Below are positions 1 through 64,000 of a DNA stretch of 64,000 bases, piece after piece. Positions within the stretch are counted from its first letter, which is position 1. Each line of letters starts with the position of its first letter. A program made the position numbers and the translations under genes. The notes under the pieces are model-generated. The model was not told the origin of the DNA and made no database searches. It was given only the letters and a program-made list of their open reading frames with translations. Where the stretch lies: positions 19,344,001 to 19,408,000 of the forward strand of contig NC_088857.1 of assembly GCF_963853765.1 (NCBI RefSeq), given 5' to 3'. This DNA comes from Magallana gigas (Eukaryota).

Positions 1-353
1 AAAATATTTTCATAGTATAGTACTGATAAATTCCAACATTCGATGTCAATTTTAAATAATAAATTGTCTTTGGTACTATCATTTGGAAAGAAGGAAAGAA
101 AAAAGAAACTGATAGCATTCGGTTAACAGAGTCCAAACAAAAACACAAGATGCATATATCTATGCTACGAGGAGATAGTGACTCAAGATTTGGTTTGCTT
201 ACAAGTCAAATCGTCGAAGTCTTCACGGATATAAAACTTTTAAAAAACCCTAAAAATTTGGCAGATCCAAGATTCCAATCAATTACCTTTTGGCAGTTTT
301 TCTTTCAAATTCTCGCGTATTTGTGTTTATAAATCAAGGTGTTCACTTCTTAC

Positions 354-3300
354 CTGTAAAGTGGCATGGAGCTCTCCCACTTGGGGAACACCCTAGCGAT
401 GCTGTCCCTCATCTGAGGGTGGTGGGCCTGGTAGAAGTATGAGTCGTGGGCGAACTTGAGGGCCAGCATGTCCAGGGGGTTCTCCTCCAGTATTGACTCC
501 CAAACCAGGCACGCCTCCGTCATTTCTCTGGAAAATGGCGACAGTGACAAATACAAGTATATCAGCGGACACGGTATGGCAAAATTTGGGTATATTTTTG
601 ATATATGAATGGCTTTATTTTTTAATGTGCATGATGTATCATTATTAATGTTGTTAAATACTTTGGTGTACAGTTTGCATACACCGAATGACTTTCAAAT
701 ATCTACCAACCAAACAAAAAAACCACGGTGCTAAGTGTTTAATGCATATGATCTTTTAAAATAACAAGCTTGATTTCTTTTTAATTGTGTTCATTTATAT
801 TTCTAGATCTTCTAACAAAACATAAAATTAAGTATAAACACAGGTGTTGTTTATAAGCTGAAACACACCCTTGAGCCCACAGTTTGACAGCATTGATGTG
901 CTTTTTCTCGCGTGGGAGGGTGCTAGGACTTTTCTCAAGATCCATCATGGTCTGAACCTCCGCCTGGAAGTCTTTGTCTAAATAGTAACTCCGACCTGTT
1001 CCGAGTGCATCCAAACCGTTCTTGATCACGTGACCCATCACTAATGAAATAAACAATGTATTTAGGAGAAATCCAAAAATTCACGATGTTCATAATTTCT
1101 TCTTGATGACATGTTCTGTATTTGAATATAAAGCAATTTTAATACAATCTAAAATGCTACATCTTATGTTACATTGTAGTGACTCTGACGCCAGTCACTC
1201 GTGAATGGTACGTACCAAAGTTTGGATCGTTGCCAATCATTTTTTCCACGGACTTTTCGAGTCCTCCCAGACTGTCATCATCGTACCATCCCACGTACTG
1301 GAAAATACCATTACAAACTTACTGGTCGAAATCACGATTTGTACCTTTACTATATTCTACCATCGGCATAGTTACAAGAAATTAATATACTAATTTGCAA
1401 TTTCATCCCGATATGCTCTTTGTCTTTTTATTTGCTCAGCTCGATTTTGAAGATTAGCATTTATTCAAAATTGTGTCCCAAAAGATAGGAGCAGTACCTG
1501 TGTCAAAACAGCATCGAATAACTTGGCCGCCTCATTGTTCGTGGTGGACAGTTCAACCCCAAAATCTTTCCAGGCCTGTGATAAAAATACTTTTGTTTTA
1601 ATTATTTAATAATGCAGAAAAGACTAGGTTCCAAAGTTTCGGTACAACGATGCGATTTTTTTATCAGATTTTTAATCGACTTCTATATATTCTTAGGTAA
1701 GTCGACTGTTGAGATGGTCACACGATAGGGCTAGGATTTTCACAATCGATTTTCGATTAATGAAACATATTGTACAAAAAAAAAGGTTATTGTGATGTCA
1801 CGATTCTCACCAGAGAGTCGATAAAAAAATCGGAGGCACTTCAAATTTTCATTCGGCTTTCAGACTTTGCTTTCAACTTTCGACTTAATATAAAACGGTA
1901 CGATTTTAGTAGAAATTAGCGAATAGGATGGAAAATTTGATGCAAAATCTTCGTGTGACCGTACTTTAACACCTTGTACGCCCGTGTTCTTTGCAAACTT
2001 TTAATTTTCACAATATAATTGACTTGTATTACCACAGGTGCTTGTGGACTGGACCGTGCACTCCCCCCCCCTTTTTTCTATATTTTTTTTCAAAATTTTT
2101 TTTTAATTTCTTTTATTAATTATCATTAACAACCCCTTATATATGTCTCCAGCCGAAAAATAAAAGAAATATTACGACTTGGTAGCATTTTATAATCACA
2201 CTCGTTTCCCCTATATATATATATAAAGAGAGAAGGTAAGCAACTCCCGTTTGTTTACATTGAGGTACCACCTGGGAAATTCAAACGATTACTATATCAA
2301 AAATCGGTATACCTTTGGTGTCATCTATTTTTCTCACTTCCACACATATCCTTCTATCTGAAAACTTATATAAATTAGCACGCTGAACCGTAATCTATCC
2401 AATTAATAAACATTTGTCACTCGCGACCACGATATTTTGAAACGTTCCAAGTTGAAGCTACGGAAGTTAGCTGCACAGCGACATCTATGCTAAGATCGAT
2501 AACTCTTCCCGTGTTCCGAATGTCATTGACTTAACGGTAACGCACGAGAGGCCCGAAAAAAAGTTCGAGAAAAGTTTTAGATTAAATGCAAAATTTCAGC
2601 ATTTGAATATCTGCCGTCTTCTATGCCAGCCCACCTATGAAGTGTCTGGGCTTTCAAATCCTGGTAATGTGTTGCTGCAATGCCTGTAGAGCAAACTATT
2701 GATACTTCTTTTTTTTGAGTATACCTAATGTGTTTTGCAATTTTTTTGTTATGTATGTTTTGCCTGTCCCAGCTTGGCCAGTGATGACCAAGTTATGGCC
2801 ATTAATTGCTGCTTGAAAGGTAAACAATTGATCTACATCCATTTTCTTAAATATTGCGCTAAAACTTTTCCCGAACTTTTTTTCGGGCCTCTCGTGCGTT
2901 ACCGTTAAGTCAATGACATTCGGAACACGGGAAGAGTTGCAGCTAACTTCCGTAGCTTCTACTTGGAACGTTTCAAAATATCGTGGCCGCGAGTGACAAA
3001 TTTTTATTAATTGGATAGATTACGGTTCAGCGTGCTAATTTATATAAGTTTTCAGATAGAAGGATATGTGTGGAAGTGAGAAAAATAGATGACACCAAAG
3101 GTATACCGATTTTTGATATAGTAATCGTTTGAATTTCCCAGGTGGTACCTCAATGTAAACAAACGGGAGTTGCTTACCTTCTCTCTTTATATATATATAG
3201 GGGAAACGAGTGTGATTATAAAATGCTACCAAGTCGTGATATTTCTTTTATTTTTCGGCTGGAGACATATATAAGGGGTTGTTAATGATAATTAATAAAA

Positions 3301-3807
3301 GAAATAAAAAAAAAATTTTGAAAAAAAATATAGAAAAAAGGGGGGGGGGGGAGTGCACGGTCCAGTCCACAAGCACCTGTGGTATTACTGGTATTATCGA
3401 TAATGCAAATGGTTTTGAAACATTCAAATTCTAATTCATCTGAGTACATTTACACGATGTTTATCCTGAGAATATTTTTGACTGTCATTCGACAAATCTA
3501 TAAACACTGATGTTCCCCAGCCTAGATTAGAATATCATGTCCCAAACATGCTGCCATACACTCTTAACTGAAAGCAAAATCTTCCAAGGATAAAAACATT
3601 GTTAAATACGTCGTACAAAAGTTAAACATTTACCAATTCATTATTGCAATGCATTTTCATGCAGCTGCACGTTAAATTAGCGTCGTAATACATTTCTGTA
3701 GGGCGTTGAGTTATTACCTTTGTACAGGTAAACAAATTAACAAGTAGTTTTAAGTGGACACCTTCAAAAGCCTAAATTACCTTGCAATCTCTCCAATTAT
3801 TCCTCAT
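354..3807 (-). CDS. TTC38: Tetratricopeptide repeat protein 38, 5' part (continues beyond window start). Coding exons 3781-3807, 1498-1575, 1216-1297, 869-1040, 354-527
   Basis: Exons join in phase with GT-AG to give [78 protein letters not shown]...KLWAQG-EMTEACLVWESILEENPLDMLALKFAHDSYFY, matching the known TTC38 N-terminus. Confidence 0.93.
1633..1968. mobile_element. Degenerate non-autonomous TIR element remnant (Kolobok-like ends)
   Basis: Imperfect inverted ends aaagtttcggtacaacga / tcgtgtgaccgtacttt in TTC38 intron 1. Confidence 0.35.
2033..3381. mobile_element. Foldback-type non-autonomous DNA transposon (Galileo/P-like) with ~525-550-bp TIRs and 7-bp TSD GTATTAC
   Basis: 2033-2580 is the near-perfect reverse complement of 2859-3381 (left arm has an extra ~25 bp). 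Termini CACAGGTG...CACCTGTG. GTATTAC at 2026-2032 and 3382-3388. Confidence 0.9.
2581..2842 (-). pseudogene. Truncated, frameshifted Pif1-family (SF1B) helicase N-terminus inside the foldback element
   Basis: ATG at 2842: MDVDQLFTFQAAINGHNLVITGQAGTGKTYITKKLQNTLGILKK, then a frameshift in an A8 run, then EVSIVCSTGIAATHYQDLKAQTLHRWAGIEDGRYSNAEILHLI. Walker A (GQAGTGKT), motif Ia (STGIAA) and motif Ib (TLHRWAGI) are present. Confidence 0.85.
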
Positions 3808-3860
3808 TGCGTTGCCCTTGCTCATATACAAATAACACCCTCTACCCACTACTTCCCTGG

Positions 3861-4419
3861 ACTGGGTACACTAAATCCTTGGTGATGGAGACAGTTTTGG
3901 TTGAACTTTGACGATGTAAATATTTTTTACTTGGCTAGTCAATACGACAACCCACTCAACCATAAAGTCAGTGGGTTTAAATCTTGCAAAACTATCAGCA
4001 CGCGTTTGGCGTGCAATGCAGAGCTATCCTTTTTACTTTAATTATATTGTACAGTTTCCTAAACTGAATTACAACACTGTTGCAGTTCCATTAAAAGGGC
4101 GTGGTTAAATCTGCCTTCGGACTTTTTTTGGGTTTGACCACGCCCCAAGCAAAATTATCAGCTCATAATTCCTAAATTGATGCATGCACTAGAACAAGTT
4201 TAATGTGCAAGTCGCTCTTTAATCCGATGGCTGCAGATTTAACCGCACCCTTTGTAAACAGTGATGTTCCAAGGTTGAAGAAACTGCACTACACGCCAAA
4301 CGCGAGCGGATCGTTTTGCAAGATTTAAACCCATTTTAAAGTTGAATGTGCTGTCGTGTAAAAAATATTTAGCGTAACCAGAACTGGGTCTAAATATCCC
4401 AGGATTTAGTGTACCCAGT
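3861..4419. mobile_element. MITE with 19-bp TIR containing a nested ~160-bp MITE (4096-4253)
   Basis: Outer TIR actgggtacactaaatcct / aggatttagtgtacccagt; inner aaagggcgtggttaaatctgc / gcagatttaaccgcacccttt. Confidence 0.6.
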
Positions 4420-5676
4420 TCCCAATACAAACTCTATTCGTAGTGTTATTACAGGAAATTTAACACTGAAAAATGTTAATATTATTGATTGCATTGACCG
4501 TTTAAAATTATTTGACTTTCAAAAAAAAAGGGTACATGTTCTTGTGTATATAGTAGAGGATCTTTATTGGGTTTTTTTTTTATAGTAACCAGCCTTGGTA
4601 CAGTAAACGTGAATTGTCACTGGGATTCGCTTCTCCAACGACATAAGAACATTCTCCATCAGCTGCCCCGACCCATAATGTAGATAAAATAATCAATGAC
4701 AAAATAAGCTCCATATGCGACATTTCCATTTAAATCATTTTACAATGGTAAAATAACCCCATCAGCAACACAGCAAAATCACAACATATTGGTACACATG
4801 ATTCTATTTCACTGCTATTCACAGATTGTCAGCTCAATAAAACAAAACACAATTGTAAGAAACGGAAGTTTATTAATAAAAGCAGATTGGTGATTATTAA
4901 CTGAATCCAATAGGCCCTCTCCTCTCTCTTTTTTGGGTTGTAGATGTTTCACATGCTTATTTTCAGAACATAAGTTAGTCAAACACAGCACACATTGTGG
5001 ATTCCACGTTATCTGTAGAAGTCATCATTAAAATCTCCGACTTCTTCACTATGTAGTTTGGAACCATTTTTTTTTCGTGCTGCGCTCTCCATAAAATGTT
5101 ATCAACTAAAACAAGAACTCTAACTTCTTTATGGAAAGATTAACCCCTTCTCGTTTTTTTTACACCGTGAAATGGTTTTAACATTGCAAGTAAAGATGTA
5201 TAAAAGATATAAATTCTATTACAGGTTTTGGATATTAAGTGAAACGAGAAAAGGCTACAGAAACCTTTAACATTTGTACAATTTTTATGAGTTGCTGTTT
5301 TACACAATTGTGTTTTGCAATTTTTTTGGTGCATTTTTGTTTTATAAGGAGCCAGTTAATAATCAAACCATCACTTTTACATTCAACACTGTAAAAAAAT
5401 AACCAGCAAAGTAGAATTTCTCTCAAAATTTAACAAAGATCTTTTGAATTTCACCAATAATGAATTTTTGATATCCAAAAAAATAAACAGCAACAGATAA
5501 TTTAAACCAACCACCATTTAAAAAAGTTTTTCAGTGATGTTCGGCATTTACATTTTAAAAAACAACATTCCAAATAATGACAGATCAAGGTTGGTGCATT
5601 GCGTTGTTGTTGTATGTTAAAGTCTAGAATCATTGACACAGCTCTTGTTGGTTATGAAGCTGTCACGGCTTGTATC

Positions 5677-11129
<5,453 letters not shown>

Positions 11130-11204
11130 TCAAACAATATGGCGTTCACGAATTACGTTCAGTTGCTGGCGACTTGTAGAGGAAATTGTTAATAAAAACC
11201 TACC

Positions 11205-11295
11205 GTTTCAAACCTATTTTTGGTTTTTTCTAAGTTTTTCAGATTTTTTTGTATTTTTAAAGTTGTTTTTTACTTTTTTTGTCCACTTTTTACGT
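11205..11295 (-). promoter_or_regulatory. A-rich 5' UTR tract (PABP autoregulatory-sequence-like)
   Basis: Repeated oligo(A) runs of 5-8 nt separated by short linkers on the minus strand upstream of the PABP ATG, as in known PABP autoregulatory sequences. Confidence 0.7.
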
Positions 11296-11344
11296 GGTGT
11301 GTGATTAAAAAATATAACACACAACACTATCTTATGACCTCGCG

Positions 11345-11393
11345 GTGAGAGAAGAGGGACTCAAAGGAAGTGACGAGAGTAGTGCTCTATATA
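11345..11393 (-). promoter_or_regulatory. Putative pyrimidine-rich (TCT/5'TOP-like) transcription start of PABP
   Basis: Minus strand CTTCCTTTGAGTCCCTCTTCTCTC beginning at 11370; TATATA about 20 nt upstream. A CRE (TGACGTCA, 11584) and an E-box (CACGTG, ~11627) lie further upstream. Confidence 0.45.
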
Positions 11394-11972
11394 TCAAATA
11401 AAAAGAGGAAGTACTTGCGCATTAATATAGTTCTTTTTTATTCAGTTCCTTTTAGAAAAACATTCTCTAAATACATATGTTTATTATAGTATGTATTACT
11501 CAATAAATAAAGTTAAACTTAAAAATGGAACTTTATTCACATAAATATTTCGCAGACTGAAGCAATTTTAAATCACTACACGGTGACGTCAAATGCCGAT
11601 TCATACACCGGGAAATTCAACCGCCACCACGTGGCAAACTACGTGCTCCTGACTTGTAAAATCGATTGATTGAGTTGATTTATTCAATGGATGTAAGATG
11701 GCTTCCGATCAATATAAGATTTTATTTTTTTGAAACTCATTTAAACACTGCCCAAACTGTGCTCTAAAGAGGCAATGTTGTTAATTTATAAGATAGAAAC
11801 TGATTGCAGCGTTGAGTCGATTGTAATGAAATGCAAATTTGCAATATAAAGATCTCAATACCTAATTTACGATTCAGTATTTTGATAGGTGTATTACTAT
11901 AAGAAGAGGTTTGGGGTGCTTCAGCAAAAGTTACGGCAGAAACGCAAAATGTTGTTGGGATTTTTCATTAAT

Positions 11973-12005
<33 letters not shown>

Positions 12006-13276
12006 GAATGATGAAGGTAGATCTAAATACTACAGTGAGGTCGCCTTTAACGAATCACTAAGTAAATTCGCGTTGATGGTACGTTACCAAGCCCGAGTAA
12101 AATTCATAATACAACATTGTTTTATTGTACCATACTTGACTAATAACATCATATATTTCTTTCCCAACAACCAATGATTAAACAAAAATTATCGCTGTAT
12201 TTTGATGAACGGGATCATTTTCTCCATTACCGAATCACGTGATATACAGCTGATTATTTTTTGTTAGGGACAGTGTCGAAATATTTTTTTAAGTTTTAAT
12301 ATGCTTTAAAGCATGAATAAGAAAAATGGAAAGGCTAATTTTTTTTTCATTTTGAATTAAGTGTTCATTCTATTGAAACCGACAATTCATGAAAAAATAA
12401 CAATGAATTCAAAGGTAAAAAAAATGACTGCATGATTTGTAAACTTTGATCATTTAGCTTTTAGTCATTGTAAGTCATCAATATTGTTAAGTTTATGAGA
12501 TACGTGTATATGAACATCTTTTCATGAAATTACAAAGAAATATACAATGTCATGTAAATGGATCGAGAAAAAACCGAAATACGACATGTATGAGGGTTTG
12601 CCCAAAATTGCATAGACAAGTGACGTTATTCAGTTCATAGAACTCACAGAATGATGAAGTTTGTGTCGCAACGGGTTTAAGTTATTTGCATTGAAATTAT
12701 GTGTCGACGTTGATTGTATCAGATTGGGTTTTTATAACATATATGTACTACATCATAAATTTTTAATGCGGCGCAACGACACTTAAAAAAGAAATAAATA
12801 AACATATCGAAACTTGAAGAATATCGTGAAGAAAATAACTCATCGAATAAAAATTTTTTAAAAAAAAAGAAGAAAAAAAATTTATTTAAATTTCTGCATT
12901 TTTTTTTTATTTATTCAAAAAAATTTAGCCATTTTGAATTTTTTAAAGATTTTTTAGCACGTACGTTAGAAAGGTTGAAGTTTGAATATATACACACGGT
13001 AACTAATTATAAAAGAGGTTTTAAAAGATCTAGAAGCATATCCAAGGGCGATTTTAAAGTAAACAAACTAAAATACACAAAATTGCCTAAAAATGTGTTT
13101 AGTGATTGTATAGTTAAGCAACCAAAAACAAAAAAACAAAAAACAAAAACAGGACCGTAATGATGATCGTAGCGGTATCAATTAATTTTGACATAATCCC
13201 TCCATGATCCCCGCATCTCGGTGATTCGTTATTGGAACCCTGACTACCCACAACAATATAGCTAATATAATTATTC

Positions 13277-13641
13277 CAGGCACGTAGCATCAGGGGGGGG
13301 CCAGGGGGGGGGGGGCCTGGCCCCCCCCCCCCCCACTTTTTCTCGCAGCAACAAATCTTTTAAAATTTACATATAGAAAATTGAATTACCATGGAGTTGC
13401 CCCCCCCCCCCCCCCACTTTTTTGGGAGTATGTAAAAAATTGAGTTGAAAATAAGGAAATGAGCATTGAAATTGAAGTTCTATACTACGCCAGCCCCCCC
13501 CCCCCCCCCCCCCCCACGGATTAGAATTTTGACGATTTTGGAAAAGTTTAAATTTCCTTTTTTTTTGGCTTGTCAAGATTTTTTGGATGAGTCTGGCCCC
13601 CCCCCCCCCCCCCCACTTTCAAAAACGATGCTACGTGCCTG
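13277..13641. mobile_element. 365-bp MITE with 15-bp TIR, 5-bp TSD TATTC and internal poly(C)/poly(G) runs
   Basis: caggcacgtagcatc ... gatgctacgtgcctg; TATTC at 13272-13276 and 13642-13646. Confidence 0.85.
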
Positions 13642-14149
13642 TATTCTCTGATTAAGAAAATGTTTGACGCTTTCAGTGCTTGTAGACAGATAATTTTATT
13701 AAACATCTCTACCAAATATGCTTACATACAATGAGCCGTTCACATCAGAGCTCAACCGAAAAGTGAAAGTAGTCAGCTGCACGCATGCTTTTTGTCTGCG
13801 TCTTCAAAAAGCTTGTTCATGTTTGTTTAGAAATTAAGACATAAAACGAGATAAAATTTAATAATTTCATGATAAATTATTAAAACAAGAATAACGCTAC
13901 ATGACAGGATATGTTAAGTTAAGTATTGAACCTTTAATAGAAAAATACAGAATTGTTTATCTGAAAGTGATTCGTTAACGGAAACGATTCGTTAAAGGCA
14001 ACCTCACTGTACTAGGTAGACAAATACGACTGTTTAAATTACTTTGGTCGTTCCACATGTAACCAAGTCCCAAATTATTAAATTAATCCTTAACTAGTAA
14101 ATTTTGCCCAGCTTTGATAATTTTGCTTTTCGTTTTCACAAATACAATA

Positions 14150-14343
14150 TATGACCTGTCATAAGCTGCTTTTAATATACAATTGTCAGTCTGAAATATT
14201 TTAAGCCAGAACTTACACAATCGATATATACGAATGAGATATAAGGGAGAGGGCCCGGCGGTCTAAGTTATGGAACTTGTGTCCAATCCCAATTGTATTT
14301 TTGTACAATAAAAATATGTTCAAATCAAATCAAATCAAATCAG
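14150..14343 (+). mobile_element. 3' end of a non-LTR retrotransposon with a (CAAAT)n tail
   Basis: aataaaaatatgtt followed by (caaat)4. Confidence 0.4.
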
Positions 14344-14760
14344 ATATAAGGGTAGGCGCCCAGTTTCAAAGTATAACAGAGTTGTATTTGTAGTTTTACG
14401 AACACCAAGCACAAAGCGTAAAAACTCAAATTGGACCTTTTCAATATCTTGTCCTTTATGGGAACCCCAAACTTCACATCCATAATTAAAATGCTACACA
14501 CAAAAATATCAAAATTAGAAACCAAAGTACAATGGTTTAAATAAAGCTGATTAATTGTTGATTTGAGAGCAAACATGGCTTTACGACCTTGTGCCGCTAA
14601 TTGTTTTTGAGTGGTAAAAAAATTACCGTTATAATTGAACACAACGCCTAGGTAAACAAACTGGTCCACTATTTCAAAATTTTCACCGTTATATAAAGCC
14701 ATTTCTCGCTGGTGCGGTAATTCCCACCATTTCTAAAAATAACAATTTAGTTTTAGATAC
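14344..14760 (-). mobile_element. Degenerate LINE reverse-transcriptase C-terminal fragment
   Basis: EIVDQFVYLGVVFNYNGNFFTTQKQLAAQGRKAMFALK resembles the post-RT region of non-LTR elements. Confidence 0.75.
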
Positions 14761-14882
14761 TTGTACATCTAGGTTCCATTAATTTGTATAGAACTGTAAA
14801 GTATATCAATAATCTACAGAAGTTCAGATGAATTAATTGCTAAATGTATTTAGTTATTCAAATAGAACGAATGAGTATTAGA

Positions 14883-14888
<6 letters not shown>

Positions 14889-14926
<38 letters not shown>
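14889..14926 (+). repeat. (GA)n microsatellite
   Basis: About 19 GA units. Confidence 0.95.
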
Positions 14927-14931
<5 letters not shown>

Positions 14932-16278
14932 CATTTGCGGATCCAGAGGAGGGGGGGGGGGGGTCCGGGGGTCGGAACCCCTCTTTCTATGGGACTAATG
15001 CATTTTTTTGAAAACTTTGGATGCCTATTTAAAGAAATTTTCTCATTTATGATATAAATACTGTAATTATCTCAAATAAATGCTTTTAAAATAAATTTTT
15101 ATTGCTTATTATAAAGAATTTTGTACAACGTACCGTAATTTTGTTCTTATATGAAAAAAACCCTTTCGATTTTTTTATCGAAATAAAGTACTCCCCTTCA
15201 GCATCCGGTGTTTACTACACCGAATAAACATGTGGACGATAAAATATTTATAACCACATCGACAGTGTATTTTGTACTCTATTTTTTAAAGAAATCGACT
15301 ATAGTTAATAAAGTTATGAACTGACAAGCCATCGAGTAAAACGAAGTTCTAGTAGGAGTGCACGCATTCGTTTTACTTCTAAAATCCGCTTTCAAATGTA
15401 TCTTTTAGTTAATTAACTTAAGTAATTATAATGGATAAGTTTTACTTTGTTTCATACGAAAAATACAAAGAAAAATACCAAGAAAATAACATGACCGCTT
15501 ACGTGGGTTATGCTATTTTTCTGGAATGCTAGCTACCTTCATATATAATAATACCCACATGAAACACAAAAAGCCATTTTTTTGTTTCCAAGAATCGGAA
15601 ATTCTGTTACAAAAATACCGTATAAAAGGGATATATGAAAACCATTATGAAATTAAAATGCACAACTTTTCAAAACTTTCCTAAATATGATCGCATCTGT
15701 ACTACTACCGGATGATGTAACGCATCCATAACAGAAATTCACATCAAGTTTCCTGGGACGACAATTGCTTGTACCATTGTAATACACATGTACCATCTAT
15801 TTAGCAGATAAATTATCCTTATTCTTTTGTCATATCCGATCATTTAGACCTTTATTTAAGAAGGCAATCGATAGAAATCAAAACCGAAAAATAGTTCATA
15901 ATTAAAACATCAAAGACAAATTACCAAAAATCCATTTTTATGGTAGCTTGTAGTAATTAGTCTGAATTATTTTTTGTTTCTTGTCTATTAAGCATAGACG
16001 TACGTACGTTCTCATTGCTGGAGACTGCATTTTTTTAAGGCTAGAAATTATGCAAATCTTCCTCATCTAAACAAAACAGTAAAACGCTCAATAGTGCAGT
16101 GCACTCTGATGTTGGAATTGATGTGAAATAGATAGTGATGAGATAAATGTTTATTAAATTTACGCACGTAAAACGTTCAAAAAGTGCTTGTTTATTGACA
16201 AATAATGAATTTTGCACGTATTGATTTTCATCAATTGGACCCCCCCCTCCCTTTTCCAAATTGCTGGATCCGCCTCTG
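14932..16278. mobile_element. ~1.35-kb non-autonomous TIR element with 5-bp TSD ATTTT
   Basis: Ends catttgcggatccag / ctggatccgcctctg, G- and C-rich subtermini, ATTTT on both flanks. Confidence 0.6.
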
Positions 16279-17302
16279 ATTTTGTGTATGAGTTCATCGT
16301 TATACAACAAATGAATAATTAATTTAAAGTAAATTAATTTTCGCTTAAGTGTGTGCTATGATTAAATCTACATGTAAAAAGGTATGTTCAAAATCTGAAC
16401 TTGTTTGTGCTTTGAAAGTAATTACTCCTTTTTCTGTTTACATTTGTTGGTTGGTGTCATTTAACCACGTTCTAATAAGTAGATATCTATACAATTGCGC
16501 TGTTACAGAGATTTGTATTTTAATTAAATTGATTTTACAAAAAACTGGGGATAGCAATTGTTTATCATCTAAACGGTTACTCGGTTTAAACAGGTATATT
16601 TGTCTCTGGTTTGAATGAAAGTAACCGTTTACGGGCAAACCCGTAATTAATTTCTCTTTAAAAAATAACCAAAATCTGTGTATGTTAATTAAATGATATT
16701 TATTATCAAATCCATTTTTTCAGCCGTTGAAATCTGATCAAGGTGAAATGAAGACTGTCACTCACTCAGGACTAAGATCTAGAGTAATTGTTAATTAATT
16801 AATGAATTTATTGGTAAATCTAGGCTATTGGTCAATTGATGTTAGATATAATGGCAACTTTAATGGCAAGCTTTGCAACTCATTAGATTATACAAATTAA
16901 ACATAGTAAAGTACAGACGTGGGTATTTTACAAGAGACCCTAGTACATACATAAATATGAAAAATGACATAAGTAAAGGGGAAAAACAATGAATAAATAA
17001 TCAGAGGTCTATCATTAAATTGAGAAAGTGTTCAAATTCATTCAGTCATGATTCAAATTAACTACGTTTACATTTGAACTCATTCTTGTAAATTTGTCGC
17101 ATTGTTATCATGATTTAAACCATACACTGTACTTGGGTTCCTTTCAAAATCATACCCATGATTATTGTATGATTTTAACCGATAGATAATTATACATTTT
17201 CTGAATGTTTCGATGAGCTAAAAATCAAATGTTCACAAATATATAGTAATGGATTTTCTTTATCATATACACGTGTTTGCTTTTCAGCCAATCAAAAATA
17301 AG

Positions 17303-25896
<8,594 letters not shown>

Positions 25897-26097
25897 CTAT
25901 TGATGACCAGTATGTGCTCGAGCAGATTGAAATCATTTGAAACTTATATGATGGGAAGTACATTTTCAATATGAGATTTTTACCCTAAAATAGTTATTAC
26001 TAAGCATACCGATCGATCTTTTTCCGGGAATAATGAAAAGATTTGTGGAAAGTGAAAGTACATTTTTAAAAAACGTTCAGTATTAGGACATGTAACG

Positions 26098-26100
<3 letters not shown>

Positions 26101-26172
<72 letters not shown>
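26101..26172 (+). repeat. (TA)n microsatellite
   Basis: About 35 TA units. Confidence 0.97.
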
Positions 26173-26175
<3 letters not shown>

Positions 26176-27654
26176 CCATAAGAGATACACGAAAACGCAA
26201 GAAGCCGAAAGCCAAGAATGGATATAGGATAAGAAAGTTCTGCTTTCATAATTTTCGATCTGAGATTTAATCTTAAATCATACGCAGTCTCGATATTTCA
26301 TACATACGTATAATTTCATATCGTTATATCTTCAATTAGAAAGCAGGGCGATCGTTTTTTGAAAATAATTCTATACATCAAACTTTTTCCTTTATCTTAT
26401 CTCCTTTTTTGAATTGATACAATAGATTATGTAAAAAGATCATCACAACAATTGTCACTGATAGACATTTGTTTACTTGTTTAATTAAGTGACGTTGTCA
26501 CCGCAGCCAATCAGTGATGTGCAGATTAGATCACTTGAAATGTATATGGTCGGGGAATGGGTGAGTATATTGTTTAATCTCATAGCAGATGTAAAATTGA
26601 ACGTGACGCAATTGGAAAAATAACACCAAAAACGAATTGATTGCACTTTAATTTTGTATATATAATATGGTGTTATAATCATAAAAGTCAAACAATTCTA
26701 ATTCGTTATAACTCGAAGAATTGTTTTCATTTTCTTTTTAGAATTTCCCCATCTCTGCAAAGCTAGATCTCTATTTACTTTATTTGTCTAAATATAATTT
26801 AGAAATTTTTTTTTTTTAATAAAGCAACATATACATTGTGATATTTATATTATATTAACTACATTGATTTAGCTTTAACTTACGGCATAAATCATATTAA
26901 TATGACAACAAGAATGGAATAGACCGCGAGTTGTTTCTGGCATCTATCGTACAATGATACTTAGTACTATGTACTTTGCATAGATTTTATGATTTGGCAA
27001 AGATTAGATAATAGACGAAGTAAAAATAACAACGTAAAGAGTGATGTCAATTAATGCATCAGTATAGTGGTAAAGAAAATTATTTTATATTCTGCATGAG
27101 TGGTTTTACAATAAAATAGCTTCTTTGTCGAAGGTTTCATGCTTACCGAACGTTAAAAATGAAAATTAATAAAACTGAATAAAAAATTCACAAACTGTAC
27201 TTTTTATCAATTATAAAATTGTAAATTTCGTCGTTTTTATAGTTACAATGTATTTTTGAAAATTATAAGCAAGTTACACCACGGAGAGAAAAGCAAACTC
27301 ATATTTAAGTTTAACGCATACACTCTCATACAACACCAAAAGAAAAAAAAAAAAACCTATTTTGTTTTTCATTATTTTGAAATCTCGAAGTAAACTTTCA
27401 TTCTAATGGATCTTATATGAGTGAATGGTGTTCTAACTGTGAAAACTATGCAGTTGATCTTTATTTTTAGAGTTTAGAGTAATCAAAGATGCATATATTT
27501 AGTCTGATATTTTAGAACAAAATAAAGAATATTGTTTTTTAGTTTTGCTACAAAACTCGCCTTTTCTCTACTTTTAAATCATTCACTTTATGTGCTATAT
27601 TTTAGTACTTTGATTATGGATGTAACGCGAAAAAAGGTTTTCCTTTTAATAATC

Positions 27655-28675
27655 AATACCTTACGTCGAGTACCCATTATTGCCGAAAAATACACACGTT
27701 TTCTCTATTATTCTCTTCATTTAAGCTGTCATGTAAAAATTTCTAGGCAAATCTCTGCACTGTTCATTTATTTAATCTGAGGAATAAATTTTATTTTATT
27801 CTCATCAATATCGACTTACTTCTGGCTAAAATTAAACCCTGTCCATGACCTTCGATTTACAGGACGTTCGAGTACCCAATATTGCCGCTCATATCTTTTC
27901 GTTATTTTCCAGTAATTAATCGATAGAAAGGTCAAAATTTTAAAAGAATCTAACAATATAAGATAAAATGTAAGAATATAACATAAAAATTATATCATAA
28001 ACGCAATTCAATCACATTATAAGCAATATTCTTTTCGATGTCTCTGCGGCCACATGCACACAAACGGAGGAACATGTGCTTCACATGTTTCGGGACAAAT
28101 TATTAAAAATTAAATAAATGCATTGTTTATTCATTAAAAAGCTTTTCAAAATAAGTTTTAGTGTGTCCAGTAAAAGAAATAATGTGTGTGAAAGTTAATA
28201 GTAGTGCCTCTGATTTACACCTCAGGTGCGTGTGGATAAATCTTTGATCCACCTCAGGTTGGAAACAAAATGGCGTCTTACAAGCAAGCAGACGCTCGGT
28301 TTTTCTTTCTTAAATATTGTGTAATAAAAATGATATCTTGCTTATTTTTGTCAAATATCATAACACGGATGTAAATATTCTTCTAATTTGGACCAAAACA
28401 AAAAATGCCCTATCATCAAAGTGGACTACAAGTCAAACAAACAGTGGCATGTGTCATCGCACGGATACAAATGTGATATGTTTCCATAGGCTTACCTTTG
28501 TTAAGGTGAGTTCCGAGATTTTGAAGTCAATTTTCTTCATTCCCAACTCTTATAGTGTCTTAAAAATTCTATTATTTGTTTATTTTGGTTTGTAGCTTAA
28601 AACAACAAATAGATAGCGGAAATCTTGCTGTTTTTATTACAATCGGCAATAATGGGTACTCGTAAAATATTGGTA
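27655..28675. mobile_element. Probable non-autonomous TIR element
   Basis: 19-bp inverted pair cgagtacccattattgccg (~27666) / cggcaataatgggtactcg (~28644), with an internal copy at ~27869. Confidence 0.45.
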
Positions 28676-31600
28676 CTCGCACGTTATGGTCTCTTGAAAA
28701 AAAGTTGTACTTTGAAAATTAAAAAAGGATTTTTCAGTTGCAAACTCATACGCTCTGAATAACCTCTAGTGACGTCCTTTTAGGTTTCCATGATTATATA
28801 TAAAATTGTTGACTAATGTGTATAAGGCAAAATATGCGTCGCTGCAGAGAAGACTGTACGCTTGAATTACAATCAAAGCTATCGCGAATCACGATTTTAG
28901 AAACAGCAAACCATGCATTTTTAGATTAAATCCGGGGTCATGGTTTAAACGTTGATGGATGAATCAAACCTAATGTAGCAGGGTTTTTTTTTTCCATTAG
29001 TCATCCCTAACCTTTAACTATATATAAAATCTTAAAGAAAGATTATTTTGATAACGTTGCAGTAGTTTATGTGCTACATGGCAACCGAACCGTTATTCAG
29101 TAAATCATGATATAATAAATAGGAACCATTTTCCTTTCTTCCAAATGTTATTAGATTTGTTTTAGATTTATTCCATATAAATACTTTCGGTGAACATAAT
29201 TTAACAAGATGTTGTATTGTAAACAGCCATTAAAATTGAAGCCAGATGGTTATGAAAAACGAATCAACCTAATTGTCAATATCATATAGATAAATAAGCT
29301 TAAGTAAAACGAAAATTGTTGAAAAATCAACATGACAGTACTTGTAAAAGAATGTAATTTAAATTGAAAAATTTCATCGAATCTTTCTACTCTTTCACTT
29401 TGTGTAATAGGAAAGACCACGTGTTGTGGCTAGGACTAATAAATCAAACATGTGATAATTGTCATATTAAAAATGTTTACGGGAAAATACCTGTTATACA
29501 CATTCTAGCTATAATTTCTAGGTACATGTATAGCTTTGGTTAGATCCCATATCGACGGTGTCATTTCAAATTAAAACGAGTAAAACTACGCTGTAAATAA
29601 GTCATTAGCTGTACTTTGACTTTAATATGACAAATTTTACTTTTAAGACATGAGCTAGATAAACCACAGACTACGTATTGGATGCACAGGATAACTTCTA
29701 TTTTAAGGACGTTATTTACTAAGGATTTAAGTTCTCAAAGGAATATATATGATAAGGGCCTAAAATGGCCCCCTAAAATGAACATCATCATTTTACTATC
29801 ATTCTTTGTTTTCTTAATACAGATATGTATGTGATGTGTTTACATAATATTCATTTTGGTTCAAGTGCCCACAAATTGGAAATATGACATCGTAAAGACA
29901 ACCTTTTCCCGCCATTTTTGCATTTTTAGCGTAAAACAGCTTGTTTTCAAGCAGTTTTTCCTTCCGAAAACATAGAGCGCATTCTTGAACAAATAAAATA
30001 TTTCAATCAGAGATGTAACTAGCCAAGACTAAAAAGTGACAAAAAAATTTTCCTTGTTCAAGCATGCGCTCTATATTTCCCATTCGTATATATATAAAAA
30101 AAATGTCAATTTTTGGCCGATTTTGATTGAATTATAGAAATGGCGTCCCTTCTGACGTCATATACTGCCAGTGAGTGCATATAAATCAAATAAATAGATG
30201 AAAAATATATTTTATATCAACTTTTCTAAAAAATTAGTTAACATTTTATTGTACCCGAAACACTTAAAATATGGCTGATATAGTTCATTCTTTTAAAGTT
30301 CAATGTCATGAGTAAAATTTTGTTTTAAACATAAAAAGTAGTTATTATATGAACTAAAACTGAATTAACTTCGATATTTTTACTGGAATTAGGCTTAGAC
30401 AAAGTTGTGCTTTTTTCAAAACAGAGGAAATTCGGGTTTCATTTTTCAGATTTTATTTTTCACTGAAATATATTTGGTAGTACTATATTATTCAAAGTTA
30501 AGATTTTATTTGTTAGTAAACATATTTTGCACATTTTTTGTTGGTTTTATCTTACTTTTTCATTTAGATAATTGTATGGCACACACAACAAAAATATAAA
30601 AAAAATGCTTAAAAACGATAAAATACACCATATATCAAAATTTTTATCATTTGCCTCATATAGATTTTATGCCAGCAAAGTAAGGTAAATCTACTTAGTT
30701 TAAATGTTTATGTATTATCATCATTCAAATTTTTGTAAAATTGAATAAATTACAAAGTGATAGAGGAAATTTGGACAGGGATATTTATAAATATTGTGGA
30801 TGAAAACTTTTTGCTTTGTATCTATTTGGTGTGTCTATCATTCATAAACTTTATTTCATTTTTAAAAGAGTTTAGCAATTTGTATTATTTTCACAATTAA
30901 GAAAATTTCAAATTTAGTGTAAAATTTTTAAGGAGTTTTCTTAAATTTTCAAAAAACATTCAATGGCCATTAATTCAAAAAGTAGGTCATTGACCTACGT
31001 TTTTGAAAGTGAAAAATAAAACTACCATGAAAGGTCTATAACACAAAATAGATGGCTTATCATTAACATCAGTGGAGTTTTTTTTATCATTCTGAGTAAA
31101 CGTAATCCTTAACACGATATTTTATTACTTTAGTAGTTGTCCATGTCTATTGAAACAAATTCATACACTTCGAAATCTTAATGGCATATCAAATTGTCAA
31201 ACAATATATAAAACCTGTCCAAGTTGTCCATTTTGGTCAATTTTAATAATCTCGAAAAAAAATCCATTTGATCAGTTAATATGTCTCCCTCAATTAATCT
31301 ATACTCTGATATATTTCTCATACAGAACTCCACTCCAATCTTTAGTAGCTATCATTTGTTTCTAGGTACTTTTTAATTATTGTTATCAAAATTAACTGCT
31401 ACACATTATTCATTATTCGTCATTCCTGTTACTACATTGACAACAGTAAAGGATAAATAAGAATTGCATGTCAGTTCCACGAAATCTTGCAATAGTCAAA
31501 TGAGATAAATGGCACGAAAAATGAGAGACGTGTCTGTCAAAACATAACGACAAAACTAATTATTTTTATAATTGTTAACCGCTTTAAAGGTTTTTAAAAA

Positions 31601-31798
31601 AAAAATTATCACAGAAAAAAAATCACACAGGCAAAATTGGCAAGTTTGCTATCGGATCATCTACAACATCTGCAAAGCCATATAAACAACAAAAGAAAGT
31701 TTTAAAATTTTATTGATATTGATTCTTTCAATAAAATATAATACAAAAATATGAAACCCTTAACCTTCGTCCCTTTATTTCATGATTTTTTTTAGTGT

Positions 31799-34267
31799 TT
31801 AATCACTTTGATCTGATGAATCTTGACCAAAAGATTTATTCTCATTCTTAAACCTTGAAAATCTTTTCGCACCCGATCGATCGCGTTTCCAACTTTTCGG
31901 ATAGCGTTCTCTTCTAGGTTTTGATTCCTCGGATGACCTCGACTCCTCACTTTGTGAACTATCATGAGAACTCGACCCACTACGAAATTTACTTTTCCTT
32001 CTTAAGAATGGCTTTCTGGTCAACACAAACTGCCTGTACCGTTTGGATAAAACCTTCTCTAAATACTTTCTTTTCTTTATAACATTCTTTGGGATGATTG
32101 ATCCCGGTTTTTCGTCAGAGTTGTCTTTAGATTTCTTTCTATCATACCGATGAAGTTTCTTAACCAGTTTGTCTGTTTTGGACGACTTAAAATGGCCACA
32201 TATCCTAAGGTCTCTCCATAACATGCTGAAAAGCCTCTCATTTGGTTGTACCTTCTTAAATAATTCTTTCACCATATTTACCATAACCCGTTTGTAAAGT
32301 GGGTAAAGCCTCAGAGAGCAACTTATTTTCGGTACTTGTTTCATAAAAACATCGTCTAGTATCATGCTTAAGTCATCTAAATGCTGCATCACGTCAATTT
32401 TAGGTATTGTAGGGCCAACTAATAGTTCTCTTTGACGATTAATATTCCCCAGTTGAGGTACTCTTGATTTCGAAACAAAGTCTGTGTTTTCAGGGACATG
32501 ATTTTTAATATCACGAAAATGTTCTAGGTCTTTGTCGGAGGGAATTTCAATATTTTCAGTTAACGTACTTATGGTTTTATGGTTGACTTCATTGTTTCTT
32601 TTTTCAAATGGAATATCCAGGATTGGATCATTCCTTAGATTGTTAAATCCATTTATAAATGGACTTCTGAATCTATCTGAAAACGTGTTCGTCAACCATG
32701 GTGGAAGATTTCTTTCTATTGATAGAGGCGGTTCCGTGTGTCTGTTCCAGCGATTTGCTTCTTCTTGCCATTCAGGTTGTTCTGGTTGTGCAAATTCTCT
32801 AAACCGATTTTGAATATTGAGAGCATTTTCAAATCCCCCAAGTTGGTTTTGTAAGTTAAAGGCGTTTCCAAAGTGTGGAAATATCTGAGGATCATTTAAA
32901 TTTCTAGAAATATCGTTGACATTTCTTTGGTCGAGATTTGGTACAGAACCTCCGGGTATGATATTTTGGACTGCTGCCGATAAAGGTAGACCGGGGTTTA
33001 CTGGAGATGCAAGTGAGTTTTGTGGTAACATGTTTGGAGGGATAAGGTCTCGAACATTGTTATGACTGCCTGCAGTCTCAAATTTTTGAGATGGAGACCC
33101 AGGCAGACTGGAATGAATCTGTGAAAGGACACTACCGCTGAGAATCCAACTCTAAAATATAGTTAGTAAAGTATAAAATAGCTAAGATGTTCAGTTATTT
33201 TAGCCGAATTTCGACTGATAACAGCTTCTGAATAGTTTGATACAGTTGAATAAGGTTGAGCGTTTAAGAAATAATCCATCAGATCTACCTTAATATATTA
33301 GAGCTTGAAAATGTAAATGTTTTACGTTATCTATATGCAAAGATATTCTTCTTAAGGAGACTGATGTAGTATACAAATAGCTACGGCCGTCCACGCCCAT
33401 GATTTGCTTGAGTTGGTAATATAGGTGAGAGTAAATCAAGAGAAGTTTCTTCTTATATGTCAAAGTAAGTTTTTATAATTTGTCACGCAGTGCATGCAAT
33501 TTTTGTAAAGAAAACGGTTCAATAAATTTCGTGTGTACATTTATTTTATCATTAAGGAGAATACTCATAGCCCTTAGGCTATTTCATTTTTGAAGATTAT
33601 GCAACTAACAAAAAACGGATTGAGAATAACCCAACGAGATATTTTTTAAAACCATCACAGAAGCTTGAAATTCAATTCTTAAAATTGAAAATAAAATAAA
33701 AATATTGATCGACGTCAAAAAATATCATTAAATTATAATTGTAGCAATTGATAAAACATATTTGAAATTTTCAATTAAGAAAATCATTTTCTCCATGTAA
33801 CAGTAAACCGATCACAAATTAAAAGAAAAATATAGTTTCATGGATTTTATTTTTATAACAATTATTCTTTGCATCGCAAGGCTTTTAAATTCTAGTTATG
33901 TGTTTTCACTTAAAATACAGCAAACATCGTCACAAAAAGTCAAATGCATTAAAAAGCTGCAATTAGATATCTTTACTTTAGATTTGGTAAGGTTTCATGC
34001 GAAAAAAAAAATGAAACTTGAATAAAAGTAGGTACTTGTTTTTACAGTTACTGTAATGAAACCAAAGCACTTATACACAAAAAACTACGTCGTTATAAAA
34101 AAATTCTTAGATTTAACTACGGTTTAATAATGTGTTTGATTTGAAAAATATCATGGACTATGAATATTAGTTGAGTTTTGTCATTAGAATTTTAAAAAAA
34201 TATCTTAAACATCCCCCAGAAAAGCGTTTACAGAAAAAGAACTCACCAATAACAACACTGTCAACAT
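31799..34267 (-). CDS. Secreted low-complexity protein 1 (457 aa). Exons 34247-34267, 31799-33151
   Basis: MLTVLLL|SWILSGSVLSQ signal peptide split by a phase-0 intron; N/Q/P/F-rich N-half, K/R-rich C-half with Ser clusters; TATATAAA at 34307-34314. Confidence 0.85.
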
Positions 34268-34785
34268 CTTTTCATTTGTGAAGGTAATTAAAGGGACTAA
34301 CAAGCTTTTATATATCTACATTCTAGTGCAGGTAATTCATAGAATCCCCCTCAGTGAGCTTTATAACAGGCAATACATCACCGGTTTGATGTATGATCTA
34401 CCATAAAACTCCAGGTAAATTTTCTCTCAACGGCGATTCAATGAAATTTTATTAATTAAAAGAATAGGATGCATTATTGTCAAAAATCAGGAAATCAAAT
34501 TTGAATTTTAAATGAAAATAAAAACAAGGCATTTTTGCATTATATCTATCTCTTTCAGTCACATTACCTAATACGTTGGTGGTGGAAGAATAGATTTGAA
34601 AGCAACCAATTAAAACAAACAAATTCATACAATTGTCTTTGACTTAACAAATCACGTTTTATATTACAAATGCTAAAGCTTATACCTCGTACATGTAAGC
34701 ACTTTATATCATGAAATCGTCATTGTATTCTTCTACATTGATAATAAACAATAAACACATACCAGGTCATGAATAGAATTGAGAG

Positions 34786-35008
34786 GTACCTTGGAATCAT
34801 TTAAATTCGTTGGGGAAAATTTTCGTGGATTGTGAGCATTTTGCTTATTTGTGGGGATGTAATTTTGTGGATGCGTCGGTTTTAAGTTTCAGTCTGAAAA
34901 CTTCCTCTTTTAAAACAATTTTCGACGAGAATGTAAATTCGTGGAGGAGGACTAACCACGAATAATACGAAAATTGAGCCACCAGAAATTCTAATGATTC
35001 CACAGTAT
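34786..35008. mobile_element. Small MITE (TA-flanked, Tc1/mariner-like ends)
   Basis: taccttggaatcattt / aatgattccacagta inverted ends. Confidence 0.5.
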
Positions 35009-37157
35009 ATCTTTGAGTATTTTAAAACAAATAATATCTGATTTGAATTTGATAATTAAAGAATTTGATTAAGATTATATAGATTACCAAAGTCAACATT
35101 GTTTTTGTCCTGATAAATAAAATGAACATCCTGTTAAAAAAAAGTTAATTATGTGAATATTAACCGTTAAACGTTTTGAGTTTGAATTGATTAGTTTACA
35201 TGTATAATTATTTGTCGATCATAAAATCAGTTTTACTAATCTTCATAAATATGCATACAAAATTATGCATATGGTATCTCTGTAGAGAAGTTCGACTGAC
35301 AATGTGTCGTTTTTGACATCTTTAAAACCCAGACTGACAACATTTTTCTTATCCAGACTGAGAATTTACACTTTCAAGATGTGCATTTTAAAATATGAAC
35401 ACATTTAGTAAAAAATGTTCAATTGTGCCTTTATTCCATATTTTGCAAGATTCTCTAATCAGAAACCTTACGTTAAATCTTATTTTCCCTCGAGTAAAAT
35501 AAATTGCTGTTACTACGCACATCCTGTCAAATTATATTTATTATGAAATATTAGAATATCCATAATTTTGTTTACCAGTTAAGCCGTTAATATCACATTG
35601 AAATTTTTATTTACCTTGTTAGGTTTTGATGAGCTGGTTTCTGTTGACGATATATATCAGATTATATTAATTATGTATTTCGATTAAAATTATGAAAATT
35701 GAATGCATTTAAATTAAATCGAATATATCAAATACATTTACATGAAATGATCAAATACCTGCTGCATGTGTTCAATAATTTGAATCGTCATTTGGCGGGA
35801 TGGTTAACTCAATCGCTTGTTCCATCATCATTATTGCGTGCCTCCCCGTCTTTGTAATTCAATGTTGCGAAAAGGCAATTATATAATAATCCAAACATTT
35901 TCCAGATTATTAGATATCAACTGCAAATAATGATTGATTGCAAACAAACAAATAATAACTTTCATATAAAGTTTGATTTTGCAAAAAAATTACAATAACT
36001 ACCCCCCCCCCCCCCCCCACAGAAAACAACAACAAACAACCAAACAAACATAAAAGCGAAACAAATCAAACAATAAACATATTGAATCGTTACTCTTTGA
36101 AAGGTGTTTCATTGTACTCTTTTGTTTGTTTGATTTAATGACAATTAGAGGTTAGTGTACAACAAAAGATAATACCGCAATGGGCTTTTTTATATTAGGG
36201 AGTTATTGTTCCTTCCTTATAAACCAACACCTGTTGTGGTGAATTTATATACACCATACATGTACTTTAACTACCATAAATGATTACTGATAATGCTCCT
36301 TAATAATACGTAAAAGGGGGCCTTTTTGCTTCGTCAATAACATACCATACACATTGTTGTTTTGAGATCATCTTGGGTTGTTTATTCTATACGCAGACTT
36401 TCAGATAAAGTTGTACCTCTCTGCACTTATTTTTAGGATAATTGAAATTATCTGTTGTCTGTCCCAATTTATTGCTTCCTCATTTTACTCATAAAGGTTC
36501 ACAGGAGCGGAAACAAATTTCTTACGGATATTTATAATGGGAAATAGGAATTCACTTACATGTACAATAACTAACACAGTTTTTCAACGTTATCATCCGG
36601 GCTACTTCATGGCTGATGCAATGCAATATCCCCGTAGAATTTCTACTTTGGGTTGCATTTGTGCATTGAAGCCTGAAGCGGTAGAGGGGGCATTTCAAAA
36701 CAGATAATCTTAGTGTATGAACATAGATGGAGCACAAAGGTATTTATGATTTTCGAAATAATACGCGAAAAGTGGTGAAGCAAAAACTCGGGACAGATTA
36801 TAGCTGCAAATACAATAAAAATGTTTCCTTCATCATGTATTACATTTTTAATTTGATTAAGTATGTTTTTCAGTATATAAGGTAAAGAGCTTGAATAGAC
36901 ACATTTTCAATCAAAAAACACCCAAGTCCTTCATAAGCGTAAAAACAAACAACAACAGAATAAGTTAATCAATGTATTTTAATTAATCAAAACCAATTCA
37001 TAGATTTTGAGCATTTCCATCACCATGTTTCGTCATTATTCAAAAATGAAAATGGACATCTGCATTTAAATTATCGAAACGTTTCATATAGAATCGTCTT
37101 TTTTCTGGATATTTTGCTTTAGAAGCAGCAAATAAATAAAATTTTAGACATTATTTT

Positions 37158-38863
37158 CTAATCATCTGAATTTTCATTTCCTTCCGCTGTATTCTTGTTA
37201 TTTTTCTGCGAATTTCCCATTTCTCCACTGGACTGTTTCTCTGCTTTACTGCTTTTGAAGCTTGGAAGGAAAGGGTAATCAGTTTGAGCACCATAGTAAG
37301 TATTTTTCTGGTTTAAATAATTTCCACCTTCATTTCGTCTTTGTTTCACTGGTTCGTAAGATCCGTATTGGTTTTCTCCATGTTCTCTCTCCGAACTGTC
37401 TTCATCAGCGTTTCCATTTCTCCTGTTATTGAGTGGTAAATTACCATAACCATACCCTGGTCGGTAGGCTGCATAGACATTGGGCGATGGATAATTGGGG
37501 TATTTGGATTCCTGATATCTGTTGACATTGGGCGATGGATAATTTGGGTAAATGGATTCCGGATATCCGTTGACATTGGTCGATGGATAATTAGGATAAT
37601 TGGATTCCTGATATTCGTTGACTTTGGGCGATGGATAAATTGGGTAGTTGGATTCCGGATATCCGTTCTGAGGGAGGACAAGCTTTGGTGCCTGTCGGAA
37701 TATTTTGTAGTAAACTTGACTCAGGGGCCCTTTCAACAAGGGAAACTTGAATGGAAAAGGCTGACGGCGCGGCTGCATCCCGTTTTCATCCTCACAGTCC
37801 TCTGAAGAATCTCGTTGCAAGAATCGAGCAGCGGATAGCGCAAAAACGCAGCTTAGGATCTATAAATAGAACATTTTAGATATGATTCTGTGGGTTTTTT
37901 TAAAATCACCAATGCCCTTAAGTAAGGCCATTGCAAGTTTTTTCTTTGTTTAGCGTCCACCCAAAAACTCAAAAACCTGGCTTTCTATCAGGAAAAAAAC
38001 CCAAACCTTAGAAAAAAACATAACTTTAAAGGTTCAACAAAATAAAATGTGTTATATATTTTGAAGTATTTTCTTCATTTTCTAACAAAAATACAAAAAT
38101 AACAAATACCTTCTACATATATGATTTCCATTTTGAATGTTGTTATATTTGATTTCTAATTCGGATTTAAAAATGCGATCCTGAGCCCGACATATGAAAA
38201 AGCGATCTAATTTTATGAACAACAATTGTGTGGTTTTTTTTTTTTTTAAATTTTTACATCTCAAAACCAATTCGTCTGCGGACGCTAAACATAGAAAAAA
38301 CTAGGAATGGCTTAATGATTATCAATAATCGTAAAAGCTTGGATACTACGGTTTAAAACTGAGTTACTGAATACAGTAATTGTTTTGATTGAAAGAAAGA
38401 GTTATGAAAAATCTCAGCAACAAATATGGTTCAAATAATTAATGCGCTCTTAGTTATTGATTCGTTAAATTAGATAAAATTAACGCCTCATGATCTCGTT
38501 TGCAGTCATGTAGTATTTAAGTCGGATCGTAGAGCCAATTACTTTCATGTCATAAAAAAGGTTTGTGATAATAAATTATTTTTTTTAATGAAAGTTGCAC
38601 AATTTTAAAGCACACTTATCGATCGATTGTTCAACTGACAAGAATTTTTTTTAAAGAGATCACAAAGAAATATTTTAGCCTTTATTGTCTAAAGCTTAAA
38701 ACTGTAGGGTTGGTAATTTCAATTTAATAAACGATTTTTATCTGATTCAATTGTATTAGAATATTTGTAATATTTAATTGTGCAAATTGTGTAAACCATA
38801 ATTCTAAACGTTATCACAATTAGAAACTACATGACTACTTACTAAAGCCAGTGTCGCCTTCAT
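37158..38863 (-). CDS. Secreted Tyr/Pro/Asn-repeat protein 2 (240 aa). Exons 38843-38863, 37158-37859
   Basis: MKATLAL|ILSCVFALSAAR signal peptide; four 16-aa repeats of the type YPESNYPNYPSPNVN; TATATAAA at 38911-38918. Confidence 0.87.
37475..37668 (-). repeat. 48-bp coding tandem repeat x4
   Basis: YPESNYPIYPSPKVNE / YQESNYPNYPSTNVNG / YPESIYPNYPSPNVNR / YQESKYPNYPSPNVYA. Confidence 0.9.
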
Positions 38864-40849
38864 CTTACTAGGAGTTAAGCTGTTGGTGAGATAAGGCAAG
38901 TTTTTCCCCCTTTATATATTTATTTTCTGCATAAATATTTTAATGTATTTGCATTTTCCACCTAATATCCATTAACTACATACCCAAACTGTTTACAAGA
39001 CAATGAACTTATTATAAGAGGTCCTTGATATTTGACCATGAAAATACTCAGAATTTGAAAACACAATGAAGAGATTTCAGGTGCAGGGCCCTTGACTGAG
39101 AAAATGTTATTATACTATAAAGTTCTTCTCCTTGAAATAATAATCAGTCAAATGGTTTAAAAAAAAACCCCTATTACCCTGTATTTTTGAAGTTTCGTTA
39201 TTCGAATATGTTTTGTTTATTTAAAAAGAATATGAAATATTTATATACTCCTTTGTATCGTATTAAATTTTACAATATAGAACATAATTGTAAAATTTAA
39301 TTCAAATTACAGATGAATACACAGCTATGAAATATATGATTATAATAATGATCTCATATTTCAACCGATAAAAATCAACAAAACTATTATTTAGTCTTTA
39401 CTGATGAATCACCATTTGTCTATATCTAGCATACTATAGTAAAGCCAAAGCTCACATTTATCACATAAATACCAAACAAATTTCTCCAAAACGTTTGTAT
39501 CTAGCCAGTGTTTGTAAAAAAAAAAAGAGAAAAGTTAACGCTACATCTTAATTCAACTTAATCAGTGTCAACAAAAGCATATGTCGAGGCGAGCTGAACG
39601 CATTTTTATTGTATTTGTGTGTGTGTGAGTTTTTGGCAATAAAAATATTTAATATATAAGAATGAGCGCCGACAACGAGTAGAGGAAAGAAGATGCGGTT
39701 GCAAGGTTAGAAAAAATACAAAAAGCCCCATGACATTTACCAAATGCTAAAACATTCAATCAATTCAGACGACGTTTAAGAGGGGACAGTGTTGACAATA
39801 TGGAATTGGGACTTCCAGGAAGGGTTCATTCTCATGTCAAGGCCATTCATTTAGTTTTAGTTAAATTCCCAGTTGTCTCTCTTCTAATTTTTCATCAGTT
39901 TGTCTCTTAAAATGAACTCCAGTCGATGTTGTCTTTTTGAACCAGCTAATATTTAAACCTTAGGACGACCTCTTATCTGTAGTGATTATATTTTTAAAAA
40001 AAATCAGTAATATTATTTAAATAAAAAAAAATTAATTAAATCTAACAAAAGGTTTGGTTATTCCTATTACTGAGGTAAATGTATTGGAATTTTCAAGCAT
40101 AAGATAACGTGGTCAAATCCAGTAATGTTTTCTGTAATTGTTTAAAACCTTATCGTCTTGAAAATGAAATCGTTTTCATTGTTAATAAAATGGAATGAAA
40201 GTTCTAATTTGAGTAAGAAAGCGAGTTAGTTAATAAAAAATACTTTATTATTATAATGATATTTATTATACCTAAAAAGCAATTAGAAACATGTCTAAGT
40301 GTTTCAACGGACACTTCCCGGACGTTGTTTGTCATCTAAATATTTCCAGGTAAATATCTTCCCACCGTCTTGACCTAGGGGTCGTCGCGCTGTAAGGCAG
40401 ATATTGAATGACGTGTACTCATTAATCTTCTCTCGAGGTTTACCTCTAATTACTAGAGCAGCCAAATGCGGTGAACAAATATAAATACGTGGACTTTTTG
40501 AAAATAATTTGTCTTTGTGAACACATTTAAATTTTTTTTTGTTTTTTCAATAAAAAAAATATTCATAAAATTAGATGAAATTTGAGTGATCAAAATGAAT
40601 TTTCTCTTTTGATATAAGCTGGTGAGATAGGCAACTGTAAATATATATCAAATCTTTGACATTCATTGCGCGTTTGAATACACATTCGGACACCGTAAAC
40701 TCAGTATTGTGTTTATGGTAAAATGAGCGGAGTGTATTAATTGATTATACGTTTCAGTGCATATTAATTATTTTAAACAAAAAATTTCAAATAAATTAAT
40801 CAAAGGGACTAAAGACGATATTAAAAAGGGGAAAAAATATCACCCTTAC

Positions 40850-53700: not shown

Positions 53701-55284
53701 CTAATGAATATAAACGGAGTATGGGATCCAGAAAGGTTTATGTATCCAGGGCAAACGTCTCATCATTGTTCTGTATTTCCATAATGGATTTTGGTACAAA
53801 GTTGTCCAGCTGCGATTTTTAAAGGGAAAATATCTGTAACTGACAACTCTATTGAATCTAGAATGTGATTTCTTCACATTTTTCTTACTTGATTGTCCAT
53901 AGACTTTGTGATTTCTTTTGAAGTTATTTTCTTCTTTGTTTTCGTTTGTTCTGTCTTTTTTCTCGTCTTTTTCACAATCAATGTTATGAAAGTTCTTATT
54001 GGAATTGAAACCTGATAGGGATTTTCTTTCCTTGAACGTTTGTTTTTGATGATCCAAAATGTTACCTTCTTTGATGTTTTGGGATTTTATTATATGTTTC
54101 CATGGAAAAAACAAATCTGGAGACGTTAAGTCTGTTTTTTCGGATTCATCTAGCTGAGTGGGGTATTTTTCTGTTTTATCCAAATATTTCTCCTCGAATT
54201 TGTTTGTGGTATCGTAGATTTTAGGCAAAATATAATCGTTAACCGCTACATGTGAATTTTGTGTTACTTTATTAATCTCCTTCGCTGGTTGATAAGAACA
54301 ACATAGTTCGCTTACTGACCACAGCAGTTTTTGAGAATTGTCCAAAGGAGCGAATGTGTCAAATCTATCAAAATACTTTGGTTGAGATTTGTTTCTGTAA
54401 AACATTCTTCCAAGAGTACTCCTGGATACCTCATTTGTAATACCGTGTGATTTTTCGGATATTGATGTTTGCCTGTTCTCGTCATAGCTTTTTTTAATTT
54501 CCAGAGGGTTTTCGTTTCGAAAATTCTGAACTTCCATATTTTTTTCATTCTTTATTTGCAAAGGAAAAATAGAGCTCAACTTAGGAAGACTCAGTTTTTT
54601 GTTCAGCCGAATGTCTGAGTGTCCGTCTGCTCGATGACTGTGGTCATCATCAGAATCATTGGTAAAAGTAATAGGTTGATCTTGCAATCCCATAGATAGG
54701 CCAGGAAGAACAGCATCCTGCTGCATTTTACGTTTGTGCAGAAAATCATCGACGCTGTTTACATTCAGTTGAAAACTTTGATAAACATTTGAAACTCCAA
54801 GAATCGGCGTATGATTTAACAGAACATTTAGAGCTCCTACCTGAAAGTTCATAGAATATTTTGGAAAAACTCTCATTGCAGTTACTCTATCAATTAAAAA
54901 TTACTGGTACTCAGAATTTTTTTAATAGATTTACAAAGTAGAAATTCACCGCTTCCATTGAAATGCATATCAAAATAAGTGGTAGAAAAACAGAAATAAA
55001 GATACAGGTAGTATAGAACTCATTATTTAAAGTAAATTTGTATTATAATTATTTTTTCTCTCTTATGAATATGTGATTGCTACGGAGCGTTTAATTGCCT
55101 GGTTTTGTTTGCAACAAAAGCACTAGAGATCCAATGACTCTATACTTTCGAGCATGTTGAGTAAATTATCAAATAAAAAATATAGATATTAATAAGCTAT
55201 TCATGGAAATTATAATGTATTCATATGTTTGCATTGTGCATGTAAAAATATGAATTTACTCACCAATAACATCAGATTTAACAT
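53701..55284 (-). CDS. Secreted low-complexity protein 5 (386 aa). Exons 55264-55284, 53701-54840
   Basis: MLNLMLL|VGALNVLLNHTPILG. The in-phase acceptor is tattctatgaactttcag at 54841-54858, so the ORF-track ATG at 54876 is intronic. K/E/N/S-rich body with a Trp-rich basic C-terminus. Confidence 0.78.
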
Positions 55285-56577
55285 GTTTGTTGTCACCCAA
55301 ACGGTCATTCCAATTTCATTTATTGCCCGTTTCTTTGAAAATGATACGAGTAGGATCTGGCTTTTCTAGTTTATTTAAAGTTTCATTGACCTCCTTAGGG
55401 TCAACAGTGTTCAGAATTTTAAGAAGTGTATATTTTATATTTTGTTTTTCTTAGTAAGAAAACAAGTCAACAACTTTTCATGCAAACTCCTAAATCATAC
55501 TTTATGAAACCATTATCCGGTTAATGCCTGTAATATTTAAGGTCAGTTAAAAATTCTTTAATAAAATATTAATGATACATTTGTAATTCAATGTTGGTAT
55601 ATTATTAATCTAAATATCCATTTTCTTGAAGACAGTGAAAACGATCTTCAACTTTGATAACATTATCAGAATATTTGGATTGCATAACATATAAAGTACG
55701 ATATATTATGTCAACTTTGTACACTTTCTTCAGTGATATATTCGATTTAATAGATTTATTGTTCATGTACACTTAAATACGTCCGCGAACAACAAATATT
55801 CAAGTAATTTTTCTTAATTTTGTAATAAAGTATAGCAAATACATTGACTGTGAAGCTCATTGATGCTATTTGACAAGATCTAGTGTGCACATTACACAAC
55901 TTTCTGATTTGTAAAATTGATTAAATTGATGCCTGGTAATTACATTTTTAGTCGTTTATGTTGTATTAAATAATGTTCGTGAAAATGGTAATCAACACAG
56001 TGTTGTGTTAATACACAGGTATTGTTTGGAGGCCGGTTCGTTAGCAAACCCTTCTTTTTACCGCAACACTAAATAAATAAACTTAGATAGCTAATTTTCC
56101 CCTAAAATAATAAGTGGTATGAACGTTTCTATCATGGATACCTGGTAAATCTAGAAGCAAGATGATTAAAATCATTTCCAAGCCGATTTATTTACATAAC
56201 GGGTGCTTATGTCCGGTAGATTGGCTGAAATGGAACCATATTACTGCAACTGAATTTGACACCAGCCCGCTCCAAGTTACTTTGATAATAAGCTAAAAAA
56301 TCAATTCAAAAAATGTGTCTCGTTCCTGCAGACGGGGAAGCAGGTATTGGTTATCGCCCAGACACGTAAACACTGAGTTAAACGTCTCTAACAAAGTATA
56401 AGTACTTATTGTTTTAATAATTTCCTCGTTAATATATAAAGTTATACGGTGAACAATTCGCTGTCCTACTTTCTTTTCGTAGAATAACAATTCACAGTTA
56501 ATTATTTAGTCTTGATCTTTTTAACCATATCCACTTTTACAACTATATGTGTCACATAAATTTGATAAGAAGTCGCC

Positions 56578-58628
56578 ATGTCCTATACCGCAATAATTCT
56601 CTTAACTGTTCTCTGTGCTGCAAAAGCTGATTTTAGAAAGTAAGTGTATTTTATTAATCAAGCAGCGTGATCGAAAAAAGTTGAGTGTCAGCACAACGCA
56701 CTCATGTTAAAACACTTCAAACAATGTTATCGTCATTAAAAAATTAGAGCAATAATTCTTTTTTACTAAATTTGCCCTGATGAATCACTTTGAACATGTT
56801 GGATTCAAAACATGTATTTACTTCCACTCAAAACCGTTATCGAAAGATCTTTATACATCTTTTGCCTTTTGTTTTATAACTCAAAAGATTACTCATGATA
56901 AATACAGATTAGCTAGTAATCGTACTTTTACACATCCATTCAAAATTAATTTCGAAGTCAATATTTATTTTGTTCGCCAGAAACACGCCCATTTATACTT
57001 ATGATGGTCTTATTACTCACCTCACAAATGGAGCCCGTGTCATGTTTTTCTTTAACGCGACAACCTGTCAACCTATTTCCCAGACAAGAGTTTCCGACCT
57101 TCCAGTGTTTGGAGGGGAAATTAATTTTTACTTAGCTTCAAAAAGTTCTGATGATACTACTGGACAACTGATTTTTAATCATGATGGTTACGCGTTTGAT
57201 AATACCAACGAAGATAACCATCAAATACAGTAATTCATTTTCATCTTAACTAACAAACAAACGAGTGGTAAAAAAAACTTTATCATAACAGAAACACTTA
57301 TATACAGTTGTTCAATTTACTTCCTTTTATAATACCTTATATTGGTTTGTTTGATTGTGCATTATGCTAAATGCAGCGCTAACCGAAGAGATACAGTCCG
57401 TCTACATTATGAATACCACCGCGTTTATTCTCTATGGAAGCCTAGGATTCTTTGCCAACAACACAGACAACGTAAAAGGTGTAATTTGCGATTGGTCCTC
57501 TGGAAAAGGAAAGTGAGAAAATAATCTTTTTTTTAGCATTTATTTAGTCTTATTTAGTGACACTATTTTTAATGAAATGATTAAACGCTTCCGAATAATT
57601 AGTAGAATTAATACTATTAAATTCATAAAAAGCAATATTGATAAGAAAATGAAAATTGACAGGAAACAAACATAATTAAATAAACAATTAATAGTTTGTC
57701 TATAGCAAGCCTTACTTTAAACTATCAAAATATAATAATTTTTATCACGAAAAATATATACGAGTGGCATGTTTATAGGAAGTATATATAAGTCTTTGTT
57801 GGTTTATTTGGAATTCATGTTCTTGCAAATTGACATAAAACTTACGTTATGCTGAACATAAATATGAAATAAGCGGTGATAACAAACAGTATTAAAAATC
57901 AATAGTCTATTTATAAATGCAGCAAATTCTGGGTAGAGAGCAACTAACTCCACGTCATCTCAACTCTTCCGAACAAATTCGCACGATGCTGGTTATTGGC
58001 AATCCACTTCGATTTGCCATAGTACTTGATGGATGTCAATGTGTCAAGGGCAATTGTGGGCATAGCTATATCGGAGGAAATATAGCGGGTATATTATTTT
58101 ATTTATGCATTTAGAGTTAATTAACTTCTGATCAAAACGCTCCATCCACGATTTATTATTTTTGTTTATAATGGCAGATCCATTAGATGCTAACATTTGA
58201 TTAGAAAGATTTAGATTAAACTCTTAGAACAACTTTTTTGACTGACAGTGTATAAAGATTTCTCAACTCTAAATTTAAGAAATCTTTAATTTTGTCCAAA
58301 AAACCTTCCATGTTTACGATAATTAAATAATATTCATATTTTAGGCGAGAAAATATCAACCGATGGCACAATATCTTTTTCAAATGCCATGACATTGTTT
58401 CTCCCTAATCCAGCATCACCGATGTCTTTTCGCGAGCTTCTGGTTGGAAGCATTCATAGCAACAATACCATAACATTAATGTTGTCCTATGAAAAAATGC
58501 CAACTCCAGATATCTTGACGCGGTCAGGAGACATGCAGATTTTTTTAGTATTGAATAACATAGATAATATTTTGACATGTCATATTAACTATCATGAATA
58601 TAATAAATTATATTTTCAAGATCTTTAG
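56578..58628 (+). pseudogene. Secreted two-domain VirK-like protein, copy 1, probably splice-defective. Exons 56578-56639, 56981-57213, 57377-57512, ~57923/57937-58088, 58345-(58522 or 58628)
   Basis: Signal peptide MSYTAIILLTVLCAAKA; exon phases agree with copy 2. The exon-2 donor is AT where copy 2 has GT. Exon 4 frameshifts if the stronger acceptor at 57922 is used. Confidence 0.7.
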
Positions 58629-61600
58629 TCCATTGAATATTGAACTTTACCATTTCAAATCCGTTTTAGTCGTGTGAAATGGTACAACGTTTTCTTTCAT
58701 TGTGAAAAAGAGGAAGACAAAAAAGAAATCAAAGCCTTACATGGCATCTGTAACATTTTAACATAAGAGGTGAAGTTTGTACAATAACTGAATAGGATTA
58801 CATTTTCATTCTTTTGGCTTACAGGAGTTACTGTTCTTCATAAACGTTTGTTGTGATAGGGAAGCAAGCTAAACCATCCAAAATAAATAAATTATCTATA
58901 TAATACTTTGATCAACATTGTTTTAACCTATTTAAAACATGAGAAAGTAACTGGTGAACAAACAGAAAATTATCATCACATATGTCATGCATTTATTGCA
59001 ATAAAATTTTATAGTAAAAGCGTATTCATGAAGTGTTCAATTAAGCAGATATTGGGAATGCAAAACTTATTACGTCAAATTTTTAAAGCATTCAAATTAA
59101 TATACGTAAAATTGTGAATAAATAAAATAAATATTCAAGAAATCTGTCAGTAAATCATAGCTAATCAGCTCAGTTTTCTGACAGTTTTAAAATGTTTAGA
59201 TTGATAATAACATAACATTTAATTATCAAATTGCAATGAACACCTATTGACTGTAAAGTGACATAATCCTGTCTTTTAATCTAAGAAAACTGAAAGACTT
59301 TGTAGGCATTCTTTGAAAATCGCTCTTTTTAAACAGAAGTTTAATGTGTTTTCTCGAGAGATTTTACAAAGAAGGCTTGTTTTATATGTTACACGTGCAT
59401 TGATACCATATCAACTTTTTGTGATGTACATCACCTCAAAATACATAGAAGCCAGCCACATTATATACGGCATTTTCTGCCTTTTATTGTTGCTTAAAGT
59501 AAGTCTATCATCAATATCAAAATCAAATTACAACTGTTGAATGAAAGATGCTATAAAAACAGCATGTAATATTAAGGACATCGGTAGTCCTTTCTTATAT
59601 TGTCCTAATAATGTACATGTACTTATATTCTTAATTAAGGATTGTTTGCATATATTTATGGAATTTTATTTTTTTAAGATTTCTTTTTCAAATGAGCTAT
59701 TTAAAAATTTAATTAAGCTTGTACTTTAAACCACATATTTAATTTAATCTTAAAAATGTGTATGCCTGACATGCAAACAAAACGTTTCCTAGTCCTTTTA
59801 AGCTTTTTTTTCCAAGTAAAATCAGATCTTTCGATTCTTGTACAATTTACTGTAGAAAAAAATGAGATAAAATTTTAATGTTGAAAAATAAAAACATTTG
59901 AAGACGTCAAAGTAATTTTAGTATCAATATCATCAACAACAAAAAATCATTATCATTCACCTAAAAATGATCGTTGATATTTTATATTGAATGGTATTCT
60001 TTAGCTTATCTACGAGGGTTATCAGAAAAAAATCGTGGACAAAGTGATTTACGACAAAATTACTTTGTACTTTGTGGGATGGCGTATGTTTTATTAAATT
60101 ACTGTCAATTGAAAGTAAGTGTGCAAAATTCATATGAACTAGAATTTAAAAAAAATGATACAGCGATTATTACTTTAATGAATTAGATTTACGGAGCACC
60201 ATTTCATATTTCCGCGATGTTAGATGACGTCAAACAGCTGAACGTCAAACCTGTTCATCTTTTTCACCTTTCACCTCCACACACTTTTCAAGAAGTCATT
60301 TAACCCATTCGTAAAATGCACGTTCATTCCATTATTTTTGTCATTTTTGATATACTGTCTTTTGTGACATATCGTAGATCAATTCTCTGTTCACGCAGTT
60401 TCGACTTAAAGGGAAAACAGCAAATTCCATAGGTGCAATATCCAGGCTGTAAGTGTGTGTGTGTGGGGGGGGGGGGGGCTGCAAGAACTCAAAATATCAG
60501 TTCTTCCATCTTTAAACGTCTGTGATTCTAATTGTAAACATTTGTTCTGCGTGCACACGAAATTAAATGAAGGCCCGATGCTCCAAAATGTCCATTGACG
60601 TCAACGTTTTTTACTTATTTTTCGAGCGTTGTTCGTCCAAATTGGGCAATATAACGATAAAAAATTCTTCAATTTAATTGATACATTTACAAAATTATTT
60701 TCATAAGTCATTGTCATGTCATAAAAAATATCGTTTGTTTTTATGCGCTTAAACGATACATTTTCTTAATGAGGACAAATGCGTACAAAATAAAAAAAAT
60801 TAAAAATCTGACATGCTCCGTGAAGCATACTTATCAAAATAATTAAGCTGTATATTTTTATTGTGCATTTAAAAAATACAAATCTTTACTTATTTCTTGG
60901 AAAATACGTCAAGTTTGAATAAGTTTTGATTATACAAGTATCATGCGAGTAGAGTAGTCCGCTCACAATAAAACTAGTCCAAGAACTTTTTTTACAACCC
61001 TATTATGATCTTTTCACACTGTGATGAATATTCTTTATTGTCAGATATATAAATCATAAGAAGGTTGTACAACAAGATCGGCAATAATATAAAAAAATTT
61101 ACAATCACTTATTAATGCATGGAAAAAGTTAAAATTTATTAAAAATTAAAAATAAAAACATAGCAATATTTTTTTTTACTTTAAGTTTTTCTTAAGCCAT
61201 TGATATAGCGCATCTTAAAAACTTGTCAATTTATATTTTTCATCGAAATATGCTTATTTTGAGTTATTAATGAAACTAAATAAATGCAAATAATTAGGAC
61301 ATTAAACATCACCTTGTTATCAAATGAACATAAACGTCTTACAACGTTAAAAGCTCGACAAAGTATTTTTTATTTATTTTCAAATATCATTTCACCATCA
61401 AAGTTATACGTCTATACATGTACATGTATGTATTTTTCAGCAATTTTACATACTTTCAAACTCTTTTACAACATGTTACACTTCATTGTCTTCAAAGCAA
61501 ACAAAACGGAGAAAACAATCGGAAAAAATAGTAGATTTATGTAAATTCAATAAAGATTTTTCACAGATTTAAAGTTCGAATAAACAAGAGACAAATTTTT

Positions 61601-61956
61601 CGTTAAGCCCTTTGTCATTGTACATAGTTGTGTTGCAAATCTTTGGTACGAGAGCCACTGACGTCATCACAACTATTATGAACAAATTTGTACGATGCTA
61701 GTTAATTGTAATCCATTTAGATTTGCCATCATTCTTAATGTATATCCCTGTTCAGTATTATGCAATCGTTGTAAAGGTTATAATGGAGAATATGTACCAG
61801 GTTTTGTATTTCGGTTTTCTGTGCTCATAAGGTACAATTTAAACTTCGATTAACAACACATTATATTATCTACACAAACTAAATTACTAATTATGAATCA
61901 GTATTCAACATGTTCCATTTGGTTATAAACCAAACACATATCAACATTGAACTTAA

Positions 61957-62565
61957 AGCTGCTTGGTCCGATTTTTTTGTAATTACAGTATCAATTTTTT
62001 TTTCATACAAATCATTTATCTTAGAAAGTTAAGGACTTTCTCCTATTTACACCAGCAGAATCAGTCTCCTTTCAAAGTTAGAAATATTCAAAGTAAATAA
62101 AAATAATTTCTCTTTGGGCAAACGAAAAAACAAACCAAAATGCATCACGGGAATGTTTAGAAAAGGAAACCGCTTGGTTTCGTCCCCCGAATGATTGGGG
62201 TTATTCAACCCGCATGCTATGCATCGATTGTAAAGAAAGCAGACTTTAGAAATATTAGCGAACAAAACGTACACATGTTTATTTGTAATTTGTCTGATCA
62301 TTTCGACCTTTATTTAAAGCGATGTCAAATTCGTAATACAACTATACCCGTCTCGTCGTCAGGGGTGAAATTTAATATACGAAATAACAAGGTACCTTTT
62401 AATGTCGTTTGTTTTGTTAGCAAATTTTGTACGTATTTTTCTTCATTGACATTTGGCATAATTGATGGGTAAAACTACTTCAATGTCTATTATTATACAT
62501 ATACTAAGCATAGCCATTGTTTAAAAGCGTGCATAAAATTTGATATAAAATCGGACCAAGCAGCT
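61957..62565. mobile_element. Kolobok-type non-autonomous element with TTAA TSD
   Basis: ttaa-AGCTGCTTGGTCCGATTT ... AAATCGGACCAAGCAGCT-ttaa. Confidence 0.88.
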
Positions 62566-62764
62566 TTAACTTCCTCATATTGTATTCGTTTTAACAACTT
62601 TTTCATTATTATTTAAAAATTTACCGTGGGTATTATGTTGTATTATGTTGTCCTACATTCTTATCGCATCTATAGATTGCAATTCACAGTTCAAAATGTG
62701 GTTCTCGATCTCTCGTTTCTATGTCTACTTTTACAAACAAATGTCAAGTTGATAAGAAACCGCC

Positions 62765-63690
62765 ATGCTCTATACGACGTTAATTCTTTTTCCCTTTCTG
62801 TGTTTTACCAAGGCTGATTTTCAAAAGTGAGTGTATTTAATCATCAAACGCAGTATAATGTTAAAAGAGTTGAGTATCATCTGACCACACTCAATGTTTA
62901 CGCACTTAAAACATATAATTGTGATACATTTTAGAACATTTTCGTAATTTTTTAAATATCATTCCATACAACATTGATCCATTCAAACATTTCGTGTATT
63001 CTCTGGAGTTAAAACTTTTTTCTACTAAAAATCTACATTAATAAAACATAATATCCTTGTCTCTTAGATTTCATTACTCAACGATAACTTACAATCCATA
63101 CAGACTAGGTTATGAAACTTCTAAATTTATGTGAATAAGCTTTGGAGATTTTTTTGCTAGAAACACGCCTATTAATACATATGATGGTCTCATCTCTCAC
63201 CTTACCAATGGAGCCCGCGTCATGTATTTCTTCAACACGACAACCTGTCAATCTATATCCCAGACAAGAGTTTCCGACCTTCCAGTGTTCGGAGGAGAAA
63301 TTAATTTTTTCTTAACCACAAAAACCTCTAATGATACACCTGGCCAACTGATTTTTAATCATGATGGTTATGAATTTGACAGTGCTAAAGAAGGTAATAA
63401 TTCGATTTAATAATCCTTTTTTAACCTGAAAAAGCAGATAAACAACAAAGAAATCATCATCATAACAGAAAAACTTACTATACAGATGTTCATTTCACTT
63501 CCCTTAATGTTTTGTTATATTGATTTGTTTTATTGCACATTGTGGCAAATGTAGCATTAACCGAAGACATACAGTCTGTCTACATCATGAATAGCACCGC
63601 CTTTATTCTCTATGGAAGACCTGGGTTCTTTTTTAACAACACTAACGACATAAAAGGTGTAATTTGCGATTGGTCCTCTGGAAAAGGAAA
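62765..63690 (+). CDS. Secreted VirK-like protein, copy 2 (partial; continues past window end). Exons 62765-62826, 63161-63393, 63555-63690
   Basis: MLYTTLILFPFLCFTKADFQK-NTPINTYDGLISHLTNGARVMYFFNTTTC...GGEINFFL...GQLIFNHDGY...-ALTEDIQSVYIMNSTAFILYG...VICDWSSGKG; all GT-AG, exon lengths identical to copy 1 (62, 233, 136). Confidence 0.85.
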
Positions 63691-64000
63691 GTAAGATAAT
63701 GGTCTTTATAAAGCATTAAAGTTTCTTATCTAGTTACATTCTATATTAAATTAACAATTCAAAGTTTCTGAATTACTGGTACAAATAAACACATTATATT
63801 CGGAAAGAGATTGCAGTAGAGTAAAAAAGGACAAAAGTATAGAGAAGAAAATGTATATTGAAACACACAGTCATATAATTTGACATTTGATATTTGAAAA
63901 TATCCAACATTTTGCCATGCACTAGATAAACCTAACTTTAAACTATCAAATGATGTTAACCTCTATCAAGAAAAATAGTTTATTTGTTTAATGTATATCA

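What the first reader, a model, noticed from the sequence alone, without database searches (positions are those of the whole stretch)
2581..2842. Pif1 helicase N-terminus is the entire cargo between the foldback arms
Seen: the 278-bp spacer is almost wholly a Pif1-type reading frame. Its ATG is 16 nt from the right arm, it carries Walker A GQAGTGKT, STGIAA and TLHRWAGI, has one frameshift, and is cut off exactly at the left arm. The ORF track misses it. Known: Pif1 domains typify Helitrons and occur in a few other DNA elements. Inference: this is a deletion derivative of a long-TIR element encoding a standalone Pif1 next to its TIR, possibly an undescribed helicase-carrying P/Galileo lineage.
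Basis: partly seen in the sequence, partly recalled or inferred. Interest (0 to 1): 0.78.

Follow-up and report, generated by a model that had tools for sequence, protein, structure and literature searches.

The report
Foldback remnant of helicase-carrying transposon
This is a 1.35-kb non-autonomous "foldback" jumping gene in an oyster genome whose short middle piece is the leftover first 88 codons of a Pif1 helicase gene, marking it as a cut-down descendant of a family of P-type cut-and-paste transposons that carry their own helicase, a pairing I found described in no searched paper.

Summary
Window 2033-3381 is a 1349-bp foldback transposon with 548/523-bp inverted arms and a 7-bp duplication, GTATTAC. 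Its 278-bp spacer holds, on the minus strand, codons 1-88 of a Pif1-family helicase: ATG 16 nt from the right arm, Walker A, one frameshift, and a stop made by the left arm.

The fragment aligns residue 1-88 to residue 1-88 (54-62% identity) with ~1040-1080-aa bivalve Pif1 proteins carrying a C-terminal PHD finger. In Saccostrea, Tegillarca and three metagenome contigs that gene lies convergent with a P-type transposase. In four of these five loci, long inverted repeats enclose both genes. Their termini (CAYAGGTRCTTGWGGAMWGG) match those here; target duplications are 8 bp.

So this is a non-autonomous internal-deletion derivative of a Galileo-like P-superfamily transposon carrying Pif1-PHD. 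It is multi-copy with a conserved spacer. The insertion is polymorphic: empty-site contigs occur in two read sets.

I could not retrieve the autonomous parent from the same species. Only a 19-nt read overhang continues the reading frame.

This scan had already noted the parent family (s1-356060, s1-399269, s1-388586) and sister foldback copies (s1-403218, s1-380978) on other DNA of this genome. No searched paper pairs Pif1 with P transposons.

The parts
2026..2032 (.). Left copy of the 7-bp target-site duplication, GTATTAC
   Evidence: The same heptamer sits at 3382-3388. An empty-site contig in X1 joins 2026 to 3383 and keeps a single copy.
2033..2580 (+). Left terminal inverted repeat (548 bp). 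The terminus reads CACAGGTGCTTGTGGACTGG and is followed by a poly-C run. In the inferred parent this is the transposase-side end.
   Evidence: Inverted repeats. The terminus has exactly two matches in the window. Terminal motif shared with elements of Saccostrea, Tegillarca, Mytilus and L008. Loose ends with many different flanks at 2032/2033.
2476..2501 (.). 26-bp segment present in the left arm but missing from the right arm: a private deletion in this copy's right arm
   Evidence: Alignment. Copy L003 has the segment in both arms.
2581..2858 (.). 278-bp spacer: 16 nt of upstream leader plus the first 88 codons of the Pif1 gene
   Evidence: One contig (X3 record 20, 2551-2888) spans both arm/spacer junctions at about 9 times the flank depth.
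2580..2842 (-). Remnant Pif1 reading frame, codons 1-88. It carries Walker A (GQAGTGKT), STGIAA and TLHRWAGI. It breaks at the deletion junction, and the stop TAA at 2579-2577 is supplied by the arm.
   Evidence: Translations. Hits starting at residue 1. Pairwise match. End-to-end alignment.
2709..2716 (-). Homopolymer run (8 A on the coding strand) holding the 1-nt frameshift of this copy
   Evidence: An extra base here in 35.9 of 42.2 depth in X1 and in 4 of 8 RNA reads in X21, but 93 of 694 in X2 and none in X3.
2859..3381 (-). Right terminal inverted repeat (523 bp), the helicase-side end. It presumably holds the Pif1 promoter, because the ATG lies 16 nt inside it.
   Evidence: Loose ends with many different flanks at 3381.
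3382..3388 (.). Right copy of the target-site duplication, GTATTAC

Best explanation
Window 2033-3381 is a non-autonomous deletion derivative of a two-gene cut-and-paste transposon of the P superfamily with Galileo-like long TIRs.

The autonomous form, as seen in other bivalves, is about 7-10 kb. Its layout is: long TIR, then a Pif1 helicase gene with a PHD finger reading inward, then a P-type transposase gene reading inward from the other side, then the second long TIR.

Here one internal deletion removed everything from Pif1 codon 89 to the inner edge of the opposite TIR. This step is inferred. It most likely arose by interrupted template-dependent gap repair after an excision, as is established for internally deleted Drosophila P elements. 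What remains is both TIRs, the 16-nt leader and 88 codons.

The product then multiplied as a family and is moved in trans by a transposase that recognises these TIRs. This is also inferred. The helicase fragment is a fossil of the deletion, not functional cargo: it has only the P-loop and motif Ia region. The insertion at this locus is recent and still segregating.
For: Shown here:

- Anatomy, TIRs and the 7-bp duplication.
- The fragment aligns 1-88 to 1-88 with Pif1-PHD proteins of Mytilus, Saccostrea and metagenome relatives at 54-62% identity. These proteins have the PIF1 domain from residue ~3 and a PHD finger at the C-terminus.
- Complete relatives:
  - Saccostrea echinata L004:1951-9198, 7248 bp. 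TIRs 521/526 bp, 8-bp duplication TAATAGAC. Pif1-PHD and a 787-aa transposase, each matched by one uninterrupted alignment.
  - Tegillarca granosa L002:9461-16976.
  - L005, a 7066-bp contig with TIR ends, a 1056-aa Pif1 and a 798-aa transposase.
  - L006, with the same gene order.
  - L008, with an 8-bp duplication GTTACAGT.
- Termini are conserved across these species.
- The transposase is P-type: PF21787 above Pfam's cut-off. PF21788 (GTP-binding insertion domain) is found in the 64%-identical P0172. Sources name members 'Transposable element P transposase-like'.
- ATG-to-TIR distance is 16 nt here, against 14 nt (L005), 53 nt (L004) and 121 nt (L002).
- In read set X2, a contig leaves the spacer at 2581 with 19 other letters. 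These continue the frame as N-H-D-E-R-F, matching the family's conserved T-D-E-R-F/Y at exactly that position.
- The family is multi-copy with identical junctions (X3 record 20, X1 record 5, L003).
- Empty-site contigs are present in X1 and X3, while X2 has contigs across both filled junctions.
- The duplication GTATTAC equals the Galileo target consensus (PMC4168063).
Against: - No autonomous copy with near-identical TIRs from the same species was retrieved. Two metagenome DNA scans were blank. None of the fetched Pif1 or transposase loci matched the arms beyond short islands. The same-species parent therefore rests on a 19-nt overhang and on unverified notes of this scan.
- The left breakpoint coincides with the inner end of the arm. 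This is expected if the cut fell within the last few bases of the left TIR, but a fold-back copying event would give the same result.
- No THAP domain was detected by Pfam in the relatives' transposases.
- Depth from contig k-mers is not a copy number.
Confidence: 0.85

Rival explanations
1. Same parent family, different origin. The foldback arose by one-ended palindrome formation: a strand switch or hairpin copying of the helicase-side TIR after 278 bp of interior. On this reading the left arm is a copy of the right arm, not the original transposase-side TIR.
For: The Pif1 fragment ends exactly where arm homology begins, and no unique transposase-side sequence survives. Long-TIR elements such as Galileo show very dynamic TIRs (PMC4168063).
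Against: In intact relatives the two TIRs are already 98-99% identical. A simple deletion ending within the left TIR's last bases therefore gives the same picture, and nothing in the sequence requires a fold-back step.
Confidence: 0.1
2. The Pif1 piece is a chance capture of a fragment of a host gene or a Helitron by an unrelated foldback element.
For: Pif1 domains are common in Helitrons, and DNA transposons do pick up gene fragments (general knowledge).
Against: - The fragment starts at residue 1 of the transposon-borne protein, with the ATG placed beside the TIR as in autonomous relatives.
- Host-type PIF1 matches at only 34-38%.
- The termini are homologous to those of the Pif1-carrying elements.
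- The spacer is identical in other copies.
- There is a target-site duplication and TIRs, which Helitrons lack.
Confidence: 0.03
3. The palindrome is an assembly artefact of this genome build.
For: Long inverted repeats are prone to misassembly.
Against: - Independent contigs from three DNA read sets cover the arm/spacer junctions and the flank junctions.
- An ENA metagenome contig (L003) carries the same structure.
- A clean empty-site allele exists.
Confidence: 0.01

Closest known systems
Galileo (Drosophila; P superfamily), including its two-TIR non-autonomous copies
   Same: - Very long TIRs that give a foldback shape.
- 7-bp (sometimes 8-bp) target duplication with consensus GTANTAC, or GTATTAC in D. 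willistoni (PMC4168063). The duplication here has exactly that sequence.
- Many copies consist of two TIRs plus a short spacer.
- The autonomous form encodes a P-type transposase.
   Different: - Galileo encodes a transposase only and is known from drosophilids.
- The relatives here carry a second conserved gene (Pif1 helicase with PHD finger) and occur in bivalves.
- No THAP domain was detected in their transposases by Pfam.
- The arms here have no internal tandem repeats beyond low-complexity T/A runs.
- Relationship to Galileo by transposase phylogeny was not tested.
Internally deleted P elements and P-derived MITEs (KP-type deletions; BuT5, PMC3698922)
   Same: - Non-autonomous derivatives made by internal deletion that keep both ends and move in trans.
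- Still smaller derivatives of this family are visible as read joints, for example 2214 to 3192, seen in two read sets.
   Different: - P element TIRs are short (31 bp, from general knowledge).
- KP keeps the transposase N-terminus and acts as a repressor. Here the surviving coding piece belongs to the helicase and has no evident activity.
Helitron / Helentron RepHel
   Same: A Pif1-family (SF1B) helicase encoded by a DNA transposon.
   Different: - In Helitrons the helicase is fused behind a Rep/HUH nuclease, and the elements have neither TIRs nor target duplications.
- Here the helicase starts at residue 1, ends in a PHD finger, and sits beside a DDE-type P transposase between TIRs with 7-8-bp duplications.
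Drosophila FB and other MULE-type foldback elements (e.g. Tm1, PMC3169594)
   Same: Foldback architecture with a short loop.
   Different: - FB-type arms are built of tandem repeats and give 9-bp duplications (general knowledge). Their transposases belong to the Mutator superfamily.
- Here the duplication is 7 bp and the linked transposase in relatives is P-type.

Membership tests
P superfamily of cut-and-paste transposons (for the lineage this element derives from) | Transposase with the P/THAP9-type RNase H-like catalytic domain | tested here: met
   PF21787 above the gathering score in transposases lying between homologous TIRs: L002 at E 1.6e-14, L005 at 1.7e-12, L004 at 1.8e-12. The window element itself encodes no transposase.
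P superfamily of cut-and-paste transposons (for the lineage this element derives from) | GTP-binding insertion domain inside the catalytic domain | tested here: met
   PF21788 above the cut-off in P0172 (64% identical to the Saccostrea transposase), P0218 and P0221. It was not detected in L004 or L005 themselves.
P superfamily of cut-and-paste transposons (for the lineage this element derives from) | N-terminal THAP zinc-finger DNA-binding domain | tested here: not met
   No THAP hit in the L004 or L005 transposases, even at E up to 10. The only other P-related signal is a weak PF12017 HTH hit (E 0.02) in L004. This was a Pfam scan only; a divergent THAP cannot be excluded.
P superfamily of cut-and-paste transposons (for the lineage this element derives from) | 7-8-bp target-site duplication and TIRs | tested here: met
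   7 bp here, confirmed by the empty-site contig. 8 bp in L004 and L008. No duplication is recognisable in L002.
Galileo-like branch | TIRs of hundreds of bp and a GTANTAC target preference | tested here: met
   Arms are 548/523 bp. The duplication GTATTAC equals the published consensus. Reads from other copies keep GT.. or ..TAC beside the termini (loose ends at 3383, 3385 and 2029). The Saccostrea and L008 duplications do not fit GTANTAC.
Galileo-like branch | Transposase groups with Galileo in a phylogeny | not tested
Non-autonomous deletion derivative | Interior collinear with one end of the autonomous element, and no transposase | tested here: met
   The leader plus codons 1-88 sit beside the TIR, as in L004, L005 and L002. 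No transposase similarity anywhere in the window.
Non-autonomous deletion derivative | An autonomous element with the same TIRs in the same genome | tested here: inconclusive
   The only direct sign is a 19-nt overhang in X2 that continues the frame. Metagenome scans and 12 contig look-ups did not return it. Earlier notes of the scan report such elements, but I could not compare their TIRs.
Helitron | Rep/HUH domain fused before the helicase; no TIRs and no target duplication | tested here: not met
   The helicase starts at residue 1 in all close relatives. TIRs and a target duplication are present.
Functional Pif1 helicase | Full set of SF1B motifs (Walker B to motif VI) and the 2B domain | tested here: not met
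   Only residues 1-88 remain (Walker A and motif Ia region). On the pieces, Pfam PIF1 scores only E 5e-4 on the first piece and nothing on the second.

The most novel reading that the evidence does not exclude
The foldback may be the visible tip of an undescribed, widespread branch of the P superfamily, found in bivalves and possibly beyond. In this branch transposition would be a two-protein process. The self-encoded Pif1-PHD helicase would be needed either to open the long hairpin-prone TIRs or to drive template-dependent repair that re-copies the element into the emptied donor site. The foldback derivatives keep the inward-facing promoter regions of both TIRs. They would then make hairpin or double-stranded RNA that feeds back on the family; the RNA reads show transcripts from both strands and a strong A-to-G excess.
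Probability: 0.25. Interest if true: 0.8.

Novelty: new variant of a known kind. Interest (0 to 1): 0.6.

Why it matters
Cut-and-paste transposons are normally thought to bring only a transposase and to borrow host repair enzymes. Among eukaryotic DNA transposons, helicases are the hallmark of rolling-circle Helitrons.

Here, in several bivalve families, a Pif1 helicase with a chromatin-reading PHD finger sits between the TIRs beside a P-type transposase. In two of the five loci both genes read as single uninterrupted frames. That argues the helicase is part of the transposition or repair cycle.

Pif1 is known to drive recombination-coupled DNA synthesis. P elements are known to be restored at the donor site by such synthesis. 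The pairing therefore offers a direct, testable link between a transposon-encoded helicase and copy-number gain.

The oyster foldback is young, multi-copy and still polymorphic. It is a natural substrate for such tests and a marker of recent activity of the family in a farmed species.

Tried and rejected
1. Pfam on the two raw pieces was almost uninformative. PIF1 scored E 5e-4 among many P-loop families for the first piece, and nothing was found for the second. The identification rests on full-library phmmer and pairwise alignments.
2. Same-species parent, none matched the arms:
   - two exact-pattern scans of metagenome contigs (the breakpoint-spanning form, then a spacer 28-mer) found nothing;
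   - a by-sequence search of earlier findings was blank;
3. P0049, an 86-aa protein ending at nearly the same residue, looked like a second foldback. It is a frameshifted longer Pif1 pseudogene on a 1.2-kb contig.
4. An AlphaFold model of the L005 transposase from a 3-sequence alignment was unusable (mean pLDDT 33.5). No fold search was run on it.
5. Sequence and profile searches of the PDB with the transposase found nothing meaningful.
6. Literature: six full-text searches found no paper that links Pif1 with P-superfamily or Galileo elements. The one paper naming both PIF1 and THAP9 lists them only as unrelated candidate genes. Repbase and Dfam could not be searched.
7. An 8-bp duplication for this copy was rejected: the empty-site contig retains exactly 7 shared bases.

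Full report
**1. What is in the sequence**

The stretch 2033-3381 is a 1349-bp palindromic element.
- Its arms, 2033-2580 and 2859-3381, align over their whole length. They are about 99% identical apart from homopolymer length differences and one 26-bp segment (about 2476-2501) that the right arm lacks.
- The 32-nt terminus occurs exactly twice in the 64-kb window, once at each end in inverted orientation.
- The element is flanked by GTATTAC on both sides, at 2026-2032 and 3382-3388.
- Folded as a single strand it gives one long hairpin with the spacer as its loop.
- It lies between exons of a TTC38-like gene (minus strand, about 350-1575) and the 3' end of a poly(A)-binding-protein gene (about 5914-6147).

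**2. The spacer**

The spacer is 2581-2858, 278 bp.
- On the minus strand an ATG at 2842 opens a 48-codon frame containing GQAGTGKT (window:2699-2842:-).
- After a 1-nt shift in the run of eight A (2709-2716), the frame window:2580-2714:- continues with STGIAA and TLHRWAGI.
- The last sense codon straddles the spacer/arm border, and the stop TAA (2579-2577) belongs to the arm.

**3. What the fragment is**

- A phmmer search of the 48-aa piece against 1.84 billion representatives returned the identical 48-aa ORF. It also returned long proteins whose residues 1-46 align with residues 1-46 of the query: P0004 (756 aa, Tegillarca granosa) and P0005 (986 aa, Mytilus galloprovincialis).
- The second piece matches residues 44-88 of P0005 at 73% identity.
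- Read through with X at the break, the 88 residues align end to end (1-88 to 1-88) at 54-62% identity with a set of bivalve and metagenome proteins. Canonical PIF1 proteins of animals match at only 34-38%, at their residues ~197-286.
- The close relatives are about 1040-1080 aa. They have the PIF1 helicase domain from residue ~3, the Pif1 2B domain, and a C-terminal PHD finger.

**4. Genomic context of the relatives**

| Locus | Source | Element | TIRs | Target duplication | Pif1-PHD | Transposase |
|---|---|---|---|---|---|---|
| L004 | Saccostrea echinata | 1951-9198 (7248 bp) | 521/526 bp, 99% identical | TAATAGAC (8 bp) | from 2525, one uninterrupted alignment | 787 aa, uninterrupted, opposite strand |
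| L002 | Tegillarca granosa | 9461-16976 | about 420 bp | none recognisable | frameshifted | P-type |
| L005 | JGI metagenome contig, 7066 bp | contig begins and ends in inverted repeats | at least 179 bp (cut by the contig ends) | not seen | 1056 aa | 798 aa, convergent |
| L006 | Hydrothermal-vent metagenome | partial | not found | not seen | same gene order | same gene order |
| L008 | ENA contig | 9139-19261 | termini present at both ends | GTTACAGT (8 bp) | present | present |

- The transposases hit PF21787 (TNP-like RNase H N-terminal domain) at E 1e-12 to 1e-14.
- Close homologues such as P0172 also hit PF21788, the GTP-binding insertion domain peculiar to P transposases.
- UniRef names several members 'Transposable element P transposase-like'.
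- No THAP domain was found.

**5. The ends are homologous**

- The first 20 nt of the oyster arm are 19/20 identical in Tegillarca, 17/20 in Saccostrea and Mytilus, and 16/20 in L008. The consensus is CAYAGGTRCTTGWGGAMWGG. A poly-C run follows in Crassostrea, Saccostrea and Mytilus.
- The ATG lies 16 nt inside the arm here, against 14 nt in L005, 53 nt in L004 and 121 nt in L002.

The spacer is thus exactly the part of an autonomous element that adjoins its helicase-side TIR.

**6. Family, copy number and mobility (contigs and reads of four public runs)**

- Unique flanks have a depth of about 4.5-18. The spacer and both of its junctions sit on single contigs at about 8-9 times the flank depth in X1 and X3 (X3 record 20 spans 2551-2888; X1 record 5 spans 2581-2857). 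The outer parts of the arms are far deeper still. Such depths are not copy numbers, but they show a multi-copy family with a constant spacer.
- An independent ENA contig (L003) is a second copy: 98% identical, with the same junctions and with the 26-bp segment in both arms.
- Loose ends with many different sequences begin exactly at 2032/2033 and 3381, which fixes the termini.
- Joints such as 2214 to 3192, seen in two runs, reveal still smaller derivatives.
- X1 holds a 596-nt contig that joins 2026 to 3383 with one copy of the heptamer. X3 holds a similar empty allele. X2 has contigs across both filled junctions. The insertion is therefore polymorphic and recent, and the duplication is 7 bp.
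- In X1, 35.9 of 42.2 depth carries one extra base in the A-run, as do 4 of 8 RNA reads in X21. The extra base is rare in X2 (93 of 694) and absent from X3. The frameshift is therefore not shared by all copies.

**7. Sign of a longer copy in oysters**

One X2 contig leaves the spacer at 2581 with 19 letters that are not arm sequence. Read on the coding strand, they continue the frame as N-H-D-E-R-F. The family reads K/R/Q-T-D-E-R-F/Y at precisely that position.

This is the only direct evidence I obtained for a same-species element in which the gene runs on. Exact-pattern scans of metagenome contigs and all further contig look-ups failed to return it.

**8. Interpretation**

The element is an internal-deletion, non-autonomous derivative of a P-superfamily transposon with Galileo-like long TIRs and a second gene, Pif1-PHD.
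- The deletion runs from codon 89 to the inner end of the opposite TIR. That the break coincides with the arm border needs no special mechanism if it fell in the last bases of that TIR. A fold-back copying origin cannot be excluded.
- The 88-codon remnant lacks every helicase motif after Ia and is best read as a fossil.
- Movement must depend on a transposase supplied in trans.
- The duplication GTATTAC is identical to the published target consensus of Galileo in D. willistoni, where duplications are 7 or occasionally 8 bp (PMC4168063).

**9. Novelty**

Six full-text searches found no paper that joins Pif1 to P-type or Galileo elements. Curated repeat libraries could not be consulted.

Earlier notes of this scan describe the two-gene P/Pif1-PHD family and two sister foldback copies elsewhere in this genome. 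They gave me the lead and the host's name (oyster). I verified the architecture independently in other species but could not compare their sequences.

The foldback itself is an ordinary kind of object. The lineage it points to is an unusual variant of a known superfamily.

**10. Limits**

- The species label comes from earlier notes and from run labels, not from my own test.
- Depth ratios come from assembled contigs.
- The A-to-G excess in RNA comes from a different animal than the DNA runs.

Noticed in passing
window 2033-3381 (RNA run X21): PolyA RNA reads cover the element on both strands. They show 32 A>G places out of about 57 changes, against 4-8 in the DNA runs. The changes cluster in reads with several differences each; at 2901 and 2908, for example, all 10 RNA reads show G and none of the DNA contigs do. 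This looks like ADAR hyper-editing of the hairpin transcript, but the RNA comes from another animal, so copy variants are not excluded.
   Followed up: partly
window 2598-2817: Three RNA reads join 2817 back to 2598 ('goes back 220'). This suggests either a copy with a duplicated spacer or a circular or back-spliced RNA.
   Followed up: no
window 2053-3340 (joints): DNA contigs join 2214 to 3192 (in two runs), 2053 to 3192 and 2177 to 3340. These are shorter MITE-like derivatives that keep only the outer 20-180 bp of each arm. The outer arm parts are roughly ten times deeper than the spacer.
   Followed up: partly
window 3861-4419: A second, unrelated imperfect palindrome lies 470 bp to the right. 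It has nested inverted repeats: 3861-3892/4388-4419, 3972-4021/4284-4333 and 4094-4114/4233-4253. It is probably another MITE or foldback element.
   Followed up: no
window 1743-1904: A short stretch left of the element is also repetitive, with depth 34-249 against about 5-18 in the flanks. It has a recurrent 99-bp skip (1759 to 1859) in all three DNA runs.
   Followed up: no
window 350-1575 and 5914-6147, minus strand: Host exons. The first set is a TTC38-like tetratricopeptide protein. The second is the MLLE-containing C-terminus of a poly(A)-binding protein. The foldback sits between them, upstream of or within the first intron of the TTC38-like gene.
   Followed up: no
L004:1951-16672 (Saccostrea echinata): The whole 7.25-kb element plus 227 bp of right flank is present twice in tandem (period about 7475 bp), with identical right flanks. 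This is either a segmental duplication or an assembly duplication.
   Followed up: no
L002:20381-21448 (Tegillarca granosa): About 3.4 kb beyond the element lies a gene for a YqaJ/viral alkaline-exonuclease domain protein with a weak PHD hit. It may belong to another mobile element.
   Followed up: no
L002:10001-13110: The Tegillarca Pif1 gene is broken into consecutive overlapping ORFs. One break lies in the same lysine-rich A-run region as the oyster frameshift. The annotated 756-aa protein P0004 skips residues 47 onward for that reason.
   Followed up: partly

What the first reader, a model, noticed from the sequence alone, without database searches (positions are those of the whole stretch)
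2026..3388. Galileo-like foldback transposon with a 7-bp GTANTAC target duplication in a non-insect genome
Seen: arms of ~525-550 bp, CAC...GTG termini and an exact 7-bp TSD, GTATTAC. Known: Galileo (P superfamily, described from Drosophila) is the foldback element with very long TIRs and a 7-bp TSD of palindromic consensus GTANTAC. Inference: this is a Galileo-type or related P-family derivative in a probable mollusc.
Basis: partly seen in the sequence, partly recalled or inferred. Interest (0 to 1): 0.72.

Follow-up and report, generated by a model that had tools for sequence, protein, structure and literature searches.

The report
Deleted P-type transposon, 8-bp target duplications
This is an ordinary non-coding, internally deleted copy of a P-element-type cut-and-paste transposon of a bivalve. 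Its match to the fruit-fly Galileo target sequence is a one-off, because 34 of 35 sister copies have unrelated 8-bp duplications. The family's full-length parent is less ordinary: it carries a PIF1 helicase gene beside the transposase.

Summary
Window 2033-3381 is a 1349-bp foldback element with arms of 548 and 523 nt, a 278-nt loop and CACAGGTG...CACCTGTG tips. It is flanked by an exact GTATTAC on both sides.

The Galileo reading does not hold. I tabulated 35 properly paired copies from the same genome. 34 have an exact 8-bp target duplication with no GTANTAC pattern, and the window copy is the only 7-bp case.

The P-superfamily reading does hold.
- Two 6.9-kb parent copies have the same ~550-bp arms and 8-bp duplications.
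- They encode a P/THAP9-type transposase: Pfam PF21787, and a profile match to the solved P transposase 6p5a.
- The window copy is a simple 5.6-kb internal deletion of that parent. At least 10 copies share the same breakpoints.
- The loop is the first ~87 codons of the parent's second gene, a PIF1-like helicase with a PHD finger.

This two-gene, long-arm layout recurs in three more divergent families of this genome, in an ark clam and in a hemichordate. I found no paper describing it. Earlier notes of this scan (s1-356060, s1-399275, s1-394923) reported the pairing on other DNA.

No THAP domain was detected. Both parent copies here are broken.

The parts
2026..2032 (.). Left flanking direct repeat GTATTAC (7 bp). 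Atypical for this family, whose duplications are 8 bp.
   Evidence: The 8 bp before the tip read TGTATTAC and the 8 bp after the other tip read GTATTACT, so only 7 bp repeat.
2033..2580 (+). Left terminal inverted repeat (arm), 548 nt, tip CACAGGTGCTTGTGG...
   Evidence: It is 95% identical to both arms of the 6.9-kb parent L031.
2581..2858 (-). Loop: the remnant of the parent's interior lying just inside one arm. On the - strand it holds the start (ATG at 2842-2840) and about the first 87 codons of the PIF1-like helicase gene, including the Walker A motif GQAGTGKT, with one frame change.
   Evidence: window element 545-1349 matches L031 element 837-1. (translations).
2859..3381 (-). Right terminal inverted repeat (arm), 523 nt. 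It carries a 25-nt deletion relative to the left arm and to the parent.
3382..3388 (.). Right flanking direct repeat GTATTAC (7 bp).

Best explanation
Window 2033-3381 is a non-autonomous, internally deleted copy of a P-superfamily cut-and-paste DNA transposon of a bivalve. The parent is 6.9 kb and has ~550-bp terminal inverted repeats. Just inside each repeat begins one of two convergent genes: a P/THAP9-type DDE transposase and a PIF1-like helicase with a long C-terminal extension and a PHD finger. The window copy keeps both repeats plus 280 bp of the helicase 5' end and has lost the 5.6 kb between them. That one deletion product was then mobilised in trans and amplified to at least 10 copies. 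Shown here: the structure, the parent-derivative relation, the P-type transposase, and the 8-bp target duplication of the family. Inferred: the transposase recognises the repeats and integrates with an 8-bp stagger. The deletion probably arose by incomplete gap repair after excision, as is known for P elements. The repeats probably carry an inward-facing promoter, because both genes start 10-60 bp inside identical repeats. The GTATTAC flank of this copy is a rare 7-bp event or a 1-bp loss after insertion. It is not a family property and not a link to Galileo.
For: The tip 24-mer occurs 83 times on each strand of the genome and 0 times in the reversed control. 34 of 35 paired copies have exact 8-bp duplications with no shared sequence. 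Two 6.9-kb copies, L031 and L032, are 97.8% identical, have the same arms, and have 8-bp duplications GTGTATAG and TACCAAAG. Their long ORF matches PF21787, the TNP-like RNase H N-terminal domain, at E = 6.7e-14. A profile of five own-genome paralogs matches the solved P element transposase 6p5a at E = 2.2e-8 in two stretches, aligning the SD(G) and D-I-V-E catalytic motifs. D416 and D516 are invariant among paralogs, and the glutamate motif SDVIENIF lies in the following ORF. Database relatives are named 'Transposable element P transposase-like RNase H'. The window element equals L031 element 1-837 plus 6399-6949. Ten 1.35-1.39-kb copies share the loop at 98-99% identity. The target sites show C at -3 and G at +11 in 31/68 symmetrised sites, against a 17% background. 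That is a 14-bp palindromic span, the same span reported for P element target sites (PMC4168063).
Against: No THAP DNA-binding domain was detectable in the N-terminal 380 residues, even at E up to 10. The GTP-binding insertion domain (PF21788) was not detected in this family's protein; it appears only in some relatives. Both parent copies in this assembly are broken. In L031 the transposase changes frame near codon 640 and the helicase changes frame several times. L032 has 14 stops in the N-terminal part. No current source of transposase is therefore shown. No phylogeny against Galileo, 1360 and P was possible, and Repbase and Dfam were not available.
Confidence: 0.92

Rival explanations
1. 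It is a Galileo-type element: a member or close relative of the Galileo lineage, whose transposase makes 7-bp duplications at GTANTAC.
For: The arms are long (~550 bp), the tips are CAC...GTG, and this one copy is flanked by GTATTAC. That is exactly the Galileo consensus in D. willistoni (PMC4168063). Single copies of two related families also have 7-bp flanks: GTGACAC in this genome and ATGAAAG in Ptychodera.
Against: 34 of 35 copies of this family have 8-bp duplications and none fits GTANTAC. The arms have no internal direct repeats. No THAP domain was found. The parent carries a second gene that Galileo does not have. With the local base composition a random 7-mer fits GTANTAC about 3 times in 10,000 (my arithmetic), so one such copy among ~80 is a modest coincidence.
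Confidence: 0.03
2. It is a foldback MITE of another 8-bp-duplication superfamily, such as hAT, and the P-type gene in the long copies is a passenger.
For: An 8-bp duplication alone does not separate hAT from P.
Against: Both long copies hold the P-type gene directly inside the arm. Four further families and two other species show the same tips (CACRG), the same long arms and the same P-type gene in the same position. No hAT or other transposase domain was found.
Confidence: 0.02
3. A sub-question about the 7-bp flank. It is either a true 7-bp staggered integration at a near-palindromic site, or an 8-bp duplication that later lost one T at a junction, or an assembly slip.
For: For a true 7-bp event: with the 7-bp reading the site keeps both C at -3 and G at +3 (CTT-GTATTAC-TGG), which is the family's palindromic preference. 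About 2% of natural P insertions are not 8 bp (PMC3698922). 7-bp flanks occur in related families. For loss of a base: the rule is 34/35 at 8 bp, and a T stands beside the repeat on both sides.
Against: One copy cannot decide. The empty site would read the same under all three readings.
Confidence: 0.55

Closest known systems
Galileo (P superfamily, Drosophilidae)
   Same: P-type transposase in the parent. Very long terminal inverted repeats that give a foldback look. Many internally deleted two-arm copies. CAC tips. Palindromic target preference.
   Different: The family duplication is 8 bp, not 7, and has no GTANTAC consensus. The arms have no internal tandem repeats. No THAP domain was detected. 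The parent has a second gene, a PIF1-like helicase with a PHD finger. The host is a bivalve.
Canonical P element, zebrafish Pdre and THAP9
   Same: Split RNase H-type DDE transposase homologous to 6p5a. 8-bp target duplication with a ~14-bp palindromic target span. Internally deleted non-autonomous copies (PMC7776569).
   Different: The arms are ~550 bp rather than 13-31 bp. THAP was not detected. The GTP-binding domain is not recognisable by Pfam in this family. There are two genes instead of one.
BuT5 MITE with its P-element master (Drosophila repleta group)
   Same: A non-coding short element that shares only its ends with a P-type master and is mobilised in trans. The duplication length is not perfectly fixed (PMC3698922).
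   Different: BuT5 has 3-bp inverted repeats and 8-9-bp duplications. Here the whole long arms are shared and the derivative is a plain deletion.
RAG-like (RAGL) transposons
   Same: By analogy only: a cut-and-paste element with two convergent genes, one a DDE transposase and the other a partner protein with a PHD finger, and with CAC tips (PMC7204232, abstract).
   Different: The transposase superfamily is unrelated (Transib/RAG1) and the duplication is 5 bp (from general knowledge). The partner there is RAG2-like, not a helicase.
Helitron/Helentron Rep-helicase proteins
   Same: A Pif1-family helicase encoded by a eukaryotic transposon.
   Different: No Rep/HUH nuclease domain is present here. 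The helicase starts with its Walker A segment right at the inner edge of the arm. The element has inverted repeats and target duplications, which Helitrons lack.

Membership tests
P superfamily of DNA transposons | The autonomous member encodes a transposase homologous to the P element/THAP9 RNase H-like catalytic domain. | tested here: met
   PF21787 at E = 6.7e-14 in L031 and 1e-10 to 1e-16 in four paralogs. The profile matches PDB 6p5a at E = 2.2e-8. Relatives are named P transposase-like.
P superfamily of DNA transposons | Conserved acidic catalytic triad (D, D, E; D230/D303/E531 in the Drosophila protein, PMC7776569). | tested here: met
   D416 (IDEM) and D516 (STDG) are invariant in alignment A1. 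The second D and the E of the D-I-V-E motif align to 6p5a. The E motif SDVIENIF is present in the L031 downstream ORF. Mapping these residues to the numbered Drosophila residues is inference.
P superfamily of DNA transposons | Target-site duplication of 7-8 bp. | tested here: met
   8 bp in 34 of 35 copies and 7 bp in one.
P superfamily of DNA transposons | N-terminal THAP zinc-finger DNA-binding domain. | tested here: not met
   No THAP match in the first 380 residues of L031, of the L036 paralog or of the Tegillarca protein P0001, at E up to 10. A set of invariant cysteines (C193, C226, C242, C245) may form another zinc site.
P superfamily of DNA transposons | GTP-binding insertion domain inside the RNase H fold. 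| tested here: inconclusive
   PF21788 was not reported for this family but is precomputed for relatives P0005, P0059, P0068 and P0072. The 6p5a alignment runs across that region at low accuracy.
Galileo | 7-bp target duplication. | tested here: not met
   1 of 35 copies.
Galileo | Target consensus GTANTAC (PMC4168063). | tested here: not met
   None of the 34 other copies fits. The position table shows only weak G at position 1 and C at position 8, plus C at -3 and G at +11.
Galileo | Very long terminal inverted repeats. | tested here: met
   ~550 bp in the parent and in the window copy.
Galileo | Internally repetitive arms with multiple THAP-binding sites (PMC3688188, PMC3573991). | tested here: not met
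   No direct-repeat family was found in window 1500-4000, and no THAP domain in the transposase. Binding sites themselves are not testable here.
Galileo | The transposase groups with Galileo rather than with P or 1360 in a tree. | not tested
   No Galileo, 1360 or Drosophila P sequences could be brought in by reference. Repbase was not available.
hAT superfamily | hAT-type transposase in the autonomous member. | tested here: not met
   The only transposase domain in the long copies is P-type.

The most novel reading that the evidence does not exclude
The window copy belongs to an old and widespread lineage of P-superfamily transposons that nobody appears to have described. Its members have 300-570-bp inverted repeats, CACRG tips and a THAP-less P-type transposase. 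That transposase is always paired with a PIF1-like helicase carrying a PHD finger, either convergent with it or with the transposase gene nested antisense inside the helicase gene. The pairing is kept across families that share only 33-38% transposase identity, and in a bivalve of another order and in a hemichordate. This suggests the helicase is a working part of the transposition cycle. One possibility is that it drives long-tract repair synthesis, which would recopy the element into the gap left by excision.
Probability: 0.5. Interest if true: 0.65.

Novelty: new variant of a known kind. Interest (0 to 1): 0.4.

Why it matters
The flagged point would have put a Drosophila-restricted lineage in a mollusc, and it falls away. 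What remains at the coordinates is a routine deletion derivative. It is useful for repeat annotation of the genome and as a clean example of a P-type family with an 8-bp duplication, a P-like palindromic target span, and three size classes (6.9 kb, 1.35 kb and 0.2-0.6 kb).

The wider value lies in the parent. A P-type transposase that lacks the usual THAP domain is consistently coupled to a PIF1-PHD helicase and to long inverted repeats, from bivalves to a hemichordate. If the helicase takes part in transposition or in repair of the donor site, this would be a new two-protein form of a well-studied transposition system, and it could be tested directly in cell assays.

Tried and rejected
- **PDB search:** a single-sequence search with the L031 transposase ORF found nothing. 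Only the five-sequence profile reached 6p5a.
- **Pfam, relaxed threshold:** scans at E up to 10 found no THAP in the transposase N-terminus and no P-transposase C-terminal domain. This covered the helicase extension and the 191-aa tail ORF.
- **Arm homogenisation:** I tested whether the two arms of one copy are kept alike by conversion. They are not: within-copy identity is 97.2% and between-copy identity is 97.0-97.4%.
- **Reads:** No read-based check of insertion polymorphism, expression or the 7-bp junction was made, and I did not attempt it by another route.
- **Priapulus relative:** the context of P0080 was not on record.
- **Literature:** searches found no paper that joins the P superfamily with a Pif1-like helicase. 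The library lacks Repbase reports and many subscription papers, so this is weak evidence of absence.
- **Rejected readings:** a Helitron remnant (no Rep domain; the element has inverted repeats and duplications) and the Drosophila Foldback family (no relation shown; the parent's transposase is P-type).
Full report
**1. The observation**

- The element runs from 2033 to 3381 (1349 bp).
- The left arm is 2033-2580 and the right arm is 2859-3381. They pair at 97-99% in three blocks.
- The blocks are offset because the right arm lacks 25 nt that the left arm has at 2476-2500.
- The loop is 2581-2858.
- The tips read CACAGGTG... and ...CACCTGTG.
- The terminal 32-mer occurs exactly twice in the window, once on each strand, with none expected by chance.
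- GTATTAC stands directly outside both tips (2026-2032 and 3382-3388).
- As single-stranded DNA the element folds into one hairpin of -643 kcal/mol.

**2. The family in the same genome**

The genome is 564 Mb in 29 contigs, and the window is C5:19,344,001-19,408,000.
- The left arm finds 45 scored matches at 81-97% identity, apart from its own two arms.
- The 24-nt tip, with up to 2 mismatches, occurs 83 times on each strand and never in the reversed control. That gives roughly 80 elements.
- I cut out 35 copies whose two tips pair properly and compared the flanks.
- 34 of them have an exact 8-bp direct repeat. Examples are CGAACGTC, GATTACCC, TCTACTTA, GCATGTAC, ACCGAACA and GACGAGAC.
- The window copy alone has 7. 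Its 8 bp on the left read TGTATTAC and its 8 bp on the right read GTATTACT.
- None of the other 34 fits GTANTAC.

Galileo makes 7-bp duplications with consensus GTANTAC, and GTATTAC in D. willistoni. The P element makes 8-bp duplications, with about 2% exceptions (PMC4168063, PMC3698922).

**3. Target preference**

I rebuilt the 34 empty sites and counted bases on both orientations.
- The duplicated 8 bp are only weakly biased: G at position 1 and C at position 8 in 22 of 68.
- The strongest signal lies outside them: C three bases before and G three bases after, in 31 of 68 against a 17% background.
- This is a 14-bp palindromic span. The literature reports the same span for P element sites (PMC4168063).
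- The window site reads CTT-GTATTAC-TGG, so it keeps both the outer C and the outer G under the 7-bp reading.

I therefore lean slightly towards a true 7-bp integration over a later loss of one T. One copy cannot decide this, and the empty site would look the same either way.

**4. The parent**

Two pairs of arm matches lie 6.9 kb apart on contig 2. I fetched them as L031 and L032.
- They are 97.8% identical over their full length.
- Their arms are about 550 bp.
- Their duplications are GTGTATAG and TACCAAAG, both 8 bp.

The evidence that the transposase is P-type:
- One long ORF matches Pfam PF21787, the N-terminal RNase H domain of P/THAP9-type transposases, at E = 6.7e-14.
- The genome holds several intact paralogs of 780-828 codons at 34-41% identity.
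- A profile of five of them matches the solved Drosophila P element transposase 6p5a at E = 2.2e-8. It aligns the second catalytic aspartate and the D-I-V-E glutamate motif. The triad is described in PMC7776569.
- Database relatives at 30-63% identity come from other bivalves (Tegillarca, Mytilus, Pinctada, Pecten, Saccostrea, Mercenaria), a gastropod, a hemichordate and a priapulid. Those that carry a name are called P transposase-like.

Two usual features were not found. There is no THAP domain, even at E up to 10. The GTP-binding insertion domain was not recognised in this family.

**5. The window copy is a plain deletion product**

Its positions 1-548 match the parent's 1-549. Its positions 545-1349 match the parent's 837-1 on the other strand. 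It therefore keeps parent positions 1-837 and 6399-6949 and lacks the 5.6 kb between them.
- Ten copies of 1349-1391 bp were collected. Nine carry the whole 278-nt loop at 98-99% identity, and in the tenth (L011) only the first 137 nt matched, at 95%. So one deletion product was amplified.
- Arms are about 97% alike both within and between copies, so there is no sign of arm-to-arm homogenisation.
- A second, older class of 200-600-bp elements consists of only the outer ~190 bp of both arms. They are 86-95% identical to the parent.
- One 1.38-kb copy sits inside another family member, and each has its own 8-bp duplication (L015).

**6. What the loop encodes**

On the - strand the loop starts with ATG at 2842-2840. 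It reads MDVDQLFTFQAAINGHNLVITGQAGTGKT..., the Walker A start of a Pif1-family helicase, and then changes frame once.

In the parent this gene begins about 10 bp inside the arm. It continues through the PIF1, Pif1-2B and UvrD-C motifs, a ~545-residue extension with no Pfam match, and a PHD finger. The transposase gene starts about 60 bp inside the other, identical arm and runs towards the helicase gene.

I infer that the arms carry an inward-facing promoter. This is not shown.

**7. The pairing is not an accident of one family**

Three other families in this genome have the same parts. Their transposases are 33-38% identical to this one and their helicase parts 28-44%.

| Locus | Arms | Flanks | Layout |
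|---|---|---|---|
| C1:63.69 Mb | 300 bp | AATTTAAC (8 bp) | transposase gene antisense inside the helicase gene |
| C2:41.18 Mb | 362 bp | GTGACAC (7 bp) | transposase gene antisense inside the helicase gene |
| C9:20.22 Mb | ~320 bp | GTACATAT (8 bp) | convergent genes |

Two other species show it as well.
- **Tegillarca granosa (ark clam):** a 7.25-kb element with ~570-bp arms and an 8-bp duplication, CATTTCAT. Its tip, CACAGGTACTTGTTGACAGG, is close to ours. It has an open 792-codon transposase frame, convergent with a helicase-PHD gene. The transposase is 62% identical to ours and the helicase 54-70%.
- **Ptychodera flava (hemichordate):** a 14.8-kb element with 318-bp arms, tip CACAGTCG, 7-bp flanks ATGAAAG and the same gene order.

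In both the oyster and the ark clam the PHD part sits in another frame just after the extension. This suggests a conserved short intron, which is an inference.

I saw the helicase and PHD matches before consulting earlier notes (before). Earlier notes of this scan report the same pairing on other DNA of this genome (s1-356060, s1-399275) and report the loop as a Pif1 N-terminus (s1-394923). I count them as leads, not as support.

Two literature searches found no paper that links a P-type transposon with a Pif1-like helicase. A Drosophila preprint reports that the host's PIF1 promotes processive synthesis during double-strand gap repair (10.1101/554550, abstract). That makes a role in refilling the excision gap a reasonable guess, but it is untested here.

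**8. State of the family**

Both parents in this assembly are broken.
- In L031 the transposase changes frame near codon 640. This is a frameshift and not an intron, because the ark-clam gene is one open frame there. The helicase start has several frame changes.
- In L032 the N-terminal transposase part has 14 stops.
- Copies of the 1.35-kb class differ by about 3% from each other.

The family is therefore young but not shown to be active now.

**9. Surroundings**

The nearest recognisable coding sequence is the C-terminal (MLLE-type) end of a poly(A)-binding protein gene, on the - strand at 5914-6147. The element lies about 2.5 kb beyond that gene's end, either in its 3' region or between genes.

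**10. Limits**

I did not try another route, so insertion polymorphism, expression and the 7-bp junction are unchecked.
- No tree against Galileo, 1360 and P was made, and no comparison with Repbase or Dfam.

**Verdict**

P-superfamily membership is supported, with the THAP criterion unmet. The Galileo affinity is rejected apart from the long arms. The object in the window is an ordinary deletion derivative. Its parent lineage is a new variant of a known kind.

Noticed in passing
L031 1067-4223 (+) and L032 3887-6686 (-); window 2581-2842 (-): The parent's second gene is a PIF1-like helicase that starts with Walker A at the inner edge of the arm. It has no Rep domain, a ~545-residue extension with no Pfam match, and a PHD finger in a separate frame.
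   Followed up: partly
G000 C1:63697499-63705902, C2:41185024-41193306, C9:20223629-20235262 (L065-L070): Three more divergent P-type families with 300-360-bp arms, CACRG tips and the same helicase-PHD partner. In two of them the transposase gene lies antisense inside the helicase gene.
   Followed up: partly
G000, tip CACAGGGGCTCGTCACGAAGTT: The C2:41.18 Mb family has 160 forward and 152 reverse tips in the genome. Many pair at ~110-130 bp and ~860 bp, so it is a far more numerous MITE population than the window's family. Its one full copy has 7-bp flanks, GTGACAC. The family's duplication length could not be tabulated.
   Followed up: no
L071 9403-16655 (Tegillarca granosa) and L072 9265-24039 (Ptychodera flava): The same two-gene, long-arm P-type element occurs in another bivalve order, with an open transposase frame and an 8-bp duplication, and in a hemichordate, with 7-bp flanks.
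   Followed up: partly
L015 782-3076: Nested insertion: a 1379-bp copy (duplication CCTTCTTG) sits inside another member of the family (outer duplication CTTTCGCA).
   Followed up: no
window 5914-6147 (-) and 7575-8858 (-): Exons of a poly(A)-binding protein gene (an MLLE-type C-terminus and RRM segments) lie downstream of the element on the - strand.
   Followed up: no
window 2063-2105 and 3309-3351: A poly-C/poly-G run (9-12 nt), followed by T-rich or A-rich runs, lies 30 nt inside each tip. Its length differs between the two arms and among copies, and it accounts for most small indels near the tips.
   Followed up: no

Follow-up and report, generated by a model that had tools for sequence, protein, structure and literature searches.

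VirK is a small domain that is otherwise known from bacteria living with plants and amoebae. Its bacterial representatives (PF06903), among them VirK of the Agrobacterium Ti plasmid, XAC0435 of Xanthomonas and VirK of Pantoea pPATH, are single-domain proteins of ~145 aa, encoded without introns and provided with an N-terminal secretion signal. Their export proceeds through Sec and type II secretion, and their genes often lie on virulence or symbiosis plasmids (PMC5700972); no function has been assigned to VirK in any organism (PMC5700972, PMC6617341). The only solved structure of the family is that of Legionella pneumophila Lpg1832/NttG (PDB 5XTA), a single-domain protein that a pathogen of amoebae and humans secretes by the type II pathway and that has no known activity (PMC6617341). 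A further family bearing the name, VirK/YbjX (Shigella and Salmonella VirK, DUF535), is enterobacterial, membrane-associated, ~300 aa long and PhoP-regulated (PMC12562796, PMC13109725). It shares the name with PF06903 by coincidence, the two families being unrelated, and was rejected for the proteins described here, as no Pfam family besides PF06903 was matched at E ≤ 0.001 among 23 full-length members.

The locus under study lies in a 64,000-nt stretch of the Magallana gigas genome (hereafter the window), and our explanation of it, which we regard as likely when taken as a whole, is that it carries tandem duplicates of a secreted, two-domain VirK family of bacterial origin, of which one, gene 1, is decaying. 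The original prediction placed here two paralogs with a signal peptide and an internal repeat, and both were found at its coordinates, where position 56578 marks the gene 1 ATG and position 63690 is the final base of gene 2 exon 3. The peptides that it quoted were also recovered, namely TYDGLISHLTNGARV..GGEINFF..GQLIFNHD in gene 2 and NSSEQIRTMLVIGNPLRFAIVLDGC..YIGGNIAG/EKISTDGTISFSNA, which spans the exon 4/5 junction of gene 1, and its description of the family as intronised and tandemly expanded agrees with the four introns per gene and with the four tandem genes at the corresponding locus of Crassostrea angulata. In each protein a predicted signal peptide precedes a module of ~125 aa that occurs twice.

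The two paralogs are intron-containing, both on the + strand, and spaced by 6.18 kb; a repeat search of the window recovered the duplicated exons at an offset of 6180 nt with 82–83% DNA identity, and in tblastn the gene 1 model matched gene 2 with 57–83% amino-acid identity, depending on the exon. Exon 1 of gene 1 (56578–56639) holds the start codon and the predicted signal peptide MSYTAIILLTVLCAAKA/DF and ends in a GTAAGT donor in phase 2; residues 4–15 of the leader have a mean Kyte-Doolittle hydropathy of 2.59 and are accompanied by an A-x-A site. Exon 2 (56981–57213), at 233 nt the same length as in gene 2, encodes the N-terminal two thirds of domain 1, and exon 3 (57377–57512) its C-terminal third (..NTTAFILYG..NNT..VICDWSSGKG), with 96–97% DNA identity to the C. 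angulata ortholog. Domain 2, the VirK domain proper, starts in exon 4 (57923–58088) and is completed in exon 5 (58345–58628), where the ancestral stop would be at 58556–58558. Between the two genes, tblastn located a solitary, degenerate exon-4-like relic (61671–61802, + strand) with 57% amino-acid identity to exon 4 of P0043; it aligns with the fourth exon of genes 3 and 4 in the C. angulata cluster, its key residues are gone and a stop lies just 5' of it.

Gene 2 is represented in the window by exons 1–3, which encode its predicted signal peptide and domain 1; domain 2 is encoded by exons 4 and 5, past the window end. Exon 1 (62765–62826) contains the start codon and the predicted signal peptide MLYTTLILFPFLCFTKA/DF and has a GTGAGT donor, a splice site that is kept in C. 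angulata; exon 2 (63161–63393) encodes the N-terminal two thirds of domain 1, is 97.4% identical to that of the C. angulata ortholog and ends in phase 1 at the donor GAAG/GTAATA; and exon 3 (63555–63690) completes the domain. The last of these is 100% identical over 34 aa to P0026 (UniProt K1QTH4, Magallana gigas), a protein that runs on into a Pfam-positive VirK domain, and the C. angulata ortholog of gene 2 is a 279-aa gene (L002, 5515–7497). All gene 2 splice sites within the window are canonical GT-AG and are conserved in the C. angulata ortholog, which differs by 6 synonymous versus 4 non-synonymous changes; to judge from these sequences, gene 2 looks intact within the window and under purifying selection. 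The GC content is 0.38 in exons, 0.26–0.28 in introns and 0.32 in the window, and the syntenic C. angulata locus is located on a 57.6-Mb chromosome. On the basis of the GT-AG introns, the GC content and this synteny, the genes are animal and not contamination.

The resemblance to VirK, which the original prediction had pointed out and for which it proposed a Pfam profile search and an AlphaFold and Foldseek comparison, was borne out by Pfam, profile, hhalign and fold comparisons alike. The exons of the window, taken singly, are too short to score against Pfam, but PF06903 matched domain 2 of complete proteins above its gathering score of 23.7 bits (29.1 bits for P0010, 29.3 for P0016, 34.9 for P0019, 30.5 for P0026 and 31.8 for P0040), and at E ≤ 0.001 it was found in 22 of the 23 full-length relatives. 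The same family is annotated throughout the four-gene C. angulata cluster, including the orthologs of gene 1 and gene 2, and for every named relative found. Among solved structures, a domain-2 profile retrieved 5XTA ('VirK protein', E 0.0033) over the whole domain including the C-terminal Cys, and in a tblastn search of 7.3 Gb of plasmid sequence the sole matches, at a weak E of 0.1, were two Pantoea genes for a 'VirK family protein'. An HMM built exclusively from eight bacterial VirKs reached at least 20 bits on domain 2 in 15 of 24 members of the family, and the complete gene 1 model scored 26.2 bits against it; hhalign aligned domain 2 with these eight proteins over 118 columns (97.2% probability, E 3.8e-11), bringing the Cys pair, the GG, the DG-I-FS motif and the R into register. 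The residues that are invariant in bacterial VirK (C51, G65, G66, I69, F82, R101 and C133) correspond in this alignment to the invariant C, G, F-S, R and C of the domain-2 family, with an overall identity of ~18–20%. Bivalve and bacterial proteins have in common a skeleton of ~100–120 aa that comprises an N-terminal helix x-L-x-x-A/L-x-x-G, a V, a C, GG-x-I, F-x-I-x-x-DG-x-I-x-FS, a P/R motif and a C-terminal C.

Domain 1 has diverged much further. It retains the Cys pair and the GG and is without the DG-I-FS motif; PF06903 gave weak matches to domain 1 in 4 of 19 proteins (best E 0.049), and a direct hhalign comparison with bacterial VirK yielded a probability of 12%. The profiles of domains 1 and 2 matched each other with 91% probability (E 1e-6) over 60 columns. 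As judged by this transitive homology and by the predicted structures, domain 1 arose by internal duplication of domain 2 and has diverged strongly from it, so that the predicted internal repeat is present in diverged form, with one predicted fold for both domains.

The fold comparison led to the same structure for both domains. The AlphaFold model of P0040 (pLDDT 87.4, pTM 0.84) had 5XTA as its sole significant Foldseek match (E 1.8e-5, TM 0.80). In VIA-align, 5XTA was the top match of the domain 2 model (Z 13.3, rmsd 1.9 Å over 116 of 120 residues, 18% identity) and, when domain 1 was folded alone, ranked first of 48,161 chains (Z 10.8, rmsd 2.5 Å over 104 residues, 7% identity), leading next-best chains with scores of ~5 by ~8 Z units for domain 2 and ~5.5 for domain 1. 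In the predicted models, the fold of Lpg1832/NttG is common to both bivalve domains. The second-best structural neighbours of both were Bacteroides DUF4251 proteins (PDB 4GDZ and 3FYF; Z 5.1–5.3 over ~97 residues), whose likeness is without bearing on kinship or function because the Z lies in the range of a common arrangement and the sequences are unrelated. An identity of 18–20%, and the failure of domain 1 to match VirK significantly in direct sequence comparison, are what one might expect if the VirK likeness had arisen by convergence, or by a chance resemblance between small beta folds of a common kind, rather than by homology. Such an explanation is opposed by the agreement of independent lines of evidence, since Pfam matches above its cut-off, the profile finds the PDB entry, hhalign aligns the full length at E 3.8e-11 and the structural Z values are 13.3 and 10.8; we consider it highly improbable, and are confident that the bivalve domains are homologous to VirK and adopt its fold.

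The architecture of the bivalve proteins departs from that of their bacterial counterparts. They consist of two domains in ~280 aa, are encoded with four introns in chromosomal tandem arrays, and differ further in having conserved N-x-T sequons and, in domain 2, two additional cysteines. As the single-domain, ~145-aa bacterial architecture, which characterises typical members but does not define the Pfam domain, is not what we find, we file them as carriers of VirK domains and not as orthologs of bacterial VirK proteins. They are already tagged VirK in public databases, and our literature search found no paper on bivalve VirK proteins.

All named relatives belong to Ostrea, Saccostrea, Crassostrea/Magallana or Mytilus. 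When the domain-1 profile was run against 1.84 billion representative proteins it gave 23 matches, ~19 of them apparently genuine; wherever a source is named it is a bivalve, and the others are short fragments. This exhaustive search used the animal-specific domain-1 profile, and domain 2 was searched by word index, which failed to recover even bacterial VirKs. A family tree resolved three subfamilies, two of them common to oysters and mussels. On the bacterial side, proteobacterial plasmids frequently carry VirK genes (166 plasmid records), and a genome scan aimed at donor lineages returned rhizobia, agrobacteria and Ewingella only. The original prediction of a horizontally acquired or patchily retained family is plausible in the light of this distribution. 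An old bacterial acquisition fits because the relatives found are all bivalve and subfamilies are shared by oysters and Mytilus, and it is the absence elsewhere, exhaustive for the domain-1 profile, that speaks for transfer; we think a bacterial origin by this route moderately likely. The same age within bivalves, together with the fully 'animalised' state of the genes, with introns and host base composition, would also suit an ancient vertical family in which early eukaryotes or animals already had the VirK fold, which then survived patchily without horizontal transfer, all the more so as an identity to bacterial VirK of only ~20% means that diverged eukaryotic relatives could escape these searches. 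Vertical descent would, however, require many independent losses, and every relative with a source name is a bivalve whereas VirK is common on proteobacterial plasmids; we regard such descent as unlikely. Under the favoured scenario of transfer, a single-domain, Sec-secreted proteobacterial virK-like gene would have entered the genome of an oyster/mussel ancestor, gained a eukaryotic signal peptide, four introns and host base composition, doubled internally, and given rise to three or more subfamilies and to local tandem arrays.

Gene 1 differs from its C. angulata ortholog by three lesions. The donor of exon 2 is lost through a G to A change at 57214, which leaves AT in place of GT at 57214–57215; at the same position gene 2 reads GAAG/GTAATA and gene 1 GAAG/ATAACC, and the related copy P0009 retains GGT. 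The alignment with C. angulata DNA (L002) places a 1-nt deletion in exon 4 near 57935, and with the canonical acceptor this exon is translated as NKFWVESN and terminated by a stop at 57945–57947. This 1-nt deletion could be an assembly error. In exon 5, a 16-nt deletion between 58514 and 58515 shifts the frame and removes the conserved cysteine of ..EIACPI.., where the C. angulata ortholog ends in ..PDIEIACPIEAVRRHADFFSIE before its stop. The related fragment P0001 has a different 1-nt frameshift in this same tail. RNA depth on the gene 1 exons was zero in four runs, and in the family tree the gene 1 branch is 7x longer than that of gene 2.

Gene 1 might nonetheless encode a functional protein of 279 aa if splicing used a cryptic donor at 57186/57187 and a new acceptor at 57936/57937, and if the altered C-terminal tail were tolerated. 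With both cryptic sites in use, the reading frame runs uninterrupted from ATG to stop, no exon contains an internal stop, and the tag/A acceptor, which would preserve the frame, is produced by the 1-nt deletion itself. However, the donor in question (g/gttacg at 57187), the sole in-phase GT in exon 2, is weak, the tail is without a Cys that is invariant among the aligned animal and bacterial members, and the bacterial VirK HMM covers just the first half of domain 2. Together with the zero RNA depth, the long branch and the different frameshift in the same tail of a related fragment, these points make a functional gene 1 improbable. Because of the three lesions relative to the C. angulata ortholog and the lack of RNA coverage, gene 1, as assembled here, probably represents a pseudogene or a null allele, and its disabling lesions are a new observation of this study.

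A hydrophobic N-terminal leader with an A-x-A or T-x-A site is present in both genes and in most full-length relatives, and the N-x-T sequons are invariant in the family. Going by these sequence features, the product is probably a protein of ~280 aa that is predicted to be secreted, N-glycosylated and disulfide-bonded. The conserved positions are structural (the Cys pair, GG, the N-x-T sequons, W, F and R), and copy number and gene integrity differ among close relatives. We tentatively propose that the bivalve VirK proteins may be non-enzymatic extracellular binding modules at the animal-microbe interface, a role to which we attach limited confidence. The host-microbe defence suggested by the original prediction is speculative, the RNA runs having shown no expression of gene 1. 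Secreted, lineage-restricted and tandemly expanded families of bivalves are often shell or mucus proteins, a pattern that favours a role other than host-microbe interaction, such as that of a shell-matrix, mucus or digestive secreted protein. Against this possibility, to which we attach similarly limited confidence, the sequences examined show none of the low-complexity or acidic stretches that matrix proteins typically have, and no paper searched ties VirK to bivalve shell proteomes, the name being absent from all bivalve papers listed.

Returning to a binding module at the animal-microbe interface, the proteins could serve as decoys or sensors, which would bind the same host or microbial ligand as bacterial VirK and whose copies would turn over fast; gene 1 may then be a segregating null allele. 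In its strongest and most speculative form, which we consider doubtful, this would mean that bivalves captured a secreted bacterial virulence-associated module before the oyster/mussel split, doubled it and deploy it extracellularly against microbes. Should that hold, experiments on the animal proteins would open up a new way to find out what VirK does.

The two paralogs lie in tandem on the + strand of AT-rich animal DNA (GC of the window, 0.32), with gene 1 occupying 56578–58628 in five exons and gene 2, at a spacing of 6.18 kb, starting at 62765; its exons 1–3 end at 63690 and the remainder falls past the end of the window. The coordinates of the original prediction and the peptides it quoted were both exact for these genes. 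Their exon DNA is 82–83% identical, and protein identity varies by exon from 57 to 83%. In each, a short first exon codes for a hydrophobic leader that ends in A-K-A|D or T-K-A|D. UniProt K1QTH4 (P0026, Magallana gigas) matches gene 2 exon 3 at 100% identity; this old gene model starts inside the exon, continues through domain 2 of gene 2 and is then fused to the next downstream family member; P0026 is a chimeric annotation spanning two tandem genes. Between genes 1 and 2 lies a degenerate, solitary exon-4-like sequence (61671–61802, + strand), closer to genes 3 and 4 of the C. angulata cluster than to genes 1 and 2, which appears to be what is left of a cluster member since lost.

Synteny links the locus to part of a 57.6-Mb C. 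angulata chromosome (CM046776.1, 19446355–19468552) that carries four tandem VirK-domain genes, all four with Pfam PF06903 on record. We rejected contamination as the source of the sequences on the basis of this chromosomal synteny, the GT-AG introns found throughout gene 2, and the difference in GC between exons (0.38) and introns (0.26–0.28). Genes 3 and 4 of the C. angulata cluster (10001–12198 and 17871–21702 of the extracted locus) are near-identical recent duplicates. In one family relative, P0043, unrelated sequence replaces the start of the exon-3-equivalent region, which suggests that this exon is divergent or mis-modelled.

Single exons gave no Pfam match, because introns split the VirK domains. 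Across the C-terminal module (domain 2), PF06903 scored 29–35 bits for P0010, P0016, P0019, P0026 and P0040 over profile positions 2–96 of 98, above the gathering score of 23.7 bits, and it matched 22 of 23 family members at E ≤ 0.001. Searching all PDB sequences with a profile of the last 180 residues recovered one significant chain, 5XTA_A (‘VirK protein’, E 0.0033), aligned from the first helix through the C-terminal cysteine. A tblastn search of 7.3 Gb of plasmids with domain 2 of P0019 returned only two matches, both weak (E 0.1) and both annotated ‘VirK family protein’ from Pantoea agglomerans. An HMM built from eight VirK genes taken from plasmids reached 20 bits or more on domain 2 in 15 of 24 family members, mostly over HMM positions 20–137, and 26.2 bits on the gene 1 model. 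Finally, hhalign paired animal domain 2 with the bacterial VirK profile at a probability of 97.2% (E 3.8e-11, 118 columns), aligning the cysteine pair, GG, DG-x-I-x-FS and the arginine. Judged by sequence, then, domain 2 is VirK, and five independent tests agree; the resemblance to this family proposed originally is borne out here both by the Pfam score and by hhalign. By the same measures, domain 1, the diverged N-terminal module, is not directly recognisable as VirK: hhalign against bacterial VirK gave a probability of only 12%, Pfam gave weak matches in 4 of 19 sequences, and the domain-1 profile found only noise among PDB sequences. Its alignment to domain 2 reached a probability of 91% (E 1e-6). 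NCBIfam held no matching model.

For structural comparison we used an AlphaFold model of P0040 from Crassostrea virginica, the closest intact homolog (identity of 53% with gene 1 and 61% with gene 2), predicted from a 23-sequence alignment. The model has a pLDDT of 87.4 and a pTM of 0.84, and the same order of secondary-structure elements occurs twice. Foldseek against the PDB gave a sole significant match, 5XTA (E 1.8e-5, target TM 0.80), the Legionella protein Lpg1832/NttG, which is type II-secreted and of unknown activity (PMC6617341, PMC7325957); the other rows for this model had rmsd above 17 Å. Clostridial neurotoxin binding domains, laminin G and FABP, which also appeared as Foldseek rows, were discarded as noise (rmsd above 10 Å). 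VIA-align placed 5XTA on P0040 residues 155–279 with Z 13.3 and an rmsd of 1.9 Å over 116 of 120 residues, the next chain scoring 5.1. Domain 1 folded alone (pLDDT 74) and compared with 48,161 PDB representatives without the Foldseek pre-filter again returned 5XTA at the top (Z 10.8, rmsd 2.5 Å, 104 residues; next 5.3). Since 5XTA ranks first for both predicted domains, the initial description of tandem VirK-like domains was correct. DUF4251 and the other chains ranked below 5XTA score at Z ~5, a range shared by common arrangements, and we draw no inference from them.

A HMMER search of 1.84 billion representative proteins with the exon-2 (domain 1) profile gave only 23 matches, among which four large EGF, Big_2 and ankyrin proteins (P0025, P0028, P0030, P0031) were set aside as spurious repeat matches. 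All source-named matches are bivalve and are called ‘uncharacterized protein’ (Ostrea edulis, Saccostrea echinata, S. cucullata, C. virginica, M. gigas and Mytilus californianus); the rest are short fragments that carry no source name. C. angulata, M. trossulus and M. galloprovincialis joined the list through two word-index searches, which contained no non-bivalve relatives, and such a search with exon 5 found bivalve ORF fragments only. Full-length members (256–322 aa) can be aligned end to end, each combining a putative signal peptide with two ~125-aa modules. A maximum-likelihood tree resolves three well-supported subfamilies, two of which hold both oyster and Mytilus proteins; therefore the family diversified before the oyster and Mytilus lineages split. 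A M. californianus protein in the otherwise oyster-rich subfamily B (P0015, LOC127724898) groups with Saccostrea proteins with support of 100/99, and its gene model lacks two internal segments; its position may reflect orthology or an annotation or contamination artefact.

Genes 1 and 2 are sisters in this tree, with branch lengths of 0.27 and 0.037, respectively, and correspond to the first and second (279 aa) genes of the C. angulata cluster. Exons 1–3 of gene 2 are 97–98.5% identical to those of its ortholog, with identical splice sites and six synonymous and four non-synonymous differences, small counts, but ones that fit purifying selection. Gene 1 departs from its relatives at three points. 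The exon 2 donor reads GAAG/AT (A at 57214) versus GAAG/GT in gene 2 and the related copy P0009; a U12 AT-AC intron was ruled out here, as the intron begins with ATAACC and ends with cag. In exon 4 one A is lost near 57935, so that the conserved acceptor then gives the frame NKFWVESN*. In exon 5, 16 bases are lost after 58514, taking out ..EIACPI.. and shifting the frame of the tail; the cysteine lost with them is invariant across the aligned animal and bacterial members. Exons 3–5 are intact in the C. angulata ortholog of gene 1. A 1-nt frameshift distinct from the lesions of gene 1 lies within the corresponding tail of the related fragment P0001. Read from sequence, all three differences are disabling. 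An assembly error could account for the 1-nt deletion but is unlikely for the donor loss and the 16-nt deletion. That gene 1 still functions is improbable, and we retain the idea because two cryptic splice sites (57186/57187 and 57936/57937), if both were used, would keep a 279-aa frame open.

Three contig sets and a ~1% share of one large poly(A) run showed no RNA depth on gene 1 exons, which is weak negative evidence, and no gene 1 splice junctions were seen; the RNA comparison covered a 6-kb stretch ending short of gene 2 (62765 onward). Runs matching 7–10% of the stretch owed their signal to interspersed repeats at 60000–61000 and 61953–62375 rather than to exons. The repeat at 61953–62375 (~420 nt) shows RNA depth of 1e3–2e4 in all four data sets on both strands, has sharp loose ends at 61953 and 62375, and has no match in Rfam. 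The element at 60000–61000 has moderate RNA-contig depth, with many variant positions and internal skips among copies, and is probably a transposable-element family.

Bacterial VirK products are secreted, single-domain proteins of ~145 aa (PMC5700972), whereas the bivalve family is a eukaryotic, intron-bearing, two-domain form of this bacterial family. All animal relatives found are pteriomorph bivalves, the exhaustive search having been made with domain 1, which is animal-specific. A word-index search with domain 2 recovered no bacterial VirK and is thus silent on the nearest bacterial relatives; one bacterial genome scan with a narrow alignment returned only Rhizobiaceae, Mesorhizobium and Ewingella. 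VirK genes are nonetheless common in bacteria, with 166 plasmid records matching the Pantoea VirK. On a P. agglomerans pathogenicity plasmid (pPATHpag, 2935–4416), virK adjoins a gene for chorismate mutase; both VirK and secreted chorismate mutase belong to the seven phytopathogen-enriched secreted families listed in PMC5700972. We consider a bacterial origin by transfer probable, and vertical descent with patchy retention, the other way to account for the family, rather unlikely. The simplest history is a single transfer before the oyster–mussel split, after which the gene doubled internally, gained introns and expanded in tandem.

The secreted protein VirK is widespread among Proteobacteria that associate with plants and amoebae, and its function has been elusive for decades (PMC5700972, PMC6617341). 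The invariants of the bivalve family (the cysteine pair, two extra domain-2 cysteines, GG, two N-x-T sequons, W, F-S and R) are putatively structural or secretory-pathway features, and no plausible catalytic constellation stands out among them. Predicted secretion, probable ancestry in a virulence-associated secreted bacterial protein, tandem expansion and decay of copies between close relatives lead us to propose, tentatively, a secreted non-enzymatic binding protein at the animal–microbe interface.

Public pipelines already attach PF06903 to bivalve proteins, so that the detection is not new and the interpretation is; in the literature outside subscription journals, no paper was found that pairs VirK with bivalves or names the loci or accessions looked for. 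A domain kept, doubled and expanded in an animal lineage over hundreds of millions of years indicates a fold useful beyond bacterial virulence, and the bivalve family offers a second, genetically tractable setting for finding the VirK ligand. The variation in copy integrity between close relatives is a pattern typical of host–microbe interface genes. For bivalve biology, the gain is a probable bacterium-to-animal transfer that is now a multigene, putatively secreted family.
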